DNA of 64,000 nucleotides. Origin: Candidatus Woesearchaeota archaeon (lineage in GTDB: Archaea > Nanobdellota > Nanobdellia > Pacearchaeales > GW2011-AR1). The stretch lies in assembly GCA_964623495.1 (NCBI GenBank), contig CAZUTV010000001.1:44682-108681 (forward strand). The letters are read 5' to 3'. Under the pieces are notes generated by a model, which worked only from the letters and a program-made list of their open reading frames with translations, did not search any database and was not told the origin of the DNA. The position numbers were made by a program, and so were the translations under genes. Positions 1-64,000 of this stretch are shown here, piece by piece. Positions within the stretch are counted from its first letter, which is position 1, and the number at the start of each line of letters is the position of its first letter.

Positions 1-2025
1 TTTCTCCTCAGCAAATTAGCATTGCTAACAACAGTTATTGAAGATGCAGCCATAGCAATTTCTGCAATTATTGGATGAAGAATTCCTCCAACAGCTAAAG
101 GAATAGCAACAACATTATAGGCAAAAGCCCAGAACAAGTTTTGTTTTATTTTTGAAAAAGTGGCTTTGCTTAATCTTATAGCAGCAACAACTCCCAACAA
201 AGAGCCTCTCGCTAATACTAAATCTCCTGCTTCTATTGCAATATCTGTTCCTGTTCCCATTGCAATTCCAACATTTGCCTGCTTTAATGCAGGAGCGTCA
301 TTAATTCCATCCCCAATAAATGCAACCATGCCTCTTTTTTGCAGTTCTATTACTTTATTTGCCTTGTCTTCTGGAAGAACATTTGCAATTACTTCTTTAA
401 TTCCAACTTCCTTAGCAATTGCTTTGGCAGTTCTTTCATTGTCTCCTGTAATCATAACTGTTTTATATCCTGCATAATTAAGCATTGAAATCGCTTTCAT
501 TGAGTCATCTTTAACAGCATCAGCAATCCCAATAATCCCAAGAACTTTTTTGTTTTCGGCAACAATTACAGCAGTATATCCAGAATCTTCAAATTCTTCA
601 ATATTCTTTTCAAGACCCTTTAAAAGTATGCCCTTTTCTTTCATTAATGTTGAGTTTCCAATAATAATATTCTTGCTTCCAATCTTTCCTTCAACACCCC
701 GTCCCCTTAAGATTTTGAATGATTTAACTTCTTTGTATCTCTTTAATCCTGCTTTTTGCACAATGGCCTTAGATAACGGATGCTCGCTTAGTTTTTCAAG
801 GCTTCCAGCAATTTCAAGCAAATAAGATTCTTTGACTTTAGAATAAATCTGCCTTACTTCTGGCTTTCCTTTTGTTATTGTTCCTGTTTTATCGAAAACA
901 ACATATTTTATCTCTTTCATTGTCTGGATTGCCTCTCCCTTTCTAATTAAAATTCCTTTTTTAGCTCCCATTCCGCTTCCCACAGTTAAAGCAATAGGAA
1001 CTGCAAGTCCTAAAGCACACGGACAAGCGATTACAAGAACAGAAATTGCAACCCCAATAGACCGCCCTATTTCTCCATTAAAGTACCACCAGCCGAAAAA
1101 TGTCAAAACAGCAACAACAAGTATTGATGGAACAAATATGCTTGTTATGTAATCTGCTGTTTTTTGTATTGGCACTTTTGTTCCTTGCGCTTCTTCAACC
1201 AATTCTATAATATGGGCAAGGAAAGTGTCTTTCCCTACTTTTGTGGTTTTAATATACAATATCCCATCTTGATTTAAGGTAGCTCCAATTACCGGACTTC
1301 CTTTTAATTTGTCAATAGGAAGACTTTCTCCGGTAACCATTGATTCATCAACAGCGCTCTCTCCCCTGACTACTATCCCATCTGTTGGAATCTTTTCCCC
1401 CGGCTTAACAATTAAAACATCTCCAACAACAACTTCTGAAATTGGGATTTCAACTTCTTCTTTGCCTCGCAAAACACGGGCATTTTTAGCTCCAAGTTCA
1501 AGCAGTTTTTTTATTTCTTGAGACGCTCTTCCTCTTGCCTTGGCTTCAATATATTTTCCTGTAATAAATATAGCCATAATCATTGCAGAAACCCCGGAAT
1601 AATCATTAATCTCCATAAAAAAGGTTAGTATTCCAGTTAGGTAAGCAATTATTGTTCCTAAAGAAATTAAAGAGTCCATATTAAAGTAAAATGTAAATAA
1701 CCCCCTAAATCCAGACTTTAAGGTTGAAAAGCCAAATATAAAAACAACAGGAAACCCAAGAATAAGTAAAATAGCAATTAGCCACTCTTCTGGCAAAAAC
1801 ATTAGATCAAAAACTCTCATAAGGACCATTATTATTGCAATAGGAATTGCAAAGATCCAACTGCCGACAAGTTTTCTTTTCCAGCCTCTGATTTCAGAAT
1901 CTTCTGCCGGCTTTGAATGATCATGATTATGGTTCATTCTAAGTTCTGGTTTGGGAATCTTTCTAAAAGGTTCAATTTCGTGATTTTTATTGTTCACTCT
2001 ATCATCTATTCTAAAGTGTTCCATT
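1..2025 (-). CDS. copA: Cu(I)-translocating P1B-type ATPase; 3' end runs past the window edge, which is why no ORF was reported
   Basis: Reverse-strand translation gives [16 protein letters not shown] (phosphorylation DKTGT), [18 protein letters not shown] and a His-rich N-terminus MNHNHDH. The plus-strand ORFs 160-2138 are its antisense. Confidence 0.85.
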
Positions 2026-2034
2026 TGATGTTTC

Positions 2035-2244
2035 TTAATCAATGCTTGTTACTCTGTATCCAACTTTTGCAACAGCTTTCTTTAATTCTTCATCACTTGC
2101 TTTTTCATCAGCTTCAACAAATGCCTTTTTTCCTATAACACTAACGCTGACTTCCTTGACTCCAGAAATCTTTTTCAAGCTTCTTTCAATGTTTGTTGCA
2201 CAGCTAGCACAATGCATTCCTTCTATGTTTATTTTTTTCTTCAT
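2035..2244 (-). CDS. copZ: HMA-domain copper chaperone (CopZ-like)
   Basis: [15 protein letters not shown] metal-binding MxCxxC motif; 69 aa ferredoxin-like HMA length; lies 10 nt upstream of copA. Confidence 0.8.
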
Positions 2245-2261
2245 TTTTTTATTTTATAAAT

Positions 2262-2498
2262 TTATCTTTTGTTGACTTGTTTTACTAACCAAACTACCCC
2301 TAATATGATAAATATCAATATTCCGATATTTGTAATGTAGCTAATTAATTGTCCATAGCCATATCCCCCAGATCCATAGTTCCAGTTCCCCATCATGTTG
2401 CAAATTCCCCAGCCGGAATTTCCTGTCCATGGAATCATTGCTATTGCTAATAAAATTACAGCCCCTAAAACTATCCAAACTATTCTTTGGTCTTTCAT
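2262..2498 (-). CDS. small two-TM protein with Gly/Tyr/Met/Cys-rich extracytoplasmic loop (candidate Cu-binding)
   Basis: TM-loop-TM topology; loop GNSGWGICNMMGNWNYGSGGYGYG; paralogue of 2572-2808. Confidence 0.5.
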   Translation of the reverse strand: MKDQRIVWIVLGAVILLAIAMIPWTGNSGWGICNMMGNWNYGSGGYGYGQLISYITNIGILIFIILGVVWLVKQVNKR

Positions 2499-2571
2499 TT
2501 TAATTTTTTAATTAATCTCCTATTTGAAAACTTTATTGTGAATTGTTGGTTTGGGAACCTTTTCAAAAGGT

Positions 2572-2808
2572 TCATTTTTGGATCTGCTTTACTAGCCAGA
2601 CAATGAATAAAACCGCCAAAACCAAAATAATTATATTAAATATCCATCCAAAAATCCAACCAGCTCCGTATCCATAGTTGCCAGACATCATACCCCACAT
2701 TCCACCAAAGTTGCCATATCCCATCATCCCATATCCAAATCCGCCAAAAAGCAACAAGATTAGGACGACCAAGACAACTATTAGGATAGTGTTATTATCC
2801 TCTTTCAT
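2572..2808 (-). CDS. small two-TM protein with Gly/Tyr/Met-rich loop, paralogue of 2262-2498
   Basis: Loop GGFGYGMMGYGNFGGMWGMMSGNYGYGAGW; same architecture and C-terminal WLVKQ motif. Confidence 0.5.
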   Translation of the reverse strand: MKEDNNTILIVVLVVLILLLFGGFGYGMMGYGNFGGMWGMMSGNYGYGAGWIFGWIFNIIILVLAVLFIVWLVKQIQK

Positions 2809-2809
2809 C

Positions 2810-3178
2810 TTATTTGCTTCCTCCTTTCATGTTATGCAATATGTGTATGCAATACTGCGACATGTGCTTATCAATAAGCTTCATTATTGGCTTTATTGTT
2901 TCTTCATTTAAGGAATAATAAATAAATTTCCCATCTCTTTCTGTTTTCACAAACCCGCATTGCCTTAATCTAGCAAGATCATGGGAAATTGCAGTTTGAT
3001 CCATTTTAAGTTCTCTCATTATTTCGCTAACATTCTTTTTCTCATTTCTCAATAAATTTATAATCTTTAGCCTTGACTCAGAAACCAATGTTCCAAAGAA
3101 GACTTTGTAAGCCCCATAAACTTCATTTTCATGAAACCCTTCTTTATGAACGTGATGTAACATGTTTTTATTAATCAT
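2810..3178 (-). CDS. ArsR/SmtB-family metalloregulator
   Basis: wHTH LKIINLLRNEKKNVSEIMRELKMDQTAISHDLARLRQCGFV. Confidence 0.75.
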   Translation of the reverse strand: MINKNMLHHVHKEGFHENEVYGAYKVFFGTLVSESRLKIINLLRNEKKNVSEIMRELKMDQTAISHDLARLRQCGFVKTERDGKFIYYSLNEETIKPIMKLIDKHMSQYCIHILHNMKGGSK

Positions 3179-3223
3179 ATGATAATCCCATACATATGTA
3201 TTTATAAATGTTTCGGTGTTTGA

Positions 3224-3679
3224 CTAGCCATTTTTTTTGAAAATCCATAAGCCAATAGCTAAAATTATCGCAATAAAGACTTGAATTTCAATTCCCCCAA
3301 AAGGAAGGCTTGCAAACGAAAACCCTATTCCCAAAGCACTAAAAATCATGGGAAACAAGCCAGTAACGCACAAAGGGCACACCCCAACAATTAATCCTCC
3401 CAAAGTTCCAACCCCCGCTGTTGCAACTGCTTTTCTGCATTTTTGCCTTTCTTTATATTTAACAAAAGCCGTTACAGCATTAATGGAAACTAGAATCCCG
3501 ATGACTAGAGTTAAAATTATCGAAATTCCAAGTTTAAGCCAGTTGACTGTGTCCGCATAAATTATAAACGACTTAATAGTGTTGTAAAAACCGCTAAAAA
3601 TAACATTCAAAATTATATAAACAATAAAAATTAAAAAAATCCAATAAATATATGGTTTTTTGAAAATTTTCATAATCAC
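3224..3679 (-). CDS. 4-TM membrane protein with CPLC motif (putative metal/thiol handling)
   Basis: GVCPLCVTG inside a TM helix; hydrophobic profile. Confidence 0.45.
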   Translation of the reverse strand: MIMKIFKKPYIYWIFLIFIVYIILNVIFSGFYNTIKSFIIYADTVNWLKLGISIILTLVIGILVSINAVTAFVKYKERQKCRKAVATAGVGTLGGLIVGVCPLCVTGLFPMIFSALGIGFSFASLPFGGIEIQVFIAIILAIGLWIFKKNG

Positions 3680-4074
3680 TCAACGATCAGCTTTCCAGAA
3701 CCCATTCCCATGGAGCACATAAAGACATAAGTTCCTTTTTCTTCAGGCGTAAATTCTACATAATCTTTTGGTGTTGGCAGTTGTTTGCTGATTCCTAGGG
3801 CCCTTATATTAAAACTTCTATAACATCCGTAAACACTCTTATCTAGGTAAATTCTTACAGGCAAACCGGCCTTTACAGTTACGGTATTAGGGTAATAATT
3901 AAAATTCTGCATGCTTAAGACAATTTCCTGAACATTTCCATCCACTATTCCCCCGTTTCCAGAAGGTTTCAAATCTTCGTTTCCTTGCCCGCTAACAAAA
4001 ATAAAGTATCCTAATACTACCACCGCAATTACCACTATGAAAAGCGTTATCTTCTTCATCCTCCGCAGCCACAC
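3676..4074 (-). CDS. secreted cupredoxin-like domain protein
   Basis: Signal anchor, then beta-rich domain ending FMCSMGMGSGKLIV (Cys/Met ligand pattern of cupredoxin-like Cu proteins). Confidence 0.55.
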   Translation of the reverse strand: MWLRRMKKITLFIVVIAVVVLGYFIFVSGQGNEDLKPSGNGGIVDGNVQEIVLSMQNFNYYPNTVTVKAGLPVRIYLDKSVYGCYRSFNIRALGISKQLPTPKDYVEFTPEEKGTYVFMCSMGMGSGKLIVE

Positions 4075-4526
4075 CCTCCGCCATTCGCCATTCCGCAGCT
4101 TGATCCGGTTTGGGTTTTTTGTTCAACGTAAGCTGGTTTTGTGCCGTCATTCTCCAGAACAGTAAAAGACCCTTGGTACATGTTCATTGAGCATGCTATA
4201 TTGAAAGTTCCTGCTTTATTTGGAGTAAATTCTATTACATTATCTGAGCTAGATAAGCTCTTTCTTATATTAAATGCAGAGATAACAACCGATTTAGAAC
4301 AACCAGGCATTTTGCTTATATCTGCTTCTATTCTTACAGGAGTATCTTTCTTGATTGTTGAAGGACTTAAGATATAGTTTCCTCCTTCGACAGAGAGCTT
4401 GACAATCTGCACATTTTCATTTGCAATAACATTCCCTGTTGTTGCGCTTCCTGAATTTGTGAATACAAATACTGCAGCCACTAAAACAATCATTCCTATT
4501 CCAATAATTGCTGTTTTGTTTTTCAT
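4056..4526 (-). CDS. secreted cupredoxin-like protein with C-terminal Cys/Gly tail
   Basis: Paralogue of 3676-4074 (IACSMNMYQGSFTV); tail SSCGMANGGGCGCGG; overlaps the downstream gene by 19 nt. Confidence 0.55.
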   Translation of the reverse strand: MKNKTAIIGIGMIVLVAAVFVFTNSGSATTGNVIANENVQIVKLSVEGGNYILSPSTIKKDTPVRIEADISKMPGCSKSVVISAFNIRKSLSSSDNVIEFTPNKAGTFNIACSMNMYQGSFTVLENDGTKPAYVEQKTQTGSSCGMANGGGCGCGG

Positions 4527-4593
4527 CTTTTATTTACCTCCTTCTCTTTAAATCTGGTTTCCAATTGATTTAAATGCTTTGATGCAATCAGTT

Positions 4594-5277
4594 TCATCCA
4601 AATAATGCACTCCTTGGTCCAAAAACCATAAGCCAGCTAGTAGCCAAGGTTAACACTAAACTGGTGACTATTGCTATAAAATGATCTTCCTTTACCTGCC
4701 TATCACTTTCTTTGGTTTCTGTAAATATCATGTAATTTAATGAGGCAAGAATCACAGTACATACCCCGAAGATGATAATGCTTGCAATTTTCAGATTGTC
4801 ATTTATTAACATTACTGCAGTCATTGCGCCCATCCAGCCACCCATAAAACCCGCCATTATACCTTCCATGAATCCCATTACTCCACAGCAAGATCCCATC
4901 CAGATTCCAAGGACAATCCCTACAGCCATTCCAAAAACTCCCCCAATAAACATCCCGTTAGTTGCTCCCATGAAATATCCTGCCAAAAACCCGGCTATCA
5001 TTCCAATAGTCATCCCAACCATCATGCCAGACATGCACGCCATTTGCTTATATGCCCTAATCTGTTTTATTGTTGGAATAACGAGCGCATAGCTTAAGAC
5101 CGCAAATAAAAGGTAAAATCCGTATTTAGGAATAAAATTCTCGACATATCTTAATTTAAAATAATAAAATAAGGCAAGGACTATCAGAGATGTAATAAGT
5201 GAGTAAAATATGGTTTTAATTAACTCTCCTTCTACCCTATTTCCATTCAATTCTTTAGTGAATTCTTTAAACGACAT
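4594..5277 (-). CDS. membrane protein with Met/Gly-zipper TM helices
   Basis: CMSGMMVGMTIGMIAGFLAGYFMGATNGMFIGGVFGMAVGIVLGIWMGSCCGVMGFMEGIMAGFMGGWMGAM. Confidence 0.5.
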   Translation of the reverse strand: MSFKEFTKELNGNRVEGELIKTIFYSLITSLIVLALFYYFKLRYVENFIPKYGFYLLFAVLSYALVIPTIKQIRAYKQMACMSGMMVGMTIGMIAGFLAGYFMGATNGMFIGGVFGMAVGIVLGIWMGSCCGVMGFMEGIMAGFMGGWMGAMTAVMLINDNLKIASIIIFGVCTVILASLNYMIFTETKESDRQVKEDHFIAIVTSLVLTLATSWLMVFGPRSALFG

Positions 5278-5329
5278 GATATTATGGCTTTTTATTCATT
5301 TAAATAATTTATGAAGTAACTGGTTTCAA

Positions 5330-5359
5330 GGTATAATAAAATAAAAATAAAATAAAAAA
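5330..5359 (-). terminator. oligo-T terminator downstream of the DsbA-like gene
   Basis: Minus strand reads ATTTTTTATTTTATTTTTATTTTATT immediately after the stop. Confidence 0.35.
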
Positions 5360-6061
5360 TTATTTTGCAAGCTCTGCGTCAATTGCCTGCTTGAATACTT
5401 CGTATGGTTGTGCACCGCTTATGAATGCCCCATTAACAAAAAACCCGGGAGTTCCCTGAACCCCATAGCTTTGCCCGTCAGTCATGTCTTTTCTTATTTC
5501 GCCTGCCATCTGTCCAGAGTCAAGACAGCTGTTGAACTTGCCTATATTGAGCCCTATCTGCTGAGCATAAGCCTTCAAGCTATTCACATCTAATGCTTTC
5601 TGGTTTGTAAAAAGCTTGTCATGCATTTCATAATATTTTCCCTGCTCTCCAGCACACTCCGCAGCTTCTGCTGCTTTTTGAGCATTAGGGTGGAAGCTTA
5701 ATGGAAAGTCTCTGAAAACAATTCTTACTTTTCCGGTATCAACATATTCCTTCTTTATTTGTGGATATGTCTGGCTGAAGTGCCTACCGCAATACGGACA
5801 TTCATAGTCACTGAATTCAACCATTGTTACTTCTGCATCTTTGTTGCCAAGAATGGCGTCGTCATCAATGCTTACCTGAACTTTTGAAGGCTCAGGACTA
5901 GGTACACTATCTCCTGCAACTGCATTGCCTGTCACGCTTCCTCCACTCATTCCAAATCCGCCAGTGAATAGGCTTATGACAAATAATGCTGCAAAAAGGA
6001 AGGTTCCTATCTGCCACATAGTGTGTTTTTTAACAGTTATTGATTCTTCTCTTTGTTCCAT
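5360..6061 (-). CDS. DsbA-like thiol:disulfide oxidoreductase, membrane-anchored
   Basis: Thioredoxin-fold CPYC active site (FSDYECPYCGRHF); N-terminal TM; likely start at internal MWQIG. Confidence 0.75.
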   Translation of the reverse strand: MEQREESITVKKHTMWQIGTFLFAALFVISLFTGGFGMSGGSVTGNAVAGDSVPSPEPSKVQVSIDDDAILGNKDAEVTMVEFSDYECPYCGRHFSQTYPQIKKEYVDTGKVRIVFRDFPLSFHPNAQKAAEAAECAGEQGKYYEMHDKLFTNQKALDVNSLKAYAQQIGLNIGKFNSCLDSGQMAGEIRKDMTDGQSYGVQGTPGFFVNGAFISGAQPYEVFKQAIDAELAK

Positions 6062-6125
6062 CTTTTTTACCTCCTTACATCTTTTTGAATAAAAAGTGTT
6101 CTTGGTTTACCAAGTCCGGACAAAC

Positions 6126-6599
6126 TTAGTCCTTTAGGACTACGATGTTATTCATCCCCCTTCGTTTTCTTTCAATCAACTGCTTGGACTCTAGCTTGTC
6201 AAGAAGTCTCGTCATCTTAACCTTGCCAATTTGAAGTTTTTCCATTACATCTGCCTGAAACATTGCATTTCCTTCTTTAGATAATAAATCAACAACAAGT
6301 TTCTCTTCTTTTTCTAAGCCAGAAATATCAAGCTTCTTCTTCTTTTCTGTAATATTCTTCACAACAATTTTTTCTTTTGGTTTTGAAAACATAATGAATA
6401 AGCCTATAATAACGATAACTCCTATAATTGTTACACTAATCCAAGTCTGAGTTCTTATTGTCCCATACATGCCACAACTCGGGCCGTGCGTGCAGGTTTG
6501 ACTAACTATATCTTTTAATCCAAAATTGAATAAAAGTACAACTGCTAGCATTATTACTGCAATTCCTAAGATTAACCAACCAACTTGTTTATTTTCCAT
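6126..6599 (-). CDS. membrane-tethered winged-helix regulator
   Basis: Two N-terminal TM segments flanking CTHGPSCGMYG, then C-terminal wHTH MTRLLDKLESKQLIERKRRGMNNIVVL. Confidence 0.55.
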   Translation of the reverse strand: MENKQVGWLILGIAVIMLAVVLLFNFGLKDIVSQTCTHGPSCGMYGTIRTQTWISVTIIGVIVIIGLFIMFSKPKEKIVVKNITEKKKKLDISGLEKEEKLVVDLLSKEGNAMFQADVMEKLQIGKVKMTRLLDKLESKQLIERKRRGMNNIVVLKD

Positions 6600-6891
6600 T
6601 TTTTTTGTTTAACCTCTTTAGCAATTCATTCATGTCTCTTTTACTCATTCCGTGAACCATACATCCTTCTTCAATTGTTTCAGCCATGGACATTGGACAT
6701 CCGATACAGTGAAACCCAATATCAAAAAGCAGGTCTGCGGCTTCTGGATTTAGGTACATTATCTCTGCAATCCTTGTGTCTTTAGTAATTTCTTTCTGTA
6801 CGGCAGTGCTTTGTTTAGACATTTTGGGTGAATCCTTAGTTGTCACAACAACATTTATGGCCCTTATTGCAGTTGCAGTCCTCTCCATCAC
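6589..6891 (-). CDS. DUF1858-type redox-disulfide domain protein (start probably at internal MSKQ, 6822)
   Basis: FHCIGCPMSMAETIEEGCMVHG motif. Confidence 0.6.
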   Translation of the reverse strand: MMERTATAIRAINVVVTTKDSPKMSKQSTAVQKEITKDTRIAEIMYLNPEAADLLFDIGFHCIGCPMSMAETIEEGCMVHGMSKRDMNELLKRLNKKNGK

Positions 6892-6940
6892 AGCAGTCTT
6901 TCTCTTTGTCTTTCTTTTGCTTTGGTTTTTTCTTCTCCAT
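6836..6940 (-). CDS. candidate 34-aa Lys-rich / Cys-rich metallothionein-like peptide
   Basis: MEKKKPKQKKDKEKDCCDGEDCNCNKGHKCCCDN; it is an internal-Met sub-ORF of the 71-aa track ORF 6836-7051 and sits between the DUF1858 gene and the ArsR gene. Confidence 0.25.
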   Translation of the reverse strand: MEKKKPKQKKDKEKDCCDGEDCNCNKGHKCCCDN

Positions 6941-7001
6941 CTTTCGTTTCCTTGTTTTTGTAAAATGAGTTATGCGGAATCTCTTGATTCCAAATTTTCC
7001 A

Positions 7002-7307
7002 TTAGTGACATTCGCAATTGCAATTAGGTTTGTTACAACAACATCTTGCATGTTTATCTGTCATCTCAAGCATTGGGATCACTGTTTTACTGAGAGAATA
7101 TATCCTTTCCTTGCCTTTCTGCTTAGAATTGACGATTCTGCATTTTTTTAGGGATGCAAGCGCATGAGAAAGCTTGCTTTGTTCAACTTTAAGCTCCTTT
7201 ACAAGCTCGCTAACATTTTTGTCCTTATTTCTCAAACTAAGAATTATCTCAATCTTTAACGGATTAGCAAGGTTCGTAAAAAATGTACAATAAAAGTGTT
7301 TCTGCAT
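7002..7307 (-). CDS. ArsR/SmtB-family regulator with C-terminal Cys cluster
   Basis: HTH NVSELVKELKVEQSKLSHALASLKKCRIV; tail CCCNKPNCNCECH. Confidence 0.7.
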   Translation of the reverse strand: MQKHFYCTFFTNLANPLKIEIILSLRNKDKNVSELVKELKVEQSKLSHALASLKKCRIVNSKQKGKERIYSLSKTVIPMLEMTDKHARCCCNKPNCNCECH

Positions 7308-7449
7308 ATATGAATCCTAGTTCATATGACTTTATAAATCTTGCGAAGATAAAGTTAAAAAATGAATAAGTAACAACTTTTAATTAAGTACGCCTTTATA
7401 GTTACAACAGTATACAAATATTTATAAATCAAAAAGAAAGAGTATTTTC

Positions 7450-7938
7450 ATGAGTTCAAGCACAGGGTTGATAATTGTTGTTACAATCGCTTTAATTGCC
7501 GTAGTTCTTATAGGCGGCTATTTATTGCTAGGCGATTTTTCAAGTTATGATGAAGATCAAGATTATGTTGCTCCTAGCAATTCTTTCGATCAAGAGCTTT
7601 CTAACCTAAGAGAAGCAAATTTTCAATTGAGCATGCAGCTTAGCAATGCCCAAAACGAAATTAAGAACTTAAAATCTCAGCAAAACCAATACTCTCAAGC
7701 ATCAACCGATGACAGAAAATGCAGCAACCTTGATGATGACTATGATGAAATTAAGGAAGACATAGATGATAAAGAAGAGGATATTGAAGACTTAGAGGAT
7801 GAAATAGACAGGAAAATACTCAATAACGAAACAGTGACTGACTTGCAAAACAGATTAGACAACTTATACGAAGATTTAGATGACCTTGAAAATGATCTTG
7901 ATGACATCAAGGACGATTTAGACAGATATAACTGCTGA
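7450..7938 (+). CDS. N-terminal TM anchor plus acidic coiled-coil protein
   Basis: TM helix, then highly acidic heptad-like region (DDDYDEIKEDIDDKEEDIEDLEDEID). Confidence 0.45.
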   Translation: MSSSTGLIIVVTIALIAVVLIGGYLLLGDFSSYDEDQDYVAPSNSFDQELSNLREANFQLSMQLSNAQNEIKNLKSQQNQYSQASTDDRKCSNLDDDYDEIKEDIDDKEEDIEDLEDEIDRKILNNETVTDLQNRLDNLYEDLDDLENDLDDIKDDLDRYNC

Positions 7939-7941
7939 ATT

Positions 7942-9084
7942 CTAAAAAGAAAATCTTCTTAACTTACTAATTATCTTTTCCAACTTCTCAAGAACAAAAT
8001 CCAATTCTTCTTTTGTAGTATACTTGCTTATACTGATCCTTACGCTTGATGCAATTTCCTTGTCGGTTCGTCCGATTGCCTTTAATACGTGACTTTTGGC
8101 GCCAGTATGCGAACTGCAAGCACTTCCAGTAGATGTATAAATTCCTTCATTCTCTAAATACCCTCCAAGCGCTTCTCCTTCAACTTCTTCAATACATAAA
8201 TTGATATTATTGGCTAGTCTATTTTTTCCAGAAGGGCCGTTTAACTCAACTCTTTCAATTTTCAAGACTTTACTTAAAAAATAATCTCTTAACTCTTCCA
8301 TTCTTTTAACGTCTTTAGAATTAGCAATTTCAACAGCCTTGGCAAACCCAACAATCCCAGAAACATTTTCAGTCCCTGATCTGAAGCCTCTTTCATGTCC
8401 ACCCCCATGGAAAAATGGATCAATTTTGATTCCTTCTCTTATATACAAAGCTCCAACACCCTTAGGACCGTGAATTTTGTGCCCGTTAAGAGTCATTAAG
8501 TCAATATTCATTTTTCTTACATCTATTGGGACCTTAGTAAAGCTCTGGCACGCATCTGTATGGAATAAAACCCCTTTTTTCTTGCAGATTTTTCCAATTT
8601 CTTCAAGATTTTGTATGGTTCCTATCTCATTGTTTCCGTGAATTATTGAAACAAGAAATGTTTTGTCAGTAATTGCCTTTTCAACATCTTTGGGATTAAC
8701 AAAACCCTCTGAATCAACATCTAAATAAGTAACTTTAGCAACATGCTTTTCAAGATATCTGCAAGTGTTCATAACACAATCATGATCGATTTTGGTTGTT
8801 ATTATATGGTTTTTTGAAGGATAATTCGCATAACAAAGTCCTGTAATTGCAAAATTGTTGCTTTCAGTTCCTCCTGATGTAAAAACAATCTCGTTAGCCT
8901 TTGCATTTATTGCTTTGGCAATAATTTTTCTAGAATTCTCTAAAGCCTGTTTAGCTTGTTGCCCAAAAATATGAACACTCGAAGCATTTCCATATTTTTC
9001 ATTAAAGTAAGGAGTCATTTCTCTAAGCACTTGATCATCTACTTTAGTTGTAGCTGCATTGTCTAGATATATTGTCTTGGGCAT
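7942..9084 (-). CDS. cysteine desulfurase (class V aminotransferase, NifS/IscS/SufS-like)
   Basis: PLP-lysine region LNGHKIHGPKGVGALY; SGGTESN; active-site Cys loop TGSACSS. Confidence 0.85.
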   Translation of the reverse strand: MPKTIYLDNAATTKVDDQVLREMTPYFNEKYGNASSVHIFGQQAKQALENSRKIIAKAINAKANEIVFTSGGTESNNFAITGLCYANYPSKNHIITTKIDHDCVMNTCRYLEKHVAKVTYLDVDSEGFVNPKDVEKAITDKTFLVSIIHGNNEIGTIQNLEEIGKICKKKGVLFHTDACQSFTKVPIDVRKMNIDLMTLNGHKIHGPKGVGALYIREGIKIDPFFHGGGHERGFRSGTENVSGIVGFAKAVEIANSKDVKRMEELRDYFLSKVLKIERVELNGPSGKNRLANNINLCIEEVEGEALGGYLENEGIYTSTGSACSSHTGAKSHVLKAIGRTDKEIASSVRISISKYTTKEELDFVLEKLEKIISKLRRFSF

Positions 9085-9187
9085 GATAAATCAAGAAATG
9101 ATTGATATATAAGATTTTCTAGTTACCCCTTCATAAATCCAACACGTCTTAAAAAACCTTAAATACTACCAATTTACTCTCAAAATC

Positions 9188-11797
9188 ATGACTACAATCC
9201 TTCAAGCGCAAAAACACACAGCCAAAGAAACAGAAAAAATCCTTCACCCTCTTGTAAAAGAATGGTTCTTTAATAAATTCAAGGATTTTTCTCTTACCCA
9301 GGAGTACGGAGTTCTAAATATCTGGGAAAGAAAGAATATTCTTATCTCAGCCCCAACAGGAGGAACAAAAACACTTACAGCCTTTTTATCAATACTTAAT
9401 TATTTGGTTATAAAAGCAGAAAAGCACGAGCTAGAAGATAAAATATATGCGGTCTATACTTCCCCCCTTAAAGCATTATCCAATGATATTGCAAAGAATC
9501 TTATTGAACCTCTAGGTGAGATAAATGAATTAGCCAAATCAAAAAGCATTAATCTTCAACAAATTAGAGTCACCCTCAGGACAGGTGACACAACAACAGC
9601 TGAAAGAGCAAAGATGGCTAAGAAATCTCCGCATATCTTTATAACCACCCCCGAATCCCTAGCAATTATCCTCACATCAAAGAACTTTGTTGAAAAACTA
9701 AGAGAAACAGAATTCTGCATTGTTGATGAAATTCATGCCTTAGACAACAAGCGAGGAGCATACTTAAGTTTAACTTTAGAGAGATTAAATGAAGTAGCAA
9801 AAGACTTCCCGTGTAAAATAGGATTAAGTGCGACAATAGCTCCTTTAGAAGAAGTTGCAAAATACTTAGTAGGTATTGCAAAAGATAGAGTTGTTAGTAT
9901 TGCAGAAGTTCCTTTAGATAAAAAAGTAGATGTTCAAGTACTTTCTCCAGCAAAAAACCTTCTTGAAGACATTGGCTTACATCATAAGATGTACGAGTTA
10001 ATCTCTAAATTAATTAAAGAGCATAAAACCACCTTAATTTTTACAAATACGCGATCAGCAACAGAAAGAGTTGTTAACTACCTCAAAGAAAAGTTTCCAA
10101 CAGAATACGGGGATGATAATATTGCCGCCCATCATTCTTCGTTGAGTAAAGGCCATCGATTCAATATAGAAGAACGTTTAAGGCAAGGTAAATTAAATGT
10201 GGTTGTTTGCTCCACTTCTTTAGAGTTGGGTATTGACATCGGGTTTATTGACCTGGTTATAATGCTTGGCTCCCCAAAATCAAGTGCAAGAGCCCTTCAG
10301 AGATTAGGAAGAGCCGGACACAAACTCCACGATACTGCTAAAGGAAGATTCATTATCTTAGACAGAGATGATTTAGTAGAATGTTGCATAATCCAGAAAG
10401 AAATGATTGAAAGAAAAATAAACAAGATATATTTTCCCAGAAACTGTTTAGATGTTCTAAGCCAACAGATATACGGAATGGCCATATACAAAATTTGGGA
10501 TATTGATGAACTTCTAAGTACTATAAGAAAGAGTTATTGCTTTGCAGAACTTGTAAAAAATGACTTTATGGATGTTATAGCTTACTTATCAGGCGAGTAT
10601 GCTTTGGAAGATTCAAGAGTTTATGGAAAAATATGGTATGATAAGGAAACAAAACAAATAGGGAAAAAAGGAAAGTTAGCAAGAGTTTTATATATGACTA
10701 ATATAGGAACAATCCCTGAAGAATCTTTTATAACCGTTAAAATTTCTGGAAGTGAAGAACAAGTTGGGTTTGTAGACGAAGGATTTATGGAAAGAATGAA
10801 AAAAGGAGATGTATTTGTCCTTGGAGGAAAGAAATATATCTATGGTTATACCCGGGGAATGAATTTATATGTTAGGCCGACAGTTAGTAGATCTCCAACC
10901 ATTCCCTCTTGGTTTAGTGAAATGCTTCCTCTTTCATTTGACTCTGCTTTAGAGCTTCAAAAGTTCAGAAAATTAATGTCAGACAAGCTCTTATCTTCGA
11001 GACAGCCCAAGACAAAAACAATAGAATTCATAAAAGAACATTTGTATGTTCCACAAGATACTGCAGAGGCAATATACAATTATTTCTTAGAACAGCACAG
11101 CTTCCTGGAAATTCCAAACGAATCCAAAATCATAATTGAAAAATATACCGATAACAACAAGAGATACCTTATCTTTCATACCTTATATGGCAGAAGAGTA
11201 AATGACGCTTTATCAAGGTCAATTGGTTATCTTATCGGGGTTTATGGCGGAAGAGATATTGAATTGGGAATTAATGATAACGGGTTTTATCTTGCAGGAG
11301 AAAACATGATGCTTAAAAAATCTCTTGAACAATTGAATGAAAAAAATATAGAAAAACTGTTAAAAGAAGCTATAGAAAAAACAGATGTGCTGGCTAGAAG
11401 GTTTAGGCACTGTGCAACACGTTCATTGATGATCCTAAGATCTTACAAAGGATTAAGAAAGACAGTAGGAAAACAGCACATGAAATCCCATTTCCTTTTA
11501 GCTGCAGTAAAAAAGATCACTGGCGAATTTCCAATATTAAGAGAAGCCAGAAGAGAAGTTCTTGAAGACCTAATGGACATTGAAAATGCAAAGCTCGTAT
11601 TGTCTTGGATAAAAAAAGGCAAAGTAGAAGTAGAAATCAAAGAAACAGATCTTCCAAGCCCCTTTGCTCTCAATTTAATCTTGCAAGGCCACAGCGATTT
11701 AATAAAAATAGAAGACAAGCAAGCATTCTTGAAAAGAATGCACGAAATGCACATGAAGAAGATTTTGGGAACTAAAATAATTTCCCAAAACATATAA
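9188..11797 (+). CDS. lhr: Lhr-core type ATP-dependent DEXH helicase
   Basis: APTGGTKTL (Walker A), DEIHAL (DExH), helicase C motifs, about 870 aa with an Lhr-like C-terminal domain. Confidence 0.85.
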   Translation: MTTILQAQKHTAKETEKILHPLVKEWFFNKFKDFSLTQEYGVLNIWERKNILISAPTGGTKTLTAFLSILNYLVIKAEKHELEDKIYAVYTSPLKALSNDIAKNLIEPLGEINELAKSKSINLQQIRVTLRTGDTTTAERAKMAKKSPHIFITTPESLAIILTSKNFVEKLRETEFCIVDEIHALDNKRGAYLSLTLERLNEVAKDFPCKIGLSATIAPLEEVAKYLVGIAKDRVVSIAEVPLDKKVDVQVLSPAKNLLEDIGLHHKMYELISKLIKEHKTTLIFTNTRSATERVVNYLKEKFPTEYGDDNIAAHHSSLSKGHRFNIEERLRQGKLNVVVCSTSLELGIDIGFIDLVIMLGSPKSSARALQRLGRAGHKLHDTAKGRFIILDRDDLVECCIIQKEMIERKINKIYFPRNCLDVLSQQIYGMAIYKIWDIDELLSTIRKSYCFAELVKNDFMDVIAYLSGEYALEDSRVYGKIWYDKETKQIGKKGKLARVLYMTNIGTIPEESFITVKISGSEEQVGFVDEGFMERMKKGDVFVLGGKKYIYGYTRGMNLYVRPTVSRSPTIPSWFSEMLPLSFDSALELQKFRKLMSDKLLSSRQPKTKTIEFIKEHLYVPQDTAEAIYNYFLEQHSFLEIPNESKIIIEKYTDNNKRYLIFHTLYGRRVNDALSRSIGYLIGVYGGRDIELGINDNGFYLAGENMMLKKSLEQLNEKNIEKLLKEAIEKTDVLARRFRHCATRSLMILRSYKGLRKTVGKQHMKSHFLLAAVKKITGEFPILREARREVLEDLMDIENAKLVLSWIKKGKVEVEIKETDLPSPFALNLILQGHSDLIKIEDKQAFLKRMHEMHMKKILGTKIISQNI

Positions 11798-11823
11798 ATA
11801 CATTCTTAACAATAGTTATTACA

Positions 11824-12195
11824 ATGCCCAAACCCAAAACAGTTTCAGAATATATTTCAAAAGCTCCTAAAGAAGTTCAAGTAAGGCTTAGACAGATGCA
11901 GAAAGCAATCAAAGCATCTGCCCCCAAATCACTCGAAGGTATTAAATGGAGCATGATTTCATACTCTTACTCAAGAATTTTAGTTATGTTTGCTTATTTT
12001 AAGAACCATATTGGATTTTTCCCAACCCCAAGCGCAATAAAAACATTTTCAAAAGATCTTAAAAAATATAAAACATCCAAAGGAACAATTCAGTTTCCCA
12101 ATGATAAGCCAATCCCTATAGGATTAATAAAGAAAATTGTAAAGTTCAGAGTAAATGAAAGTAAAGAAAGGGATGTTAAGTGGAAGGGGAAATAA
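11824..12195 (+). CDS. DUF1801 (YdhG-like) domain protein
   Basis: Motif resemblance only. Confidence 0.45.
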   Translation: MPKPKTVSEYISKAPKEVQVRLRQMQKAIKASAPKSLEGIKWSMISYSYSRILVMFAYFKNHIGFFPTPSAIKTFSKDLKKYKTSKGTIQFPNDKPIPIGLIKKIVKFRVNESKERDVKWKGK

Positions 12196-12443
12196 AAATG
12201 CCTCCTTCAAACCTCCCCCACAAACTTCCTTCAGACTTAAGCAAAGCCCTTAATTCTTCAAAACAAGTCAAGGAAAAATGGAATAGTTTAACGCCCCTTG
12301 CTAAAAACGAATGGATATGCTGGGTCATTTCTGTAAAAACACCTGAAACAAGAACAGAACATGTCAGAAGAGTTGTTGAAGATTTAATGAATGGAAAAAG
12401 AAGGCCTTGCTGCTGGGCTGGATGTGTGCATAGGAAGAGATAA
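12180..12443 (+). CDS. YdeI/OmpD-associated family-like small protein
   Basis: KTPETRTEHVRRVVEDLMNGKR motif; overlaps the upstream gene by 16 nt. Confidence 0.45.
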   Translation: MEGEIKMPPSNLPHKLPSDLSKALNSSKQVKEKWNSLTPLAKNEWICWVISVKTPETRTEHVRRVVEDLMNGKRRPCCWAGCVHRKR

Positions 12444-12490
12444 TAAAAAATTACAATAATCTTTAAATAGATTCAGTTTATAAGATAAAT

Positions 12491-12781
12491 ATGAATGATC
12501 AAGAATATTCAATTACTCCAAATTCTCAGTCTTGCTTTGTGGCCACAGTAGTCTATGGAGATATTAATGCTCAAGAATTGGATTTGCTAAGGCACTATAG
12601 AGACAATGTTTTAATGAATACTTTTCTTGGAAGGGCTTTTGTTGATTTATATTATGGTAATGCAGGGGAGAGAATTGCCGAGTTTGTAAAAACTCATGCA
12701 AGGTTTACAATTCCTGCAATAAAGAGAGGACTTGACGGTTTAATAGGAAGACATGCAAAAAGCTTAGTTGATCAAAAATAA
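12491..12781 (+). CDS. small protein with CFVATVVYG...LRHYRD motif
   Basis: Family not confidently identified. Confidence 0.4.
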   Translation: MNDQEYSITPNSQSCFVATVVYGDINAQELDLLRHYRDNVLMNTFLGRAFVDLYYGNAGERIAEFVKTHARFTIPAIKRGLDGLIGRHAKSLVDQK

Positions 12782-12791
12782 ATACTTCTTT

Positions 12792-14330
12792 CTAATTCCT
12801 CACAGTCTCATTAACGATCTCATAAACTTCAGGATATTTGTCTATGTCTGTGATTTCTTCATGCAAAAATTCAAGACCTAGTTCATTGCATGCTCCTTGT
12901 ATGTAATGATTGTTTGCAAAGCTCAAGAACTGGCTTGAGTTTTTTACAATGCCATCTCCTGTTTCTTCTCCCATTGTACACCCAAACCCGATAATATTCT
13001 CTATAGGGAACGCTGGCTGAGGCGAGTTGTCAAGCCTATTTATGAAAATGCTGTCTTTATCCATGTCACTGCATGTTGACCCGTCTCCAAGCAAAGAGCA
13101 ATAGTCTCTGACTTTACCGTCAATTCCGTGATTAGGGATTGTTATAAATATAACTTTTTTAATATTTGAGTCTCCAAAAATCTGTACATATCTTCTGGTT
13201 ACTAATCCCCCCATGCTGTGTGCCACAATAATAACTTTATCTTTTCCTGTTCTGTGCTTTACTGCATCAATTATATCCCTAAGCCTTATCGCGTAAGTGT
13301 CTATACTTTCTGTTTTTGAAGGAACAGTGGTTTCTTCTCCGCTTTCAGTTTTATAAATATCAAAGAAATAGCTGGCGGTCACAGCTACAGGGGCATTAAC
13401 CCTCCCCCATAACCCAGGATCTTCTCTTTCATAATTTGTCACCATGATTCCTGCATCAACATATCCTTCTTGAACAAGCTTGTCTTTAATTTTTGCAAGC
13501 TTATCTAGGCTGTAATCCGCAGGGAGCGCCCGGTTAACGCTATGCCCGTGAAGGAATATCACCGGATAATTTTTACCAGAACAATTAGCATCACAGCATC
13601 TTTCACAGGTTCCATTAAGACAACAAATTCCTGGATCTTGACTAGAAGCATAATTCAAAGTAATAAGCACAGATCTTTTAACTTCTTCTCCTTTTGTATA
13701 GCAAAGTCTGGCTTTCTGGGCTTTGCATCTTACATTAAACAAACTCAGTCTTTGTGATTCGTTTGTTCTTAATCCTTTAAGAAAGTATGTCTGGGTTTTA
13801 GAAAATAAGGGCGTGAGATTAAAACTACCAGAATCAGTGATTACTCCAGAGCTTAAATCTAGAAATTCATACCGGCATTCGGCGGTGCAGATGGGATTCA
13901 TAGAAGCAGAAATCTTAAAGTTAATATCTTTTGCTTCATCGTGGCTAAAAAATAAATCATTTTTGTCTGCAGACAACTTTATCAACAAGTCATTCCCAAT
14001 CAGAAATCTTCCATAAAAGTAAGTTTGAGTTAAGGCAATAATCCCAATCACTGCAATAATAAAGAATAGTGTGAGCAAGGCAACTTTTTTAAATGTTTTA
14101 TTCTGCGGGTTTTTCATATATCTCACAAAACCAGAGAACAAATAGCAAACCACAATTATTGCCGCCGCACAGATATAAGCCCACCATGAGGATTTGAAGT
14201 CCTTAAGGAAATTAAGATAGTTCTGAAGAAGAGAGCCATGCTGGAGAAGCAGAGTTACAAATAGAAAAGACGGCAAAAAGCCAAGAACCAAAAATAATGT
14301 AAACCTTAAAAATTTCGACCCCTTTCCCAC
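12792..14330 (-). CDS. membrane-anchored alpha/beta-hydrolase, lipase-like (PGAP1/DUF676-like)
   Basis: N-terminal TM segments; nucleophile elbow AHSMGG; FLHGH oxyanion region. Confidence 0.65.
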   Translation of the reverse strand: MGKGSKFLRFTLFLVLGFLPSFLFVTLLLQHGSLLQNYLNFLKDFKSSWWAYICAAAIIVVCYLFSGFVRYMKNPQNKTFKKVALLTLFFIIAVIGIIALTQTYFYGRFLIGNDLLIKLSADKNDLFFSHDEAKDINFKISASMNPICTAECRYEFLDLSSGVITDSGSFNLTPLFSKTQTYFLKGLRTNESQRLSLFNVRCKAQKARLCYTKGEEVKRSVLITLNYASSQDPGICCLNGTCERCCDANCSGKNYPVIFLHGHSVNRALPADYSLDKLAKIKDKLVQEGYVDAGIMVTNYEREDPGLWGRVNAPVAVTASYFFDIYKTESGEETTVPSKTESIDTYAIRLRDIIDAVKHRTGKDKVIIVAHSMGGLVTRRYVQIFGDSNIKKVIFITIPNHGIDGKVRDYCSLLGDGSTCSDMDKDSIFINRLDNSPQPAFPIENIIGFGCTMGEETGDGIVKNSSQFLSFANNHYIQGACNELGLEFLHEEITDIDKYPEVYEIVNETVRN

Positions 14331-14459
14331 GTATAGATAAACCTTAGATTATTTAAAAAACTACTCTTTAGCAATCAAAACCCCCAGCATCAAATTTAAT
14401 GGAAAGAATCCCTTTATTTAACCCTAAATCTTATAAACTTCTCTTTCAACTTTACCCCC

Positions 14460-15185
14460 ATGCTAGAATATATCTTCATTGACAAATCATTATTTTTTCC
14501 AAAGCAAGGCATTCTTGCAATTGGAGATCTACATATCGGCTATGAAGCGATGCTAAGGCAGTCTGGCGTTTTGATTCCTGAAAGGCAGGTTAAAGATATT
14601 ATTAATGGGCTAAAGGAAATTTTTGAAAAAATAAAAAAACAAGGCCATGAACTTAAGAAAATAGTCTTCATAGGAGATATTAAACATGCCTTCACTTTTG
14701 AATATGGAGAGAAAAATGAATTTAGAAAAGTGATCGAGTTCCTGGGGGAAAATCTGCCGCAGGAAAACATAATCTTAATCAAAGGAAATCATGATACTAT
14801 CGATTATACTTTTGAAGGTTTAATGAAGTCTTACTACATTGATGGAGAAATTTTATTTTTACACGGCCATAAAAAGATAAAAGAGCTTAATGATAAGAAT
14901 ATTAAAACTATAGTCTTCGGCCATATTCATCCCTCTGTATCATTTGAAGAAGGTGCAAAAAAAGAATCCTATAAGTGTTTTTTAACAGGGAGGTCGAATA
15001 ACAAGGATGTAATAGTTCTTCCTAGTTTTCTCGGATTTGTCGAGGGAACTCCCATAAACGATTACCAAGAAGACTATATTGAGTCTTTTTCCATTATTCC
15101 AAAAAAAGAAATAATGAATTTTAGGGTTCACGCTGTTGGAAAGAATGAAGTATTGAATTTCGGAAAGGTTAAGGACTTTTTATAG
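14460..15185 (+). CDS. metallophosphoesterase (calcineurin-like)
   Basis: GDLHIG, GDIKH, GNHD and GHIHP motifs in the canonical order. Confidence 0.75.
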   Translation: MLEYIFIDKSLFFPKQGILAIGDLHIGYEAMLRQSGVLIPERQVKDIINGLKEIFEKIKKQGHELKKIVFIGDIKHAFTFEYGEKNEFRKVIEFLGENLPQENIILIKGNHDTIDYTFEGLMKSYYIDGEILFLHGHKKIKELNDKNIKTIVFGHIHPSVSFEEGAKKESYKCFLTGRSNNKDVIVLPSFLGFVEGTPINDYQEDYIESFSIIPKKEIMNFRVHAVGKNEVLNFGKVKDFL

Positions 15186-15579
15186 GTCTGTAATACCTTA
15201 TTGTAAATTTTTGCTCTCCAGTAAAGTCTATGCTGCCATATCTTTCATCAACTCTTTGGAAATCATCTCCTTCAACAATGATTGCATTTCCTCCAGAATA
15301 ACACCCCAATCTATGGGTTACTTTTAAAGGATTAACGCTTACAACAACACCCATATGGTTTACCGTGGCATCATTTTCCCAAGAAATTATTGCACCTTCC
15401 TCTGGCTGGCTTAGACTTTCCATTCTCGGAAGAAAGTGTCTTTTGGCTTGCGGGGGGCTGAAATACTCGTCAGAGTCGTTAACCCCCGATAAAAACAAGG
15501 CTGTTCCAATACAATTAGTCGGTGTTTGGTTCTCTATTGCCATAAAAACTCTCTTACTTAGATCTAACATAAAAAACAA
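15169..15579 (-). CDS. hypothetical protein, possibly papain-like (Cys..His) hydrolase
   Basis: NCIGTALF ... NHMGVV pattern only. Confidence 0.3.
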   Translation of the reverse strand: MFFMLDLSKRVFMAIENQTPTNCIGTALFLSGVNDSDEYFSPPQAKRHFLPRMESLSQPEEGAIISWENDATVNHMGVVVSVNPLKVTHRLGCYSGGNAIIVEGDDFQRVDERYGSIDFTGEQKFTIRYYRPIKSP

Positions 15580-15689
15580 CCCTTTAGCAATGTTATAAAC
15601 TTTGCTTTTTTATAAAGTGAAATGCCCGTTTAATTCCTTAAAGATAGTCTTAGAATAAGATTTAAATACAAGTTTTTTCTTTTATACTT

Positions 15690-16553
15690 ATGAGGGGTGC
15701 ATTAATTGCCTTTTTATCTTTAATGTTAATTTCTTTAGCAAGTGCAGACTGCAGTTTAGAGGTCTCTTTGTTAAATCAAGATCCATACCCCGCAGTTCCT
15801 GGAGATTACGTTAAAATAGTTTTTCAAGTAAGCGGGTTATCTAGTCCTAAATGCAACAATGTGGATTTCTGGATAGATAATAGCTACCCCTTTACTTTAG
15901 ACCCAGGAGTAGAAAATAAAATATCTCTAAATTCTGGGACCTACATCCAAGATTACAGTGATGTAATACTCATTCCATACAAGCTAAGAGTGGATAAGGA
16001 AGCTCTTGATGGTAACAATGAAATAAGAGCCTTTTATTCTATATTAGAAGGGCAAAGCATAATCTACACGAGGAAATTCAATATAAGTGTAGAGGAATCA
16101 AAAACAGACTTCGAGGTTTTTATTAAGGATTATGTCGAGGACACAGACAAAATAACTCTTGCAATTCTTAATACTGGAAAAAAAGACGCTAGTGCAGTAA
16201 CTGTTGAAATTCCTGATCAGGAGAACATTCAAATTATAAAAACAGATAAGGTGATCCTCGGGGATTTAGATTCAAAGGAAGATGATACGGTTGCTTTTGA
16301 AGCAACCCCAAGCAAAGGCAACATTAATCTTTCGATTTATTATAATGACGAAGGAGATGAAAGAAGAAAAGTAGATAAAACGGTTCTTTTTAATCCTGAT
16401 TTATTCCCAAAGGTGGAAAAAAAGCAAAAAGTTTCGCCGACTCTCGCTTTCATCATTGGTCTCTTGATTCCCATAATCTTTTTCTATGCTAGAGGAAAGA
16501 TCAGAAAAAGAAGAGAAAGACTCATGAAGAAGCGTGGAATGGTCAAGTTCTAA
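15690..16553 (+). CDS. secreted protein with C-terminal TM anchor and basic tail
   Basis: Signal peptide MRGALIAFLSLMLISLASA; C-terminal TM plus KIRKRRERLMKKR. Confidence 0.5.
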   Translation: MRGALIAFLSLMLISLASADCSLEVSLLNQDPYPAVPGDYVKIVFQVSGLSSPKCNNVDFWIDNSYPFTLDPGVENKISLNSGTYIQDYSDVILIPYKLRVDKEALDGNNEIRAFYSILEGQSIIYTRKFNISVEESKTDFEVFIKDYVEDTDKITLAILNTGKKDASAVTVEIPDQENIQIIKTDKVILGDLDSKEDDTVAFEATPSKGNINLSIYYNDEGDERRKVDKTVLFNPDLFPKVEKKQKVSPTLAFIIGLLIPIIFFYARGKIRKRRERLMKKRGMVKF

Positions 16554-16814
16554 GCTCTTCTATTAATAAAATATGCAGACAATGCACCTATTGCTGTTGC
16601 AGTTCCCAAAGCCCCACCAAGATAGAATTTTTCTTTTTTCCTCTAAACATCACCAATATCACAAAAATCTCCAAAACACATTTTCTGCTCTTCTATTTTA
16701 TCTTGGTAGCCTCTTTCATCTAAATAATTACCTAATCCAAGACCTGCAGGAATTGCTAAGAATCCTCCAACCAATATAACAAGTCCAAATTTTCTTTTTC
16801 TGTCCATCTTAATA

Positions 16815-16885
16815 TGGGCACGGAGGGAATCGAACCCCCATCTCCTGGGCTGGAGCCAGGTAGTCTGCCATTAGCCTACGCACCC
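16815..16885 (-). tRNA. tRNA-Trp (CCA)
   Basis: Cloverleaf on the reverse strand: acceptor GGGTGCG/CGTGCCC, anticodon loop CTCCAGC, T-loop TTCGATT; CCA not encoded. Confidence 0.8.
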
Positions 16886-16932
16886 CTAAAAATAAGAGAA
16901 TTAATTGATTTTTAACTCTATCTGTTGGTGTT

Positions 16933-17307
16933 TTAATTATTCTTCCTTGCCTGCACGCTTAAAATAAGAAACGCATTAATTGCAATTAAATGAAATATGA
17001 GGTTTGTCCAGTTAGTTGTTCCTGTTGTAGCCCATTTTATTGTTACAGTAAAAATAGCAACAATAAGTATTAAGGCAGGGATTAAAGCAGTGTATTTTAT
17101 CTTCCAGTTTGCAATAACAGCCAAACCAGACCCAATTTCACCGATAATTAAAATCCAAGCCCAAACCATTGGCGCCCATGAAAATAGCACTATTTTAGAA
17201 AGCATTTCTGCAACTTTATCTGCATGAGTTACAAAAATCTTAATCAATCCTGCAACGAGCATCAACAATCCAAGCAGTATTCTATTAAGAGTTAATAAGT
17301 TTTTCAT
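16933..17307 (-). CDS. DoxX-family membrane protein
   Basis: 4-TM about 120 aa DoxX-like profile. Confidence 0.6.
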   Translation of the reverse strand: MKNLLTLNRILLGLLMLVAGLIKIFVTHADKVAEMLSKIVLFSWAPMVWAWILIIGEIGSGLAVIANWKIKYTALIPALILIVAIFTVTIKWATTGTTNWTNLIFHLIAINAFLILSVQARKNN

Positions 17308-17348
17308 AAGAAGCTTAACAATGGTTTATTTTTAAAGATTTCTGTGGG

Positions 17349-18026
17349 TTAATTTATTCTCTCTGCTTCTCTTATTTCTTCCTCAGAAATAGAGCAGCCC
17401 TTGAATTTCATGGCATAAAGCAGTGCATCAAGAACAATTCCATTGTCTAATTCAATAAGCCCTTTTTTATATGCAAGATAAACAAGCTCGGTGGATCTTA
17501 TTATTTTAAAGCCTTTAAACATCTTCAGATTATTTTTGTTGGAGATTATGTTTGTGTGCAGTTTATTTTCCAGCAATTTTTCTAAATTCTCCGGTTTTTC
17601 TACAAGCATTCTCATTGTTCTTTCATCGACTGCAATGACACACCCTATTTTTCTTTCCTCAAGCGCTCTTGCAAGGGCAATACAGGAAGCTTCACCAAGA
17701 TCAATCAATTTAAGATGATGGCCCCCAGACTTAAAAGTTGTATTTGCGGTTTCTATAATTCTATTCGTGTCTCTAGAAATTTCCTTATCAGATATATCTA
17801 AAGAAGAAGGCATCTCTAAGACCCCCTCATCAAAAAGTTTTTTTATCTTTAATGCCTCTAACTCAAATCTCTTTATTGTCAAAGGCCTATCAATTACCTC
17901 TCCCTTCACTTCTTTTGTAATAAGGAACTTGCCGTTAAAAATCTCCTTAAGATGTCTTAGCTCATCATACAAGCCATTCATGGCAAAACTTATGAGTGTG
18001 CTTGCATCGAAGATGAGGGCTTTCAT
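17349..18026 (-). CDS. PIN-like domain protein
   Basis: N-terminal LIFDASTLIS and later IAVDERT acidic positions typical of PIN folds. Confidence 0.45.
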   Translation of the reverse strand: MKALIFDASTLISFAMNGLYDELRHLKEIFNGKFLITKEVKGEVIDRPLTIKRFELEALKIKKLFDEGVLEMPSSLDISDKEISRDTNRIIETANTTFKSGGHHLKLIDLGEASCIALARALEERKIGCVIAVDERTMRMLVEKPENLEKLLENKLHTNIISNKNNLKMFKGFKIIRSTELVYLAYKKGLIELDNGIVLDALLYAMKFKGCSISEEEIREAERIN

Positions 18027-18583
18027 TCGAAAAAATCCATCGCAATTTTAATTCTGTTTTTAATTTCCATTGTCTTCCCAAGATTGACGTCTCCAATTCC
18101 TGTCTGGCCAGCATATCCTGCAAGATCCCATAAAGTAATTCCCAATAATTTTGCTGTTTTCTCCATCGAAATTCCGTGCTCGTAAATCCTAGATGCTTTG
18201 TTTATCTGCGCTTTTATAAAAACATCCTGGATATATTTCTTTAATTTTCCAGAAATTCCCCCTATTTTTTTGCTTATTCCCTCAAGATGTTTTCTTAGAT
18301 GTTTTTCATTATTTCTTTCAATTGCTCTTATAGAGTGTTCTATCTGATAAAGTGTGTTTTTGTAAAATTTTTCCCACCCAATTTTTTCCTTGTAGCTTGT
18401 TCTTTCAATTATCTTGCTTAAAGAATAGATTATGACTGCAATTGCAATGTTGTCAGGATCTTGGCTTATAGAAGCTGTGTGGATTGTTTGGTTTGATAAG
18501 TCCTTGAGTTTTATGGCATCGTCTCTTTTCAAAGCCACTAAAGTTTCTTTCAGAATTCTTAATATGTTCTCCCTCTCTTGCAT
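18023..18583 (-). CDS. hypothetical protein with C-terminal HTH
   Basis: ISMEKTAKLLGITLWDLAGY; 4-nt overlap (ATGA) with the downstream gene. Confidence 0.4.
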   Translation of the reverse strand: MQERENILRILKETLVALKRDDAIKLKDLSNQTIHTASISQDPDNIAIAVIIYSLSKIIERTSYKEKIGWEKFYKNTLYQIEHSIRAIERNNEKHLRKHLEGISKKIGGISGKLKKYIQDVFIKAQINKASRIYEHGISMEKTAKLLGITLWDLAGYAGQTGIGDVNLGKTMEIKNRIKIAMDFFE

Positions 18584-18633
18584 TCATTCTTTAGGAAAAA
18601 AGATTATTTAAACCTTAATATCTTCTTCTATTC

Positions 18634-18987
18634 ATGCAACAAGTGATCTTAGATACAAGCTTTATCCTTACCTGCATAAAGCAGAAAATTGATTTTTTTG
18701 AAGAGCTTAGTTTTAAAGGCCTTGAAATATTAATCCCAGACAAAGTCCTGGCAGAATTAGAGGGCTTGGCAAAGCAAAACCCGAGTTCAAAACTAGCACT
18801 AAAAATAATCGGTTCTAATAAGTTTACTGAAATAACTATTAAATCAAAAAAAGTTGACCAAGGAATAATAAATTACGCAAAAGCAAACCCGCCTGTTATT
18901 TTAGCTACTTTGGATGAAGAGATAAAAAAGAGAACAAAAAACCCAAAACTTGTGGTAAGAGGGAGGAAAAAACTGGAGGTTTTGTGA
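18634..18987 (+). CDS. Fcf1/COG1412-like PIN-domain protein
   Basis: VILDTSFIL PIN N-terminus; conserved archaeal neighbourhood immediately upstream of rpoE'. Confidence 0.7.
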   Translation: MQQVILDTSFILTCIKQKIDFFEELSFKGLEILIPDKVLAELEGLAKQNPSSKLALKIIGSNKFTEITIKSKKVDQGIINYAKANPPVILATLDEEIKKRTKNPKLVVRGRKKLEVL

Positions 18988-19034
18988 TTTTTACAGATAA
19001 TAACCTTTAAAAAGCAATTTTTACTAATTTTAAA

Positions 19035-19649
19035 ATGTTCTATATAACCGAAGTTGAGGATTACGTTAGAGTGGAGCCAAGACTTTTTGGCCTGCCTACT
19101 TTAGAATCTGTTGAAAAGCAGCTGAAAGATACTTACGCAGATTATTACGACGAGGAATTAGGAAGAGTTGTTGCTGTAATCGAGATTATGGATGTTGGTG
19201 AAGGGGTAATAATTCCAGGAGACGGTGCAGCCTACTATAGTTCAAAATTCAAGCTTTTAGCATGGAAACCAGAGCTTCAGGAACTTGTTTTCGGCGAAAT
19301 CTCAGAAATTACGAACTTTGGAGCATTCATTAATCTGGGTGTTTTAAAAGGAATGATCCATATAGGACAAACTATGGACGATTACGTGTCTTTCTCAAAG
19401 TCAAATACTCTTCTTGGCAAAGCATCTAAGAGATCCCTTAAATCAGGAGATTTATGCCTTGCAAGAATTGTTGCAATAAGCCATAAAGGCGACGAGCCAA
19501 AAATAGGGCTTACAATGAGGCAGCCAGGCCTTGGGAAAATTGAATGGATAAAAGAAGATCAGATGAAAAAGGAAAGAGAAGCAAAGAAGATGGCAAAAGC
19601 CGAGGAAAAATCTGAAAAAGGAAAGGCCAAAGGAGGAAAGAAAAAATAA
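19035..19649 (+). CDS. rpoE: DNA-directed RNA polymerase subunit E' (Rpo7)
   Basis: Rpb7-like N-domain plus S1 domain (GEISEITNFGAFINLG); Lys/Glu-rich C-terminal tail. Confidence 0.85.
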   Translation: MFYITEVEDYVRVEPRLFGLPTLESVEKQLKDTYADYYDEELGRVVAVIEIMDVGEGVIIPGDGAAYYSSKFKLLAWKPELQELVFGEISEITNFGAFINLGVLKGMIHIGQTMDDYVSFSKSNTLLGKASKRSLKSGDLCLARIVAISHKGDEPKIGLTMRQPGLGKIEWIKEDQMKKEREAKKMAKAEEKSEKGKAKGGKKK

Positions 19650-19650
19650 A

Positions 19651-19842
19651 ATGGCTAAGGAAAAGGCATGCAAAATATGTAATACCCTTTACGAAACAGG
19701 GGATAAGTGCCCAAAATGCGGCTCCAAGGAATTCACAGACGGATTTAAAGGGAGAATAATCTTATTGAATCCTGAAAAGTCCGAAATTGCACCAAAATTA
19801 AAGCTAAAAGACAAAGGGACTTTTGCAATAAAAACAAGATAA
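19651..19842 (+). CDS. spt4: transcription elongation factor Spt4 (RpoE'')
   Basis: Zn ribbon CKIC...CPKC; 63 aa; directly after rpoE'. Confidence 0.8.
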   Translation: MAKEKACKICNTLYETGDKCPKCGSKEFTDGFKGRIILLNPEKSEIAPKLKLKDKGTFAIKTR

Positions 19843-19843
19843 A

Positions 19844-20113
19844 ATGACTGAGTTGAATATAATAAACGAAAAAGAAAACCCGCTATTCAAAAGAAAGGAA
19901 GTTAAGGTGGTTCTTGAGGCAGAAAAAGCATTGAGTAAAGATGAGGCTGCAAAAATTATTGCTAATAGCTTTTCAGCGAAGCCGGAGAGCATTGCAATAA
20001 AAAAAATAAGCGGAAAATTTGGGGTTAATACTTTTAAGATAGATGCAAACCTCTATCATTCAGAGGAAGACAAATTAAAGACAGAACCTAAACCAAAGGA
20101 AAAAAAGAAATAA
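19844..20113 (+). CDS. rps24e: 30S ribosomal protein S24e
   Basis: NPLFKRKEVKVVLEAE S24e signature. Confidence 0.85.
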   Translation: MTELNIINEKENPLFKRKEVKVVLEAEKALSKDEAAKIIANSFSAKPESIAIKKISGKFGVNTFKIDANLYHSEEDKLKTEPKPKEKKK

Positions 20114-20319
20114 TGGCAAAGAAAGGCGAAAAAAAAGGCAAAAAACCGCATAAGAACAAACCTACCAGCAAGAAGTATAAAATGTACAAGATCGAAGGCG
20201 ATAAAATTACAAGAGAAAGAGCTTGCCCTAGGTGCGGGCCAGGAATATTTTTAATGAAGGCAAAAGACAGAGTTTACTGTGGAAAATGCCATTATTCTGA
20301 ATTTGCAAGTAAGAAATAA
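20113..20319 (+). CDS. rps27ae: 30S ribosomal protein S27ae
   Basis: C4 zinc ribbon CPRCGPG...CGKC with Lys-rich N-terminus. Confidence 0.85.
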   Translation: MAKKGEKKGKKPHKNKPTSKKYKMYKIEGDKITRERACPRCGPGIFLMKAKDRVYCGKCHYSEFASKK

Positions 20320-20433
20320 TTATCTCTTGATCAATACAGCCAGCAGCCCTCTTTGGCGTACAATTCTTCTTTCAAATACTCCCACAGTCTCGTTTCCAAT
20401 ATAAAAATCAGCTCCTTGGGCATTTAATTCTCT

Positions 20434-20616
20434 TTATTTTTCAGCTCTTCTTGAAGCAGTAATGTTATATACCCCTCTATAACCTTGTGCAACTTGTGTT
20501 GGGTATAGCTCTTCTGTAGCCTCTCTTATTAGCTCTTTTGTAGTATTAATGTGCCTGTTGCTTTCTCTAAAATAATTGCCAACAGAAATTGCTCCTCGCT
20601 TGTTTCCAGTACTCAT
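20434..20616 (-). CDS. hypothetical small protein
   Basis: ORF only. Confidence 0.3.
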   Translation of the reverse strand: MSTGNKRGAISVGNYFRESNRHINTTKELIREATEELYPTQVAQGYRGVYNITASRRAEK

Positions 20617-20664
20617 TTAAGGATTTGATATTATTACTTTAAAAATGTATCTTGAAAAAATAGT

Positions 20665-21024
20665 CTATTCCTTTACACTATGCCCTAATTCACTCAATTG
20701 AAGCCAAACAAAAACAGAACTAAACAATGAATTTTTAGATATTATAAAATTTTTAATTTCTAAGCAAATTTCATCTTGATTTTTTACTCTTTCAGGATAT
20801 GAATAAGCTTTTATTGTAACTTCTATCTCTGCTATTGGCAACTGATATTTTGGGACAATAACTTGTATGCTAATCTCTTCTGGTTTAAGCTCCCTACTGC
20901 TACCCGTAAGTTTTTTAGCTATAAACTCTCTCAACTCTGGAAGAATGTTCTTTAGTCCCTTGGCTTTATCTTCATTAACTATATTTATTATAACTGATGG
21001 CATAAAAAGATTAGAAGTCCACAA
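20665..21024 (-). CDS. hypothetical protein
   Basis: ORF only. Confidence 0.35.
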   Translation of the reverse strand: MWTSNLFMPSVIINIVNEDKAKGLKNILPELREFIAKKLTGSSRELKPEEISIQVIVPKYQLPIAEIEVTIKAYSYPERVKNQDEICLEIKNFIISKNSLFSSVFVWLQLSELGHSVKE

Positions 21025-21099
21025 CTTAAATGTTTTTCTAAATATGATTGCGAGGGAGCAGATATTAAAGAATAAATGCTTATTCCTCGACTTCTTTTT

Positions 21100-21208
21100 T
21101 GAATATTTTGAGTATAATGTGTAAAATGGGGTTTTAGCTAAACCCTGGGATAGATACTTCAGGACTCAAAAAGTTTCCCGAAGCCTCTATCCTGGGGAAA
21201 AAGAGGTG
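21100..21208 (-). ncRNA. candidate small structured RNA downstream of an orphan TATA-like element
   Basis: Minus strand: long stem CCCAGGATAGA...TCTATCCCAGGG, second hairpin GGGTTTAGCTAAAACCC, then a U-rich tract; no ORF; promoter-like motif at 21227-21245. Confidence 0.25.
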
Positions 21209-21226
21209 ATAAAATATAGATATCTT

Positions 21227-21245
21227 ACTAGTATTTAAACCTTTC
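21227..21245. promoter_or_regulatory. BRE/TATA-like element ACTAGTATTTAAACCTTTC (orphan copy)
   Basis: Near-identical to motifs upstream of the minus-strand genes at 44519 and 51115. Confidence 0.35.
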
Positions 21246-21501
21246 GTTTCTGTAACTATTCTAAAATGACATAAGGTTTTTCACCTGGAGTTACGATAGG
21301 GTGTTTAACTCTTAAGTGTCCTGTGTCTTCTTTAGTGGGACGAACCCTTTATATACTTTTAATATTTAACCACTACATTAATATATATTTAGTAACTACT
21401 CTATTGTTTTATTCTTAATCTTTATAAAACCCTCTTGCTTTTAATCATTACGGAGGAAAGAGGAAACTAAAATTTCCACATCTGTCTTATAGACAATCCA
21501 A

Positions 21502-22389
21502 ATGGGAGAGGAAAACAACATCAAACCCAATATAAAGCAAGACCAAATCCACGATTTATTATTCAACAGAGAAATTGGGTGGCAGGAAATAATCTATGAT
21601 CTAATCAATACAGAACAGTTAGATCCGTGGGATATTAACCTTGTGGTTTTAACTGATGGATATCTGGCAAAAATAAAGGATCTGGAAGAAGCTGATTTCT
21701 TTATCTCAAGTAAGGTTCTTTTAGCAGCCTCACTTTTATTAAGAATCAAATCAGAAATTCTCTTAAATAAGTATCTTAAAAACATTGATGAAATTCTCTT
21801 TGGCAGAGAAGAAAAAAAGAAAGCCGGTTTGGAGAGGATTGAATTAGAGGATGAAATTCCAGAGCTTGTTCCTAGAAGCCCATTGCCAAGATTCAGGAAA
21901 GTAACTCTTCAGGAGCTTATGGATTCTTTGAACCAGGCAATTAACACAGAGAACAGAAGAATAAACAAGGAGATAATAAAGAAGAATGCATTAAGGGAAG
22001 CAGGAATCTCGCTTCCAAAGCGAAGATTTTCCATAAAAGACAAAATCCAGGAGATTTATAACAAACTTTTTACTCACCTTAAGGACGATAGTATAAAGAA
22101 AAAGATAAGCTATACCGAGCTTATTGGAGATGATAAAGAAGAAAAGTTAATAGCTTTCTCCCCACTTTTGCACCTCGAGAATCAAAAGAGGATTTGGCTT
22201 GACCAGGAAAAGCATTTTGATGAAATTTATGTCTGGCTTAAGGAAACCTACTGGAAGCACAATCCAGACCCATTTGCAGACTTAAAGAAAGAACTTGAAG
22301 AAGAAATTGAAAACTTAGATGAAGAAGGAAAAAAGCGTCTTGAAAAAGTTAATGAAGACTTTAAGAGTCCTTTAGGGGATTTTGATTAA
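21502..22389 (+). CDS. scpA: segregation and condensation protein A-like kleisin (ScpA)
   Basis: N-terminal LDPWDINLVVLTDGYL resembles the ScpA N-terminal helix; charged central region; C-terminal winged-helix-like. Confidence 0.6.
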   Translation: MGEENNIKPNIKQDQIHDLLFNREIGWQEIIYDLINTEQLDPWDINLVVLTDGYLAKIKDLEEADFFISSKVLLAASLLLRIKSEILLNKYLKNIDEILFGREEKKKAGLERIELEDEIPELVPRSPLPRFRKVTLQELMDSLNQAINTENRRINKEIIKKNALREAGISLPKRRFSIKDKIQEIYNKLFTHLKDDSIKKKISYTELIGDDKEEKLIAFSPLLHLENQKRIWLDQEKHFDEIYVWLKETYWKHNPDPFADLKKELEEEIENLDEEGKKRLEKVNEDFKSPLGDFD

Positions 22390-22830
22390 TTACTCTGCTA
22401 GTCGGTATAACGCTGTCCTAATTCTCTCTAGTCTTGTTTCTGGAGGCCTGACATCTATTGAATAAACCCATTCTCCAAAATCTTTATCCACATAAATGCT
22501 TGCCCAAAAATCAGGAGTATTTATGGTTAAACTATCTCTTGATCCAAGGTGTCTGTCTCCAGACTCTTTTTGTGCAGAGATTCTATAATCCCGGCCATCA
22601 ATTGTCCTTGAAAATTCTGCTCGGTCATACTCCTTGCTTCCTGTTCTACTAGGTAAAAGCCTACGTGCAAGATAATATAAACTTCTTACCTGCTTATCTT
22701 TTTCCTCTTGTTGAGCCAGCTCTGCTTCTCTTACAGCTCTTAATCGAGCCCTTTTTTCTTTAAATCTGGCTATAAGACCCATGCATTTAGCATAAAATTT
22801 GCGTTTATAAAACCTCTTATTTTCAATCAA
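22390..22830 (-). CDS. hypothetical Arg-rich protein
   Basis: ORF; composition differs from neighbours. Confidence 0.4.
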   Translation of the reverse strand: MIENKRFYKRKFYAKCMGLIARFKEKRARLRAVREAELAQQEEKDKQVRSLYYLARRLLPSRTGSKEYDRAEFSRTIDGRDYRISAQKESGDRHLGSRDSLTINTPDFWASIYVDKDFGEWVYSIDVRPPETRLERIRTALYRLAE

Positions 22831-22860
22831 TCTTAAAAACCCCCATTTCTTCCCCCAACC

Positions 22861-23529
22861 ATGAAACTCGGGGTTTTATTTTCCGGAGGAAAGGATTCAA
22901 CTTATGCAGCATGGCTTGCAAAAAAGCAGGGAAATGAATTGGTATGCTTAATGTCTTTATTCTCTCAAAATCCAGATTCTTTCATGTTTCACACGCCTTC
23001 AATAACCAAGGTTAAAAAACAGGCAGAAGTCATGGGCTTGCCCTTATTAGTTCAGAAGACAAAAGGTGAAAAAGAAAAAGAATTAGCCGACTTAGAGAAA
23101 ATACTCAAAGAAGCAATAAAAAAATACAAAATTCAGGGAGTTGTAAGTGGCGCACTTGCCTCCCAGTATCAGTATGATAGAATCGGAAAGATATGTGAAA
23201 AGCTGGGGATTGAATCATTCACTCCTTTATGGAAAAAAGACGAGTTAGAGTATCTAAATGAATTATTAAAAGCCAAATTCAAAATCATAATTATAGGGGT
23301 TGCAGCCTATCCCCTAGATGAAAAATGGCTTGGAAAAGAAATCAATAGGGATTTTATTGCTAAAGTAATTGACTTAAATAACCGGAATAAAATTCATATT
23401 GCCGGAGAAGGCGGGGAATTTGAGTCTTTCGTCCTTGATTGCCCTTTGTTCAAGAAACCATTAAAGATTAAAGACAAGAAAATTTCGGGCAAAGGCAACT
23501 CTTGGAGAATGGAGATTGAAATAGAGTGA
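22861..23529 (+). CDS. PP-loop ATPase of the MJ0570/Dph6 family (diphthine-ammonia ligase-like)
   Basis: SGGKDS PP-loop; GEGGEFESFVLDCPLFKK matches the Dph6-family EGGEYETFTLDCPLF motif. Confidence 0.75.
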   Translation: MKLGVLFSGGKDSTYAAWLAKKQGNELVCLMSLFSQNPDSFMFHTPSITKVKKQAEVMGLPLLVQKTKGEKEKELADLEKILKEAIKKYKIQGVVSGALASQYQYDRIGKICEKLGIESFTPLWKKDELEYLNELLKAKFKIIIIGVAAYPLDEKWLGKEINRDFIAKVIDLNNRNKIHIAGEGGEFESFVLDCPLFKKPLKIKDKKISGKGNSWRMEIEIE

Positions 23530-23988
23530 TCACCTCTTCAAAGCAAAAAACCATCTAAGATCCTTTTCAAATTCAGTTTTCCAAATTTTTTTGAAATAAG
23601 TTATCTTAAACTTATGGTCTGGAGAGCTCCACGGGTCATACAAATGAATTAATCCTCCTTCTATTTTTCTAATAATAGAATAATGGTCTTCATCTTCTGC
23701 AGGATTATTATAGCAAACAATAATAATCCACTTATTTTTATGCAATTTTTTTAAATCAGAAATCTTTCCCTTCCTTTCTACAAGATAGTTGATCCTGTAT
23801 TTTTCAGCAATCTTTGGGAATTCCTTCTCATGAGTTCCCATAACTTTGTTTGTTCCAAGAAGCCTTGCCATCTGTTTCTCTGTTTTTCTTATTCCGAGCT
23901 TCTCAAAAGCCATCCTCATACACGCAGCCCCGCATGTATAAGCCCTCTCTTGTTTATGGTACGGAAAAACCATGTTAATTATTGGCAA
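23530..23988 (-). CDS. papain-like (peptidase C39-like) cysteine peptidase domain protein
   Basis: YTCGAACMRMA catalytic Cys context and downstream His. Confidence 0.5.
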   Translation of the reverse strand: MPIINMVFPYHKQERAYTCGAACMRMAFEKLGIRKTEKQMARLLGTNKVMGTHEKEFPKIAEKYRINYLVERKGKISDLKKLHKNKWIIIVCYNNPAEDEDHYSIIRKIEGGLIHLYDPWSSPDHKFKITYFKKIWKTEFEKDLRWFFALKR

Positions 23989-24006
23989 GATTAATATAAA
24001 AATCTA

Positions 24007-24077
24007 TGGACCCGCCGAGAATTGAACTCAGGTCTCCTGACTGCCAGCCAGGCATAATACCACTATACTACAGGCCC
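24007..24077 (-). tRNA. tRNA-Ala (GGC)
   Basis: Acceptor with G3:U70 identity pair, anticodon loop CTGGCAG, T-loop TTCAATT. Confidence 0.85.
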
Positions 24078-24156
24078 GTGATGCACATTAAATAAAGATA
24101 TTCACTATTCATAAATTTTACCTAAGCTTTTTAAATTATAAAAAATTGATTCAAAG

Positions 24157-24402
24157 ATGTTAGTCAGTTTAATAAAAAAGGAGATGAATTACGAAATAGT
24201 CGCAGTTCTAGTGTTTATTGCTATCTCTGGATTATATCTTTTCGCTGTGCACGGCCCGGCGTATATAATAGACAACATGTTCCTTTCCATATTCTCTGCA
24301 TCCATAGTAATTCTTCTAACACTTTTAGTTGTAAAGATAATAGAACATGCACATTACAAGACAAAGAGCAAGTATAGTTATGTTGATTGGAGAAAACACT
24401 AA
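24157..24402 (+). CDS. small 2-TM membrane protein
   Basis: ORF plus hydrophobicity. Confidence 0.35.
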   Translation: MLVSLIKKEMNYEIVAVLVFIAISGLYLFAVHGPAYIIDNMFLSIFSASIVILLTLLVVKIIEHAHYKTKSKYSYVDWRKH

Positions 24403-25532
24403 ATTTTTAGTATAGATTCTTTTCCGCTTTTCATGTCCTTAACCATGAACTTTTTTGCTTTTACTTCCTTTTCACCAACGAAGATAACCTTTCCAATATT
24501 GTAAGCATTTGCATATTCAAGGGCCTTGCTTGGCTTTCCATAGTAGATACTTACAGCGCTTCCTTTAGATCTTAATTTGTCCGCAAGTTCAATTGCTTTC
24601 CTATCTTGTTCAAGAGAAACAATAAGATACCTTTCTTTATCTATTTTAAATTTTGATATCAAGGCCAGTCTGTCCAAACCAAAAGAAATTCCGGTACATT
24701 GAACATTATTAAAGATATAACTCCCTCCTGCAACGAGGGTTTCTTTTATTCCCTGAGCTTTAACCTCAAAAACATTTCCATTATAATAGCTTAAACCTCT
24801 AACAACTGTAGGTGAAAATTCGGCTTTTAGCCCATAAAGTCTGCAGTATTCCATTAAACCAAGTATTTCCTTATAAGATTCAAACTTGGAAAAGTATTTT
24901 TCTCCTTTTTTTAAGTTATCAAGAACTTTCTCGGCTTTTAGCTTCTTTAAATTTTCTTTAACTTCTTTTTCTGAGAGCTTGTCTATCTTATCAATTTCCC
25001 TTAAAACCTGGAACTTGTCCTTATCCTTGACCTGATTGTCTTCTAGAATTTCATTCAGTAATTTTCTGTTGTTAATAAGAATTATTGGCTTAATGTCAAG
25101 TTCAACCAATGCTTTATTCACCACTGCCAGAATTTCCGCTTCATCCTTAATACCTGACCCAATTGTATCTATGTCACACTGAATAAACTGCCTAAATCTA
25201 TTGCTAGATATGGGCTCGTCCCTAAAGACTGGCCCTATTTGGTATCTTTTGTAGGGGAGTTTTTTATTCTGCATAAGCCTCTTTAACTGAAAGGTAAATT
25301 CATATCTTAAAGCAAGCTTCCTTTCTCCCTTGTCTTTTAATTTAAAAATATCAGAAACAGCTTCGTCGCTTGCATTTTCTCCTTTGACAAATTCTTCATA
25401 TTCAAGTACAGGGGTCTCTGCAGGCTCAAATCCATATTTTTCAAAACACTCGACCAGGATTTTCCTTATTTTCTCCCTTTTTATGGCCTCTCCACCAGAA
25501 AAATCCCTGAAGCCTTTGACGGGATCAGTCAT
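24399..25532 (-). CDS. hisS: histidyl-tRNA synthetase
   Basis: Class II motifs GFRDFSG, RYEFTFQLKR and YQIGPVFRDE; C-terminal anticodon-binding domain present. Confidence 0.8.
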   Translation of the reverse strand: MTDPVKGFRDFSGGEAIKREKIRKILVECFEKYGFEPAETPVLEYEEFVKGENASDEAVSDIFKLKDKGERKLALRYEFTFQLKRLMQNKKLPYKRYQIGPVFRDEPISSNRFRQFIQCDIDTIGSGIKDEAEILAVVNKALVELDIKPIILINNRKLLNEILEDNQVKDKDKFQVLREIDKIDKLSEKEVKENLKKLKAEKVLDNLKKGEKYFSKFESYKEILGLMEYCRLYGLKAEFSPTVVRGLSYYNGNVFEVKAQGIKETLVAGGSYIFNNVQCTGISFGLDRLALISKFKIDKERYLIVSLEQDRKAIELADKLRSKGSAVSIYYGKPSKALEYANAYNIGKVIFVGEKEVKAKKFMVKDMKSGKESILKI

Positions 25533-25987
25533 TTTGTCTTCACCCAGATCTTTCTTTTGTTTTCACTGTCTCTCTTGATTATTTTAAACCTAAGTTTTTT
25601 CAGAATACTCTCTAGTCTAATCCTTAAATCATCGGTAATTGCGTTTATTTTTTTCAACTTTAATTTATTGAAAGCGTAATCCAGCAGTTCTTTTGTTGTC
25701 TGCGTTGCAATTCCTTTTCCCCTATACTCTGGCAGAATAAATACTGCAAGTTCGTCAAATCCCTTATCATTAAAGATTCCGGCAAATCCAACAAATCTGT
25801 CGTTGTAATAAACAGAAAACTTATGTATCTTCATTCTCCGGGAAACACCCTTTAAGGCTACTATAAAGTACCCTATTACACTCCTGGCAAACTCCTTTCT
25901 GGTTTTAGGGCTCAGCCTTACTTTCAAGAACCTTACATAATCCCCAAACTTAAAGGGTCTTATCTCAATTTTATTTTGTTTTTTCAT
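25529..25987 (-). CDS. GNAT-family N-acetyltransferase
   Basis: RGKGIATQ acetyl-CoA binding motif. Confidence 0.7.
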   Translation of the reverse strand: MKKQNKIEIRPFKFGDYVRFLKVRLSPKTRKEFARSVIGYFIVALKGVSRRMKIHKFSVYYNDRFVGFAGIFNDKGFDELAVFILPEYRGKGIATQTTKELLDYAFNKLKLKKINAITDDLRIRLESILKKLRFKIIKRDSENKRKIWVKTK

Positions 25988-26006
25988 TTTTGTTGCTTGT
26001 CCTTAA

Positions 26007-26903
26007 TTAATTAAGTTTTTTTGAATTTAATAAGGTTTCTTTAGCTGTTAAAAAGCATTCTTCTCCCAATTCTTCTCTATCTCTCACAAATAATAGAACA
26101 TCTCCTCTTCTGCCATAAACTTTTTTGTTTCCATCTTTTCCGATTAATATCCTTTCTTTAAGGATTTCAAAATCGCTAAAATCTCTGGATTTTGTAAATT
26201 TTCCATATTTATTCTTATACTGAAAAATAATTTTAAGGAATCTTTTCTTCTTTAAACGAGTTGTTCTATTTTTTATGGCTCCGGCTAAAGCTAAAAAATC
26301 TATCAATGCTGTTTTTGCCCTAAGCTCAGATTCAGAATCTTTCAAATACCCACACTCAACACAAATTCCAATTTTGTTTTGCAAGTTCATGTAATAATCT
26401 GTCGAACCTGGTTGAAATTCATCCCAGTTCCAGCTAATAATCTTCGGAGGGAGTTGCATAGCAAAACCAAAGCTTTGTGGTTGGCATATAACAAAAGGTA
26501 TTGATTTTGGAGTAAAACTCGCGTGTATATCCAGCATTAAATCAGCTCGATCTAAATAAGGCATTATCTCCCTTGCTAGTCTTCCTTCAAAACTCTTGAA
26601 TATTTCTTTGGGCTGTTTCTTTAAAAAACACCTATTAAGATTATATTCCATAAATCTTTTATTTTGTTTTATGGCTTCAAGATTTGCAATTATGAAAGTT
26701 ACTTTCCCTGCATTAATTTCTAAATTTGGAGCTAATTTTCCTATAACTCTTACGCCACAGACTTCATTTCCGTGTACTCCCCCTAGAACAACTATATTTT
26801 TTCCAGGCAGTCTTCCAAACTTTTCAATAACCTTAATGTTTGACTCTTCATATGGTAAATTAGGGGCCCCATAAGGGCCCCATAATAAATTCTTATCTTT
26901 CAT
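26007..26903 (-). CDS. succinylglutamate desuccinylase / aspartoacylase (AstE/AspA) family zinc hydrolase
   Basis: VLGGVHGNEVCGV zinc-binding motif. Confidence 0.7.
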   Translation of the reverse strand: MKDKNLLWGPYGAPNLPYEESNIKVIEKFGRLPGKNIVVLGGVHGNEVCGVRVIGKLAPNLEINAGKVTFIIANLEAIKQNKRFMEYNLNRCFLKKQPKEIFKSFEGRLAREIMPYLDRADLMLDIHASFTPKSIPFVICQPQSFGFAMQLPPKIISWNWDEFQPGSTDYYMNLQNKIGICVECGYLKDSESELRAKTALIDFLALAGAIKNRTTRLKKKRFLKIIFQYKNKYGKFTKSRDFSDFEILKERILIGKDGNKKVYGRRGDVLLFVRDREELGEECFLTAKETLLNSKKLN

Positions 26904-27411
26904 TTTCTAACGTCCTAGACAAATAAATTCTATCTTTATACTTTGGATCAAAAACTCCTGTGTTTTCAAATCCAAGTTTCCTAAATAGTGCCATTGAGGC
27001 TGTATTCCAGATATCTGTTCTTAGAGTAACTCTTTTCATTCCCTGTTCCCTAGCGACACGCAAGTACTCTTCTCCCAACAAAGAACCAACATTCTTCCTC
27101 CTGTTACTGCCACTTATGGCTATTTCATCCATGTAGCTGGCTTCCAAAGTACTGTCTTCACTCAACCACGGAAATTTTTCTATAGGTAGTCTATATCCCC
27201 CACTAAATCCTGCCAATCCCTTTCCCGCTTCAGCTACAAGAACAATATTGTCCATTTGAGAAAGAGCAAACTCCAAATCTTCTCTTACTTCTTTTGAAGT
27301 CCAAGACTCATTCCAAGGCGGCTCAGAAAAAGCAGATTGATAAACCTTTATAAGCTCAGGCAAATCGCTTTCCTTATAAGTTCTTATTGTTGGAGTGGTG
27401 AATACAACCAC
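26893..27411 (-). CDS. GNAT-family N-acetyltransferase
   Basis: GNAT fold motifs. Confidence 0.7.
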   Translation of the reverse strand: MVVFTTPTIRTYKESDLPELIKVYQSAFSEPPWNESWTSKEVREDLEFALSQMDNIVLVAEAGKGLAGFSGGYRLPIEKFPWLSEDSTLEASYMDEIAISGSNRRKNVGSLLGEEYLRVAREQGMKRVTLRTDIWNTASMALFRKLGFENTGVFDPKYKDRIYLSRTLENER

Positions 27412-27483
27412 GGTTTATTAGACCAGTCATTTTGACCTCCAAAAATTTAATTCAGAAACAAAGCGAGGCTTTGAGCATGCAAG

Positions 27484-27555
27484 GGCGGAAGGAGAGAATC
27501 GAACTCTCGTCTCTCGAGCCACAGTCGAGCGTACTGCCATTATACTACAACCGCC
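27484..27555 (-). tRNA. tRNA-His (GUG) with genomically encoded G-1
   Basis: Anticodon stem CTCGA/TCGAG, loop CTGTGGC; 8-bp acceptor including G-1:C73; two U-U oppositions at the stem base. Confidence 0.8.
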
Positions 27556-27707
27556 ATAATTTACATTAAGTGAAGTTGATATAAAAACATTCTCATTAAA
27601 GTTAAATAAGAAGCGACCGCTAGAAAAATCTTCTTGATTATATGTGCCGACAACCTCGGCTTATTGCTGTCATGAAAATTTTAATTAAATAGCGTATTTA
27701 AACTTAA

Positions 27708-28172
27708 CTAAACCTGATAAACGGTCTTTCTCGTGCAAACATGTTCTTTTCCTCTAGAATCTTTAAAATAAGCAAAAACTTCTATTTTAATGGGTATTGC
27801 TTCGGTATTTATTCCAGAAATGCTTTTAGAAACACTTTCTAAAGGGACTATATTCCCTGAAACATCTATAACCCCGCCGTTTTCTCCAACACCATCATAA
27901 AATATAACTTTTAATCCGGCAATTTCTCCTCCTCCTGCTTTTCTGGTAAAGGTAACTTTACAGGTATAATCTCCACCGCCAAAAACACATCCAGAGATAG
28001 AATTCGCAGTTACATCTATCTCAAGGCAATTGAAAGAGCTACCAGTTGTCTCAACTCCGCCTTGAATAACCTTATGAACCACGGCCCAAACAGTCCCTAT
28101 ATCTACAAGTACAAGAAGAATTATAATAAGGGTTGTTACAACCGTAGACAATCCTCTTTTTTTTGGTCTCAT
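27708..28172 (-). CDS. archaeal type IV pilin-like protein (class III signal peptide)
   Basis: MRPKKRGLSTVVTTLIIILLVLV N-terminus; the track ORF starts further upstream at an unlikely Met. Confidence 0.65.
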   Translation of the reverse strand: MRPKKRGLSTVVTTLIIILLVLVDIGTVWAVVHKVIQGGVETTGSSFNCLEIDVTANSISGCVFGGGDYTCKVTFTRKAGGGEIAGLKVIFYDGVGENGGVIDVSGNIVPLESVSKSISGINTEAIPIKIEVFAYFKDSRGKEHVCTRKTVYQV

Positions 28173-28179
28173 TTTAAGA

Positions 28180-28569
28180 CTAACTATTTTTTCCAAAACA
28201 GATATTGCATTTATTAGAAAATGACTTGTCCTGATTTTGATGGATCTTGCAGAGAGTTTTAGATTTCCTGAACTCAACGCAAAGTTTATAGACAACTTCA
28301 AAAGCATCTTTCTTTTTTTCAATTATTTCCTTGGCTGCTTTCATTATTTTAGTCTCTTGTTCTCTTGGAAACTTAACCTCTGCTCCCCTCTTTGACTTTG
28401 CATAATGGGATATTGTTGCCTCGCTTGTTCCAAAAATCTTAGCTATCTGCTTCTGGCTTAAATTATATTCTTTAATGAATATTTTAGTAAGTTCTCTTCT
28501 TAAGGCAGGAATAAGATACCATACTTCTATTTCCTGTGGCATAAGCTTGTTCATGTAAAAGCAAATCAA
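28180..28569 (-). CDS. HTH transcriptional regulator
   Basis: LSQKQIAKIFGTSEATISHY HTH; 7 nt upstream of the pilin gene. Confidence 0.5.
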   Translation of the reverse strand: MICFYMNKLMPQEIEVWYLIPALRRELTKIFIKEYNLSQKQIAKIFGTSEATISHYAKSKRGAEVKFPREQETKIMKAAKEIIEKKKDAFEVVYKLCVEFRKSKTLCKIHQNQDKSFSNKCNICFGKNS

Positions 28570-28627
28570 CGAGGGTATATAATTCTTTTCCCATAAAGCT
28601 TATAAAGTCTTAACTATTGTTAATTCT

Positions 28628-30013
28628 ATGAAATCGCGAGCTGTTTTTGACACTGCCACTAAAGAAGATTTGAAGTTTAAGGCTCTTCCAGGAATAAGCG
28701 AGGAGCTTGTAAGAATGATTTCAAATGACAAACAGGAGCCAGAATGGATGCTTAACAAAAGGCTTCTGGGGTTAAAGCTCTTCTTTGAAAAGCCCATGCC
28801 TAATTGGGGCCCAGAGCTTGCTGACCTTGATATAAACAAGATTCATCTGTATATGCGGCCAAATGCAGATAGGAACTCGAGAAAGTGGGAAGATGTCCCT
28901 TTAGAAATAAGAGAAACTTATGAAAGACTGGGAATTCCAGAGGCTGAGAAAAAAGCGCTTGCAGGAGTAGGAGCGCAATATGAAAGTGAGGTCATATACC
29001 ATAATTTAAAAGAATCGCTGAAAGAAAAAGGTGTTGTTTTCTTAGATATGGATGAAGCAGTTAAACAATACCCGGACTTGGTTCAAAAGTATTTTATGAC
29101 TAACTGCGTAAACCCAAACCTCCATAAGTTTGCATCGCTTCATGCCGCTGTCTGGAGCGGCGGAACTTTTATATATGTTCCAAAAAACACAAAAGTCGAT
29201 CTTCCTCTTCAGGCTTACTTCAGAATGAACGCAAAAAAAGGCGGACAATTTGAGCACACCTTGATAATAGCAGATGAGGGCAGTGAAGTCCATTATATTG
29301 AGGGGTGTTCTGCCCCCCAGTATTCAGAAAACTCACTCCATGCAGGCTGTGTTGAAATTCATGTTCTAAAAAACGCCAAAGTAAGATACACAAGCATTGA
29401 AAACTGGAGCAAGAATACGTATAACTTAAACACTAAAAGGGCAATTGTGCATGAAGATTCTACTATAGAATGGATTAATGGTAATATGGGGAGCAAAGTC
29501 ACAATGCTTTATCCCTGCAGCGTTCTTGTGGGCAAAAACTCAAGGACAGAATATCTTGGAATCGCTTATGCCGGAAAAGACCAGCATCAAGATACAGGAT
29601 GCAAGGTTTACCATATTGGAGAAAACACAAGTTCTTTGATTGTAAGCAAAGGGATAAGCAAGGGTGGAGGAATAAGTTCTTACAGAGGATTTATAAAAAT
29701 AAATCAAGGGGCAATAAATTCCAAGACCAGTGTTAGATGCGATGGTTTAATGCTGGACAGCGAAAGCAAAGCAACAACCTTTCCCAGCATGGAAGTTGAA
29801 GAAAGCCAGGTGGAAGTGGCGCACGAAGCAGCTGTCGGAAAAATCGGCGAAGACCAGTTATTTTACTTAATGTCAAGAGGATTAAGCGAGGATGAAGCAA
29901 CAAAAATGATAGTCTCTGGTTTCATAGAGCCTGTTGTCAAGCAGCTTCCCTTAGAATATGCTGTAGAATTAAATAGGCTTATTGAGCTAGAAATAGAGAA
30001 TTCGGTATGTTAA
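28628..30013 (+). CDS. sufB: Fe-S cluster assembly protein SufB
   Basis: SufB/SufD beta-helix core (FEHTLIIADEGSEVHYIEGCSAP). Confidence 0.9.
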   Translation: MKSRAVFDTATKEDLKFKALPGISEELVRMISNDKQEPEWMLNKRLLGLKLFFEKPMPNWGPELADLDINKIHLYMRPNADRNSRKWEDVPLEIRETYERLGIPEAEKKALAGVGAQYESEVIYHNLKESLKEKGVVFLDMDEAVKQYPDLVQKYFMTNCVNPNLHKFASLHAAVWSGGTFIYVPKNTKVDLPLQAYFRMNAKKGGQFEHTLIIADEGSEVHYIEGCSAPQYSENSLHAGCVEIHVLKNAKVRYTSIENWSKNTYNLNTKRAIVHEDSTIEWINGNMGSKVTMLYPCSVLVGKNSRTEYLGIAYAGKDQHQDTGCKVYHIGENTSSLIVSKGISKGGGISSYRGFIKINQGAINSKTSVRCDGLMLDSESKATTFPSMEVEESQVEVAHEAAVGKIGEDQLFYLMSRGLSEDEATKMIVSGFIEPVVKQLPLEYAVELNRLIELEIENSVC

Positions 30014-30393
30014 ACAAAATAAATTCAAATCCGCTTCACAGAGAAGAGCTCCTGGATATTTACTCTAAAAGGCCAAATTACGGAGCATTAAATACAAAAA
30101 CCCACGAGGCTTCCCTAAAAAACCCCTCCTGTGATGACACGATAAACCTAGAAATAGAGGTAGAAAAAGGAATTATAAAAAATGCTAAATTTTCAGGACA
30201 AACCTGCCTGATTAGCACAATCTCTGCATCAATTTTAACTGGAAAGATCAAAGGAATGAAAATAGAAGAGGTCTTAAAGCTGGGTAAATCGGATATAGAT
30301 AAATTCCTCGGAACAGAAGTAATTCTCACAAGAGCCGGCTGTGAACTGCTTCCTCTTGAAGCAATTAAGCAAGCATTAAAAAATAAAAAATAA
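30007..30393 (+). CDS. SufU/IscU-like Fe-S scaffold
   Basis: Three Cys at SufU-like positions (NPSCDD, GQTCLIS, RAGCELL). Confidence 0.6.
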   Translation: MLNKINSNPLHREELLDIYSKRPNYGALNTKTHEASLKNPSCDDTINLEIEVEKGIIKNAKFSGQTCLISTISASILTGKIKGMKIEEVLKLGKSDIDKFLGTEVILTRAGCELLPLEAIKQALKNKK

Positions 30394-30394
30394 G

Positions 30395-31135
30395 ATGGCA
30401 TTAAAAATTCAAGGCCTAAAATCAGAAATAGGTGGAAAAGAAATACTTAAAGGAGTTAATCTTGAACTTGAAAAAGGAAAAATCTATGCTTTAATGGGGC
30501 CTAACGGATCAGGAAAGTCAACTCTTGCTAATATTATTATGGGAAATCCCCAATATAAAGTAACCTCTGGAAGAATAATTCTAAATCAACAGGAAATAAC
30601 AAACTTGGCCCCAGACAAAAGGGCAAAGGAAGGCATTTTTATGAGTTTTCAAAACCCAAAAGAGATTCAGGGAGTAACTATCGCTAATCTAATTAAAAGA
30701 GCCTATAATGAGCTAAACCCAAAGAAAACACTCTTTGATGCCAAGGATAAATTGAATTCTTCGCTAAAAGATCTTCATCTAGAAAAATCCTTTTCCGAGA
30801 GGTATGTAAACGAAGGTTTTAGCGGAGGAGAAAAGAAAAAATCAGAGATACTTCAGCTGCTTTCTTTAGACCCCAAAATAGTCATTTTAGATGAAACAGA
30901 TTCTGGGTTGGATATTGATGCATTAAGAACTGTTGCCCAGGGAGTCAATAAATTTTTCAGCAGAGAAAAAACAGTGCTTATTATCTCACACTACAAGAGA
31001 ATATTCAACTTCATAAAACCAGACAAGGTTATTATTATGATTAATGGTAAAATTGCCTTAGAGGGCAACACAGATTTAATAGACCACCTTGAAGAAAAAG
31101 GCTATGGATGGATAACTGAAGAAAATTCAGGATAA
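30395..31135 (+). CDS. sufC: Fe-S cluster assembly ATPase SufC
   Basis: ABC Walker A GPNGSGKST, signature FSGGEKKK, Walker B ILDETDSGLD. Confidence 0.9.
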   Translation: MALKIQGLKSEIGGKEILKGVNLELEKGKIYALMGPNGSGKSTLANIIMGNPQYKVTSGRIILNQQEITNLAPDKRAKEGIFMSFQNPKEIQGVTIANLIKRAYNELNPKKTLFDAKDKLNSSLKDLHLEKSFSERYVNEGFSGGEKKKSEILQLLSLDPKIVILDETDSGLDIDALRTVAQGVNKFFSREKTVLIISHYKRIFNFIKPDKVIIMINGKIALEGNTDLIDHLEEKGYGWITEENSG

Positions 31136-31158
31136 AAAATTGCTAGTTTAAAAAAAGA

Positions 31159-32145
31159 CTAAATAACCCCTTCTTCAAGAAATTTTTCCCAGCTTTTCTC
31201 GCCAAGTCCAACCAATGCTTCTTTGTAGCTTAAAATAGACTTATTGTATTTTGCAAAGTCATCTACAGCAATTCTTGGGCATGCGAGTTCGACAAAGCAG
31301 TCGATGTTTGGAAAATTAGTAAGCTTGTCAATACTTACCTCATTCATTAAGAGAATGACTGCATTTTTTCCTTTTTGTCTGAACTTTTCAAGCAGAATCT
31401 TTGGAGATCCGAAATTCTGTCCGGGCTTAACTTCGATGATTATCCCAATATTCTTGGATGTTTTGAATCTCTCTATAGAAGCAAACCTCTGTTTTATTAT
31501 CTTATCTTTGGCTAGGCCCATTTCTATAACCTCGTCATTATAAACATCGAGCAAAAAAACAGGCTTGTTAACAGATAAGACAGCCCCAAGAGAATGAAAT
31601 CTATTCCCAACAACCACAAAACAATCAACGTTTCCTTGAATTGCCTTCAGCCCAGAATACTGACAGCCAACAATATGCCCTTCATAAGCAACTCTTCCCA
31701 GTTTTTTTGATAGGCTAACTGTCTTTTTATTGCTTTCATAAAATTTAATTATTTTTTCAGCATCATGCCTGTGTTGTATGGAGTAAGAAAGCCCAATTTT
31801 CTTGAATTTCTCCAACTTTTTTAGAGATTTTTTAAGAATTGGCTCTAAATTCAACATATCTTTGACTTCAACATAAATTACAGGGAAATCAGATTTCATG
31901 AATTCAGCATGCCCGAAATGAACAATTAAATCAGCCCCTACTGCCTTTGCCTCGCTCAAGGCCAAAGAACAACCTCCCCAGCAAGTATCACCTGAAAAAA
32001 CAACATCTATTCCTAAGCCTTCAATTTTCTTAGATAAGTCAAAAACCTTGTTTTTTATTCCTTCAGGTAACTGAACCAAAACCCTCTTTGGTTTTCTCTT
32101 ATTTAATTCTCTTATTAAGTTTTCTTCTTCAAAATCTAAAGTCAT
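31159..32145 (-). CDS. dph2: diphthamide synthesis protein Dph2 (archaeal 2-(3-amino-3-carboxypropyl)histidine synthase)
   Basis: Archaeal Dph2 length and three-domain Cys pattern (GDTCWGGC, VGCQYSG, ELACPRIAVD). Confidence 0.7.
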   Translation of the reverse strand: MTLDFEEENLIRELNKRKPKRVLVQLPEGIKNKVFDLSKKIEGLGIDVVFSGDTCWGGCSLALSEAKAVGADLIVHFGHAEFMKSDFPVIYVEVKDMLNLEPILKKSLKKLEKFKKIGLSYSIQHRHDAEKIIKFYESNKKTVSLSKKLGRVAYEGHIVGCQYSGLKAIQGNVDCFVVVGNRFHSLGAVLSVNKPVFLLDVYNDEVIEMGLAKDKIIKQRFASIERFKTSKNIGIIIEVKPGQNFGSPKILLEKFRQKGKNAVILLMNEVSIDKLTNFPNIDCFVELACPRIAVDDFAKYNKSILSYKEALVGLGEKSWEKFLEEGVI

Positions 32146-32199
32146 TTAAATTAACCCCAAACTGCATTTATAAGATTTTCCGATAAAGCAAAAGCTAGC

Positions 32200-32236
32200 T
32201 AAAGAATAAAAATAAGAATAAGGATAAAAAATAAAA
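32200..32236 (-). terminator. oligo-T terminator after pilin gene
   Basis: Minus strand reads TTTTTTATTTTTTATCCTTATTCTTATTTTTATTC. Confidence 0.35.
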
Positions 32237-32238
32237 AA

Positions 32239-32682
32239 CTAAAATGCGTATGTTGCCGGTGGGCTACAAATGTGGTTTTGTCCTGTAGTATCCTTAAAGT
32301 AAGGAGATACTTCGACTGAAGAAGGAGCTATAAGGTCATTAGCAGCAGTTAATGTTTTTGTTTCTAAAGCTCCTACATTTCCGCTAACATCAACAATAGT
32401 GCTAGATGCAGTTCCATTTTTGTATACTACCATCACACCTGAGAGGTCTTCTCCTCCTGCGCTCCTACTAACAATAACTCCTGTAGGATCAGTGGCACCC
32501 CCCGTGATATTTGTTACACTTAAAGCAACCTGAAAGCACTTGGCTCCGTAATCCACGCTTTGTGAACCTCCCTCTACAATTCCCCTAATAACTACCCAGA
32601 TAATCCCTATAGCTACAAGTACAAGAAGAATTATAATAAGGGTTGTTACAACCGTAGACAATCCTCTTTTATTATTAATCAT
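32239..32682 (-). CDS. archaeal type IV pilin-like protein (class III signal peptide), paralogue of 27708-28172
   Basis: MINNKRGLSTVVTTLIIILLVLVAIG. Confidence 0.65.
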   Translation of the reverse strand: MINNKRGLSTVVTTLIIILLVLVAIGIIWVVIRGIVEGGSQSVDYGAKCFQVALSVTNITGGATDPTGVIVSRSAGGEDLSGVMVVYKNGTASSTIVDVSGNVGALETKTLTAANDLIAPSSVEVSPYFKDTTGQNHICSPPATYAF

Positions 32683-32727
32683 CTCAACCTCCTTTCATCA
32701 CCTATTTATTAATATCTATGTTTAATT

Positions 32728-32745
32728 AAGCAAAATCCGATATTT
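32728..32745 (-). promoter_or_regulatory. TATA-box-like element upstream of pilin gene
   Basis: ATATTTAAATGTTTT about 45 nt upstream of the start. Confidence 0.35.
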
Positions 32746-32753
32746 AAATGTTT

Positions 32754-33962
32754 TTATGCTCTATTGAAATTATCCAAAACCTCGAAAAAATCCTTGCTAG
32801 AAATAACTTTATCCACTTCTGTAAGGCCTCTTTGCTCTATAAACTTGGCAAAAGCATCTGGCTTATAGCCTCTTTTCCTTAAAGAAGATATTGTTGGGAG
32901 TTTTTCGTCATCATATCCTGAAAATTCCCCGGATTCTATTAAAGCAGAAATTTTTCTTTTTGACAAAACAAGGTCAGTAAACTTAACTCTTCCAATAAAG
33001 AAAACCCAAGGAAACTTCTTGTGAAATACCTCAAAAACTAGTTTCTGCCTCTCTGCATTATCCCTATGGTCCTTTCCCCTTATTACATGAGTCATACCTA
33101 ACTCCATATCATCCACACTTACAACCAGGTTCATCAAAGGCCAAACTCTGTATTTTTTCTTCTGCAAGGGATGCTCTTTAAGACTTATTCTTGCAAGCGG
33201 AAAATCTCTCATAGCCGGATTTTTATGGGTCATTGAACTTTTGAACCTTAAAACAACCTCGCCTTCCTTGTATCCCGTCTTAGAAAGCATTTTCTTCCAT
33301 CTTTTTACGTTCTCTTCGACATCTAGATGCCTGCACGGGCATTCTGTTTTTGATTCTGAATGATGCCTGAATGCGTCTTGTGAGCAGGTGCATACATAAG
33401 ACTTTCCTTTTTTTATTAATTCTTCAGCGTACTGATAATATGTCTTCATTCTATCAGAGCTATTTATGTACTGGTATACATTCCCAAAAATCCAGTCGCA
33501 GTCTTCTTTTATTTTTTTATAAGAGTCTACCTGTACTGTTGTTGGGTCAGTATCATCAACAATAACATAGAATTTTCCCCCATATTTTTTAATATAAAGA
33601 GAGGAGACTAAATTTGAGATTATGTGCCCGACATGCAGTGGACCAGAAGGCGCTGGCCTGAACCTCATTATAACCCCTGTTTTCTTAACATCTGGAAGTT
33701 CAGGCAAGCCTTCCCTGCTAGTTCTCTCGCTGATAATCTCACGTAATCTCTCAAATTCTTTTTTTTGATTATCTAGCGATAAGGAGTTAATCTCTTTAAC
33801 ACAATCATTAATCTTTGGCATAACCTCCCTAACTTCTTCCTTTTTCAGCCCTTCATTAAATAAAGCACTTATGACACTTCCTGGATTAGCTTTTCCATTA
33901 TAAGCAACTGCATTTTTCAAGGCATAAGCTTTTATTTTTTTAGCTAGGTTTTTAATTGTCAT
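32754..33962 (-). CDS. gltX: glutamyl-tRNA synthetase, archaeal type, lacking the C-terminal anticodon-binding region
   Basis: Archaeal-type N-terminal YALKNAVAYNGKANPG region; class I HVGH; Zn knuckle YVCTCS...CPCRHL; KMSKS-like VLSKR; stops at about 400 aa where archaeal GluRS continues for about 150 aa. Confidence 0.75.
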   Translation of the reverse strand: MTIKNLAKKIKAYALKNAVAYNGKANPGSVISALFNEGLKKEEVREVMPKINDCVKEINSLSLDNQKKEFERLREIISERTSREGLPELPDVKKTGVIMRFRPAPSGPLHVGHIISNLVSSLYIKKYGGKFYVIVDDTDPTTVQVDSYKKIKEDCDWIFGNVYQYINSSDRMKTYYQYAEELIKKGKSYVCTCSQDAFRHHSESKTECPCRHLDVEENVKRWKKMLSKTGYKEGEVVLRFKSSMTHKNPAMRDFPLARISLKEHPLQKKKYRVWPLMNLVVSVDDMELGMTHVIRGKDHRDNAERQKLVFEVFHKKFPWVFFIGRVKFTDLVLSKRKISALIESGEFSGYDDEKLPTISSLRKRGYKPDAFAKFIEQRGLTEVDKVISSKDFFEVLDNFNRA

Positions 33963-34561
33963 TTTTCATTCTCCTTTATCTTCTTCTCAACTCCTTTAAT
34001 GACTTTGGGTCTTATCTTAAACCATTCCTCTTTTAGTAAGCCATAGATATTTTCATCATGAATTTTTCCAGTAGATTTAGCAATAACTGTTTTTCTCTTC
34101 ATGCCCTCGTGTGTAAATCCGAGCTTTTGAGACATTTTATTTGATGCTTTATTCTCAACGAAAGCGGATGTTTCTATCTTTCTCAATTTAAGTTTATTAA
34201 ATGCAAAGTCAAGAACAGGAACTTTAGCTTCTAAGATATATCCCCTTCTCCAATATTTTTTATTGATCCAGGACCCGGTATGGCCTTTTTTGCTCTGGTT
34301 ATCAATTCCGTGTATTGTTGTAACCCCAATAACTTTTTTCTCTGCTTTCAACTCCATAAAGAAGACATACTCTTTTTTGTTCTTTTTCTTTAGCTCCTTA
34401 AGCTTAGAATTTATCCACCACAATGCATCCTTTTTCTTGTAAGGATGCGGAACAACCAAGAGCATTCCCGATACTTCTATCTCTTTAACTCCTTCAACAA
34501 TGTCCTTCCAATCGCTTTTTCTTGGAGGCCTTAAAATAAGTCTCTTTGTTTTTATTATCAT
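33959..34561 (-). CDS. GNAT-family acetyltransferase (RimJ/RimL-like)
   Basis: KRLILRP N-terminus and GNAT motifs. Confidence 0.7.
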   Translation of the reverse strand: MIIKTKRLILRPPRKSDWKDIVEGVKEIEVSGMLLVVPHPYKKKDALWWINSKLKELKKKNKKEYVFFMELKAEKKVIGVTTIHGIDNQSKKGHTGSWINKKYWRRGYILEAKVPVLDFAFNKLKLRKIETSAFVENKASNKMSQKLGFTHEGMKRKTVIAKSTGKIHDENIYGLLKEEWFKIRPKVIKGVEKKIKENEK

Positions 34562-34641
34562 GTCTTAAAGAATAAAGATGGATTAATAAAATTATCTTAA
34601 AGTATATAAAACCTTAAATATTAATTAAGATAATTATAGCA

Positions 34642-34830
34642 ATGGGCGAAGATAAGAAATTGGAAGATAAAGCCAAAGAACCACGATTTAATCCTGATTG
34701 GTCTCCAAACCACCCCCATAATAAGGAAGTTGCTAGAAGATTAGGTTTAACCTATGATCCTTCACTACAAATGTATGTAGATGATGAAGGGTGTCTTATA
34801 AGAGACAGATACGGTCAGCCTTTGGGATAA
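34642..34830 (+). CDS. hypothetical small protein
   Basis: ORF only. Confidence 0.3.
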   Translation: MGEDKKLEDKAKEPRFNPDWSPNHPHNKEVARRLGLTYDPSLQMYVDDEGCLIRDRYGQPLG

Positions 34831-34838
34831 CTTAAAAT

Positions 34839-35228
34839 TTATTCAGAACCAGTAAATCTTGTTCTTTTTTCCAGAAGTTCAACTCTTTGAGTAATGTGAT
34901 AAACCTGATTGCTTAAATCTTCAATTCTATCAGTAAGATCCATAAGCCTCTTTGCAAGTCTTTTCCTTCTCTCTTCAATGCTTGCATTAGGATCATCATA
35001 ATCGCTTGAGCTTGAAGAACCTGATGCAGAAGCCAAATTTCCTAAAAAAGCAAAATCACTTCCAGATTGCTGGGAGGAAGCTGTTGGTTGTAATGCTTTC
35101 CCTTTAGTCTTATTGAATTTCTGCTCGTCATTATAGCTGCTAGCAAGATCCAGCACCTTCTCTTTTTTTCCAAATCCAAGAAAACTCATGAAAAATAAAA
35201 GATAAACTGATTTATAAGTATTTCTCAA
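34839..35228 (-). CDS. hypothetical protein with Ser-rich region and C-terminal coiled coil
   Basis: ORF. Confidence 0.35.
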   Translation of the reverse strand: MRNTYKSVYLLFFMSFLGFGKKEKVLDLASSYNDEQKFNKTKGKALQPTASSQQSGSDFAFLGNLASASGSSSSSDYDDPNASIEERRKRLAKRLMDLTDRIEDLSNQVYHITQRVELLEKRTRFTGSE

Positions 35229-35232
35229 TTAT

Positions 35233-37026
35233 TTAATCTCCAAGGTAACCGCCTTTCTGCAGATTCCAGAGTTTTCTGTACTCTCCAGGCCTTCTAATTA
35301 AATCAAGATGCTTTCCTTCTTGGATTATCTTACCTTCTTTCATAACAATTATCCTGTCTGCATTCATAATGGTTGAAAGCCTATGCGCAATTATTATTGA
35401 AGTTCTTCCTTTAAGCAATTCGCTAAGCGCTTCTTGTATTTTATGCTCGGTTTCTGAGTCTAATGAAGAAGTTGCCTCATCAAGAACAAGAATTTTTTTA
35501 TTTGCTAAAATTGCCCTTGCTATAGAAACTCTCTGTTTTTCTCCTCCAGACAGCTTTACTCCTCTTTCTCCAACAATAGTATTCTCTTTGTAAGGAAATG
35601 CTTTCACAATATCATAAAGCCTGGCAAGTTTTATTGCATTCATGACCTCGCTTCTTGAAGCGTCTGGCTTTGCGAATTTTATGTTATTATAGATTGTATC
35701 ATCAAACAAAAGACATTCCTGGGGAACAATCCCTGTTTCTCCCCTTACCGATTCCTGCTTGAAATCTCTTAAATCTCTCCCATCTATAAGTATCTGCCCG
35801 GAATCAACATCATAAAATCTGTTTAGCAGTTTAACAATTGTTGTTTTCCCAGATCCGGAATGCCCCACAAGGGCAATTTTTTCGTTTTCCTTTATTTTTA
35901 AATTAAAATTCTTCAGCAATTTTCTGTGTCCGTAGCTGAAAGAAACGTCTCTAAATTCAATGACTCCTTTCTGAATATCTATGTTCTTTGCTCCGGGTTT
36001 GTCTTTTATCTCGTTCTCTTTCTTCCCGTATTCAAATAAATCTTGGAAATCGGCCATGGATCTATAAAATCCCCTAATTCCCCCAACAAAGCCAAACATT
36101 GCCCCGACAATCTGGGAATAAACAGTGTAAACAAAAACAAGAGTTCCAAGACTCAATTCTCCGGCCAAAAACTCTTTTATTGGGAAGTAAATTAAGAAAA
36201 ATGTTCCAAGGGTAAGTATAAATGACTGGCCTGCATCAAACCACCTAAAATAACCCCAGTATTTCCATGCAGTGTTTTTTGATTTTAGGGCTTTTTTTTC
36301 ATACTGCGCCTTTACAAGCTGCTCTTTTCCAAGATATTTTACAGAATCTATATTCATAAAAACATCGCTTATCATGCCTTTTTCTCTGTCTTCTGCTTTA
36401 ATAAAATCAAGCTTTGATTTCTGCTGCAATTCTAGTATGTAATAACTATAAATTGTGAATACAATCGTTGTTAAGAGAATTACAATTGCAGGAACGATGC
36501 TGAAATAAGCAAGAGAAAACATCACAACAACTATATTGATAAATAAAGGAATAAAGTTAAACGTGAGGATATCTGTCATATTCTCTACTGCCCCAGCTCC
36601 TCTAATCATCCTAGAAACCATTGACCCGGTTCTGTGTGTTGTATGGAAGTTATGATCCAAATCAACAATATGGTTAAAATACTTCCTCTTTATATCTAAA
36701 ATAATCTTTATATCTAATTTTGCTAGGAAATAGTGTGTAAACCACTTAGAAATAATTCTTACAGCTCTGGCAGTTAGATAAATTATCACTATGACCATCA
36801 GGGTTTTTACAAAAATATCTGCCAGTAAGCTCCCCTCGATGAATCTGGCCCCGTCGTCTATTATTCTCTTGAATAGGAATTTTTCAACAACAGGAAGAGT
36901 CTCTGCAACAAGAGAAACAAACAAAAGCAAAAAGAACAAACCCTTGTACTTGCCCAAGACCTTCCAGTATTCTCTAAGATTATACCTAAAATCTATTTTT
37001 TCTCCGTGTCTTCCTTTCATCTTCAT
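35233..37026 (-). CDS. ABC transporter, fused permease/ATPase (exporter type)
   Basis: 6-TM domain, Walker A GHSGSGKTT, LSGGEKQR signature, Walker B ILVLDEATS. Confidence 0.85.
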   Translation of the reverse strand: MKMKGRHGEKIDFRYNLREYWKVLGKYKGLFFLLLFVSLVAETLPVVEKFLFKRIIDDGARFIEGSLLADIFVKTLMVIVIIYLTARAVRIISKWFTHYFLAKLDIKIILDIKRKYFNHIVDLDHNFHTTHRTGSMVSRMIRGAGAVENMTDILTFNFIPLFINIVVVMFSLAYFSIVPAIVILLTTIVFTIYSYYILELQQKSKLDFIKAEDREKGMISDVFMNIDSVKYLGKEQLVKAQYEKKALKSKNTAWKYWGYFRWFDAGQSFILTLGTFFLIYFPIKEFLAGELSLGTLVFVYTVYSQIVGAMFGFVGGIRGFYRSMADFQDLFEYGKKENEIKDKPGAKNIDIQKGVIEFRDVSFSYGHRKLLKNFNLKIKENEKIALVGHSGSGKTTIVKLLNRFYDVDSGQILIDGRDLRDFKQESVRGETGIVPQECLLFDDTIYNNIKFAKPDASRSEVMNAIKLARLYDIVKAFPYKENTIVGERGVKLSGGEKQRVSIARAILANKKILVLDEATSSLDSETEHKIQEALSELLKGRTSIIIAHRLSTIMNADRIIVMKEGKIIQEGKHLDLIRRPGEYRKLWNLQKGGYLGD

Positions 37027-37261
37027 AAATTTTATATACTTCCAGTACCTTTATTTATAATGAAAAAGCTGACTATCGAGTCAGGTTCGGTATTTGATTA
37101 TAAGGAATCTGATACTGATCAGGACGAACTCGAAGAGCCTTTTCCCGATTCTAAAGAGGAAGAAGACGTTTCTTCCGTTAACTAAAAAACAATTTTTACC
37201 TTATAAACCTTTTTTCCTTAGCATTTTTGGAAAAGCTCATTATCAAAACCTTTTTTAATCT

Positions 37262-37405
37262 CCTCTTCCTTAATTTAACCATGGTTGAATATCGAATCAC
37301 TCAGAGGCATCGAAAAGATTCGACCTCGGTTGCTGGATCGAGAATTTACACGAATAATTCAAAAGGAGTGTGGGTTCGAGCAATAAAAACCCGCCGGAGG
37401 TTTTT
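37262..37405 (+). promoter_or_regulatory. GC-enriched structured leader / candidate cis-regulatory or small RNA element
   Basis: About 45% GC versus about 33% context; hairpins TCGAATC(16 nt loop)GATTCGA and CTCG..CGAG; terminal stem AAAAACC-CGCCGGA-GGTTTTT occludes the GGAGG SD 6 nt before the ATG at 37406. Confidence 0.3.
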
Positions 37406-38818
37406 ATGGTTGAAATAAAGAGTGTGGCAGACATAATAAAAGAAATCTCCCCATACTATAAGGAAAAGGGCGGACCAGAAGCAGAACATAAGCTTGTTTA
37501 TGACTCAAGCTCTGAAACTCTCGAGCCAGTTTACTTTTATATCATTGACTTAATGAATGATCTAGGGTTTAAAATTGAAAAACTAGTTGATAACTTTTCT
37601 TCTTCTGTGGGTTCTGGCCATTTTTCAGAACTTGGCCAAAGAGCAACAATTATGCAGCAGCAAGGAGCAAAAATTCTTGGTGATGTCAATACGGTTCTAA
37701 GATCTGTATTAAATATTGTATACGATTTAAAGGAATTCAGAATAAGACTTCAAACCTACGACGACTTGAAATCAAAAGATAAAAAGAAATCAGAAGGTGC
37801 AAAATACTCGCTAAAACAAATCTGGATGGATAAGGTTGATATTAACAAGGGAAATTCAAGCATAAAGGCAATGGCTCTCGGGCAGGCAGGATTTCAAACT
37901 CTAATAGACGCATTTCTAATTGTTAATGACGAAAAACTTAAGGGGCCTGATGGAAAAGAACTTGATCTGAATGACAGAGTTAAAAGAATAGTCCAGCAGA
38001 GAATTTCAGAATACAATATCTGGATTAAACAATCAGAGATGGAATTAAGAAAAAGATTTGAATTAGAGAAAACCTACCTTAAAAGCCAGGTCAATGCCCT
38101 AAAACTTTACACAAGATGGGCCAAACCCTACTTAAAAGCCGCTTCTCAGCTAGAAACAAAAGACTTTGGGAGAGATCCTGCACTAGTCAAGGTTTTCAAC
38201 ACCCTTCTCCTTGAACTAACACTTCTTGGAGCCAGGGAAATAAAAGTCAAAGAATCTGCCCTTGAAGGGGATCTTCCAAGAGAATTCACTAGAGAAGGAT
38301 TCATAAAGTCCTTGAAGAGAAAATACCATGTGTGTGTTTTGGTTGATTTTGTTTTTAGGGGGATTCCGCAAAGAGCAGGCCAGCAATTCCATTATGTTTT
38401 TGGAGGAAAAGTGGATGTTATTTTTAGAGGTTATGTTTTAAACGATGATGAGATAAATAAGATTAAGGAAGTTTTGGACAAATCAGACCTCTCAACAGCC
38501 CTATCTTTAGTTGAAGGGACCACAGAAGAAAGTCTTTCCCAAATTGAAGAAGAAATAAACTTTTATTTGGAAGAAAGAGATGAAAGTAAAGAAGAGAAGA
38601 GCGATGAGTCAAATCCTTTTCTGGCATTGTTTGGATTCTATAATAAGTCAGATTCAAAGTCTTCTGGAAAGAAAGAAAAGAAAGAGATAATCGTAGCCAA
38701 AGACAGCTGGGTTGAAAAAGCCCATCTCAGAAGGCTTGGGTCTGAAAAAGCAGTAGAAGACGCTTTTAAGGTCTTTGAAACCTACAAAAAGTCCCATGAT
38801 ATGCCTGCGTACACTTAA
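37406..38818 (+). CDS. hypothetical 470-aa largely alpha-helical protein
   Basis: ORF; track start 37370 is GTG inside the structured leader; no recognisable motifs. Confidence 0.5.
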   Translation: MVEIKSVADIIKEISPYYKEKGGPEAEHKLVYDSSSETLEPVYFYIIDLMNDLGFKIEKLVDNFSSSVGSGHFSELGQRATIMQQQGAKILGDVNTVLRSVLNIVYDLKEFRIRLQTYDDLKSKDKKKSEGAKYSLKQIWMDKVDINKGNSSIKAMALGQAGFQTLIDAFLIVNDEKLKGPDGKELDLNDRVKRIVQQRISEYNIWIKQSEMELRKRFELEKTYLKSQVNALKLYTRWAKPYLKAASQLETKDFGRDPALVKVFNTLLLELTLLGAREIKVKESALEGDLPREFTREGFIKSLKRKYHVCVLVDFVFRGIPQRAGQQFHYVFGGKVDVIFRGYVLNDDEINKIKEVLDKSDLSTALSLVEGTTEESLSQIEEEINFYLEERDESKEEKSDESNPFLALFGFYNKSDSKSSGKKEKKEIIVAKDSWVEKAHLRRLGSEKAVEDAFKVFETYKKSHDMPAYT

Positions 38819-38846
38819 TAATAAGCTTTAAAAAGCCAGGTAGTAA

Positions 38847-39263
38847 ATGATTTCTATGGCAACAGAAGCATTAGTGGTTAAACTTTCAGCTCCGTTTAGC
38901 AGACACAGGGGAAACTGCCAGTGTCCAAATTTAATGCCCCTCTGGGAGCAAATGGCTGAAACAGACAGAGCAGAAGCAGAGGCCAGAAGATATGCAGAGC
39001 AGTTTGCAGAGAACCCAGAGAAATACAAAAGAGATGTTATTTTTCAAGATGCGCTTATAAGGAGAAGGAGAAGTTTTGAATTGGCGCTTGAACTATACAG
39101 GGATGTTTTTGCACAAGCCGCAAGATCAAAAGGAATAATTTTTGAATCTGGTGGAAGAGTTGTTGAACCAGACATCATCCAAGAAGGCCAGCAATATACT
39201 ATGAACTGCAGCACTTGCAGAACAGAAATTCCTTTTGTGGAATACGAAGGCTGGAACCAGTAA
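38847..39263 (+). CDS. hypothetical protein with CxC...CxxC
   Basis: ORF; GNCQCP and NCSTCRTE. Confidence 0.4.
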   Translation: MISMATEALVVKLSAPFSRHRGNCQCPNLMPLWEQMAETDRAEAEARRYAEQFAENPEKYKRDVIFQDALIRRRRSFELALELYRDVFAQAARSKGIIFESGGRVVEPDIIQEGQQYTMNCSTCRTEIPFVEYEGWNQ

Positions 39264-39293
39264 TCTTATAAATTCTGATTAATTCTTTGATTT

Positions 39294-39734
39294 ATGTCTA
39301 TGTACAAAAAAAGAGACATTGATGAGAGGTTAAGAAATCTTGGTGCAACTCCCTTATACAAGGAAGGATGGGATTATGCAGTTACCTATAAGGGCGTGAG
39401 AATTCCAGGGATTAAGGTGACTCATCCGGGCAATGAAATTCCTGACGGTGCTGTAAGCAAGCTTGCAAGAGAAATTGCAGACATAGGAAATCTAAATTCA
39501 AATGATGTTAAAAAGGTCTTGAGGGGGATGCGCCCTTCACTTGACACCGGATTAAATTCGGGGATTTTAACCGCTTCATTTGTCTTGATAATGCTTATAA
39601 TTTCAAGAACAAAAATTCTTACGGGCAATGTAATCGGAAATATTCCTTCTTCTGCCTTAAATGGTTTAATAATCTTAGTTGTCTTTATTATTCTTGGATT
39701 GCTCTTATTAAAATTCAGAAGAGATAACTCTTAA
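39294..39734 (+). CDS. hypothetical protein with two C-terminal TM helices
   Basis: ORF plus hydrophobicity. Confidence 0.4.
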   Translation: MSMYKKRDIDERLRNLGATPLYKEGWDYAVTYKGVRIPGIKVTHPGNEIPDGAVSKLAREIADIGNLNSNDVKKVLRGMRPSLDTGLNSGILTASFVLIMLIISRTKILTGNVIGNIPSSALNGLIILVVFIILGLLLLKFRRDNS

Positions 39735-39768
39735 CAAATTTTATATATCTCTTGTTCTTTAGCTTTAT

Positions 39769-40365
39769 ATGGAAAAAACCAGCAAGCCAGCCAAAAAATC
39801 AAGCAAAATTCAAAAAACTCTTGGAAAAGTCAAGTTCAAGGAAATAATCATTCCTCTTGAGAAATCTGAAAAAAAGGAATTAGAACCTCCCAGGAAGGAT
39901 TCTGGCTTGGAGGAAGAAATTATTGAAGCAGAGGAAATAATAGATTCCCGGCAATTTCAGAAATTTTTAACAGCGTCCGGCTCCCCAACCTTAGAAAGTA
40001 TAGGAGGATCCCAGCAGCAAAGAGTAAGATTTGTTAGAAGCGAAAGGTCCGAAAGAGATCTAGATAACGATTCCTTAAAATACGATCAGGGCGGAAAAGA
40101 TTATTTTTCTCCAAATCAGGCAGATCCTGGATCTGGAAAAAGAGATTACTCTATGATAAGCGAAGCTCAGCCTTTAAGAGGAAATGATAATACTAGCAGA
40201 TTTTTGCTAAAGCCTGAAGCGCCAATGTCAGATAGGATAGAAAATCAGGCGCCATATCCTGAGATGGGAAGGCCAATAATGAATCCGGAATTTGCGCAAA
40301 ATAGAACAAAGCTCCCTTTTGAAATGGCCAAGGAAGATAAAAAATATAAAGAAGCTAGATTTTAG
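39769..40365 (+). CDS. hypothetical low-complexity / disordered protein
   Basis: ORF; Lys-rich N-terminus; Pro/Glu/Arg-rich C-terminus. Confidence 0.4.
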   Translation: MEKTSKPAKKSSKIQKTLGKVKFKEIIIPLEKSEKKELEPPRKDSGLEEEIIEAEEIIDSRQFQKFLTASGSPTLESIGGSQQQRVRFVRSERSERDLDNDSLKYDQGGKDYFSPNQADPGSGKRDYSMISEAQPLRGNDNTSRFLLKPEAPMSDRIENQAPYPEMGRPIMNPEFAQNRTKLPFEMAKEDKKYKEARF

Positions 40366-40399
40366 ATAGGTTAATAAATAAAAAATCCGTATTTTGTTT

Positions 40400-42160
40400 A
40401 TGGGAAAAGGGGAATACACAATTAAAAATTTTTATTCTGGAGGATACTCTAGTTTTAGCCCTAGTTATGGAAGTTCTTTTACAGGATATAGGACATCAGC
40501 ACAACATTTGGGTATGGCCACTGATGCAAGAACGGCAAATGTTTTAAAAGAAGTTTCTGAAAATTTATCTGCTGGAGCTAAAACCGTTGAATTAAACCAA
40601 GTTTTTCCGGAAGTTTTTGAATCAATCCCAAAAGATCAATTAAAAGAAGTAAATAGGCTTGCAAAACTAACCGGAGTAGATGTCACACTTCATGCGCCTT
40701 TAGTTGAACCTTCTGGTATGACAAAAGACGGGTTTACAGAAGCAGGAAGAGAATCTGCTGAAAGACAAATGAATCTTGCAATAGAAAGGGGGCACGAAAT
40801 AAATCCTAAAGGAAATGTTAATATAACCTTCCACTCTTCGGTTCTTCTCCCAGGACAGATAAAACCAAAAGGAAGAGAAGTTCCAGAAACATTTGTTATA
40901 AATTCGGAATCGGGCTCGGTACAAAAACTGCCCTTGAAAGAAAGAAAGTTTCCTGGAGAAGCACAGCAGCCAAACATCAAAGAAGAGGTGACTAAGATCA
41001 ATGAAGAGGTTTGGAAGCAGCAACTGACCCATCTGGCCTACAATATAGAAAGAGCAAGTGAACTTATAAGGTCTTCGGGATATCTGGCCCTAACAGCCGA
41101 AGCCGAAGAAAAAGCCGGAGAAAAATTATATCCCCAGGAAAAACAGGCAAAAAACGCCTTTAATGTTGGAACAGCTTTTCTGCAAGATTCTTATAGAGAG
41201 CTTAAAGCCCTTTACGATTTAGCATATAAAAACGCAACCGAAGAAGAAAAAAATATGCTGTTGGATTTAGGAAATAAAATTAAGGAAAGGGTGGAAGTAA
41301 TAAAAAAAGAGCCGGATAGCCGTAAAAGCATAATGTTAAGACAGGAAATTGTTGAAGATGGTCTTGCCACCCTAACCAAGATCTCCATTCCAGAGATATA
41401 CAAATCCCTAAATGATTTTGCCAAAGAAAAAACAACAGAAACATTTGCAAACGCAGCCCTTAATTCATATAAAAAATTCAAAGAAAGCACCCCCATAATA
41501 AGTATTGAAAATCCCCCTGCAGGAGGAGCATTCAGCACAGCAGAGGAATTAAAAGAAATTATAGAAAAATCTAGAGAAAAGTTTGTCAAAAAAGCTGTCG
41601 AGTCAGGAATTTCTGAATCAACTGCAAAAGAGCAGGCTGAAAAAATAATCGGAGCTACATGGGATGTCGGCCACATAAACATGCTTAGGAAATACGGCTA
41701 TGAAGGTAAAGACATTGTAAAAGAATCCGAGAAGATAGCACCCTTCTTAAAACACGTCCATCTTTCTGACAACTTTGGCTTAGAGCACACAGAATTGCCT
41801 ATGGGAATGGGAAATGTACCAATAAAAGAAATAATGGAGAAATTTGACGAAGAGGGCTTCAAAGGAAAAAAAATAATCGAAGCGATGCACTGGTGGCAGC
41901 ATTTTTCTCCTGGCGGAAAAACAAATCCTCCGTTGCAGGTAACTTTAGAGGCTTTTGGGTCTCCAATTTATTCTTCTGAATCCGGGCCTTACTGGAATCA
42001 ATCCCCTGGTCTAATACAAAATTATTATAGTGGTTATGGCCAGTTTCTTCCTGATGTTAACTACCAAACCTTTGGTGCAGGATTCTCACAGCTGCCTGCA
42101 GAACTCGGAGGACAAAGGCCAGGCCAAGGTAGTAGAATGAGCGGAAGAGGAATGGAATAA
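40400..42160 (+). CDS. xylose-isomerase-like TIM-barrel (sugar-phosphate isomerase/AP-endonuclease-2 family) split by a long coiled-coil insert, with Gly/Tyr/Ser-rich termini
   Basis: N-half TVELNQVF...VDVTLHAP; C-half KHVHLSDNFGLEHTELPMGMGNVPIKEI...GKKIIEAMH is the family metal-site motif; about 250-aa helical insert between halves; track start 40394 is TTG. Confidence 0.5.
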   Translation: MGKGEYTIKNFYSGGYSSFSPSYGSSFTGYRTSAQHLGMATDARTANVLKEVSENLSAGAKTVELNQVFPEVFESIPKDQLKEVNRLAKLTGVDVTLHAPLVEPSGMTKDGFTEAGRESAERQMNLAIERGHEINPKGNVNITFHSSVLLPGQIKPKGREVPETFVINSESGSVQKLPLKERKFPGEAQQPNIKEEVTKINEEVWKQQLTHLAYNIERASELIRSSGYLALTAEAEEKAGEKLYPQEKQAKNAFNVGTAFLQDSYRELKALYDLAYKNATEEEKNMLLDLGNKIKERVEVIKKEPDSRKSIMLRQEIVEDGLATLTKISIPEIYKSLNDFAKEKTTETFANAALNSYKKFKESTPIISIENPPAGGAFSTAEELKEIIEKSREKFVKKAVESGISESTAKEQAEKIIGATWDVGHINMLRKYGYEGKDIVKESEKIAPFLKHVHLSDNFGLEHTELPMGMGNVPIKEIMEKFDEEGFKGKKIIEAMHWWQHFSPGGKTNPPLQVTLEAFGSPIYSSESGPYWNQSPGLIQNYYSGYGQFLPDVNYQTFGAGFSQLPAELGGQRPGQGSRMSGRGME

Positions 42161-42206
42161 CAAACAAATTTAAAAACTATATACTCCAACCTATATAATA
42201 AAAAAG

Positions 42207-43196
42207 ATGGTTAAGAAAAAAAGAGGGAAAAAATCAAAGACGATACGAAAGCTTCCTAATTTAGATGATTTAAGCAAGAAAACAGAAAAGGAAAAGACAG
42301 TTGAAAGCCAAGAAAAAAAACCCATTTCTTCAAAAACCTTCAAAAAACCAAAGATTCATCTAAAACAGGAAAAGCCTAAGAAAAATTTAAATCCAAAAAA
42401 CTTTCCAAGTCTGCAGCTTAAGTCAGAGCATGATATTGCAATGGATTTTGCAGTTAAGGTCTATAAGAGATTTGACAAAATTATCAAGTCTGTTGTTCTT
42501 TTTGGCTCGACAGTAAAGCAGTCTGCTGTTGCAGGTTCAGACATTGACATTATAATAATCATAGATGATGTTGCAATAAAATGGGATCAGGAGCTTATTG
42601 CCTGGTACAGGGAAGAGCTCGAGAAAATTTTGCAAGTCAACCCTTATAAGTATGCATTGCACATAAACACAGTCAAGTTAAGCACCTGGTGGGAAGATGT
42701 AAGCAGAGGGGATCCTGTAGTTATAAATGTCTTAAGGCATGGTGAACCGATGCTGGATTATGCAGGATTCTTTGAGCCTTTAAAATATCTTTTGCTACAG
42801 GGAAAAATCCGACCTTCACCGGAAACAATTTACATATCTCTTCAAAGAGCCCCAACCCATTTAGCAAGAAGCAAAGCATCTGTATTGAGTGCAGTAGAAG
42901 GATTGTATTGGGCAATGGTTGATTCAGCTCATGCCGCCTTGATTGCAGCAAATATCCTTCCTCCTTCTCCAGAGCATCTTGCAATTGATTTAAGGGAGCA
43001 GTTTGTAAATGAAGGAAAATTAAACATGAAATATGTTGTCTGGTACAGAGACTTGCTAATGCTCCACAAAAAAATCAATCACGGAGAAATAAGGGACGTT
43101 AAAGGCTCTGATATTGACGCCTGGTATGACAGAACAAAAGAATTCATTGACGTCATGGCAAATTTAGTTAAAAATATTGTTGATAAGCAAGATTAA
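42207..43196 (+). CDS. Pol-beta-superfamily nucleotidyltransferase with C-terminal helical domain and Lys-rich N-terminal extension
   Basis: VLFGSTVKQSAVAGSDIDIIIIIDD (GS...DxD); paralogous to 47163-48968 (shared RPSPE region). Confidence 0.6.
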   Translation: MVKKKRGKKSKTIRKLPNLDDLSKKTEKEKTVESQEKKPISSKTFKKPKIHLKQEKPKKNLNPKNFPSLQLKSEHDIAMDFAVKVYKRFDKIIKSVVLFGSTVKQSAVAGSDIDIIIIIDDVAIKWDQELIAWYREELEKILQVNPYKYALHINTVKLSTWWEDVSRGDPVVINVLRHGEPMLDYAGFFEPLKYLLLQGKIRPSPETIYISLQRAPTHLARSKASVLSAVEGLYWAMVDSAHAALIAANILPPSPEHLAIDLREQFVNEGKLNMKYVVWYRDLLMLHKKINHGEIRDVKGSDIDAWYDRTKEFIDVMANLVKNIVDKQD

Positions 43197-43212
43197 CTAG
43201 AAAAATTTCTTC

Positions 43213-43497
43213 TTATGCCCCGGGGTTGGGCCCATCAGCAGAATAAACTCTACTTGGGAGATCAAAATTTGGTTTTCTTTGGGGGATAAAGACGTATTTT
43301 TCTGGGAGTATTCTTTGATAATTTAATCCATCGTCTCTGTTAACCGAAGTCTGTGTTGGGGTTCTCCAATCTCTTGATATAATCTCCCTATCATAATTAT
43401 TTTGTAAATCACTCACTCCACTCACAACAGAAAGCATAATTAATCCAGACACAAGGTTTTTTCTCATCTTAAAATCCATTTCCTTTTCTGTAATCAA
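43213..43497 (-). CDS. small secreted protein
   Basis: Signal-like N-terminus (internal start MRKNLVSGLIMLSV). Confidence 0.35.
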   Translation of the reverse strand: MITEKEMDFKMRKNLVSGLIMLSVVSGVSDLQNNYDREIISRDWRTPTQTSVNRDDGLNYQRILPEKYVFIPQRKPNFDLPSRVYSADGPNPGA

Positions 43498-43717
43498 ATT
43501 CTCTGATTATATTGAAATTATGTAGGAAAACAAGCCAGACAAAAGCCCATAGAAACAAGTCAAATCTAAGGTTGAAATCCATTCCAATTATTCCATTAAT
43601 TAAGATATAGACTATAAAGAAAAGAGCAACTGCTAATCCAAAATAGTTTACCCATATTGGTCTTTCTCTCATGATTAAATTTTGTTTTGTCATTTTAATT
43701 TCTCCTCGTTGCAGCAT
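43469..43717 (-). CDS. small 2-TM membrane protein
   Basis: ORF plus hydrophobicity. Confidence 0.35.
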   Translation of the reverse strand: MLQRGEIKMTKQNLIMRERPIWVNYFGLAVALFFIVYILINGIIGMDFNLRFDLFLWAFVWLVFLHNFNIIREFDYRKGNGF

Positions 43718-43883
43718 ACAAAGCAGCTAATCCAACAGCAGCAATCCCCCCGTAAACAACTTCTGGCTGTTTGAGGTTATATCTATCATTCCTTCCTTCG
43801 CTTAAGCCATTTGCTAGTGAAAGAACTGCCACTGAAGCAGCAGCTATTGCTCCTATTCTAAAAATGTTTGCTATTGTTTTCAT
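43695..43883 (-). CDS. small 2-TM membrane protein
   Basis: ORF plus hydrophobicity. Confidence 0.35.
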   Translation of the reverse strand: MKTIANIFRIGAIAAASVAVLSLANGLSEGRNDRYNLKQPEVVYGGIAAVGLAALYAATRRN

Positions 43884-43940
43884 TTTTTGTTTTTAGTTTA
43901 TTTAATCTAAATTATAAAAGTTAAAAAATAAAAAATAAAA

Positions 43941-44519
43941 TTAAAGTTTAGATGCTAAGTTCTTAAGCTCTTGCATTCTTGTGGTATCAACTGCATCAGG
44001 TCTTAAAGATTCATAGCTGTATCTGTCAAGTGTCTGCATTACATCCATAACATCCTTGTATCTGGCTATGGTTTCCTTAGCTTCAGCAATTTGGTCATTG
44101 CTGAACAAGCCCTTTGGAGCTTTCTTGTCAGTCATGTACTTTGCTTTGGCATATTTCTCTCTTATAGACTTGATAGTTTCATCATGTCTATTCAATGCGC
44201 CAACAATCTTGTCTCTGTCTCCAGATTCAAGACCTCCTAAAGCAGAGCCATACCAATCAACTAACTCAGAAGGTTTATATTCTCCTCTCTTCTCTTCGAA
44301 TTTAGATGCATAAACTGCTATTGCAGTAGTTACACCATCTTCAGAAGCCTGAGTACCCCTGATAAAACCTTCAGCATCTTCTCCTAAGTTAAGGCCTTTT
44401 GCACCTGCAAGTACTTCTAAAGCACCCGGAGCATATCTTCCGCCATCTTCAGTTGAAGCTAAATAAGCGGCAGCTGCACCATACTGGTATCTTTTAAAGT
44501 CTGTTCTTTGGTCAGGCAT
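43941..44519 (-). CDS. hypothetical soluble protein
   Basis: ORF with a strong promoter-like motif upstream and T-rich terminator downstream. Confidence 0.45.
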   Translation of the reverse strand: MPDQRTDFKRYQYGAAAAYLASTEDGGRYAPGALEVLAGAKGLNLGEDAEGFIRGTQASEDGVTTAIAVYASKFEEKRGEYKPSELVDWYGSALGGLESGDRDKIVGALNRHDETIKSIREKYAKAKYMTDKKAPKGLFSNDQIAEAKETIARYKDVMDVMQTLDRYSYESLRPDAVDTTRMQELKNLASKL

Positions 44520-44579
44520 TTTGTGTTTTTGTTTTTTCCTCCATTATTATGAGTATTTTTCTTAAAATTACCATAAAAC

Positions 44580-44598
44580 ACTAGTATTTAAACCTTTC
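44580..44598 (-). promoter_or_regulatory. BRE/TATA element (GAAAGGTTTAAATACTAGT on minus strand)
   Basis: About 60-80 nt upstream of the start at 44519. Confidence 0.4.
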
Positions 44599-44736
44599 TA
44601 TTTGTAACCACTTACTAATAGGAACAAAACAGAATACTTAAAAAGAGTAATTTTTCTGGTTAATTTTTAAGTCTTTATCAATATTTAAGAAACCATTACT
44701 AATCAGTTTAAAAATTTTTAGAAACCCGTATAATCT

Positions 44737-45282
44737 CTATTGCTTGCCAGAATTATCTTCAAAAACAACCTTTGTATGACACGGAAGCTTTGATCTTATC
44801 TGATTGTATAAATGCCTTACAATACTTACTGCCTTAGGGGTTTGAACAGCAATAAAAAATATTGGACTGCCTCTCTTTACTATAGCTGCTTTTCCAACAG
44901 CTTTTCCAAAAGAAAGCTGCATTCCGGTCTGCATTCTGTCGGCCCCTGCCCCGGTCAACATTTTATTCTCTCTTTGAATATGGTGCGGAAAAGGAATTAC
45001 TCTGAAATAATACTGCCCAGCAAGCTCTTCATCTAGTTTTTTGTTGATAAACTGTCTGCAAGATTCAAGGGCATTGTGCCTCACCTGTGCGTTTTCTGTA
45101 GCAACCATGGATAGTGATAAAGGTAAATTTCCTTTGCCATACAAACCAGAATTTCCCATACTAAACTTCACAATTTTCTGCGGCGGAACCACTTTTATAA
45201 AAGCCTTGCTTTTCTGTTTGCTTATTCTTGTAAAAGGAACAACAGTCTTCTTCGAATATGATAGGGCTTTTCTAAGTGCCAT
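44737..45282 (-). CDS. rpl10e: 50S ribosomal protein L10e (uL16)
   Basis: MALRKA N-terminus, FSMGN, RHNALESCRQ and RENKMLTGAGADRMQTGM L10e signatures. Confidence 0.85.
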   Translation of the reverse strand: MALRKALSYSKKTVVPFTRISKQKSKAFIKVVPPQKIVKFSMGNSGLYGKGNLPLSLSMVATENAQVRHNALESCRQFINKKLDEELAGQYYFRVIPFPHHIQRENKMLTGAGADRMQTGMQLSFGKAVGKAAIVKRGSPIFFIAVQTPKAVSIVRHLYNQIRSKLPCHTKVVFEDNSGKQ

Positions 45283-45558
45283 TTAACACTCTCCCACCAT
45301 TACAGCTGTTCGAATAGCTTGTTTAAACGCCCCTAATGGTGCTACCTGGATATAAGCAATATTTTCCCCTACAGAACCCTCAACAAAAGATGCCAATTCT
45401 CTTCCCTTGACTTCTGCAAATCTTGAAAGAGATGCAATTTGGTGTCTAATAAAAACATCGTATAATCTATCAGAATCTAAAAATTCAGATGCTCTGCTTA
45501 GCATAAAATTTCCCCATTGGCAAATCGAATTATAAGCAAATATCTTTCTATCTATCAT
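45283..45558 (-). CDS. hypothetical protein in ribosomal-protein operon
   Basis: ORF between rpl35ae and rpl10e. Confidence 0.35.
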   Translation of the reverse strand: MIDRKIFAYNSICQWGNFMLSRASEFLDSDRLYDVFIRHQIASLSRFAEVKGRELASFVEGSVGENIAYIQVAPLGAFKQAIRTAVMVGEC

Positions 45559-45869
45559 TTTATCTCCACCTTTGCGTTATGTGCTTTAGCAGATAATGCA
45601 TGCGAGAAATCTTTAATTTCGACGCTTGTTGTCAAAGCCTGGCCAGGCAGTCCTTTTTCAAATATAGCCCTAACAACGCCTTTAGTTCCGTGAGGAGCAG
45701 CTATCTTTCCGTTGATTGCTCTGCCTGCAGAAGATTTCCATTGCACACTCTTGCCTACAAACTTCTCAGCATCCTTTCTTGTTTTAGAACCTTCTATCTC
45801 TATAAGAAAGTGCCTTTCATGAACAGTATGTCTTCCTCTTCTAAATTGAATTACTTTTGCATTTACCAT
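45555..45869 (-). CDS. rpl35ae: 50S ribosomal protein L35Ae
   Basis: IQFRRGRHTVHERHFLIEIEG and HGTKGVVRAIFEKGLP L35Ae signatures. Confidence 0.8.
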   Translation of the reverse strand: MVNAKVIQFRRGRHTVHERHFLIEIEGSKTRKDAEKFVGKSVQWKSSAGRAINGKIAAPHGTKGVVRAIFEKGLPGQALTTSVEIKDFSHALSAKAHNAKVEIK

Positions 45870-45900
45870 TTTATATCGTGCAAAAAATCATTTATAAATC

Positions 45901-46998
45901 TTATCTATTCTCTAAAACAATGATTTCTCGTCCGACAATATTAGATTCCCTATATTCTTTAATTGGAAATCCCTTGACAATTTTAAGCCCGGTATTCTTA
46001 GCTATTTTCTCAAGGTTGCATGAAACCCTGGTTTTTCCGGTTTTTATCAAAGGAAGAGTAAACACAATTCTCCCAGAAACACTTTTCTTAAGATTGTTTA
46101 AAACAGAAACCATTAACCCTTCAAATCCCCTTAACATTTTATTGGCTTCTTCTAAAGAAGGAACATGCCTAAGAACTCTCCCCAAATCAGGTTCTGTAAC
46201 CACACCATCGACTTTGCCTATATCTACTTTCCTAGAGTCACCAGTAATAATAGAATACCTCTCTGAATTAAACCTCTTAAATTTCAAATTTTCCAGACAC
46301 CCTTTGATTGCTTCTTCATCTTTGTCAATTCCTACCACTCTAATCTCCTGCATCAAAGCCTCTATTAGTATCGCTCCTATGCCGCAAAAAGGATCTAATA
46401 AAATCTCTTTTTCTTTGACTAAAGACAGGTTTATCATTATCTTTGCTAGCCTAGGGGAGATAGAAAGCTCTTCTCTTCTTACCGGCTTTTCCATATCTCT
46501 TTCTTCCAGCTCCTTGTAATCACAATTTTGAATAATTCTTCCAAAAAGATCCTCAAAAACAAAAAACTCTTCATTAATTAATCCAGAAGCGATTCTTACC
46601 CTCTCTCCTGACTGCAATTCCATTGAGCCATTAAGGTTTTTTTCTGTTGCCTTTAACTCTTCTTGCTTGAATCTTTTTTTAAGATAGCCTGAAACTTTAT
46701 CATAATTCTTATCTGAGAAATTCCAAAGAACATAATTAAGCTTATTACTGGCCCCGTTGTAAATAACAGCTTTATCTAGCTCAACATCTCTGGTACCACA
46801 TAAACCCTCCCCTATTGCAATAACACCGCCAAGCCTATCGATTGCATTATTCTTTAATTTATTATCAATTTCCACTAAAAAACCATTACTCTTCAAATTA
46901 AAGCCCAGTATTTTATGCCCCTCCTTTTTCAGATAGCAAAAAACTTCCTGCTTTGAAAGCTCGGGATTTCTTCCTAGAATGAACAAGTATTGTGGCAT
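45901..46998 (-). CDS. THUMP-domain tRNA (guanine-N2)-methyltransferase (Trm11/Trm14 family)
   Basis: LDPFCGIGAILIEA SAM-binding motif of the UPF0020 MTase family after an N-terminal THUMP-like region. Confidence 0.7.
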   Translation of the reverse strand: MPQYLFILGRNPELSKQEVFCYLKKEGHKILGFNLKSNGFLVEIDNKLKNNAIDRLGGVIAIGEGLCGTRDVELDKAVIYNGASNKLNYVLWNFSDKNYDKVSGYLKKRFKQEELKATEKNLNGSMELQSGERVRIASGLINEEFFVFEDLFGRIIQNCDYKELEERDMEKPVRREELSISPRLAKIMINLSLVKEKEILLDPFCGIGAILIEALMQEIRVVGIDKDEEAIKGCLENLKFKRFNSERYSIITGDSRKVDIGKVDGVVTEPDLGRVLRHVPSLEEANKMLRGFEGLMVSVLNNLKKSVSGRIVFTLPLIKTGKTRVSCNLEKIAKNTGLKIVKGFPIKEYRESNIVGREIIVLENR

Positions 46999-47162
46999 TT
47001 TGATAATATGATAAGGATAGTATATTCTATTTTAAAAATTATGGGATTAGTATATCCATAGATTAAAGGCATTACAATGAAGATAATTATTGATATTCCT
47101 CAAACTTAGTAGTTAAGTCTATCAAATTAGTATTAACAAATTATCAAAAAATCATTAAACCC

Positions 47163-48968
47163 TTACAAAACAATTTCAAATTCTCCAAACTCTTTTTTTA
47201 TAAGGTCAAATAGTTTAGGATTAACTGCAAGATCTTTCCTTGTCTTTTGGTGCTCCATGGCCTCAGAAACTTCTTTCATATTTGAGGTTTCTATCTTGTC
47301 TGTTATTTTTTTAATTTCATTACCAATAAACAAAAAGCAGTTTCCTCCGGAAATCAAGAGTTCGGCAGTCCTGTCCTTAAAGATTATCTTCATCCTTCCC
47401 TTTTCAACACCCAATAGATCCTTTCTCTGAGAGAAATCAATAAGATCGTTCATAAGGATTGCAGATCCTTTTCTTACATCATCTGCTTTCTGCAGGCTTA
47501 GCTTCGCTTTCTTTGACTCTGTCTTGGCAGCAACTATCTCTTTAAGAATTCTTAGGTGTTGCTGCGTAAACTTGCCTTTCTTAACAAGCTTATTTTCAAA
47601 CTCATGCACAATATCCTGCTGTGAATTCTTTCCAGTAACTATCTTCAAAAGCTCAAAAACATCCTTATACACTTGATCTATGGTTTTTTCCTGCGCCTGC
47701 TTTTCAATCTGATCTCTTAACTCCTTAAGTCTTTTAAGATAATCCTCTGTATCTTTAAGCAGCTTATCAATTTCTTTTCCAGAAACTTCCTTTATCTTCT
47801 CGTGTTCATATCCCTTATAATACTTAATTGTAATCTCTTCAAGAATGTCAATGTATTTTTTTTCAAGCATCTTTTCCTTGTCAACAAAAACCCTCTTCAT
47901 TTCCTTAAAAGTTTCTTTTGTTGTTGGGGGAGGCATCCCATACAGCATTAACAAAGCCTGGCTTGGGGTTATAACACTCCAGTAAATATCCAATAACAGA
48001 ATATCCATTAAAGCCTTCTTAGCTCTCTTAATTGTGTTGTCTCCTGCAGACATGAACATGTCAATAGCTTCTGGAGAAGGTTTAAGCTTCCCCATTTTTA
48101 ATAATGCTTTCCATGGCATAAAGGTAGCTCGATCATAAAGAGGAACTCCGTCTCTTATAAATGTAAAAATAACCGGATGGGCATCCTTGACACTCTCCCA
48201 AAAGTCAGTCAAAAGATAAACTTGGATGTTAAGCATGTTGTTTTTGACTCCTGCAAGAGCAGCAGCCTCTGTCACATACTGGCCGACAATCATGCTCCTA
48301 AGCCTTTCCTTTAATTCAAGTCTTGGCATTCTCTTAACATCAGTATCATTAATGACAACAAAAACATCAACATCAGAGCTTTTTACAGTATCTCCTCTTA
48401 CAAAGCTTCCTGCAATAACGTAGCTTACAACATACTTGTCAAATTTCCTTAAAACAAGGGATTTGTGTATTTCAGCAACTCTTAAGCCTTGAAGTATTCC
48501 GGTATCATGAATTGGAAGAGACATTGCAATGGCGCCGATAAGCTCGAATTTGCTGTCAAAACAGATCTCCCATAAATCCACAGGAGTCTTAATCTGAAGC
48601 CAGATCTTTTGCTTAAGCTTTTCCTGCGTCAATTCAACTTGTTTAATGATTTCCTGCTTTATCTTTGGAATATTCTTAAATTGTTCTTCAGGAACCACCA
48701 TATACAAATGCAGGTATTTTTCAGTTTCCTTAGGAACTTCTTCCTCCTCAATAAAAAACTTAATTGCCTGGTTGTGAAGAATGCTTATGGATTGTGTGAA
48801 AGGATATTTTTTAACAATAAATCCTTTCAACTTATCCAGCTCTTTTCTTGTTTTCTCCATCTCTTTCTGCAGTTTTTCCTGATCGGGAGGCAATATATTT
48901 TTAGAACTATATTTATTATCCAGATTCATTTCAGGAATGTCTTGAGGAGAGTTATCATTCGAGGACAT
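47163..48968 (-). CDS. Pol-beta-superfamily nucleotidyltransferase with N- and C-terminal coiled-coil extensions (paralogue of 42207-43196)
   Basis: VIAGSFVRGDTVKSSDVDVFVVINDTD; shared downstream region PWKALLKMGKLKPSPEAI. Confidence 0.6.
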   Translation of the reverse strand: MSSNDNSPQDIPEMNLDNKYSSKNILPPDQEKLQKEMEKTRKELDKLKGFIVKKYPFTQSISILHNQAIKFFIEEEEVPKETEKYLHLYMVVPEEQFKNIPKIKQEIIKQVELTQEKLKQKIWLQIKTPVDLWEICFDSKFELIGAIAMSLPIHDTGILQGLRVAEIHKSLVLRKFDKYVVSYVIAGSFVRGDTVKSSDVDVFVVINDTDVKRMPRLELKERLRSMIVGQYVTEAAALAGVKNNMLNIQVYLLTDFWESVKDAHPVIFTFIRDGVPLYDRATFMPWKALLKMGKLKPSPEAIDMFMSAGDNTIKRAKKALMDILLLDIYWSVITPSQALLMLYGMPPPTTKETFKEMKRVFVDKEKMLEKKYIDILEEITIKYYKGYEHEKIKEVSGKEIDKLLKDTEDYLKRLKELRDQIEKQAQEKTIDQVYKDVFELLKIVTGKNSQQDIVHEFENKLVKKGKFTQQHLRILKEIVAAKTESKKAKLSLQKADDVRKGSAILMNDLIDFSQRKDLLGVEKGRMKIIFKDRTAELLISGGNCFLFIGNEIKKITDKIETSNMKEVSEAMEHQKTRKDLAVNPKLFDLIKKEFGEFEIVL

Positions 48969-49022
48969 ATTAAAAAAATGAGAGTTATGCTTTTAAATGT
49001 TACTGATAAAAGGTGCAATTCT

Positions 49023-49298
49023 TTATTTTCCCCAGCTCCATCTTGGTTTCTCTCCCTTCTTATAGCATATCCTTATAAGAACAACTGTTAAGAGCAATAT
49101 TGGCAAGATAAATGTAAAGAATACTTCTAAAGCAGAAGAGCTTTCATCAATAGTAAGAGAAAATAAAACTAATGCCAAGACATAAACCCCTACGACTAGC
49201 CATCCCTGCCATTTTACAGGAACCCATCCCCACCCATAAAGCTTTCTTTTAAACCAGTAGCCTTTCGGGTTGTCTTTTAGATATTGGAAGTAGTTCAT
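49023..49298 (-). CDS. small membrane protein
   Basis: ORF plus TM. Confidence 0.35.
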   Translation of the reverse strand: MNYFQYLKDNPKGYWFKRKLYGWGWVPVKWQGWLVVGVYVLALVLFSLTIDESSSALEVFFTFILPILLLTVVLIRICYKKGEKPRWSWGK

Positions 49299-49301
49299 AA
49301 T

Positions 49302-49499
49302 TTACATTCCTAAAAACTTCATTAGATGATATACTACAAAAGCCGGCCAGACTAATGCCTTTAGCACTCCAAGAACTCCATCCCAAAATCCTGCTGCAGT
49401 TGACAAGTTATAAACAAGTGCTCCTACAAAACCCAAGCCGTAAAAAGCTCCCCCACAACCGCCTCCGCAGCCCGCAAATTTATTTTTTGCCATTTTCAT
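49302..49499 (-). CDS. small membrane protein with CGGGCGG motif
   Basis: ORF plus TM. Confidence 0.3.
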   Translation of the reverse strand: MKMAKNKFAGCGGGCGGAFYGLGFVGALVYNLSTAAGFWDGVLGVLKALVWPAFVVYHLMKFLGM

Positions 49500-49549
49500 A
49501 AAGATAACTATATCCCAGAATTTATAAATCTAACATAAATTCAATAATC

Positions 49550-49909
49550 CTAATCTTGAATAAACAAACTATGCAAGAAAATAAAGAGAATTACAAGAAT
49601 GCTTATTGCAATTGACAAATAAATCCAGCCAGATTTATCCTTATTTTTTATTAAAGCCACCATGCCAAATACAAGAGCAATAATCGGCAAGGGAAAAACA
49701 ATAGCCACAGCAACATCCCACCACTTATCCCCATAATCAAGGATATTAAAAATGGGAGCTAAGAATATAGAAATAATAATTGCTACCAAGAAAAAAATAT
49801 TCAATCCAACACTCCACTTACCTAATTTTGTCTTGGGTTTTGTTTTCATGATATTATATAAGTAAATTCTCTTTATAAACATGGCCCTAATCGGAATAAA
49901 ATTCCTCAA
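49550..49909 (-). CDS. 3-TM membrane protein
   Basis: ORF plus TM. Confidence 0.4.
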   Translation of the reverse strand: MRNFIPIRAMFIKRIYLYNIMKTKPKTKLGKWSVGLNIFFLVAIIISIFLAPIFNILDYGDKWWDVAVAIVFPLPIIALVFGMVALIKNKDKSGWIYLSIAISILVILFIFLHSLFIQD

Positions 49910-49919
49910 AGTCCCATTT

Positions 49920-49990
49920 ACTCCGTAAATGGCCCTAAGCAGGATCGAACTGCTGACTACTCGGTGTAAACGAGTCGTTTTGCCACTAGA
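49920..49990 (-). tRNA. tRNA-Val (UAC)
   Basis: Perfect acceptor GGCCCTA/TAGGGCC, anticodon loop TTTACAC, T-arm AGCAG-TTCGATC-CTGCT. Confidence 0.85.
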
Positions 49991-50169
49991 CTATAGGGCC
50001 TGAAAACCTGCGGTTTTCGATCCATGAAGCAACTTCCTTTCTTTGCCTCTGATGGAAGTTTTGATCCCGAAAACCTACAGATGTAAAACATAAAAACACC
50101 TTTTAAAACTTACTAAAACAAGTAAACTGAAAAATCAGAAAAAAATAGAAAAAAGAAAAATAAAAAAGC

Positions 50170-50505
50170 CTAATTTTTAGCAATTGCGAATACGTTCTTT
50201 ATTGCAACTATTATTGTTGCAGGAACAAAAATTGCTAGTAAAGTTTGTAGCATTCCATCCAATCTTGGAACTTGTGCAGTCACAGTTTGTCCAAGTGCAG
50301 AGGCAATAATCAATACAATTCCAGACATAAGGAATGGCTGAACTTCTTTGTCAGCTACATTCAAAAGGCCGATGATTATACCAACAGCAATAAGGATGTA
50401 AAGCCATGTAGGATTCATTACATTAAGCAATCCAAGCAGCAATGCAAGAATTACTCCTATAAGAAATGCCCAGCTTCCAATAAAACTCCCTTTGCCTTTA
50501 GCCAT
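50170..50505 (-). CDS. 3-TM membrane protein
   Basis: ORF plus TM. Confidence 0.4.
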   Translation of the reverse strand: MAKGKGSFIGSWAFLIGVILALLLGLLNVMNPTWLYILIAVGIIIGLLNVADKEVQPFLMSGIVLIIASALGQTVTAQVPRLDGMLQTLLAIFVPATIIVAIKNVFAIAKN

Positions 50506-50629
50506 AGTCCACCTCCTTTCTACCTCTTTAATAATATTCTAATCAAATTTCAGTTTAAATACTTTTTTATTATACTTCCTAAAAGAACAGTAAAACAATT
50601 AGAATAAGAATAAAAAAATAAAAATAAAA

Positions 50630-51115
50630 TTAAGGAACTCTTCCTGAAATTGTTCCGCTTGCCTGCTGTGTTATCCCTCCAGCTCCTGCAGTGAAGTAAA
50701 CAGTAACATCGCCGTTAAACCTGGTGTCTGAAGTTAAAGCGGTTCCGTCGCATGCAACTGTCAAAGCTCCGGTTAAAGTTCCGTCAGCAACAGGACCAAC
50801 ATCTGCAAAGGTATCGGTTGCAGAATTAGTGCATCCTTCAATCTCTATATTTGAGATTGTTACTGCATCGCCAACACCATTCCTAAATTCTATCTGGATA
50901 TTTCCGGGTACTGGAGCAGCAGATATAGCCATACCTTCTGGATCAAATGGCTGGCTTAGAGTAAATCTATTTCCAGCAAGGTTTCCAGGACTTCCTATAA
51001 TATACCATAAAACTCCTACAACAATGATTGCAGCTAAAATTGCCCAACCATAAGTCATAAGAAACTCCATGGCCGCCTGTCCTCTTTTTCTTATCATAAT
51101 CATACCTCCTTTCAT
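50630..51115 (-). CDS. archaeal type IV pilin-like protein (class III signal peptide)
   Basis: IRKRGQAAMEFLMTYGWAILAAIIVVGVL; Gly/Thr-rich beta domain. Confidence 0.6.
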   Translation of the reverse strand: MKGGMIMIRKRGQAAMEFLMTYGWAILAAIIVVGVLWYIIGSPGNLAGNRFTLSQPFDPEGMAISAAPVPGNIQIEFRNGVGDAVTISNIEIEGCTNSATDTFADVGPVADGTLTGALTVACDGTALTSDTRFNGDVTVYFTAGAGGITQQASGTISGRVP

Positions 51116-51159
51116 CAGGTCAAATAAATCTTAACCTCTTATAATTTTATTATGGAAAA

Positions 51160-51177
51160 TTAGTATTTAAACATTTC
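51160..51177 (-). promoter_or_regulatory. BRE/TATA element (GAAATGTTTAAATACTAA on minus strand)
   Basis: About 50 nt upstream of pilin start 51115. Confidence 0.4.
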
Positions 51178-51187
51178 TCCCCATTTA

Positions 51188-52180
51188 CTAAGGAGTTAAT
51201 ATTCTACTAACCTGATATTTAATGTGATGCCTTACTGGTTCTGTGTCATCAATCCTAAACCACGATTGCATTCCAAAAACTCCCGAATGATGTATGTCTA
51301 TTTCTGTAAAATAAATATAATCTATGCAGGATTTTGTCATTACCGGAACGTCCTGTATTCTGAGCTCATCAATATTGACAAAACTCTCAATGCCGTTAGG
51401 ATCCGAAGAAAGATCTCCTTCAAGCCTTTTCAGAAAGCTCGGGGCATAAGTATTCTCCGCATAATATCCTTTATTAACGTGATCTTTTAGATTTGTAACA
51501 TCTCCTAACTCAGTCACATAATTTTCCTCATAAAAAGTTTTAGTTATCTTCCTCGATACTCTCCCTCCAGTATTCACAACAAACAAAGGATCTTCGAACT
51601 CAGTTATTGGAATATATGCAGAGATTACTTGCCTTTTGTCCCACCTAGCAAGACCTTCTTTATCTTCCATCACAAAATCAGAAATAAGGGAGAACTTAAC
51701 ATGCCACGGATCATCCTGGCTTACATTTATTATAGAATTGCTTATGTTAACCCGGACATTAATTTTCGCAGCATTTCTGTTTATAGAATCAAGAACATCT
51801 GCATAAGTCACTCCCTGAATGAGGCTTATATTTGCTTCTCCTTTAACTGTACCATTAAAAAATGCTTCGCTGAAAAAAGTATCTACATCAATATAATCCC
51901 CGGAAACCGCAATCTCGTTCTCTGCTACAAGAAGAATCCTAAACCCAGAAATATAAACTTGTCTTTCTAGATTCTTTTCCATTGAAAAAAGAAAATTATC
52001 CATTGTAGAAACTCTGGTAGTTATAGAATTTTTTTCCTTTACTAGGGAAAATATTTCAAAAGAAGCAAACATAAGCAAAATGAGTAGTATAGCAATTCCC
52101 GTAAAAAATTGGGATTTTTTATTTTGAATTAAATTGAATTTCATCATTTCCATGTCCTCACCTGAACTTCTGTCTCCCAC
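51188..52180 (-). CDS. pilus-locus membrane-anchored hypothetical protein
   Basis: N-terminal TM then extracytoplasmic domain; start may be the internal MKFNL. Confidence 0.45.
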   Translation of the reverse strand: MGDRSSGEDMEMMKFNLIQNKKSQFFTGIAILLILLMFASFEIFSLVKEKNSITTRVSTMDNFLFSMEKNLERQVYISGFRILLVAENEIAVSGDYIDVDTFFSEAFFNGTVKGEANISLIQGVTYADVLDSINRNAAKINVRVNISNSIINVSQDDPWHVKFSLISDFVMEDKEGLARWDKRQVISAYIPITEFEDPLFVVNTGGRVSRKITKTFYEENYVTELGDVTNLKDHVNKGYYAENTYAPSFLKRLEGDLSSDPNGIESFVNIDELRIQDVPVMTKSCIDYIYFTEIDIHHSGVFGMQSWFRIDDTEPVRHHIKYQVSRILTP

Positions 52181-54741
52181 GCAAACGGAATTCCAGAAAC
52201 CTCGACAGAATTTATTGAAAGATCGTTCTCCGAGAACTTAGTTTCAATCTTGCCATTTAAATTAAGATCCATTTCCTGCAAAAGCTTAAAGACAGCATTG
52301 TTAATAGCATCATTTTCATCATAAGACTGTAATGACGAAGTATAAGAGCAACTGCCTGAACCAGAATAATTTGATGGAACTTTAAAAGTAGAGGTGGTCC
52401 CATCTTCAAATTCCACTTCCCATTCACATCCGTTAGCAAATGGAAGTATGGCAGTGTAAGAAGAAATTTCTTTTAAAACCGAGTAAATAACTTTGTTGTA
52501 AGGTGATCCTGCGCTAGCGTTAAAGGGATTCAGACCAACACCCACCCTTACAGAATTATTTCCCACATTAATAAGCGATGGAGGGATATTAACCATATAC
52601 GGATCTCCAAGTTTAGTAAAATTAACCCCATACTCTCCAAGATCAAAAATATTATCCCAGGTTCCGGTCACATTATTATATTTCTCAACCTTGCTCGTCC
52701 ACTTTGATCCAGAATAAGAAACAACCTTTGCGTCATAAGGGGCTGTATCATTTGGAACAAAGAAACTTCCTTGTGAAAGATTATTGTTAAATTCAGGGGT
52801 TTCTGAAACAACAACCAACCCGTATGGAATGCTTTCTTTATAGCTTATATTAATATATGAATCTGGATAAAGCCGCGTATTTATTCCTTCCCCGACAATT
52901 GTTTGTTCTACATAGGCTGCCTGAATAACATCGCTGGCAACCTGCCTATAAATGCTTTCTAGCTGGCTTACATTCACGAAATAATAGTTTCCGTGCCCGC
53001 AATTAGCGATATCTTCCATAACCTGCCGATTAATATTGCTCCCAAATCCAATTGCATAAACTTTTATAGAATAATTATTATATGCTGCACAGGCCGCATT
53101 AACTGCCCATTGTTGATCAAGAGCATCACTTATTCCCCCAGACCAATCACCTCTAGACCCTGAGCCGCTATAATCTGTATAACTATTACAATAATAGGTA
53201 GGTGCTCCATCACTCATAACAACTATCGACCTTGATTTGCTTGAATTTGACTGCGTTGCAAGCATATTTACGGCCCTATTAATACCGCAGCAAATACAGG
53301 TTCCTCCTGTTGCACTCCAAGAATCGACTTCTGCTTTAAGGCTGACATTATTAGTAGAAAGGGCATGCGTGTTTGAAAGAAGGGCGCTTGTGCTGTATGC
53401 TGCAAGACCAACCCTATTAATTGAAGAATTAAGAACAATATCCACAAATAACTTTGTTGCGTTCTTTGATTCCCCGATCTTATCTTCATAAATTCCGCCG
53501 CACTCTCCGCATCTTGTTGCATTATTAACACACCAACCACAACTAGAATTACAGCAAGAACTTCTCCCACAAGTAACCCCGCTGCATGTCGATGCCATGC
53601 TTCCGCTTATATCGTTAGTGGAAATAACATCTGCGGGCAGAGTAACATTAAAAGTATAAGAAGCATTTACAAACCCAACCCTAAAAGGAATGGTTTTGTC
53701 TTCAAGAGTCGAATAATCCAACAAGGAGGATAAATAGGCGTTATCAAGGCTAATATTTACAATTTGCCCGCTGCTATTCCCCTGATAAACAGTTTTATTT
53801 CCTATCATAAAAAATATGTCGTAAGAGCTGTTATAACGAAGTAGAGATTCTATTCTTGTTATTGTAGAGGGAATATAAAAACTATCGTATAAATTTATAA
53901 GCCCATCAATGCCTGGAAAATTTTTTCTCCCGTTAAGATAAGGAACGTTGGAATAAATTATCTTAATAAATCCTCCAGCAACGTAAAGTGTGCCATTGAA
54001 AGATTTAAATTCGAAATAATTGTCTCCACTAACAAAGTTCGAGGAATAAGGAGATAAATCTATTTTATACGGAACATTTGGATTAGGATTAAAAACCCCA
54101 ACATTCACATTATTTATAGATAGATTAAATGGTCTAGAAAAAACTCCTTCGATGTTTCCATCAATAATCTCCCCAGTAATTTTTACAGTTATATTTCCAT
54201 CACCGACATAACCACCAAAATAAAAATAATCTACTTTATTTGCAGAAGACAAAAATGCTCTTGCAGAATAGCCTTTTGTTGCGTTCCCCTGTTGAATCCC
54301 GCTGATTATCTGCCTGGAGGTATAAATTGTATCTGCATCATTATACGGACTTACTTCGGACTTTGCAATCTCGGTGTTTCCAAAATACAATCCGAGGTTT
54401 TTGCTTAGATTCAAGCCATCAAGTATAGAATCGGCAAGCATATTTGCTGCAGCATCGTTATTGGCGTAAAATTCTCCGAGTTGATCAAGAACAGACTGAT
54501 TAAGGTTAGTGATATTTCCAGAAGCAATTAACTGTTTTGCATATGAATTGTCTATTTCTCCGATTTTAATTGAAGAAAGAGAGATTATAAGGTCTTCTTG
54601 CAGATGTGTCTCGTACTGAACTTGAGAATGCTGTGGTTTTATAAAAAGAACGACCCCAAGAATCAGCAGCAGAGCTATCAAAGCATCCACGCTGAAATAG
54701 TAGGCTTTTTTATTTTTTTTAAAATTTAGCATTTTAGTCAT
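52144..54741 (-). CDS. large pilin-like adhesin with von Willebrand factor A domain
   Basis: Class-III-like N-terminus KKAYYFSVDALIALLLILGVVL; MIDAS DISGSM and IVVMSDGAPT; many Cys; about 865 aa. Confidence 0.65.
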   Translation of the reverse strand: MTKMLNFKKNKKAYYFSVDALIALLLILGVVLFIKPQHSQVQYETHLQEDLIISLSSIKIGEIDNSYAKQLIASGNITNLNQSVLDQLGEFYANNDAAANMLADSILDGLNLSKNLGLYFGNTEIAKSEVSPYNDADTIYTSRQIISGIQQGNATKGYSARAFLSSANKVDYFYFGGYVGDGNITVKITGEIIDGNIEGVFSRPFNLSINNVNVGVFNPNPNVPYKIDLSPYSSNFVSGDNYFEFKSFNGTLYVAGGFIKIIYSNVPYLNGRKNFPGIDGLINLYDSFYIPSTITRIESLLRYNSSYDIFFMIGNKTVYQGNSSGQIVNISLDNAYLSSLLDYSTLEDKTIPFRVGFVNASYTFNVTLPADVISTNDISGSMASTCSGVTCGRSSCCNSSCGWCVNNATRCGECGGIYEDKIGESKNATKLFVDIVLNSSINRVGLAAYSTSALLSNTHALSTNNVSLKAEVDSWSATGGTCICCGINRAVNMLATQSNSSKSRSIVVMSDGAPTYYCNSYTDYSGSGSRGDWSGGISDALDQQWAVNAACAAYNNYSIKVYAIGFGSNINRQVMEDIANCGHGNYYFVNVSQLESIYRQVASDVIQAAYVEQTIVGEGINTRLYPDSYINISYKESIPYGLVVVSETPEFNNNLSQGSFFVPNDTAPYDAKVVSYSGSKWTSKVEKYNNVTGTWDNIFDLGEYGVNFTKLGDPYMVNIPPSLINVGNNSVRVGVGLNPFNASAGSPYNKVIYSVLKEISSYTAILPFANGCEWEVEFEDGTTSTFKVPSNYSGSGSCSYTSSLQSYDENDAINNAVFKLLQEMDLNLNGKIETKFSENDLSINSVEVSGIPFAWETEVQVRTWK

Positions 54742-55189
54742 AAAGATAAAGATTAAATTTAGAGGGTTTATTTTTGTAAAGAACAATTCTCGTAACCTGA
54801 ACAAGATTTTCTACTTCTCCTGGGCCGGCTAAACCGACATGACTCTCTGGATTTCCTTGAATTGTCAGATTCTGAATGGTGAAATAAAAATGATTTCTAG
54901 ATCCAACAAAATTCTTCAAGCCAGAATAATTAAGGTATACTTCATCCAGCTTTGATTGATTAACCTGATTTTCATTTAGAATTCCGAATTCCCCTTCGCT
55001 TAGTATAAGATCTGCTGCAAGGTTCCCCTCATAAAAGAGCTCATCTAATTTGTTCTTTGATTGGGACGAGTAATTTACTGCATAAACATAGAGTATAACT
55101 ATCCCGGAGATAAATATTACGCTTGCTATAACCAAGTCAAAACTCCAGGTTTGTGCTCTTTTGTTTTTAATTGAGGTAAACGCTTCCAT
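54734..55189 (-). CDS. minor pilin-like protein (class III signal peptide)
   Basis: KRAQTWSFDLVIASVIFISGIVIL. Confidence 0.55.
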   Translation of the reverse strand: MEAFTSIKNKRAQTWSFDLVIASVIFISGIVILYVYAVNYSSQSKNKLDELFYEGNLAADLILSEGEFGILNENQVNQSKLDEVYLNYSGLKNFVGSRNHFYFTIQNLTIQGNPESHVGLAGPGEVENLVQVTRIVLYKNKPSKFNLYLYD

Positions 55190-55562
55190 TTTGTTTTCTT
55201 ATAAGGTTGTCTCCTTTACTTATGTTCCCAATAACTTCTGGAATTTTATAAGTAAGATGAAAATTATCCAGGCTAGCAAAAAGAAAAGTCTCTGTGATAT
55301 TTATTTTATAATTTTTGCCTAAAATGTTCTCTGGAATTTTAAATGTCCGCGAATAGCCATCAGAAGCTTCTGAAGCTATGCTTATTTCTTCCTGTGCATT
55401 TAGGGCTATATTCTGGAGCAGTATCTTCTCTTTCTCTTGGTTCTTCTCGCTTATATTGCCTTGGATGATGGTAAAAAAAGTGACAAAGAAAAAAAGAACA
55501 AACCCAAAGATTATAGCAAATTCTGCAGCACTCTGCGAGTGCTTCACCCCCTTTTTTATCAT
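55167..55562 (-). CDS. minor pilin-like protein (class III signal peptide)
   Basis: HSQSAAEFAIIFGFVLFFFV. Confidence 0.5.
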   Translation of the reverse strand: MIKKGVKHSQSAAEFAIIFGFVLFFFVTFFTIIQGNISEKNQEKEKILLQNIALNAQEEISIASEASDGYSRTFKIPENILGKNYKINITETFLFASLDNFHLTYKIPEVIGNISKGDNLIRKQNGSVYLN

Positions 55563-55755
55563 AAAAGGATATAGGAATTAAGATATATAAAATTAAGCAT
55601 TTAATTTGCAGAAGCATGGCATCCGAAGATGTCATGTCAAACACGTAAGTGCCCGAACAAGAAAAATCTCCTGCCTTCTGCAGAGATAATAAAATGCTTT
55701 TGTATTTAAATTTTTGGATAATTAGGTTTATATATTTAGATTAGTTATTTATCTT

Positions 55756-56370
55756 ATGGGAAAAGCCATAGACATCATACTGATAATCCTTATAGCAATA
55801 GTGATAATTACAATAGCAGGGGTATTTTTCTTAAACAATAATGCAGATAATTTTTTTGGCATTGACAACGATCAAACCATAAACGACGACCAGGATGTTA
55901 ACGGAGATTTTCCAACCTATCCTGATGAAGAACCAGAAAGTGAACCAAACTCTTCAGGATCAAGCTCTAGCGGAAGCAGTGGAGGCGGTGAAAGCAATCC
56001 GGGAGGAAATATAAATCCAATTACAGGATGTGCTACTTCCTCTATTTCTTACTCAATAGAAGATATAACTATAGAAGAAACCTGCAATTTTTACAATAAT
56101 GAGATATGCACAGATAAAACAGTTACCTGCTCTGCAGAGATTCACAACCTTGACTCAGAATCTGATGGAATATTCAAAGTAATACTTAAATTCATGGAAG
56201 GAGACATGGCAAATGGAATTATTCTTGAATCAAAATCCAGGGAATTTTCTGTTCCTGCAGGACAATTCGAGATATTCATGGAAACAATAAATCTTCTGGG
56301 GGAAGAAGCCGGCAAGCAACTCAACTGCTTTTACAATACCGAAGAACCTCCAAGCACAGACCCGTGTTAG
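55756..56370 (+). CDS. membrane-anchored Cys-rich extracellular protein
   Basis: N-terminal TM; Ser/Gly linker; 8 Cys. Confidence 0.4.
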   Translation: MGKAIDIILIILIAIVIITIAGVFFLNNNADNFFGIDNDQTINDDQDVNGDFPTYPDEEPESEPNSSGSSSSGSSGGGESNPGGNINPITGCATSSISYSIEDITIEETCNFYNNEICTDKTVTCSAEIHNLDSESDGIFKVILKFMEGDMANGIILESKSREFSVPAGQFEIFMETINLLGEEAGKQLNCFYNTEEPPSTDPC

Positions 56371-56822
56371 CTTATTAAAACATAGCTTTGCTTTGCTTCT
56401 AAAGTGATCTTCTTTATTCCAGGCGTGTTTGTAATGCCTCCCTGCAGAGGAACATTACTATTATAGGCTCTTTTATTGGTGGTTGTACTCACCGTCGTTG
56501 TTATAAAGATATAATCTGCATTCACTTCTATACTTTGAACGCCTTCTGGCAGATAAAGACTTATTGTTGTTTTGCTCGGCTCGCCTGCAAAAAAGACATT
56601 TTCTGCAGAGTTAATTACCTGGGTTGCAAAACTCTCTATCTGGTTAAGCCTAATTTGGTCATTAATCCTATTAGAATAGAAAAAAGCAACAGTAAGTATT
56701 GAAAGTATAGCAAAGGTTATGAATCCAACAACAATCAAATATTCAACGCCAACTTGCGAACGTTTGCACGAGGCAATCCAAACGCAGGTGCTGGCGCGAG
56801 TTGAGCCTCTTTTCTTCATCAT
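56367..56822 (-). CDS. pilin-like protein (class III signal peptide)
   Basis: SQVGVEYLIVVGFITFAILSIL. Confidence 0.5.
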   Translation of the reverse strand: MMKKRGSTRASTCVWIASCKRSQVGVEYLIVVGFITFAILSILTVAFFYSNRINDQIRLNQIESFATQVINSAENVFFAGEPSKTTISLYLPEGVQSIEVNADYIFITTTVSTTTNKRAYNSNVPLQGGITNTPGIKKITLEAKQSYVLIS

Positions 56823-56878
56823 TTTTTATTTTTAAAAAGGTTTATTTATTGTAGATACTTGGTTTTAGAAACCTTTTT

Positions 56879-56895
56879 TGAAAAGGTTTATATAA
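56879..56895 (+). promoter_or_regulatory. BRE/TATA element GAAAAGGTTTATATAAC embedded in a palindrome
   Basis: About 50 nt upstream of ATG 56947. Confidence 0.35.
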
Positions 56896-56946
56896 CTACA
56901 CTCCTATTTAGAAATGAAGAATATATAAACATTTTTAATAAACATA

Positions 56947-57443
56947 TGGGGAAAAAAAGGCTGATAATTTTAGGACTCTTTGTCTTGTTATTTTCTGGAA
57001 TAAATCTTTACTTATATTTTAACCAAGGGAATAATTCCTATTCCAAAATTTCCGGATTATTCATGGAAGACTTGCAGGAAGGAATGAACCTTTCAGTAAT
57101 AATCTTTATAGGCCAGTGGGTTTTATTATTGGCTATTGTTTTATTTGCCTACACGAGGTTCCTTAGGCACAAAAGAGAGCAGGAAGAGGTCAAACCTATA
57201 GAATGTAATATTCAGCCCTCTGGAACAGGATCAGAAACAGAATTAGACTGTTTATACAAACTATTGCAGGAAAAAAAGAGATTAAGTATAGACACTATTG
57301 CAAAATCCTTTAATGTTTCAAAAGAAAAAGCATTGGAGTGGGCGAAGATACTGGAGAACAGCGAGCTGGTTACCATAGAATATCCTGCATTCAATGATCC
57401 AGAAGTTAAGATCATAAAAAAAGAGGAAGAATCAAAAGAATAA
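56947..57443 (+). CDS. membrane-tethered winged-helix protein
   Basis: Two TM segments then C-terminal wHTH (RLSIDTIAKSFNVSKEKALEWAKILENSELV); track start 56859 is TTG inside the promoter. Confidence 0.45.
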
Positions 57444-57444
57444 A

Positions 57445-59166
57445 ATGGGTGTTGTAAAAAAACAAGTAAAGAAGGAGGATAAAGAGCTTGAAATTTGGGT
57501 ATCAGAAGCAATAAAAAAAGGTTATAGTCCCCAGCAAATAAAAAAAATTCTTTCAGACCAGAAATACCCTCAGGGGCAGATATCTAAAATCCTCTCAGTG
57601 TACAACAAAATAGAATCAATAATTGCTGCCCCGAAAAAAGTAGAGGTTCAGCCAAAAATACAGGAAGGAAAGGGGAGCATAAGAGAAAGCTACCGTCTTG
57701 AAATTGACGGGGCAAAGATAGACATAGAAATTCAAAAAACCAACGAAGGCCTAGTTTATAATGTAAAGATTCCAAGCATTGATATTGGAACAAAGGCTCT
57801 ATTAGATGAAATAAGAAAAGACCTTATCACTATCACAGCAATTGGCGTTGGCGAAATAATTGACCAAAAATCCGTTTCTAGGATGAAGAATAAATTCATG
57901 AGTGATGCCTCAGACCTAATAAAAGAAAAGCTTCCCAGAATAAAGAAGGAAACAGAAGATTTTCTTATTGGGGTTTTAATGCAGGAAATGCTTGGGCTTG
58001 GAAAAATTGAATTCTTAATCAATGACCCAAATCTTGAAGAAATTGTAATTGTAAACAGCAAGGAAACAAGAGTTTATCATAAAAAATACGGATGGTTACT
58101 AACAAACATAACTCTGGCCTCTGAAGACGAAGTGACAAATTACGCAAACATTATTGCAAGAAGAGTTGGAAGACAGATCAGCATTTTAAACCCTCTTCTA
58201 GATGCGCACGTTGTTACCGGAGATAGAGCCAACGCGGTTTTATATCCTATTTCCACAAAAGGGAATACAATCACAATAAGAAAATTCGCAAGAGATCCCT
58301 GGACAATAATTGATTTAATAGAAAATAAAACCGTCAGCAAAGAAATTGCGGCAATCTTATGGCTGGGAATAGAATACGAGATGAACATCATTTTTTCAGG
58401 CGGAACAGCCTCTGGAAAAACAGTTTTCCTTAATGCATGCATGCCTTTTATTCCTCCAAACCACAGAGTAATTAGTATAGAAGATACAAGAGAGCTAATG
58501 CTGCCAAGATTCCTTTATTGGTGCCCCCTAGTTACAAGAACTCCAAATCCAGAAGGCAAAGGGGAAGTCTCTATGCTAGATTTATTAGTAAACTCTCTTA
58601 GAATGAGGCCGGACAGAATCGTCGTTGGAGAAATCAGAAGGCAAAGAGAGGCAGAGGTTCTTTTTGAGGCAATGCATACCGGACACAGCGTTTACTCCAC
58701 TCTCCATGCAGATACAGCAAGCGAAACAATCAGAAGATTGACAAACCCCCCGATAAATGTCCCTCCTTCAATGCTGAGCAGCGTCAACCTAAATATAGTA
58801 ATGTTCAGGGACAGAAGAAAAGGTTACAGGAGAGTTATTCAGGTTGGAGAGTTTATGGCAGGAAAAGATACATATATAGCAAATCTCATCTACAGATGGG
58901 TTCCGGAAAAAGACCAGTTTGTACAGCACAACAAAAGCCTTTCTTTCTTTGACCAAATAAGCAGAAACACAGGAATGAGCCAGATTGAAATAGACAAGAA
59001 CCTAGAATATAAGAGATCTATTTTTGATTGGCTTATTAAAAATAAAATCCGCGATTTAGAATCTTTCGGAAAAGTGATGAACCTGTATTATACTGATCCA
59101 GAAGAACTTAAATCAATAATAAAAAATAATTTGACAAATAAGATACTGGAAAGAAAGGGGGATTAA
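57445..59166 (+). CDS. FlaI/PilB-like secretion ATPase (archaeal type IV pilus/archaellum assembly ATPase)
   Basis: Walker A FSGGTASGKT, Asp box ISIEDTRELML, Walker B and His box; about 150-aa N-terminal extension. Confidence 0.85.
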   Translation: MGVVKKQVKKEDKELEIWVSEAIKKGYSPQQIKKILSDQKYPQGQISKILSVYNKIESIIAAPKKVEVQPKIQEGKGSIRESYRLEIDGAKIDIEIQKTNEGLVYNVKIPSIDIGTKALLDEIRKDLITITAIGVGEIIDQKSVSRMKNKFMSDASDLIKEKLPRIKKETEDFLIGVLMQEMLGLGKIEFLINDPNLEEIVIVNSKETRVYHKKYGWLLTNITLASEDEVTNYANIIARRVGRQISILNPLLDAHVVTGDRANAVLYPISTKGNTITIRKFARDPWTIIDLIENKTVSKEIAAILWLGIEYEMNIIFSGGTASGKTVFLNACMPFIPPNHRVISIEDTRELMLPRFLYWCPLVTRTPNPEGKGEVSMLDLLVNSLRMRPDRIVVGEIRRQREAEVLFEAMHTGHSVYSTLHADTASETIRRLTNPPINVPPSMLSSVNLNIVMFRDRRKGYRRVIQVGEFMAGKDTYIANLIYRWVPEKDQFVQHNKSLSFFDQISRNTGMSQIEIDKNLEYKRSIFDWLIKNKIRDLESFGKVMNLYYTDPEELKSIIKNNLTNKILERKGD

Positions 59167-59173
59167 TTCTAAG

Positions 59174-60055
59174 ATGAATAGATTTCAGATTCCTTTTACC
59201 CTTGCAGACATAGAGATTCAAAAAAGAAAAAGCAAGAGATTTATAAAATTCGCCAGCGCAAAAAAAACAAAGCTGGATGAATATCTAAAAGCAGCCAATG
59301 TTAATCTTAATAAAAGAGAATATCTTGCAATATGCTACAGAAGATTTTTAATAAACATTATTAGCTTCTCAGTAATAGCCTCCTCTGTTCTTGGAATTTT
59401 AAGGACAAGCCTCTTTCCTGTTTACGGATTCATAATTTCTCTGTTGATATCCGGCCTGGTTTATTTTAATCAGATAAATTATCCAAAAGTATATACCTTA
59501 AACAAACAAAGGGATGTAGACAAAAACCTTATTCCTGTGCTTCAGGATATGATAGTTCAATTAAATTCAGGAGTTCCCATATTCAGAATTCTCTCTAATA
59601 TCTCTGAATCAGATTACGGGGAAGTTAGCGTGGAATTCAAAAAAATAGTAAAGGAGATTAATTCGGGGGTTTCCCAGATTGATGCAATAGAAAAGCACGC
59701 AAAACTTAATACTTCCGAGTATTTCAAAAGAGTTTTGTGGCAGATCAGCAACGGCATGAGGGCTGGAAGCGACATGGAAATTGTCATAAAAGAAGGAATA
59801 AAGAATTTAAGTGACGAACAAGCAATCCAAATCCAGACCTACGGAAATAGGTTAAACCCTTTAATTATGTTTTACATGTTAATTGCAGTTATAATTCCTG
59901 CATTGGGAATAACTTTCCTTATCATTCTTGCATCTCTTCTAGGATTTCCCGAAAAAGTAATTCATCTTATATTTGTAGTTATCTTTGTGATAGTTGTATT
60001 TATGCAGATAATGTTTCTTGGATTAGTCAAATCAAGGAGGCCAAGTTTATTATGA
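59174..60055 (+). CDS. FlaJ/TadC-like membrane protein, single T2SSF domain
   Basis: T2SSF cytoplasmic domain plus 3 TM. Confidence 0.7.
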   Translation: MNRFQIPFTLADIEIQKRKSKRFIKFASAKKTKLDEYLKAANVNLNKREYLAICYRRFLINIISFSVIASSVLGILRTSLFPVYGFIISLLISGLVYFNQINYPKVYTLNKQRDVDKNLIPVLQDMIVQLNSGVPIFRILSNISESDYGEVSVEFKKIVKEINSGVSQIDAIEKHAKLNTSEYFKRVLWQISNGMRAGSDMEIVIKEGIKNLSDEQAIQIQTYGNRLNPLIMFYMLIAVIIPALGITFLIILASLLGFPEKVIHLIFVVIFVIVVFMQIMFLGLVKSRRPSLL

Positions 60056-60149
60056 TAAATAAAGAATATTTTTGTACTAACTTCCATCAGAGGCAACTAA
60101 GGGAAGTTGGCGCGGATGCTGGATTGAAAACCCGCAGGAGGTTTTCAAT

Positions 60150-61112
60150 ATGAATACGCTAAAGTTTTACCCCAGACAATTAAGAGAGTCTTATGAAAAA
60201 AATATTAAAAATGCAGGAATTGAAAATCCTCCTGAAAAGTACCATAACTTTATTTTTTATATAACTCTAATGCTTGCCGTGATTTCAATGGGATTCTTTG
60301 CAATAATAGGGATGACCATATATTTTTCCTTGGTTGTGTTTATCTTCTTGAATGCATTTATCTACTTTAAAATAAGTTTGAAGGCAAGCGCCAGAATAAA
60401 AAAAATGGAAACTATATTTCCGGACGTTATTTCACTAATGGCAAGCAATCTTCGTTCAGGAATGACAATAGATAAATCCTTTCTTTTGGCTGCACGTCCA
60501 GAATTTGATCCCTTGGATAAAGAAATATTAAAAACCGGAAAAGAAATAACTACAGGCCAGGACATAATATTTGCGCTAAAAAGACTTGGGATAAGAGTAA
60601 ACTCTGAGAAAATCTCAAAAGTCGTGACTTTAATAATCTCAGGATTAAGGGCAGGAGGAAATATCTCTGACTTGTTAGACCAAACATCAAAGAACATGAA
60701 AGAAAAAGAGATTATTGAAAAAAAGGCAAGATCAACTATTTTAATGTATGTTATCTTCGTATTTTTTGCAGTTGGGGTGGGAGCGCCAATACTTTTCGGG
60801 TTAAGCTCAATCCTGGTGGAGATTGTTATGGCGTTAACTTCAAAGCTGCCTGAGGCGGCAACCGCAAGTACAAATCTGCCTTTATCATTTAAGGAAATAT
60901 CCATATCTCCAAGTTTTGTCATTTACTTTTCATTATTCTTTATAGCAGTTACAGACCTGATCTCCTGCATAGTAATAGGTTTAGTAAACAAGGGGGAGGG
61001 AAAGGCAGGATTAAGGTATTTCCTACCCTTACTTGCAGTAAGTTATGTTCTGTTCTTTATAATTAGGTCTTTACTGTCAAAGACACTAGTAAGCTCCTTA
61101 TCAGTAATATAG
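60150..61112 (+). CDS. FlaJ/TadB-like membrane protein, single T2SSF domain
   Basis: T2SSF domain plus TM. Confidence 0.7.
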   Translation: MNTLKFYPRQLRESYEKNIKNAGIENPPEKYHNFIFYITLMLAVISMGFFAIIGMTIYFSLVVFIFLNAFIYFKISLKASARIKKMETIFPDVISLMASNLRSGMTIDKSFLLAARPEFDPLDKEILKTGKEITTGQDIIFALKRLGIRVNSEKISKVVTLIISGLRAGGNISDLLDQTSKNMKEKEIIEKKARSTILMYVIFVFFAVGVGAPILFGLSSILVEIVMALTSKLPEAATASTNLPLSFKEISISPSFVIYFSLFFIAVTDLISCIVIGLVNKGEGKAGLRYFLPLLAVSYVLFFIIRSLLSKTLVSSLSVI

Positions 61113-61140
61113 TAGAGTTTAAAAAACTCTTAAACATAGA

Positions 61141-61971
61141 TTGAATATGAAAAAAAAGAGGAAAGAAAAACCTAGAAAAAAATTGCACAAGAAAAAACCC
61201 GTTATTAAAAAGGAAAAGCACAAGAAATCCCGGCATTTTACAAAAGAAGAAAAAATAACCAAGGACACTGTAACGGAAAGAGTTTCTTCCGGAATCCCAA
61301 AGTTTGACCAAATGACTCAGGGGGGCTTTGAAAGAAACTCAATAAATCTGCTTGCCGGCGGCAGTGGCAGTGGAAAAACAATCTTCTCCATACAATTTTT
61401 ATTAGAAGGCGTCAGAAGAGGGGAAAAAGTTCTTTATATCACCTTTGAAGAAAAAAAAGAGGAGTTTTATAGAAATATGAAGAAGTTTGGATGGAATCTT
61501 CAAAAAGCAGAAGACTCGGGAAATTTTATTTTCTTGGAATACTCCCCGGAAAAAGTTAAGATGATGTTGGACGAAGGCGGGGGAACAATAGAAACAACCG
61601 TGTTAAAGTACAACATTTCAAGACTTGTAATTGACAGTGTGACGAGTTTTTCGTTGTTATTTGGGGATGAGCTATCCAAAAGACAGGCTGTTCTTGGATT
61701 GTTTGATATTATAAGGAAATGGAATTGTACGAGCCTCCTCACAATACAGCACAACCCATCCAGCACAATTGACAGAGGAATTTCCCCTGCAGAATTCGAG
61801 GCAGACAGTATCACTCTTCTTTATTATGTTAAAGTTGGAGCAAGAAGAAAAAGATTCTTGGAGGTGTTAAAGATGCGCGGCACAGACCACTCAAAAGAAA
61901 TCCACAATTATATGATAAAGAAGGGAATCCAGATAGGCAGCATTTCTAATGTGAGATTGTTTGACGAGTAA
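61141..61971 (+). CDS. KaiC/FlaH-like RecA-superfamily ATPase with Lys-rich N-terminal extension
   Basis: Walker A LAGGSGSGKT, Walker B LVIDSV. Confidence 0.75.
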   Translation: MNMKKKRKEKPRKKLHKKKPVIKKEKHKKSRHFTKEEKITKDTVTERVSSGIPKFDQMTQGGFERNSINLLAGGSGSGKTIFSIQFLLEGVRRGEKVLYITFEEKKEEFYRNMKKFGWNLQKAEDSGNFIFLEYSPEKVKMMLDEGGGTIETTVLKYNISRLVIDSVTSFSLLFGDELSKRQAVLGLFDIIRKWNCTSLLTIQHNPSSTIDRGISPAEFEADSITLLYYVKVGARRKRFLEVLKMRGTDHSKEIHNYMIKKGIQIGSISNVRLFDE

Positions 61972-61973
61972 TA

Positions 61974-62219
61974 CTAAAAGCTGTAAGTCCCTATTTGGGG
62001 CAGTCTTCTATGAACCACAGTCAAAGAATATACTTGATTTTGTGTGGATTTAATTTCCTGCCTGGAAAAATTAACAATCACTTTTCCATTAGGATCAACA
62101 AATCCATTTTTTACCAATGCCTGAAAAATATAGCCATCTCTACCGGTTAACGGATCTAGGTCCCTTTTAGTCAACCTATGGTCTGCTACTACTTGTACAA
62201 CAACCATATCTATTCCCAT
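61974..62219 (-). CDS. hypothetical small protein (weak)
   Basis: ORF only. Confidence 0.25.
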   Translation of the reverse strand: MGIDMVVVQVVADHRLTKRDLDPLTGRDGYIFQALVKNGFVDPNGKVIVNFSRQEIKSTQNQVYSLTVVHRRLPQIGTYSF

Positions 62220-62264
62220 AGAGATTTTTTCGTTTTAAGGCCTTATAAAGATATCTGGTAAAAA

Positions 62265-62391
62265 TGCGCGGACCGGGAATCGGACCCGGGTCACCTCGTC
62301 TTTGCATTTTTGCTTCTTTGAGCGCCGAACTTTCTTTCTAAAGAAAGTTGGGCATTGGCAACGAGATATTCTACCATTAAACCATCCGCGC
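62265..62391 (-). tRNA. tRNA-Gly (GCC) with about 54-nt intron in the anticodon loop
   Basis: Perfect acceptor GCGCGGA/TCCGCGC and T-arm CCGGG-TCCGATT-CCCGG; anticodon stem TCTCG...CGAGG interrupted after TTGCCA by an insert with an internal hairpin. Confidence 0.7.
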
Positions 62392-62467
62392 TTAAGTCAA
62401 CAAATAAAGGAAAAAATCAACATATTTAAACATATTTCTATTCTAAAAACAATAAAAGAGGCGAAAA

Positions 62468-63322
62468 ATGTTATATCTCCCAATAATAGGTTCTCTGGCT
62501 TTAGCTGCAGGAACCATCCTCCAAAGAACCCTAATAAAGAAAAAGAGTATGGGGATAAAACTCTATCAGTCAGCAGAGTTTCTGGCAATTGCAATTACTT
62601 CCCTGCCCTTCTTGTATTTTATGTGGAAAGTTGATTCAACAGCACTCACAACAGCAAACATCCTTATTTTTGCATTAGTCGTTATTTTCTCATTTATAGC
62701 AAATATTCTCTTGTATTATTCTATGAAGTGGGAAAAAGTAACTCACCTGGAGCCAGCCAAGCTCACCGAATCTCTTTTTGTAGTTGTTCTCGCAGCCATA
62801 TTCAGTTTTATCTTTGGGACTAGCCTTTATGAACGAAATCTTAATGTGATAATCCCGGCATTAATAGCAAGTCTGGCCTTAATTCTCTCCCATGTAAAGA
62901 AACATCATTTAGATTTTAACAGATACATAATCGCTGCAATTTTTGGAAGCTTCTTCTTTGCCTTAGAATTGGTTTTATCAAGACTAATACTGGATTTTTA
63001 CTCTCCCATGAGCTTTTATTTTTTGAGATGCGCTGCAATACTCATTATAAGTATCATAGCCTTCAGGCCCAAACTTGAGAAAATAGAAAACAAGGCAAAA
63101 ATCCATATCCTGGTAATTGGCTTTATCTGGGTTGTCTATAGAATTGTCTTATACTATGGATACATTCACTTGGGAATTATCTTCACCACACTTACAATAA
63201 TGCTTTCCCCAATTCTAATTTATTTCTTCGCACATAAATACCTTAAAGAAAAACTCGAGTGGAGAAACATAGCCGCAGCAGTAGTCATTGTTGCTTGCAT
63301 TATTTATGTTTTAATAGTCTAA
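62468..63322 (+). CDS. EamA/DMT-superfamily 10-TM transporter
   Basis: Two repeated 5-TM halves. Confidence 0.65.
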   Translation: MLYLPIIGSLALAAGTILQRTLIKKKSMGIKLYQSAEFLAIAITSLPFLYFMWKVDSTALTTANILIFALVVIFSFIANILLYYSMKWEKVTHLEPAKLTESLFVVVLAAIFSFIFGTSLYERNLNVIIPALIASLALILSHVKKHHLDFNRYIIAAIFGSFFFALELVLSRLILDFYSPMSFYFLRCAAILIISIIAFRPKLEKIENKAKIHILVIGFIWVVYRIVLYYGYIHLGIIFTTLTIMLSPILIYFFAHKYLKEKLEWRNIAAAVVIVACIIYVLIV

Positions 63323-64000
63323 TCCATCTCCGGCATGCCTCTTGGCATGCTCATACCAGTTTTTCCCCCAGAAGAAGCTATAACATCATCAATTCTTAAA
63401 ATCATGATGGCAACTTCACTTGCAGAATTAATCGCTTGGGTTTTAATCTTTAAAGGCTCAATAATCCTTGACTCAAGAACATTTTCAATCTTCCCTGTAA
63501 AGAGATTCAATCCAAAACTTTTTTCTCCAGAATCGTGCCTCGATTTAAGCTCTGTAAGAACATCGATGGGATCAAGACCGGCATTTTCTGCTAGAGTAGC
63601 CGGAATAAACTCAAGAGAAGAAGCGAATTCCTCTACAGCAAGCTGCTCTCTGCCGCTTAATCCTTGAGAAAATTCTCTTAACCTTTTAGCCAACTCTATC
63701 TCAATAGCCCCCCCTCCAGGCACCACAAGACCGGATTTAATAGAACAGACAACATCTCCAATTCCATCCTTCAATGCTCTTTCAATTTCATCAATAACAT
63801 GATCTGTCCCCCCATGAATTAGGATAGTTAGTGCTTTGGGGTTCTGGCATCCCCTTATATAGGTAAAAGTATCCTCTCCGTGCTTAATTTCCTCAACAAG
63901 CCTAGCAGCACCAAGCTCAAAAGGAGTCAATTCTCCTAGATTGCTAACCATTTTCCCTCCAGTCGCCTTTGCAAGTTTTTCCATATCTGATTTTGCAACT
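63319..64000 (-). CDS. thermosome (group II chaperonin) subunit, C-terminal part; gene continues beyond the window
   Basis: VPGGGAIE near the C-terminus, C-terminal GGMPGMGGM-like tail (RGMPEMD). Confidence 0.85.
   Translation of the reverse strand, partial: VAKSDMEKLAKATGGKMVSNLGELTPFELGAARLVEEIKHGEDTFTYIRGCQNPKALTILIHGGTDHVIDEIERALKDGIGDVVCSIKSGLVVPGGGAIEIELAKRLREFSQGLSGREQLAVEEFASSLEFIPATLAENAGLDPIDVLTELKSRHDSGEKSFGLNLFTGKIENVLESRIIEPLKIKTQAINSASEVAIMILRIDDVIASSGGKTGMSMPRGMPEMD

What the first reader, a model, noticed from the sequence alone, without database searches (positions are those of the whole stretch)
6822..7051. Metallothionein-like peptide ORF and an ArsR regulator with a Cys-cluster tail
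Between the DUF1858 gene and the second ArsR gene there is an ORF whose last 34 codons encode MEKKKPKQKKDKEKDCCDGEDCNCNKGHKCCCDN, with 9 Cys in 20 residues. It does not overlap the DUF1858 gene if that gene starts at its internal MSKQ, which gives a more typical 77-aa DUF1858. The adjacent ArsR ends in CCCNKPNCNCECH. Cys-cluster peptides of this kind are not generally annotated in small AT-rich archaeal genomes, and it would be missed by standard gene callers.
Basis: partly seen in the sequence, partly recalled or inferred. Interest (0 to 1): 0.55.

Follow-up and report, generated by a model that had tools for sequence, protein, structure and literature searches.

The report
Conserved metallothionein-like peptide gene in archaeon
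A 34-codon gene for a lysine-headed, cysteine-rich peptide lies unannotated between a metal-sensor-type repressor gene and a small redox-protein gene in a tiny (DPANN-type) archaeal genome; relatives keep it under purifying selection, so it is a real gene, and it most likely binds metals through its cysteines.

Summary
The conserved gene is the 34-codon form (6836-6940, minus strand). The 71-codon form and the 99/100-aa DUF1858 form are not conserved.

Two close relatives (L002, L203) keep the ATG, the stop, all 7 Cys and the His. Their differences fall mainly at third codon positions (pN/pS 0.07-0.13), and one indel is in frame. DUF1858 starts at MSKQ behind a conserved TAAGGA(G).

In 80 Pacearchaeota/Woesearchaeota/Nanoarchaeota loci the conserved cluster is ArsR (Cys tail) -> NifS -> DUF1858. 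Thirteen of them carry a Lys-headed Cys-rich micro-ORF in the NifS-DUF1858 slot, mostly behind GGAGG. The core motif is CxCCxCxPCxCxPxCxCCxC, and the window peptide aligns to it without gaps.

The ArsR genes share TATA + ATATGAA-N6-TTCATATG, ending on the start codon. This indicates a leaderless, probably autorepressed operon. The window cluster also runs into a copper-type resistance island.

No Pfam, PDB or large protein-database family matches the peptide.

Best reading: a metallothionein-like thiolate peptide made with its ArsR/SmtB-type sensor. Main rival: a sulfur or Fe-S handling partner of NifS/DUF1858. Function is inferred, not shown.

The parts
6836..6940 (-). Micro-protein gene, 34 codons plus TAA: MEKKKPKQKKDKEKDCCDGEDCNCNKGHKCCCDN. 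It has a Lys-rich head and a 20-residue core with 7 Cys and 1 His.
   Evidence: Searches give the sequence. Orthologues in L002 (35 aa, called by a gene caller) and L203/P0122. Differences by codon position are [7,2,20], [4,1,14] and [3,1,14]; pN/pS is 0.07-0.13; the 3-nt indel is in frame; all Cys and the His are kept with TGC<->TGT changes. It aligns without gaps to the CxCCxCxPCxCxPxCxCCxC peptides of other loci and scores E=3e-8 with the family HMM, which was built from an alignment that includes it.
6946..6953 (-). Weak Shine-Dalgarno-like AAGGAAAC, 6-13 nt upstream of the peptide ATG.
   Evidence: It is identical in L002. L203 has GAGG at a similar distance. Eight of 13 related Cys-rich micro-ORFs have GGAG(G) at -8 to -14.
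6976..6991 (-). Inverted repeat GGAATCAAGAGATTCC in the 61-nt spacer between the ArsR stop and the peptide ATG. Its role is unknown: partial terminator, RNA stability element or protein-binding site.
   Evidence: The RNA fold is -8.9 kcal/mol, z = -2.65. L002 has AGAATCAAAAGATTCT, where the outer G-C pair has changed to A-U on both sides. L203 lacks the whole spacer; there the ATG lies 4 nt after the ArsR stop.
7002..7307 (-). ArsR/SmtB-family repressor (ArsR2), 101 aa, with tail H86-ARCCCNKPNCNCECH.
   Evidence: Pfam HTH_5, E=4.9e-11. PDB relatives are CzrA, SmtB, NmtR and CadC, with E down to 1.5e-13 for the family profile. There are 415 homologues, mostly Pacearchaeota. H86 and C91 are invariant and the tail is always Cys-rich. 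H86 aligns with the second His of the HH pair in CzrA's IHHAN.
7308..7327 (-). Palindrome ATATGAACTAGGATTCATAT directly abutting the ArsR2 ATG. Probable ArsR operator over the transcription start.
   Evidence: TGAA-N6-TTCA lies within 70 nt upstream of the ArsR start in 75 of 82 loci, nearly always as ATATGAA-N6-TTCATATG with the last ATG as the start codon. It is the only exact copy in the 64-kb window.
7331..7338 (-). TATA box TTTATAAA, ending 23 nt before the ArsR2 ATG. This spacing implies a leaderless mRNA.
   Evidence: The same TTTATAAA/TTTAAATA element sits at the same distance in nearly all 82 loci. The leaderless conclusion is an inference from that spacing.
6589..6822 (-). DUF1858 (CxxC) protein in its short 77-aa form starting MSKQ. 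TAAGGA (6833-6838) is both the peptide stop and an SD-like element 10-12 nt before this ATG.
   Evidence: The Pfam DUF1858 match (E=1.3e-17) begins at residue 35 of the 100-aa ORF. L002 is called as 76 aa starting MSKQ. In 60 relatives the frame upstream of the MSKQ-equivalent position closes after a median of 5 codons, and typical lengths are 65-80 aa. The solved homologues 2K53 and 2K5E are 76 and 73 aa. TAAGGAG is conserved in L002 and L203.
6126..6599 (-). Downstream gene of the same strand run: a 157-aa protein with hydrophobic N-terminal segments and a C-terminal winged-helix (DUF7343/MarR-like). It overlaps the DUF1858 stop by 11 nt.
   Evidence: It recurs downstream of DUF1858 in 15 of the related loci.
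7942..9084 (-). NifS-type cysteine desulfurase (class-V aminotransferase). It is the conserved partner of this ArsR/DUF1858 cluster in relatives. Here it is separated from ArsR2 by a plus-strand coiled-coil gene (7450-7938).
   Evidence: Pfam Aminotran_5, E=1.2e-89. NifS is adjacent to ArsR in 77 of 82 loci. No operator copy lies upstream of NifS in the window.
3..6061 (-). Context on the same strand: a metal-handling island. It holds a DsbA-like protein (5360-6061), a Met-rich membrane protein (4594-5277), two cupredoxin-like proteins (4056-4526, 3676-4074), a CPLC membrane protein (3224-3679), a second ArsR (2810-3178), two 78-aa Gly/Tyr-rich membrane proteins, an HMA-domain ORF (2038-2244) and a P1B ATPase with CPC, YN and MxxSS motifs (3-~1940, running off the window).
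   Evidence: Assigning the ATPase to the Cu(I) P1B-1 type from these motifs rests on my own knowledge of the signatures.

Best explanation
Positions 6836-6940 (minus strand) are a genuine, translated micro-gene. Its product has a Lys-rich head and a 20-residue core with 7 Cys and 1 His (CC-x4-CxC-x3-H-x-CCC). That core most likely folds only around thiophilic metal ions, so the peptide would be a metallothionein-like buffer or sequestrant.

It is the second cistron of an operon headed by ArsR2. ArsR2 is an ArsR/SmtB-type repressor. Its leaderless mRNA starts at a TATA-proximal palindrome (ATATGAA-N6-TTCATAT) that the repressor presumably occupies. When a soft metal (Cu(I), Cd, Zn; the identity is unknown) binds the His86/Cys-rich C-terminal tail, repression would be relieved. 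The peptide, the CxxC protein DUF1858 and the downstream genes would then be made together.

Shown here: the gene is conserved and under purifying selection, the DUF1858 start is the short one, a peptide family exists, the promoter/palindrome architecture is conserved, and the regulator belongs to the ArsR family. Inferred: translation in vivo, co-transcription, the metal as effector, and metal binding by the peptide.
For: Real gene:
- Three orthologues keep the ATG, the stop, 7 Cys and the His.
- Of the pairwise differences, 20/29, 14/19 and 14/18 fall at third codon positions (binomial P = 1e-4 to 4e-4).
- pN/pS is 0.07-0.13 in this frame and about 1 in the frame of the open antisense 83-aa ORF.
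- The indel is in frame.
- The N-terminal extension to 71 aa is broken by stops in L002.

Family:
- 13 of 80 independent genome loci carry Lys-headed Cys-rich micro-ORFs on the operon strand in the NifS-DUF1858 interval. Eight have GGAG(G) SD sites.
- Cys spacing is fixed and Pro is conserved (CxCCxCxPCxCxPxCxCCxC). The window peptide aligns without gaps, with His replacing one Cys.

Metallothionein-like character:
- 21% Cys overall and 35% in the core, with CC and CxC motifs and no aromatic residue.

Regulator:
- HTH_5 domain and CzrA/SmtB/CadC/NmtR homology.
- Invariant H86 and C91 with a Cys-rich tail.
- TGAA-N6-TTCA over the start codon in 75 of 82 loci.

Context and precedent:
- The window cluster continues into HMA, a CPC-type P1B ATPase, cupredoxin-like proteins and a second ArsR.
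- Bacterial metallothioneins are rare, small and easily missed. MymT was found as a non-annotated ORF (PMC7558416).
Against: - No metal-binding data exist.
- There is no homology to any metallothionein family in Pfam or the PDB.
- Across relatives the conserved partners are NifS and DUF1858, not metal exporters. No HMA, ATPase or cupredoxin genes were found within 3 kb in the other loci. DUF1858 is linked in the literature to Fe-S maturation (fusion with SufT; PMC4982691) and to CxxU redox chemistry (PMC9312934).
- The number of Cys in the slot varies from 4 to 11, and 67 of 80 loci have no Cys-rich ORF there. The peptide is therefore accessory.
- The canonical alpha5 ligands of CzrA (the LDDIH stretch) are not conserved in the regulator, so its effector could be something other than a metal ion, such as an Fe-S cluster or a thiol oxidant.
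- Co-transcription with ArsR2 is inferred. A hairpin plus a short T-run lies in the spacer.
Confidence: 0.5

Rival explanations
1. The peptide is a real gene product, but its cysteines work with the cysteine desulfurase and DUF1858. It would act as a persulfide acceptor, a minimal Fe-S (or metal-sulfide) scaffold or a carrier. The ArsR with its Cys tail would then sense cluster or thiol status (as SufR or IscR do) rather than a toxic metal.
For: - In relatives the Cys-rich micro-ORF lies directly after nifS in 12 of 13 loci, and the cluster ArsR-NifS-DUF1858 is conserved (NifS in 77 of 82 loci, DUF1858 in 60 of 82).
- A second, acidic 2-Cys micro-ORF often follows it. This recalls small acidic partners of desulfurases, a resemblance from memory.
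- No IscU-like scaffold gene is present in the cluster.
- DUF1858 occurs fused to SufT and as a CxxU selenoprotein.
- The canonical alpha5 metal ligands are missing from the regulator.
Against: - Up to 10-11 Cys within about 20-25 residues, with no other structure, is unlike known Fe-S scaffolds, which use 3-4 ligands. It is typical of metallothioneins (own knowledge).
- In this window and in L002 the ArsR promoter/operator stayed with the peptide and DUF1858 while nifS was left outside, with no operator upstream of it.
- The window cluster is contiguous with copper-type resistance genes.
- Most NifS-DUF1858 clusters work without such a peptide.
Confidence: 0.27
2. The ORF is translated, but the peptide itself does not matter. 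Its Cys codons make it a cysteine-supply sensor (a regulatory upstream ORF) that tunes translation or transcription of DUF1858 and downstream genes. This would resemble the polycysteine short ORFs of mycobacteria.
For: - Cysteine-responsive polycysteine short ORFs are documented (bioRxiv 10.1101/834739).
- The ORF is tightly coupled to the next gene. Its stop overlaps the SD of DUF1858, and family members end 2-5 nt before the next ATG.
- It is linked to a cysteine-consuming enzyme.
Against: - Non-Cys positions are conserved: Pro, Gly-His and the Lys head. Cys spacing is fixed across loci whose ArsR proteins are only 57-71% identical to the window's.
- pN/pS is 0.07-0.13 over the whole peptide.
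- The ORF is not the leaderless first cistron, and no alternative terminator/antiterminator structure lies downstream of it.
Confidence: 0.08
3. There is no peptide gene. The ORF would be a by-product of a long (99-100 aa) DUF1858 gene, as currently annotated, or of the open antisense 83-aa hydrophobic ORF (6776-7027, plus strand), or simply chance in an AT-rich spacer.
For: - Public annotation holds the 99-aa DUF1858 form.
- The antisense frame stays open in L002 and L203.
- Cys-rich windows arise often in off-frame translation.
Against: - The long DUF1858 N-terminus is not conserved. Stops lie upstream of MSKQ in L002, the median open stretch is 5 codons in 60 relatives, and the domain and solved homologues are about 75 aa.
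- The antisense 83-aa frame has pN/pS of about 1. It stays open because the complements of Lys, Glu and Cys codons contain no stops.
- The peptide frame has a conserved ATG, a conserved stop, an SD-like element, third-position substitutions and distant family members with GGAGG sites.
Confidence: 0.04
4. The peptide is the precursor of a ribosomally made, post-translationally modified natural product. The Lys-rich head would be the leader and the Cys-rich core would be cross-linked.
For: The peptide is small, has a two-part leader-plus-core layout and has many Cys.
Against: No radical-SAM, YcaO, lanthipeptide-type or protease/exporter genes were recognised next to any of the 13 family loci or in the window cluster. 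The conserved neighbours are ArsR, NifS, DUF1858 and a winged-helix membrane protein.
Confidence: 0.03

Closest known systems
SmtB/SmtA of Synechococcus PCC 7942, and BxmR/BmtA of Oscillatoria (ArsR-family sensor plus bacterial metallothionein)
   Same: An ArsR/SmtB-family repressor is encoded next to a small Cys/His-rich metal-binding protein gene. The regulator here is homologous to SmtB and CzrA. The type C relatives of the peptide contain CxCxPCxC (for example CECEPCIC), which is also the N-terminal CACEPCLC of SmtA (1JJD sequence confirmed; peptides).
   Different: There is no significant sequence similarity to SmtA (BLASTP E = 0.077 and 0.81) and no Pfam Metallothio_Pro match. The peptide is 34 aa rather than 56 and lacks the aromatic zinc-finger-like middle part. 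The genes are co-directional, with the regulator first, rather than divergent. The host is an archaeon. The window peptide itself lacks the Pro.
MymT, the copper metallothionein of Mycobacterium tuberculosis
   Same: It is a very small (4.9 kDa) Cys-rich protein that was discovered as a non-annotated ORF, and it is tied to metal (Cu) stress (PMC7558416; PMC11672702).
   Different: There is no sequence relation. MymT is under a different copper-sensing repressor type (own knowledge), not an adjacent ArsR. MymT has experimental support and this peptide has none.
Fungal 25-residue Cu-metallothioneins (Neurospora/Agaricus type; 7 Cys) - from my own knowledge
   Same: The core size and Cys number are about the same (7 Cys in roughly 20-25 residues), with CxC-type motifs and no aromatic residues.
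   Different: The Cys spacing is unrelated, there is no Lys-rich head, and the host is a eukaryote. This resemblance is recalled from memory and was not tested here.
Polycysteine leaderless short ORFs of mycobacteria (cysteine-responsive attenuators; bioRxiv 10.1101/834739)
   Same: Both are short unannotated Cys-codon-rich ORFs upstream of operon genes connected with sulfur/cysteine metabolism.
   Different: Here the ORF is SD-led and internal to the operon. Residues other than Cys are conserved and Cys spacing is fixed. That points to a functional peptide.
SufR/IscR-type Fe-S-sensing repressors with desulfurase operons, and small desulfurase partners (IscU, IscX) - from my own knowledge
   Same: A winged-helix repressor with a C-terminal Cys cluster heads an operon containing a cysteine desulfurase. 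Small Cys-rich and small acidic proteins follow the desulfurase.
   Different: There is no homology of the micro-ORFs to IscU or IscX (no Pfam hits). The regulator is a minimal 100-aa ArsR/SmtB protein, not SufR or Rrf2. In this window NifS lies outside the operator-controlled unit.

Membership tests
Metallothionein (operational definition) | Low molecular mass (under about 10 kDa) | tested here: met
   34 aa.
Metallothionein (operational definition) | High Cys content with CC, CxC or CxxC motifs and few or no aromatic residues | tested here: met
   7 of 34 residues are Cys (21%), and 7 of 20 in the core. Motifs are CC, CxC and CCC. There is no F, W or Y and one His. Relatives reach 10-11 Cys in about 33-36 residues.
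Metallothionein (operational definition) | Binds several metal ions in metal-thiolate clusters | not testable with these tools
   This needs peptide chemistry (ESI-MS, UV/CD titrations).
Bacterial metallothionein BmtA/SmtA family (Pfam Metallothio_Pro) | Match to the family profile, or homology to SmtA (1JJD) | tested here: not met
   No Pfam family at E<=1 for the window peptide or at E<=10 for all 11 family peptides. No PDB hit at E<=10. BLASTP against SmtA is not significant.
Bacterial metallothionein BmtA/SmtA family (Pfam Metallothio_Pro) | N-terminal CxCxxCxC motif (KCACEPCLC) | tested here: inconclusive
   Present as CxCxPCxC in type C relatives (L072, L047, L026, L070, L050). The window peptide has only CNC at that place. 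An 8-residue motif cannot establish homology.
ArsR/SmtB metalloregulators (for ArsR2) | Winged-helix HTH_5 domain and homology to characterised members | tested here: met
   PF01022, E=4.9e-11. CzrA, SmtB, NmtR and CadC are hit with E = 1e-13 to 1e-6.
ArsR/SmtB metalloregulators (for ArsR2) | Imperfect palindromic operator (TGAA-N6-TTCA type) in its own promoter | tested here: met
   ATATGAACTAGGATTCATAT at 7308-7327 abuts the ATG. The same architecture is found in 75 of 82 loci. That this matches the CzrA/SmtB operator core is from memory. Binding itself was not tested.
ArsR/SmtB metalloregulators (for ArsR2) | A recognised metal-sensing site (for example alpha5 DxHx10Hx2E or alpha3N) | tested here: not met
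   The CzrA LDDIH stretch aligns with N-K-x-T in this family. Only H86 matches, aligning with the second His of CzrA's HH pair (H97 by my recollection of the numbering). The other candidate ligands are the C-terminal Cys residues: C91 is invariant, and the window also has C89, C90, C96, C98, C100 and H101. This would be a different, tail-based site. Its effector is unknown.
DUF1858 (PF08984) | Profile match; single-domain protein of about 65-80 aa with a CxxC | tested here: met
   E=1.3e-17. The 77-aa form fits the relatives (65-80 aa) and the solved 73-76-aa homologues. HCIGCP is conserved.
Polycysteine regulatory short ORFs | Leaderless first ORF of the transcript; only Cys codons matter | tested here: not met
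   The ORF is the second cistron behind ArsR2, with an SD-like element. Family members have GGAGG. Non-Cys residues and spacing are conserved and pN/pS is 0.07-0.13.
RiPP precursor peptides | Adjacent maturase, protease or exporter genes | tested here: not met
   None was recognised in the window cluster or within +/-3 kb in the related loci.

The most novel reading that the evidence does not exclude
The Cys-rich micro-protein and its relatives (types B and C), together with the acidic 2-Cys micro-protein, NifS and the CxxC protein DUF1858, would form a miniature, previously unrecognised sulfur-mobilisation and metal-cluster module of DPANN archaea. This could be Fe-S assembly or repair, or peptide-capped metal-sulfide formation. 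A tail-sensing ArsR would control it from a leaderless, operator-overlapped promoter. In that case the peptide is a minimal cluster scaffold or carrier rather than a passive metal sponge.
Probability: 0.22. Interest if true: 0.8.

Novelty: new variant of a known kind. Interest (0 to 1): 0.6.

Why it matters
Small Cys-rich proteins fall below gene-caller thresholds. Here the gene is also hidden by an over-extended call of its neighbour.

I could find no report of an archaeal metallothionein in the searchable literature. From my own recollection, reviews treat metallothioneins as undocumented in Archaea. This search is not exhaustive.

A conserved family of 30-55-residue thiolate-rich peptides in the reduced genomes of Pacearchaeota/Woesearchaeota, wired to an ArsR-type sensor, a cysteine desulfurase and a CxxC protein, would add a missing element to archaeal metal and sulfur homeostasis.

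It also yields three practical results:
- A clean, testable promoter/operator model for an archaeal ArsR.
- Corrected gene models: DUF1858 is 77 aa, and there is a new 34-aa gene.
- A short synthetic target for metal-binding chemistry.

Tried and rejected
- The word-index protein search with the 71-aa ORF found nothing.
- The family alignment found only P0121 and P0122. phmmer against 1.84 billion representatives found only P0122. The protein databases barely contain these peptides.
It returned almost only low-complexity TGC/TGT DNA of GC-rich or eukaryotic contigs. No hit had an ArsR or DUF1858 neighbour, and the single NifS-like match (L112) looks unrelated.
- Pfam and PDB searches of all family peptides were negative.
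- An internal promoter for the peptide (TTTTACAAAA in the spacer) was rejected. It lies 17 nt from the ATG, against 21-23 nt for the family's TATA boxes.
- The spacer inverted repeat is probably not a second ArsR operator, because its half-site spacing differs (GAATC-N4-GATTC against TGAA-N6-TTCA) and L203 lacks it.
- A window-wide operator search allowing 1 mismatch was at chance level (6 found, 7.8 expected). No wider regulon could be defined.
- The antisense 83-aa ORF was rejected on pN/pS of about 1. The antisense frame that shares wobble positions shows low pN/pS (0.11-0.22) as an expected artefact.
- Metal-resistance genes were not found within 3 kb in the other loci.
- No IscU-like gene lies between ArsR and NifS; the inserts there are heterogeneous.
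- No DUF1858 protein with a fused Cys-rich tail was found.
- Recurrent 'MCCCNCNFFYDN...' ORFs downstream of DUF1858 were judged off-frame readings of the hydrophobic start of the next gene. This is by inspection only.
- Structure prediction of the peptide was not run, because a single 34-aa sequence that probably folds only with metal would not be informative.
Full report
**1. What is there**

On the minus strand the window carries a run of co-directional genes:
- ArsR2 (7002-7307, 101 aa, Pfam HTH_5 E=4.9e-11).
- A 71-codon ORF (6836-7051).
- DUF1858 (6589-6891 if started at GTG; Pfam E=1.3e-17, with the domain beginning at residue 35).
- A 157-aa protein with hydrophobic N-terminal segments and a winged helix (6126-6599).
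- A DsbA-like protein (5360-6061).

The last 20 residues hold 7 Cys, not 9. ArsR2 ends in CCCNKPNCNCECH. With the ATG at 6820-6822 (MSKQ), DUF1858 is 77 aa and starts 13 nt after the peptide's TAA.

**2. Is it more than chance?**

Cys density alone does not settle this. The real window has 23 stop-to-stop ORFs with at least 5 Cys in 20 residues and two with at least 7. The second of those (43693-43776) was not examined further. Random Markov-1 sequences of the same size give means of 1.4 and 0.03. Off-frame reading of coding DNA therefore appears to produce Cys-rich stretches readily.

The decisive evidence is comparative.
- A Logan contig (L002; ArsR 86% identical) has a gene-caller-predicted 35-aa ORF, MEKKKPKQKEKKEKACCDEDNCECEKGHKCRCCND, followed by a 76-aa DUF1858 starting MSKQ.
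- An ENA contig (L203) encodes MEKKKPKQKKNKEKDCCDEDNCECKNGHKCRCCDD.
- Among the three sequences, differences by codon position are [7,2,20], [4,1,14] and [3,1,14] (binomial P = 1e-4 to 4e-4).
- All seven Cys and the His are kept, with TGC/TGT switches. The single indel is 3 nt and in frame.
- pN/pS is 0.07-0.13 in the peptide frame.
- pN/pS is about 1 in the frame of the open antisense 83-aa ORF (6776-7027, plus strand). It is 0.11-0.22 only in the antisense register that shares wobble positions, which is an expected artefact.
- The 37-codon N-terminal extension of the 71-aa form is an off-frame reading of the ArsR tail and is interrupted by stops in L002.

**3. The DUF1858 start**

It is not met.
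- L002 has stops just upstream of MSKQ.
- In 60 relatives the frame upstream of the MSKQ-equivalent position closes after a median of 5 codons, and lengths cluster at 65-80 aa.
- The solved homologues 2K53 and 2K5E are 76 and 73 aa.
- TAAGGA(G), which spans the peptide stop and an SD-like element, is conserved 7-10 nt before the next ATG in all three orthologous loci.
- Public collections nevertheless hold only the 99-aa DUF1858 form and neither peptide form. JGI's calls on L001 list a 71-aa ORF and a 99-aa DUF1858.

**4. A family, and its neighbourhood**

The ArsR has 415 homologues, largely from Pacearchaeota. All end in ...DKH-x(3-4)-C followed by a Cys-rich tail, and H86 and C91 are invariant.

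A genome scan with this alignment gave 80 loci from Pacearchaeota, Woesearchaeota and Nanoarchaeota MAGs. The conserved order there is ArsR -> NifS-type cysteine desulfurase -> DUF1858. Counting L001 and L002 as well (82 loci in all), NifS is present in 77 and DUF1858 in 60. The winged-helix membrane protein often lies further downstream.

The NifS-DUF1858 interval holds up to two micro-ORFs on the operon strand.
- **Type C** (8 loci): for example MEKKKTKSEKVCSCCECEPCICKPECKCCCCEC, with the core CxCCxCxPCxCxPxCxCCxC.
- **Type B** (5 loci): for example MKKTKKRKKQYACCDEEKMTCESCSFEESIKIKDKDEE.
- **Type A** (about 18 loci): an acidic 2-Cys ORF of about 42 aa, for example MKTKKKFKEHACAFKNEAECEEELNDDGLNLDEAEEEFFEEE.

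Types B and C occupy the same slot. Both have a Lys-rich head, and 8 of 13 have GGAG(G) 8-14 nt before the ATG.

The window peptide aligns without gaps to type C, with His in place of one Cys. It shares CCD[GE][ED] with type B. It scores E=3e-8 with an HMM of the family, which was built from an alignment that includes it.

In the window and in L002 the order differs. It runs NifS (7942-9084), then an opposite-strand coiled-coil gene, then ArsR2, the peptide and DUF1858.

**5. Regulation**

In 75 of 82 loci the ArsR gene is preceded by TTTATAAA (or TTTAAATA), 3-5 nt, then ATATGAA-N6-TTCATATG. The final ATG of that element is the start codon.

The TATA-to-ATG distance of 21-23 nt implies a leaderless mRNA. 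This is an inference from the usual archaeal TATA-to-start spacing. The palindrome then covers the transcription start, which is the classical arrangement for autorepression.

In the window the element is ATATGAACTAGGATTCATAT (7308-7327), with the TATA box at 7331-7338. It is the only exact copy in 64 kb. One-mismatch copies are at chance level, and none precedes nifS.

The peptide ATG lies 61 nt after the ArsR2 stop in the window and 4 nt after it in L203. It has a weak SD-like AAGGAAAC and no TATA at a workable distance. The simplest model is therefore an operon with the regulator first. This is inferred.

The spacer contains a small hairpin (6976-6991; -8.9 kcal/mol, z = -2.65). L002 has a two-sided change in its outer pair. 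The function of the hairpin is unknown.

**6. The regulator's sensing site**

The family profile hits CzrA, SmtB, NmtR and CadC (E = 1e-13 to 1e-6). In the CzrA alignment the family's invariant H86 aligns with the second His of CzrA's HH pair in IHHAN. By my recollection of the numbering this is the alpha5 ligand H97. CzrA's LDDIH stretch aligns with N-K-x-T.

This is therefore not a canonical alpha5 site. It is a His-plus-C-terminal-thiolate site. Such thiolate-rich tail sites are known for thiophilic effectors in this family (own knowledge: the C-terminal Cys triad of A. ferrooxidans ArsR, and Cys102 of CmtR). An Fe-S ligand set cannot be excluded.

**7. Context in the window**

Downstream on the same strand lie:
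- A DsbA-like protein and a Met-rich membrane protein.
- Two cupredoxin-like proteins, one ending in GSSCGMANGGGCGCGG.
- A membrane protein with a CPLC motif.
- A second ArsR paralogue ending LIDKHMSQYCIHILH.
- Two 78-aa Gly/Tyr-rich membrane proteins.
- An HMA-domain ORF.
- A P1B ATPase with CPC, N-x6-YN-x4-P and P-x6-M-xx-SS motifs.

These ATPase motifs are the Cu(I)-type signature as I know it. No such genes lie within 3 kb in the other loci.

**8. Interpretation**

That this is a real gene is well supported (about 0.9). For function I commit to a metallothionein-like, thiolate-based metal-binding peptide that is co-expressed with its ArsR/SmtB-type sensor (0.5). The reasons are:
- Its composition and motifs.
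- The fixed Cys/Pro/His spacing.
- The type of regulator.
- The fact that the promoter/operator stayed with the peptide and DUF1858 when nifS was separated in this lineage.
- The contiguous copper-type island.

The main rival (0.27) is a partner of NifS/DUF1858 in sulfur or Fe-S handling. It is favoured by the family-wide position directly after nifS and by the literature links of DUF1858 to SufT and to CxxU redox chemistry. It is also favoured by the accompanying acidic micro-ORF and by the lack of any scaffold gene.

The two readings can be merged. Thiophilic-metal stress damages Fe-S clusters. One operon could therefore supply sequestration, sulfur and repair together.

A Cys-sensing regulatory ORF (0.08), a non-gene (0.04) and a RiPP precursor (0.03) are less likely, for the reasons given under the rival explanations.

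**9. Comparison with known systems**

In how it would work, the closest systems are SmtB/SmtA and BxmR/BmtA, and MymT as a precedent for an overlooked metallothionein ORF.

In membership, the peptide meets the operational definition of a metallothionein except for the untestable metal-cluster criterion. It is not a member of the BmtA/SmtA family or of any Pfam or PDB family. Only the octapeptide CxCxPCxC of type C relatives echoes the CACEPCLC of SmtA.

I found no report of an archaeal metallothionein in the searchable literature. That search is not exhaustive.

**10. Verdict**

This is a new variant of a known kind. It is an unannotated, lineage-specific family of metallothionein-like micro-proteins in DPANN archaea, with a clear and testable regulatory model. 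Interest 0.6.

Noticed in passing
L004 4469-4597; also L005, L006, L015, L033, L042, L043, L049, L051, L057, L058, L062, L063, L070, L073, L080, L081 (Cys-less in L076): A second conserved micro-ORF family lies between nifS and DUF1858. It is about 42 aa and very acidic, with the motif F-E/K-x-H-A-C-x-F/L-K/R-N-E-A-E-C-E-E-E-L, and several members sit behind GGAGG. It is not present in the window cluster. It may be a small acidic partner of the desulfurase.
   Followed up: partly
L003 4470-4595, L006 4579-4689, L033 4875-4991, L049 4549-4653, L005 4663-4782: 'Type B' micro-ORFs have a Lys head followed by ACCDEE..(T/I)CE(S/P)C.. and an acidic tail, with 4-6 Cys. They occupy the same slot as the Cys-rich type C peptides and bridge them to the window peptide through CCD[GE][ED].
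   Followed up: partly
window 7308-7338 and the ArsR upstream regions of L002-L082: There is a near-universal promoter architecture: TTTATAAA, 3-5 nt, then ATATGAA-N6-TTCATATG, with the last ATG as the start codon. This implies leaderless ArsR mRNAs with the operator over the transcription start (75 of 82 loci).
   Followed up: yes
window 6976-6991 (minus strand): A hairpin, GGAATCAAGAGATTCC, lies in the ArsR2-peptide spacer. L002 has a two-sided change of the outer pair, and L203 lacks the whole 60-nt spacer. Its function is unknown.
   Followed up: partly
window 6126-6599 (minus strand): A 157-aa protein has hydrophobic N-terminal segments, a CTHGPSCG stretch and a C-terminal DUF7343/MarR-like winged helix. 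It recurs downstream of DUF1858 in about 15 related loci and may be a membrane-tethered regulator. Its start overlaps the DUF1858 stop.
   Followed up: partly
window 3-2244 (minus strand): An HMA-domain ORF (69 aa, MHCASCA) ends in a stop. A P1B ATPase with CPC, YN and MxxSS motifs follows in another frame. This is either a separate CopZ-like gene or a frameshifted N-terminal domain of the ATPase.
   Followed up: partly
window 4056-4526 and 3676-4074 (minus strand): Two tandem cupredoxin-like proteins are present. The first ends in a Gly/Cys tail, GSSCGMANGGGCGCGG, which is another possible thiolate metal site.
   Followed up: no
window 4594-5277 (minus strand): A 227-aa membrane protein is very rich in Met and Gly (GMxxGM repeats plus a CC pair). 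It has no Pfam family. One relative is seen in L017. It may be a soft-metal transporter.
   Followed up: no
window 2262-2498 and 2572-2808 (minus strand): Two paralogous 78-aa proteins have terminal hydrophobic segments and a central Gly/Tyr/Trp/Met-rich stretch (GNWNYGSGGYGYG). They lie between the second ArsR and the HMA/ATPase genes and have no Pfam family.
   Followed up: no
window 2810-3178 (minus strand): A second ArsR paralogue (about 40% identical to ArsR2) ends in LIDKHMSQYCIHILHNMKGGSK. It keeps the DKH...C position but has a His-rich rather than a Cys-rich tail. This suggests two sensors with different effectors in one island.
   Followed up: no
metagenome loci L113, L136, L165, L173, L188: Unrelated proteins end in a C-terminal motif such as CDCCECDPCDCDWGN, which has the same CxCCxCxPCxC spacing as the type C peptides. 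One of them carries DUF7417. This may be a portable metal-binding tail.
   Followed up: partly
L004 5013-5102, L019 5051-5113, L070 3031-3120 and others: Recurrent 'MCCCNCNFFYDNSACKRK' ORFs occur downstream of DUF1858. They look like off-frame readings of the hydrophobic N-terminus of the next gene and not like genes. This was judged by inspection only.
   Followed up: partly
window 62265-62391 (minus strand): A tRNA match spans 127 nt against the 71-nt model, which suggests an intron-containing tRNA. That fits an archaeal genome. Four ordinary tRNAs lie elsewhere in the window.
   Followed up: no
window 7450-7938 (plus strand): A 162-aa protein with an N-terminal hydrophobic segment and a very acidic coiled-coil is inserted on the opposite strand between nifS and ArsR2. 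It is conserved in L002 (56% identity).
   Followed up: no

What the first reader, a model, noticed from the sequence alone, without database searches (positions are those of the whole stretch)
21025..21501. 478-nt gene-free gap with orphan promoter motif and stable stem-loops
This is the only long non-coding gap in the window. It contains a copy of the ACTAGTATTTAAACCTTTC BRE/TATA motif about 200 nt from the nearest gene start. Downstream on the minus strand there is a 12-bp stem (CCCAGGATAGA / TCTATCCCAGGG), a second hairpin and a U tract. The plus-strand side also has GC-richer hairpins (CACCTGGAG...; GGGACGAACCC). This is a candidate small RNA, for example an SRP or RNase P fragment or a lineage-specific sRNA, or a long structured 5' UTR of scpA.
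Basis: seen in the sequence. Interest (0 to 1): 0.5.

Follow-up and report, generated by a model that had tools for sequence, protein, structure and literature searches.

The report
Conserved DPANN small RNA gene
The gap holds an uncatalogued small RNA gene of about 75 nt with its own archaeal promoter; it is conserved across Woese-/Pacearchaeota-type DPANN archaea, and its invariant single-stranded 5' end copies the ribosome's anti-Shine-Dalgarno sequence.

Summary
The motif reads as a promoter on the minus strand. Exactly 21 nt downstream of it begins a small RNA, at about 21210 running to about 21137 (CM hit 21133-21210, E 3e-13). The RNA has a 13-nt single-stranded tail, AUCACCUCUUUUU, then a 3-bp helix, a CA/CA internal loop, a long covarying hairpin, and GGGUU.

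The same module is found in more than 100 metagenome loci. It is also in 16 of 16 loci fetched only through the neighbouring ScpA protein, and in those the first 16 nt never vary even where ScpA identity to the window falls to about 40%. G-U wobbles and promoter geometry fix the strand. In about nine loci the module is inverted, which shows it is an independent gene and not a scpA leader.

Nothing in Rfam 15 matches, including SRP and RNase P RNA, and I found no paper on it.

Its function is inferred. Most likely it is a trans-acting RNA that works through its anti-SD-identical tail. The scpA start codon region, AUGGAAAAAGAGG, is complementary to the tail in many lineages but not in all. A decoy of the 16S rRNA 3' end is the main rival.

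The rest of the gap is the scpA control region, with an operator-like element and two iteron-like repeats.

The parts
21133..21210 (-). Small RNA gene (covariance-model hit). The 5' end is inferred at 21210, the A of AUCACC. The conserved part ends at GGGUUU, about 21140.
   Evidence: R1 hit of 61.9 bits, E 2.7e-13, the only hit in the window. The block is conserved in all related loci.
21195..21210 (-). Invariant 5' segment AUCACCUCUUUUUCCC. Positions 1-13 (21198-21210) are single-stranded. The first 8 nt are identical to 16S rRNA 1531-1538, the anti-SD region.
   Evidence: Invariant in 16 of 16 loci retrieved through ScpA alone. Unpaired in nearly all MFE folds. The 16S sequence is quoted in PMC9032327.
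21143..21197 (-). Hairpin. P1: 21195-97 pairs with 21143-45. CA/CA internal loop: 21193-94 with 21146-47. P2: 21186-92 pairs with 21148-54. 2x2 loop. P3: 21176-83 pairs with 21157-64. 11-nt apical loop: 21165-75.
   Evidence: Covariation: 97.3% of cells paired, 250 double-change cells against 54 in shuffles, and slid controls collapse. The inner stem folds better on this strand in 80 of 87 unique sequences.
21123..21145 (-). Lineage-specific 3' hairpin GGGUUU/AAACCC followed by UUUU; a probable terminator. It shares GGG with P1.
   Evidence: Read from the sequence. Across the family, GGG pairs with downstream sequence in 49 of 81 cases against 30+-3 in shuffles, but it is not universal.
21232..21245 (-). 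Promoter of the sRNA. On the minus strand it reads BRE GAAAGG (21240-45) then TATA TTTAAATA (21232-39). A 21-nt spacer separates it from the AUCACC start.
   Evidence: The other two copies of the motif lie 45-65 nt upstream of minus-strand genes. It is conserved in the family, and the spacer is 21 nt in 71 of 84 unique sequences.
21251..21271 (.). Conserved operator-like element TGTAACTATTCTAAAATGACA, immediately upstream of the sRNA BRE. Probably a transcription-factor site.
   Evidence: Conserved in the alignment. In distant loci it is a clean palindrome, TGTAACTATT-N4-AATAGTTACA. No other close copy in the window. It travels with the sRNA in inverted loci.
21289..21297 (.). Degenerate copy (AGTTACGAT) of the inverted box AGTAGTRAT seen in related loci.
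   Evidence: Position and sequence compared with relatives. In the window it is weak.
21366..21399 (+). Two iteron-like repeats, TTAACCACTAC (21366-76) and TTAGTAACTAC (21389-99), 23 bp apart and upstream of the scpA TATA box.
   Evidence: TTAGGYACTAC 7-mers occur in 26-41% of scpA-upstream segments (about 65% for the two motif variants combined) against 0.7% or less of background. There are 2-4 direct copies about 23 bp apart in relatives. In the window they do not occur elsewhere above chance.
21421..21429 (+). TATA box of scpA (TTTATAAAA). The scpA ATG is at 21502.
   Evidence: A TTTATAAAA element lies before scpA in nearly all relatives. ScpA matches Pfam PF02616 at 3.4e-16.

Best explanation
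The gap contains an independent, single-copy small non-coding RNA gene on the minus strand. A consensus archaeal BRE/TATA promoter (21232-21245) starts transcription at about 21210. The RNA is about 70-85 nt long. Its layout is: 5'-AUCACCUCUUUUU (single-stranded), then a CCC/GGG helix, a CA/CA internal loop, a stable hairpin of variable length, and GGGUU(U). In this lineage a small terminator-like hairpin and a U4 tract follow.

Shown: the gene, its strand, its structure, its promoter geometry, its extreme conservation, and its fixed position between the rpoE-spt4-S24e-S27ae operon and scpA.

Inferred: how it works. I think it most likely acts in trans through its accessible, invariant 5' tail, which is an anti-Shine-Dalgarno look-alike. 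The tail would base-pair with purine-rich ribosome-binding or start-codon regions resembling 5'-GGGAAAAAGAGGUGAU-3' and block or tune translation initiation. The neighbouring scpA mRNA, whose start reads AUGGAAAAAGAGG in many lineages, is one candidate target. The hairpin would serve only as a stabilising scaffold.

I put the existence of the sRNA gene at about 0.9 and the base-pairing mechanism at about 0.4.
For: Gene and strand.
- Window 21139-21284 is conserved at 73-81% nucleotide identity in all 8 genomes found through ScpA. It includes a 23-nt invariant run, while the hairpin interior varies.
- 8 further loci fetched through distant ScpA proteins all carry the RNA, with the first 16 nt unchanged.
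- Covariation on 90 distinct sequences: 97.3% paired, 12 of 17 pairs with changes on both sides, 250 such cells against 54+-6 in shuffles, and slid registers fall to 16-65% paired. The hand-checked 26-sequence seed gives the same picture.
- The inner hairpin averages -20.1 kcal/mol on the window's minus strand against -14.7 on the plus strand. It is better in 80 of 87 sequences, Wilcoxon p = 6e-14.
- The BRE/TATA motif is oriented to the minus strand, as at its two other copies. It sits 21 nt from AUCACC in 71 of 84 sequences.
- The module is inverted in about 9 loci and the neighbour on its 3' side varies, so it is autonomous.

Mechanism.
- The tail is unpaired in nearly all folds.
- Its first 8 nt equal 16S 1531-AUCACCUC-1538, so it can pair with any strong SD.
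- Tail duplexes with scpA start regions average -11.8 kcal/mol, against -5.0 to -10.1 for six neighbouring genes and -8.5+-0.7 for shuffled tails.
- Of 83 10-mer complementary sites in 1.56 Mb, at least 16 lie at the scpA start, which is about 0.6% of the sequence. This includes the inverted locus L072.
- Among scpA genes that begin MEKE, the second Glu codon is the complementary GAG in most.
- The best trans site in the window also covers a start codon, ORF 56946, at -19.5 kcal/mol.
Against: There is no transcript evidence; the TSS and 3' end are inferred.

Complementarity to scpA is strong in only about a third of lineages. It is weak in the short-hairpin clade, where duplexes are -5 to -11.5 kcal/mol and scpA starts AUGGAAGA(C/A)AAA. 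scpA therefore cannot explain a tail that never varies.

The ScpA N-termini are Glu/Lys-rich. Purine-rich matches are partly compositional, and the loci are not phylogenetically independent.

Few genes in the window carry extended SD matches, and no universal target was found.

Invariance of UUUUUCCC and of the helix base goes beyond what SD pairing needs. That points to a protein partner, or to a different function altogether.

The A4 alignment was fitted to the model, which inflates the percentage paired.
Confidence: 0.4

Rival explanations
1. Molecular mimic (decoy) of the 3' end of 16S or pre-16S rRNA. The single-stranded AUCACCUC next to a helix would bind the factors that normally hold the 16S 3' end: the KH-domain protein Dim2/Pno1, the Nob1 endonuclease, and a/eIF2-alpha. 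The RNA would titrate or time the last step of small-subunit maturation, or initiation itself, without pairing to mRNAs.
For: The first 8 nt are identical to 16S 1531-1538, which is the stretch gripped by the KH domain of Era in bacteria (PMC9032327). An archaeal Dim2-like protein is reported to bind the 16S 3' fragment together with a/eIF2-alpha, and Nob1 binds single-stranded RNA through its PIN domain and a helix through its zinc ribbon (PMC3326319 and its ref. 40). rRNA-grade invariance over 16 nt in 16 of 16 independently fetched loci fits a protein or ribosome partner better than variable mRNA targets. The gene always lies beside a transcription/translation operon that starts with an Fcf1-like PIN gene.
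Against: No binding data exist. The match to 16S ends after 8 nt: UUUUU replaces CU-3'. In the sRNA the motif is at a 5' end, whereas in rRNA it is at a 3' end preceded by helix 45. I could not read the 16S 3' end or spacer of these organisms, because none is in the loci held. The scpA-start complementarity would then be coincidence.
Confidence: 0.25
2. Local regulator only. The sRNA and scpA are a divergent pair controlled through shared DNA sites (the operator and the iterons). The RNA would act in cis, by transcriptional interference or as a perfect antisense to read-through transcripts from the upstream operon, with no trans targets.
For: Adjacency to scpA is near-universal. One repeated DNA motif (TNACTAC) flanks both promoters.
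Against: In most loci the RNA is transcribed away from scpA. The inverted arrangement works equally well. An acetyltransferase gene separates the two in L136. Cis effects do not need an invariant 16-nt sequence or a covarying hairpin.
Confidence: 0.08
3. A 5' leader of the downstream minus-strand gene (20665-21003), or, on the other strand, a structured leader of scpA.
For: In the window a minus-strand ORF starts 130 nt beyond the RNA's conserved end, and scpA lies 290 nt from it on the other side.
Against: The minus-strand neighbour differs or is missing in relatives. The window has a hairpin and U4 tract before that ORF, and the ORF has its own TATA-like element about 25 nt upstream of its ATG. 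The RNA is antisense to scpA, lies at a variable distance from it, and is sometimes inverted.
Confidence: 0.03
4. A DNA-level element, such as a protein-binding site, a centromere-like site or an origin component, and not an RNA.
For: An invariant 20-bp block lies next to iteron-like repeats, an AT-rich stretch (19% GC at 21350-21449) and a chromosome-segregation gene.
Against: Compensatory changes with strand-specific G-U wobbles and a fixed 21-nt distance from a directional promoter are signatures of RNA. No orc1/cdc6 gene appears among the gene calls of the nine loci that came with gene tables. The iterons may still be DNA sites, but they are a separate feature.
Confidence: 0.03

Closest known systems
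Bacterial trans-acting sRNAs with a 5'-terminal or C/U-rich seed (for example RybB, MicC and OmrA/B in enterobacteria; RsaE/RoxS in Firmicutes). This comparison is from my own knowledge.
   Same: A short RNA with its own promoter. A conserved single-stranded seed at or near the 5' end, followed by a stable hairpin and a U-rich 3' end. The C/U-rich seed is complementary to SD and start regions. Such sRNAs are often encoded next to a gene they relate to.
   Different: This one is archaeal, with a BRE/TATA promoter. There is no sequence or Rfam relationship. Its seed is literally the anti-SD sequence. Its invariance (16 nt across lineages whose ScpA is only about 40% identical to the window's) far exceeds that of typical regulatory sRNAs. 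No Hfq-type partner is known.
Methanosarcina mazei sRNA162 (PMC3510493, seen). sRNA41, which masks ribosome-binding sites, is from my own knowledge.
   Same: Archaeal intergenic sRNAs proposed to pair with mRNA translation-initiation regions.
   Different: They are confined to Methanosarcina and have different sequences and folds. Neither has a 5' end identical to the 16S 3' end. Their function was tested experimentally; here it was not.
The 3' end of 16S rRNA (1531-AUCACCUCCUUA-1542) and its binders Era and Dim2/Pno1/Nob1 (PMC9032327, PMC3326319).
   Same: Identical 8-nt AUCACCUC, presented single-stranded next to a helix.
   Different: The sRNA motif sits at a 5' end on a 75-nt RNA, is followed by U5 CCC rather than by CU-3'OH, and has no helix 45.
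Archaeal guide sRNAs (box C/D, H/ACA), SRP RNA and RNase P RNA.
   Same: Small, stable, conserved archaeal non-coding RNAs with their own promoters.
   Different: There are no C/D/C'/D' boxes or K-turn, no pseudouridylation pocket or ACA box, no conserved apical SRP domain, and no Rfam hit. The apical part of the hairpin is the least conserved part.

Membership tests
Any Rfam 15 family (including archaeal SRP RNA, RNase P RNA, 5S rRNA, riboswitches) | Score at or above the family's gathering threshold with its covariance model | tested here: not met
   The window at gathering score returned only 5 tRNAs, none in the gap. The gap at E<=10 gave only sub-threshold chance hits, best 20.9 bits against a threshold of 50. 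Five representative loci at E<=1 gave no hits.
SRP RNA | Conserved apical helix-8 domain (GNRA-type tetraloop with symmetric and asymmetric loops) | tested here: not met
   The apical part varies from a tetraloop on an 11-bp stem to inserts of more than 50 nt, and is not conserved.
Box C/D sRNA | C (RUGAUGA) and D (CUGA) boxes forming a K-turn at the paired termini, with guide regions between them | tested here: not met
   The family consensus has no such boxes on the transcribed strand. The only resemblance (GUGAUAA) is on the opposite strand, at the promoter-proximal end.
H/ACA sRNA | Hairpin with a large internal pseudouridylation pocket, a K-turn or K-loop, and a 3' ACA box | tested here: not met
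   Internal loops are only 2x2 or absent (short-hairpin clade), and the 3' end is GGGUU(U), not ACA.
Independent archaeal sRNA gene (kind, not a homology family) | Its own BRE/TATA promoter at the correct distance from the RNA's 5' end | tested here: met
   GAAAGG-TTTAAATA sits 21 nt upstream of AUCACC in 71 of 84 sequences. The same motif precedes two protein genes in the window.
Independent archaeal sRNA gene (kind) | Conserved secondary structure supported by compensatory changes on one strand | tested here: met
Independent archaeal sRNA gene (kind) | Independence from the flanking genes (not a UTR) | tested here: met
   The 3'-side neighbour varies, the distance to scpA varies, and the module is inverted in about 9 loci.
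Independent archaeal sRNA gene (kind) | A detectable transcript with defined ends | not testable with these tools
   No transcriptome data were available.
Base-pairing (seed-type) regulatory sRNA | An accessible conserved seed | tested here: met
   The tail is unpaired in nearly all MFE folds and invariant.
Base-pairing (seed-type) regulatory sRNA | Conserved complementary sites in target mRNAs | tested here: inconclusive
   About 40-fold enrichment at scpA starts, but absent in the short-hairpin clade and confounded by Glu/Lys-rich N-termini.
cis-regulatory 5' leader or riboswitch of scpA | Same strand as the regulated gene and a fixed position upstream of it | tested here: not met
   Opposite strand, 159-712 nt away, and sometimes inverted.

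The most novel reading that the evidence does not exclude
This is not an ordinary regulatory sRNA. It would be a core, possibly essential, ribonucleoprotein RNA of a large DPANN radiation (Woesearchaeales, Pacearchaeales and relatives). It would be a free-standing copy of the 16S rRNA 3' end that either competes with ribosomes for Shine-Dalgarno sequences genome-wide or occupies the Dim2/Nob1/aIF2 machinery, giving these reduced-genome archaea an RNA-level master switch on ribosome maturation or translation initiation.
Probability: 0.2. Interest if true: 0.85.

Novelty: new variant of a known kind. Interest (0 to 1): 0.62.

Why it matters
DPANN archaea are uncultivated and have reduced genomes, and almost nothing is known about their non-coding RNAs. 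This is an RNA family with rRNA-like sequence constancy, a fixed genomic address and a clean covarying fold. It is absent from Rfam 15, and I found no description of it in the literature searched.

Its 5' end is the anti-Shine-Dalgarno sequence. It therefore bears on how these organisms control translation initiation or finish their small ribosomal subunits, and it gives a concrete, testable handle: one short RNA, one invariant 16-mer, and one candidate neighbour target, scpA, which links it to chromosome segregation.

In practical terms, the covariance model and the 20-mer are a ready marker for annotating this gene in hundreds of MAGs. The same intergenic region also exposes a repeated DNA motif that probably marks an unknown transcription factor controlling scpA.

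Tried and rejected
- Rfam at gathering and at permissive E-values, on the window and on five related loci: nothing. SRP, RNase P, C/D and H/ACA readings were rejected on anatomy.
- Small ORFs. SD-like GAGGTGAT on the plus strand is not followed by a conserved start codon. Hairpin indels are not multiples of three. ATGACA in the operator is not a conserved ORF start (ATG ACA TAA in the window).
- Plus-strand RNA. The outer helix would pair fully with G-U on the plus strand, which at first favoured that strand. The inner helix statistics and the promoter overrule it.
- A second, divergently transcribed RNA covering TGTTAC...TGACA. This was rejected because the element would lie upstream of any TSS set by the shared TATA box, and because it is a plain DNA palindrome in distant loci. 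I read it as an operator.
- Replication origin. Iterons and an AT-rich stretch are suggestive, but no orc1/cdc6 gene is in the conserved neighbourhood. Left as a remark.
- Search for 16S 3' ends in all held loci, to compare the tail with the local pre-rRNA: none present.
- Target search in the window. Few extended SD matches and one strong site at ORF 56946. This is too little sequence for a genome-wide test.
- Seven literature searches (DPANN/Woese/Pacearchaeota with sRNA or RNA-motif terms; the sequences AUCACCUC and CCUCUUUUUCC; anti-SD mimic) found no description of this RNA.

Full report
**1. The observation**

The stretch 21025-21501 carries no ORF of 60 aa or more, apart from an 85-aa frame (20867-21124) that mostly lies antisense inside the left-hand gene, and no tRNA or Rfam match. 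A greedy ORF-plus-tRNA map makes it the longest non-coding stretch in the window, at 477 nt; the next are 343 and 305 nt. The gene caller of the source assembly also left it empty, and it called the left-hand gene as a 112-aa product starting at the ATG at 21003.

The 19-mer ACTAGTATTTAAACCTTTC is at 21227-21245. It recurs at 44580 (exact) and at 51159 (2 mismatches). That is 3 matches against 0.09 expected. The gap folds somewhat better than shuffled sequence on both strands (z -3.0 and -2.5).

ScpA (PF02616) is on the right. An rpoE-spt4-S24e-S27ae operon headed by a PIN-domain gene is on the left.

**2. Direction of the promoter motif**

The other two copies of the motif lie 45-65 nt upstream of the start codons of minus-strand genes (43941-44519 and 50630-51115). 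Read on the minus strand the motif is GAAAGG-TTTAAATA, a purine-rich BRE followed by a TATA box. So in the gap it fires leftwards. A start about 22-26 nt downstream of the TATA box falls at about 21210.

**3. Conservation**

A ScpA-based scan of species-representative genomes returned 8 DPANN loci labelled Woesearchaeota, Pacearchaeota, Nanoarchaeota or Nanoarchaeia, with ScpA 66-78% identical. blastn and MAFFT show that window 21139-21284 is conserved in all eight, at 73-81% nucleotide identity. There is an invariant 23-mer, and the interior of the hairpin varies.

Nearly all of them show the same layout.

That set is selected for the 20-mer. I therefore also fetched 8 loci purely through distant ScpA proteins, which are 50-63% identical to a short-hairpin-clade ScpA that is itself 38% identical to the window's. 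The covariance model finds the RNA beside scpA in all eight. One of them is cut by the contig end. In all eight the first 16 nt, AUCACCUCUUUUUCCC, are unchanged. Only positions 17-18, the internal loop, vary.

So 16 of 16 independently retrieved loci have it.

**4. Structure and strand**

Every member folds the same way: a 13-nt free tail, a CCC/GGG helix, a small internal loop (CA opposite NA), and then a hairpin. The hairpin ranges from 11 bp closed by a tetraloop to inserts of more than 50 nt. GGGUU follows.

On a 26-sequence seed alignment whose registers I checked by eye:
- 98% of cells pair.
- 7 of 17 pairs change on both sides.
- No shuffle reaches the observed values.

On 90 distinct sequences aligned to model R1:
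- 97.3% of cells pair.
- 12 of 17 pairs covary.
- 250 cells have changes on both sides, against 54+-6 in shuffles.
- Sliding the 3' partners by 1-3 columns drops pairing to 16-65%.

This second alignment is fitted to the model, so the seed result is the cleaner control.

The strand is settled by wobble asymmetry. The variable inner hairpin averages -20.1 kcal/mol on the window's minus strand and -14.7 on the plus strand, and it is better on the minus strand in 80 of 87 unique sequences (p = 6e-14). The sequences are related, so that p-value overstates independence. The strand is also settled by the promoter: TATA lies exactly 21 nt from the A of AUCACC in 71 of 84 sequences, with a range of 20-24.

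In the window the model gives a single hit, 21133-21210 on the minus strand, at 61.9 bits and E 2.7e-13.

**5. An autonomous gene, not a leader**

The gene on the RNA's 3' side differs from genome to genome or is absent. The distance to scpA runs from 159 to 712 nt. In about nine loci (L021, L027, L034, L039, L066, L072, L084, L088, L129) the whole module, meaning RNA, promoter and upstream element, is flipped within the same S27ae-scpA interval. One locus (L067) has a tandem second copy that keeps the tail and P1 but has a different loop and hairpin.

**6. What it is not**

There is no Rfam 15 match, at curated thresholds or at permissive ones, in the window or in representatives of the three hairpin types. 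The anatomy excludes SRP RNA (no conserved apex), C/D and H/ACA guides (no boxes, no pocket, no ACA), and a coding reading. Seven full-text searches found no description of it.

**7. The rest of the gap**

Immediately upstream of the sRNA BRE lies a conserved element, 21251-21271 TGTAACTATTCTAAAATGACA. In distant loci it is a clean palindrome, TGTAACTATT-N4-AATAGTTACA. It moves with the sRNA in inverted loci. I read it as an operator.

Further right, relatives carry one inverted box AGTAGTRAT and then 2-4 direct repeats of TTAGGYACTAC about 23 bp apart. The last repeat abuts the scpA TATA box. Its 7-mers occur in 26-41% of scpA-upstream segments (about 65% when the two variants are combined), against 0.7% or less of background windows.

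The window has a degenerate box (21289-97), two repeats (21366-76 and 21389-99), and the scpA TATA box at 21421-29. The repeat does not occur elsewhere in the window above chance. All these elements share a TNACTAC core, so one DNA-binding protein probably controls both divergent promoters. That is an inference.

**8. How it may work (inference)**

The tail's first 8 nt equal 16S rRNA 1531-AUCACCUC-1538, the anti-SD region (sequence as quoted in PMC9032327). The architecture is a free, invariant 5' tail on a stabilising hairpin with a U-rich end. That is the architecture of seed-type base-pairing sRNAs.

Evidence for pairing:
- scpA start regions pair with the tail better than six neighbouring genes do (mean -11.8 against -5.0 to -10.1 kcal/mol), and better than with shuffled tails (-8.5+-0.7).
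- Of 83 10-mer complementary sites in 1.56 Mb, at least 16 lie at the scpA start codon, typically as AUGGAAAAAGAGG. This holds across the long-hairpin clades and in the inverted locus L072.
- Among scpA genes that begin MEKE, the second Glu codon is mostly the complementary GAG.
- In the window itself the scpA site is only moderate, at -13.7 kcal/mol in the 5' UTR, about the top 1% of windows. The best site covers the start of ORF 56946, at -19.5 kcal/mol.

Evidence against scpA being the whole story:
- The short-hairpin clade has weak scpA complementarity.
- The N-termini are Glu/Lys-rich, which is a compositional confound.
- A never-varying 16-mer suggests a more universal partner.

The main rival is therefore a decoy of the 16S 3' end for KH-domain and PIN-domain maturation factors (Dim2/Pno1, Nob1) or for aIF2-alpha. 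These are documented to bind that rRNA segment (PMC3326319 and its ref. 40). I could not test this, because no 16S 3' end is present in any locus held.

I rate the existence of the sRNA gene at about 0.9, the pairing mechanism at about 0.4, and the decoy at about 0.25.

**9. Verdict**

Its 'lineage-specific sRNA' option is right, and its SRP/RNase P and scpA-leader options are not.

The feature is a new RNA family of a familiar general kind, a promoter-driven small RNA. It has two unusual properties: rRNA-grade invariance of a 5' tail that duplicates the anti-SD sequence, and a fixed genomic address across a large DPANN radiation.

Noticed in passing
window 21366-21399; related loci L001-L129 between the sRNA promoter and scpA: Iteron-like direct repeats TTAGGYACTAC, 2-4 copies about 23 bp apart, with the last one touching the scpA TATA box. 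One inverted copy (AGTAGTRAT) lies nearer the sRNA. The motif is strongly enriched here and absent from background. It probably marks an unknown DNA-binding regulator, or a centromere-like site next to scpA.
   Followed up: partly
L131-L134 (about 40-60 nt upstream of the scpA TATA box); window 21251-21271: In the short-hairpin clade the element upstream of the sRNA BRE is a near-perfect 24-bp palindrome, TGTAACTATT-N4-AATAGTTACA. In the window's clade only the left arm and TGACA remain.
   Followed up: partly
L067 557-674 (minus strand): Two tandem copies of the sRNA. The second keeps AUCACCUCUUUUUCCC and the GGG partner but has a different internal loop (AC/GA) and a different hairpin. This shows which parts are under constraint.
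   Followed up: yes
L021, L027, L034, L039, L066, L072, L084, L088, L129: The whole sRNA module is inverted within the same S27ae-scpA intergenic region, so in these genomes the sRNA is co-directional with scpA.
   Followed up: yes
window 56931-56965 (+): The start of ORF 56946 reads AUGGGGAAAAAAAGGCUGAU. The ORF encodes a membrane-anchored protein with a weak TrmB-like HTH and lies upstream of a PilB/FlaI-type ATPase. This is the best match in the window to the sRNA tail (-19.5 kcal/mol). A TATA box about 27 nt upstream suggests a leaderless mRNA.
   Followed up: partly
window 21123-21145; 3' flanks of family members: In 49 of 81 members (30+-3 expected) the conserved 3' GGGUU pairs with a downstream AACCC to form a second hairpin that competes with helix P1. 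This could be a terminator or an alternative conformation.
   Followed up: partly
window 44580-44598 and 51159-51177: The same strong BRE/TATA motif drives two minus-strand genes with no Pfam match (43941-44519, 192 aa; 50630-51115, 161 aa). Both have GGAGG SD sequences in short leaders.
   Followed up: partly
window 62265-62391 (-): A 127-nt tRNA match spans the full 71-position model, which implies a long intron of about 56 nt.
   Followed up: no
window 37027-37369 and 28323-28627: The next-longest non-coding gaps in the window (343 and 305 nt). They were not examined and have no Rfam hit at gathering score.
   Followed up: no
L131, L132, L134, L137, L138 downstream of scpA: In the short-hairpin clade, scpA is followed by HisRS and a ParA/MinD-type ATPase gene. 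Together with the repeats upstream of scpA, this hints at a chromosome-segregation neighbourhood.
   Followed up: no

What the first reader, a model, noticed from the sequence alone, without database searches (positions are those of the whole stretch)
32683..33962. GluRS stops at ~400 aa, lacking the anticodon-binding domain
The ORF aligns to the archaeal-type GluRS N-terminal domain, HIGH, Zn knuckle and KMSKS regions. It terminates about 150 aa early, followed by a 70-nt AT-rich spacer and the second pilin gene. Explanations are a split gene with the C-terminal module encoded elsewhere, a naturally minimal GluRS, or truncation by insertion of the duplicated pilin cassette.
Basis: partly seen in the sequence, partly recalled or inferred. 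Interest (0 to 1): 0.55.

Follow-up and report, generated by a model that had tools for sequence, protein, structure and literature searches.

The report
Naturally short archaeal glutamyl-tRNA synthetase
This gene is an intact glutamyl-tRNA synthetase that lacks the whole anticodon-reading module, as do its relatives in well over a hundred small symbiotic archaea, so these cells probably charge tRNA-Glu without reading the anticodon.

Summary
Window 32754-33962 (- strand) is a 402-aa archaeal-type GluRS. It has the N-terminal YqeY domain, Rossmann core with HIGH (HVGH), Zn knuckle, LSKRK loop and stem-contact fold. It stops at the boundary where the two beta-barrel anticodon-binding domains normally begin.

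It is not an assembly error, frameshift or recent truncation:
- The best 120 protein clusters (66-100% identity) are 397-420 aa.
- In 80 species-level genomes (55-71% identity) the ORF ends within a few residues of the same point.

The pilin-insertion idea is refuted. The pilin homologue lies directly downstream in 55 of 80 short loci, and also downstream of full-length GluRS genes in related genomes.

The short gene sits in the same syntenic slot that holds a full-length gltX in sister lineages. Basal ~470-aa relatives have lost only the distal barrel, which points to stepwise loss in cis rather than gene fission. No C-terminal module was found in the window or in 1.1 Mb of flanks. The one exception is a locus with a catalytically dead full-length paralogue next door. 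Similar short forms arose independently in Micrarchaeota and another lineage.

Most likely this is a naturally minimal housekeeping GluRS. Whole-genome absence of a second GluRS or a free barrel domain could not be tested.

The parts
32754..33962 (-). Short archaeal-type GluRS gene (402 aa plus TAA stop). Domains are YqeY, Rossmann, CP and SC-fold. Both beta-barrel anticodon-binding domains are absent.
   Evidence: AF2 model has pLDDT 89.6. Foldseek best hit is 3AII, rmsd 1.8 A over 317 columns.
33687..33962 (-). N-terminal helical YqeY-type domain (residues ~1-92), joined to the core by a low-confidence linker (residues 79-83).
   Evidence: It aligns to 3AII residues 8-~95. PMC2978374 calls this region the 'YQEY domain (residues 1-85)'. 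The model has four helices. 23 positions are invariant in the family.
32757..33686 (-). Catalytic Rossmann fold, CP (acceptor-binding) insertion and stem-contact fold (residues ~93-402). The last helix ends ...FFEVLDNFNRA.
   Evidence: PF00749 covers residues 97-388. The tail alignment shows the ORF ends where full-length relatives continue with the barrel domains.
33624..33635 (-). HIGH motif (HVGH, residues 110-113).
   Evidence: Read from the sequence. H110 and G112 are invariant in 23 family members.
33333..33392 (-). Zn-knuckle cysteines C191, C193, C208 and C210.
   Evidence: Read from the sequence. C191, C193 and C208 are invariant and C210 is nearly invariant.
32952..32966 (-). KMSKS-equivalent loop LSKRK (residues 333-337).
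   Evidence: Read from the sequence. S334, K335 and R336 are invariant.
32683..32753 (-). 71-nt A+T-rich spacer between the gltX stop and the pilin start. It contains TTTAAATA 5 nt after the stop codon and GGAGG upstream of the pilin ATG.
   Evidence: Read from the sequence. It holds no coding continuation of GluRS. Any promoter role is inference only.
32239..32682 (-). Pilin-like gene (147 aa, class III signal-peptide-like N-terminus). It is a conserved downstream neighbour, not the cause of the truncation.
   Evidence: A homologue lies 18-185 nt downstream on the same strand in 52 of 80 short loci (55 counting three at 339-632 nt). Homologues also lie downstream of full-length GluRS in L120, L122, L125, L131, L135, L136 and L168.
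33959..34561 (-). GNAT acetyltransferase (Acetyltransf_3). Its stop overlaps the gltX start by 4 nt (ATGA).
   Evidence: This adjacency is found in only 3 loci, so it is not a conserved partner.
37370..38818 (+). Syntenic marker 'unk470': a 482-aa protein with no family match, encoded on the opposite strand upstream of gltX, two genes away in the window.
   Evidence: It is present upstream of gltX in 66 of 88 loci, and upstream of full-length type A and type B gltX. It has no Pfam or NCBIfam hit.
40394..43196 (+). Syntenic markers: the AP_endonuc_2 protein (40394-42160) and the NTP_transf_2 protein (42207-43196).
   Evidence: They are conserved upstream of short, ~470-aa and full-length gltX.

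Best explanation
The ORF is the intact, expressed housekeeping glutamyl-tRNA synthetase of a Pacearchaeota/Woesearchaeota-type DPANN archaeon. By analogy with other archaea it is probably the non-discriminating kind. It exists in a naturally minimal form: YqeY N-domain, Rossmann core with CP/Zn knuckle, and stem-contact fold.

Both beta-barrel anticodon-binding domains were lost in cis during reductive evolution. The inferred order is full length (~555 aa), then ~470 aa (distal barrel deleted internally), then ~400 aa (remnant of the proximal barrel also gone).

Shown:
- The gene is real, and its short length is conserved across a large clade.
- It is catalytically intact by motif.
- It occupies the gltX slot of its relatives.

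Inferred:
- It is the only GluRS in the cell.
- It charges tRNA-Glu (and tRNA-Gln, for later amidation) by reading only non-anticodon elements (acceptor stem, D-arm/augmented D-helix, elbow) through the CP and SC-fold domains.
- The tethered YqeY domain acts as an affinity enhancer.
For: Conservation:
- The 120 best clusters at 66-100% identity are all 397-420 aa and carry PF00749 only.
- In 80 GTDB species loci at 55-71% identity, 77 complete ORFs are 388-472 aa, and nearly all end 0-8 residues after the alignment end.
- HIGH, the Zn cysteines, LSKRK and most of the active-site stretch are invariant, with mean column identity 73%.

Structure:
- The model is confident (pLDDT 89.6) and superposes on 3AII with rmsd 1.8 A.

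Domain boundary:
- The ORF ends at the SC-fold / proximal-barrel junction defined for 3AII (residue ~399; PMC2978374; alignment).

Reduction series:
- P0121 (468 aa) and L073 ORF1 (472 aa) keep only the final 'LLMPD...WFAHK' strands. They have an internal ~95-aa deletion of the distal barrel.
- They group with the 400-aa forms in 99 of 100 NJ bootstraps. The 400-aa forms alone are monophyletic in only 2 of 100.

Positional orthology:
- The short gene shares its upstream neighbours (unk470, AP_endonuc_2, NTP_transf_2) with the 468-aa form (L082).
- It shares them with full-length type A genes (L152, L171, and L086 in part).
- It shares them with more than 20 full-length type B genes.
- L082 and L086 also share the downstream L7Ae-S28e-L24e cluster.

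No partner nearby:
- Six-frame C-domain HMM searches find nothing in the window or in any short locus except L073.
- No second GluRS-like ORF is present in the window.
- None of the 80 full-length type B loci carries a short copy within 10 kb.
- The neighbour-gene tree puts B-bearing loci in their own clade. This suggests alternatives in different lineages rather than co-resident paralogues.

Recurrence:
- Independent ~400-aa forms sit directly upstream of L7Ae-S28e in a Micrarchaeota MAG (P0214, L176) and in another lineage (P0154, L178).

Precedent for the mechanism:
- The YqeY domain is a cis affinity enhancer for tRNA in D. radiodurans GlnRS (PMC1865053).
- E. coli tRNA-Glu identity includes the augmented D-helix and acceptor pairs. 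H. pylori GluRS2 reads mainly the acceptor stem (PMC9976931).
Against: - Whole genomes could not be scanned. A second full-length GluRS or a free barrel protein elsewhere in the window's genome is therefore not excluded.
- A large full-length GluRS family (type B) exists in MAGs labelled Pacearchaeota/Nanoarchaeota.
- One genome (L073) carries both types side by side. Both types therefore co-occur in at least one genome.
- In characterised GluRS and GlnRS, anticodon bases are strong identity elements, and tRNA binding is needed for amino-acid activation (PMC9976931). Losing the module should be costly.
- No tRNA-Glu or tRNA-Gln gene was available to look for compensating identity elements.
- The core is only modestly more basic than in full-length relatives.
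- Activity is untested.
Confidence: 0.6

Rival explanations
1. Specialised paralogue. The short protein is an extra GluRS-like enzyme, analogous to bacterial GluQRS/YadB or to a tRNA-Gln-dedicated GluRS2. A canonical full-length GluRS (for example type B) encoded elsewhere in the same genome does the housekeeping charging.
For: - Full-length type B GluRS is abundant in MAGs labelled Pacearchaeota/Nanoarchaeota.
- L073 shows types A and B in one genome.
- The N-terminal domain of the short family is much closer to lineage-mates of type B (mean 44%, up to 59% identity) than to its nearest full-length type A relatives (29%). This could reflect recombination between co-resident copies.
- The known precedent for an ABD-less GluRS homologue, GluQRS, is a paralogue (PMC2978374).
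Against: - Short and type B genes occupy the same syntenic slot in different genomes. They are never found together within 10 kb in 159 of 160 loci.
- B-bearing loci form a separate clade in the neighbour-gene tree.
- In the one tandem case, the full-length copy is the one with destroyed HIGH and active-site motifs. The truncated copy is intact.
- No contig length is shared between the listed short-gene contigs (up to 535 kb) and type B contigs (up to 635 kb). One near match (72,553 vs 72,554 bp) was looked up and returned a different record, a 50.8-kb contig of another MAG. The contig behind the 72,554-bp figure was not retrieved. This is a weak test.
- GluQRS models score far below cutoff (88.7 vs 276.7).
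Confidence: 0.2
2. Split or two-piece enzyme. The anticodon-binding function is supplied in trans. The supplier would be either a separately encoded beta-barrel protein or a catalytically dead full-length paralogue that docks tRNA for the short catalytic subunit.
For: - The ORF ends cleanly at a domain boundary.
- Split protein genes are known in Nanoarchaeum equitans (own knowledge).
- L073 carries an intact 565-aa ORF directly after the 472-aa enzyme. It has PF03950/PF20974 but has lost HIGH (RLNN).
Against: - No C-domain ORF is present in the window or in 1.1 Mb around 80 short genes, nor next to the independent short forms L176 and L178.
- The ~470-aa intermediates show piecemeal deletion inside one ORF. 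Fission would not produce that.
- The L073 arrangement is unique among 160 loci. Its ORF2 C-domain has no detectable relatives in 5.8 billion proteins.
- YqeY in Deinococcus works only in cis.
Confidence: 0.15
3. Artefact or decay: an assembly error, a frameshift, a pseudogene, or a recent truncation by insertion of the pilin cassette.
For: Only the initial impression supports this: the gene is about 30% shorter than textbook archaeal GluRS and is followed by a member of a duplicated gene family.
Against: - The same protein is present in three independent sources (NCBI, JGI, Logan).
- The same end point is seen in more than 170 species-level genomes and more than 120 protein clusters.
- Catalytic motifs are invariant.
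- The pilin adjacency is shared with full-length genes.
Confidence: 0.02

Closest known systems
Archaeal non-discriminating GluRS (GlxRS-A), e.g. Methanothermobacter thermautotrophicus GluRS, PDB 3AII
   Same: It shares the N-terminal YqeY domain, Rossmann core, CP insertion with Zn site and SC-fold. Sequence E-value is 6e-89. Structural rmsd is 1.8 A at 37% identity. It nests within archaeal GluRS in the tree.
   Different: It lacks both the proximal and distal beta-barrel domains (3AII residues 400-552), which are the anticodon-binding module. It scores below both NCBIfam equivalog cutoffs.
GluQRS / YadB (bacterial tRNA-Asp queuosine glutamyl transferase)
   Same: It is a GluRS-family catalytic core that has lost its anticodon-binding domain (PMC2978374).
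   Different: GluQRS descends from bacterial GluRS, which has an alpha-helical ABD. It is about 300 aa without a YqeY domain, and it coexists with a canonical GluRS. Here the protein is archaeal-type, sits in the gltX slot, and matches GluQRS models only weakly (88.7 bits vs cutoff 276.7).
Full-length 'type B' GluRS of Nanoarchaeota/Pacearchaeota MAGs (P0138, P0346 and others)
   Same: It shares the same genomic slot (unk470 / AP_endonuc_2 / NTP_transf_2 upstream, sometimes the pilin downstream). Its N-terminal YqeY domain is very similar.
   Different: Type B is ~562 aa with both barrel domains and a derived catalytic signature (APFPSGxLHIGN, DDTIGS, AFRDRV, LEFSWAIDD, RGKDL, KLSKSK). It forms a separate clade in 99 of 100 bootstraps.
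Helicobacter pylori GluRS2 and Acidithiobacillus GluRS1 (acceptor-stem / D-helix readers)
   Same: They are precedents for GluRS enzymes whose specificity rests mainly on acceptor-stem or augmented D-helix elements rather than the anticodon (PMC9976931).
   Different: They are bacterial enzymes and keep their anticodon-binding domain.
Deinococcus radiodurans GlnRS with appended YqeY domain
   Same: A GlxRS-family enzyme in which a YqeY domain raises tRNA affinity in cis (PMC1865053). The proposed role for the N-domain here is the same.
   Different: In Deinococcus, YqeY is C-terminal and is added to a complete ABD. Here it is N-terminal (as in all archaeal GluRS) and is the only appended tRNA-binding candidate left.

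Membership tests
Archaeal-type GluRS (GlxRS-A; TIGR00463 / PRK04156) | Class I E/Q catalytic domain (PF00749) with HIGH and KMSKS-type motifs | tested here: met
   PF00749 E 9e-62. HVGH and LSKRK are present and conserved.
Archaeal-type GluRS (GlxRS-A; TIGR00463 / PRK04156) | N-terminal YqeY-type domain and SC-fold, as in 3AII | tested here: met
   phmmer alignment of query 10-393 to 3AII 8-390. Domain limits are from PMC2978374.
Archaeal-type GluRS (GlxRS-A; TIGR00463 / PRK04156) | Beta-barrel anticodon-binding domains (PF03950 and PF20974; ABD-EQ) | tested here: not met
   There is no Pfam hit. The ORF ends at the barrel boundary. No remnant is found in any frame downstream.
Archaeal-type GluRS (GlxRS-A; TIGR00463 / PRK04156) | Score above the curated equivalog cutoff | tested here: not met
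   436.9 < 516 (PRK04156) and 365.2 < 401.75 (TIGR00463). NCBI names relatives 'glutamate--tRNA ligase family protein'.
Archaeal-type GluRS (GlxRS-A; TIGR00463 / PRK04156) | Orthology: phylogenetic placement and genomic position of gltX | tested here: met
   It nests among DPANN full-length GluRS. It shares a syntenic slot with full-length gltX.
Archaeal-type GluRS (GlxRS-A; TIGR00463 / PRK04156) | [quoted passage not shown] | not testable with these tools
   This needs an enzyme assay.
GluQRS (YadB) | Match to the GluQRS equivalog models, and descent from bacterial GluRS | tested here: not met
   TIGR03838 scores 88.7 against a cutoff of 276.7. The protein groups with archaeal GluRS.
GluQRS (YadB) | Coexistence with a canonical GluRS in the same genome | tested here: inconclusive
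   There is no second GluRS in the 64-kb window or within 10 kb in 79 of 80 relatives.
Split aminoacyl-tRNA synthetase genes (Nanoarchaeum-type fission) | A second ORF encoding the missing module | tested here: inconclusive
   None was found in the window, in 1.1 Mb of flanks, or beside the independent short forms. The genome-wide search was not possible.

The most novel reading that the evidence does not exclude
Anticodon reading by GluRS has been abandoned repeatedly (at least three independent times) in genome-reduced DPANN archaea. In these cells the ~400-aa enzyme is the sole GluRS. Glutamate identity, and glutamine identity via amidation, is then set entirely by non-anticodon tRNA features plus the YqeY domain. 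This would be a living example of the 'catalytic-domain-only' GluRS once postulated for early evolution. The single tandem locus (truncated active copy plus catalytically dead full-length copy) would be a snapshot of how the module became dispensable or was first supplied in trans.
Probability: 0.45. Interest if true: 0.75.

Novelty: new variant of a known kind. Interest (0 to 1): 0.62.

Why it matters
GluRS, GlnRS, ArgRS and class I LysRS need tRNA to activate their amino acid. In the GlxRS family the anticodon is a major identity element. A housekeeping GluRS with no anticodon-binding module, conserved across a large archaeal clade and evolved more than once, would have three consequences:
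- It would show how far tRNA recognition can be simplified in a living cell.
- It would provide a natural minimal scaffold for aaRS engineering.
- It would allow a direct test of ideas about the ancestral catalytic-domain-only GluRS.

There is also a practical point. Curated equivalog models miss these proteins, so genome annotation and completeness estimates can wrongly report GluRS as absent or partial in these lineages.

Tried and rejected
1. Frameshift or read-through. The sequence downstream of the TAA stop has further stops and then the pilin ORF. No frame encodes GluRS-like sequence.
2. Stand-alone C-domain in the window or flanks. HMMs built from type A C-domains, and then from type A plus type B, were searched against six-frame translations of all loci held. 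Only the L073 paralogue and the P0128 tail were found.
3. Database search with the C-domain of L073 ORF2.
4. Contig-length fingerprinting to detect short and type B genes on one contig. No exact match was found. The one near match (72,553 vs 72,554 bp) returned a different, 50.8-kb record on look-up, and the 72,554-bp contig itself was not retrieved.
5. tRNA-Glu/Gln identity analysis. None of 48 scanned loci, nor the window, contains these tRNAs.
6. Pfam test of the N-domain for GatB_Yqey. There was no significant hit. The YqeY assignment therefore rests on homology to 3AII and on that paper's description.
7. Charge compensation. The short cores are somewhat more basic (net +10 to +44) than full-length cores (-3 to +33). 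The ranges overlap, so this was not used as evidence.
8. Literature. No paper in the library describes an ABD-less archaeal GluRS in DPANN.
9. GNAT gene as a conserved partner. Rejected, because the adjacency is present in only 3 loci.
Full report
**1. The observation**

The ORF at window 32754-33962 (- strand) encodes 402 aa, with an ATG start and a TAA stop.
- Pfam finds only the class I E/Q catalytic domain PF00749 (residues 97-388).
- The archaeal GluRS models PRK04156 and TIGR00463 match from their position 4 to positions 398/567 and 390/560. The scores fall below the curated cutoffs.
- The best solved relative is M. thermautotrophicus GluRS (3AII, 553 aa), aligned query 10-393 to chain 8-390.
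- The authors of that structure give these domains (PMC2978374):
[quoted passage not shown] - CP insertion, 171-287.
  - Stem-contact fold, 354-399.
  - Proximal barrel, 400-408 and 500-552.
  - Distal barrel, 409-499.

The window protein therefore has everything up to the end of the SC-fold and neither barrel. HVGH, the four Zn-knuckle cysteines and LSKRK are present. An AlphaFold2 model is confident (pLDDT 89.6). Its best Foldseek match is 3AII, at rmsd 1.8 A over 317 columns. A 71-nt spacer and a 147-aa pilin-like ORF follow. No frame continues the synthetase.

**2. It is not an accident**

- The identical protein occurs in NCBI, JGI and Logan assemblies.
- The 120 best protein clusters (66-100% identity) are all 397-420 aa and carry PF00749 alone.
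- A scan of one genome per GTDB species found 174 relatives. In the 80 best loci (55-71% identity; MAGs labelled Pacearchaeota, Woesearchaeota, Nanoarchaeota), I extended the frame to the stop. The 77 complete ORFs are 388-472 aa, 58 of them 400-409 aa. Almost all end 0-8 residues after the end of the alignment.
- In a 23-member alignment the mean column identity is 73%, and the catalytic signature is invariant.

**3. The pilin is an old neighbour, not the cause**

- A homologue of the window's pilin-like gene lies on the same strand downstream. It is 18-185 nt away in 52 of the 80 loci, and three more lie at 339-632 nt.
- It also lies 43-672 nt downstream of full-length (~550 aa) GluRS genes in seven metagenome loci: L120, L122, L125, L131, L135, L136 and L168.
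- The second pilin-like gene in the window (27708-28322) is only 39% identical.

The insertion hypothesis is refuted.

**4. The short gene sits in the gltX slot**

Upstream of the short gene there is a conserved set of genes on the opposite strand:
- An unannotated ~480-aa protein ('unk470', window 37370-38818).
- An AP_endonuc_2 protein.
- An NTP_transf_2 protein.

These are present in 66, 51 and 48 of 88 loci respectively. The same neighbours flank:
- A 468-aa form (L082).
- Full-length type A genes (L152, L171; L086 has unk470).
- More than 20 full-length genes of a second sequence type (type B: L091, L092, L094 and many metagenome loci).

L082 (468 aa) and L086 (553 aa) are both followed by L7Ae-S28e-L24e. 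The short gene is thus the positional equivalent of full-length gltX.

**5. A reduction series**

P0121 (468 aa) and L073 ORF1 (472 aa) align with full-length relatives up to the SC-fold. They then skip about 95 residues (the distal barrel) and resume with the last strands, 'LLMPD...GYAKL...WFAHK'. The 400-aa forms stop right after '...FN(K/R)'.
- In NJ trees of the catalytic core, the 400-aa and 470-aa forms form one clade in 99 of 100 bootstraps.
- The 400-aa forms alone are monophyletic in only 2 of 100.
- The exact full-length sister group is unresolved (12 of 100).

Piecemeal deletion inside one ORF is the pattern expected from reductive loss, not from gene fission. A type B protein (P0128, 474 aa) shows the same internal deletion independently.

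**6. Search for the missing module or a second GluRS**

C-domain HMMs were searched against six-frame translations. They find nothing in the 64-kb window or in any locus bearing a short gene. The one exception is L073. The window has a single GluRS-like ORF.

In L073, the 472-aa enzyme is followed after 40 nt by an intact 565-aa type B ORF. That ORF keeps both barrel domains but has lost HIGH (RLNN) and other active-site signatures.

None of 80 metagenome loci with full-length type B genes carries a short copy within 10 kb.

**7. Type B complicates the picture**

Type B proteins are ~562 aa with the signature APFPSGxLHIGN, DDTIGS, AFRDRV, LEFSWAIDD, RGKDL and KLSKSK.
- They form a large family (more than 120 clusters). 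Some members are named 'glutamate--tRNA ligase [Candidatus Pacearchaeota archaeon]'.
- They form a separate clade in 99 of 100 bootstraps.
- They sit in the same slot as the short gene.
- The neighbouring AP_endonuc_2 genes of B-bearing loci form their own clade.

I read this as alternatives in different lineages. That is an inference, because whole genomes could not be scanned and both types do co-occur in L073. The N-terminal domain of the short family is 44% (up to 59%) identical to lineage-mate type B proteins. It is only 29% identical to its closest full-length type A relatives, whereas the catalytic regions show the opposite ranking. Recombination between once co-resident copies, or a shared lineage-specific partner of the N-domain, would explain this. 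I could not decide between them.

**8. Recurrence**

Other ~400-aa GluRS branch with different full-length relatives.
- P0214 (404 aa, Micrarchaeota CG1_02_51_15) lies directly upstream of L7Ae-S28e on an 81-kb contig.
- P0154 (399 aa) lies upstream of L7Ae-S28e in its assemblies.

In neither case is there a C-domain ORF nearby. Loss of the module therefore happened at least three times in DPANN lineages.

**9. Mechanism**

Shown: the core is intact, conserved and in the right genomic place.

Inferred: it is the cell's GluRS. It recognises tRNA through the acceptor stem and D-arm region via the CP and SC-fold domains, helped by the flexibly tethered YqeY domain.

Supporting precedents:
- YqeY is a cis-acting affinity enhancer in Deinococcus GlnRS (PMC1865053).
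- E. coli tRNA-Glu identity includes the augmented D-helix (PMC9976931).
- H. pylori GluRS2 reads chiefly the acceptor stem (PMC9976931).

From my own knowledge, not checked here: a C-terminally truncated E. coli GluRS retains specific but weakened charging.

Points against:
- Anticodon bases are strong determinants in the characterised systems.
- No tRNA-Glu or tRNA-Gln gene was available for analysis.

**10. Comparison with known families and novelty**

By descent and position it is an archaeal GlxRS-A. It fails one defining feature of that family (the beta-barrel ABD) and the curated cutoffs. It resembles GluQRS only in architecture, not in origin or score. No paper in the searchable library describes such an enzyme. 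I rate it a new variant of a known kind.

**11. Verdict**

| Explanation | Confidence |
|---|---|
| Naturally minimal housekeeping GluRS | 0.6 |
| Specialised paralogue beside a full-length GluRS | 0.2 |
| Trans-supplied anticodon-binding partner | 0.15 |
| Artefact | 0.02 |

The decisive test is a domain scan of complete genomes of the clade, followed by an aminoacylation assay.

Noticed in passing
L073:3384-6540 (contig CAZLFJ010000022.1): Two GluRS genes lie in tandem. The first is a 472-aa type A enzyme with intact motifs and the distal barrel deleted. Forty nt later comes an uninterrupted 565-aa type B ORF. That ORF keeps both barrel domains but has lost HIGH (RLNN) and other catalytic signatures. 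It may be a pseudo-enzyme or a trans tRNA-binding partner. This arrangement is unique among 160 loci.
   Followed up: partly
L088, L091, L092, L094, L096-L175 (e.g. L092:10001-11686): There is a large family of full-length 'type B' GluRS in Nanoarchaeota/Pacearchaeota MAGs. It has a derived catalytic signature (APFPSGxLHIGN, DDTIGS, AFRDRV, LEFSWAIDD, RGKDL, KLSKSK). It occupies the same genomic slot as the short gene. Its function relative to type A is unknown.
   Followed up: partly
window 33687-33962 versus P0138/P0346 N-termini: The YqeY N-domain of the short family is far more similar to lineage-mate type B proteins (up to 59% identity) than to its nearest type A catalytic relatives (29%). 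This suggests domain-level recombination or a shared lineage-specific binding partner.
   Followed up: partly
L176:6001-7215 and L178:6001-7200: Independent ~400-aa GluRS lacking the barrel domains occur in a Micrarchaeota MAG and in another lineage. Both lie directly upstream of the L7Ae-S28e ribosomal protein genes.
   Followed up: partly
L089:10001-11425 (P0128): A type B GluRS of 474 aa carries the same kind of internal deletion of the distal barrel as the type A ~470-aa forms. This is a parallel event.
   Followed up: no
window 37370-38818 (+): A 482-aa protein with no Pfam or NCBIfam match is encoded on the opposite strand upstream of gltX. It is conserved in most short, intermediate and full-length loci. 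Its function is unknown.
   Followed up: no
window 32239-32682 and 27708-28322 (-): There are two pilin-like paralogues (39% identity). The first forms a conserved gltX-pilin gene pair across many genomes. The reason for the linkage is unknown.
   Followed up: partly
window 24399-25532 (-): The histidyl-tRNA synthetase is only 377 aa. It spans the whole TIGR00442 model but scores below its cutoff (258.6 < 286.75). Other synthetases in this genome may therefore also be compacted.
   Followed up: no
window 27483-27554 (-) and ~30 related loci: A tRNA-His(GTG) gene lies 0.6-5 kb downstream of the short gltX on the same strand in the window and in about 30 related loci. This is a further synteny marker.
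   Followed up: no
window 57445-61971 (+): A type IV pilus / archaellum-like assembly set is present: a T2SSE ATPase, two T2SSF membrane proteins and a KaiC-like ATPase. It may be the machinery for the pilin-like proteins.
   Followed up: no
window 33959-33962: The GNAT acetyltransferase stop overlaps the gltX start (ATGA), which suggests co-transcription here. The adjacency is seen in only 3 loci.
   Followed up: yes
P0380: A type B GluRS on a 569-kb contig is labelled 'Methanococcoides sp. SA1' in NCBI.
   Followed up: no
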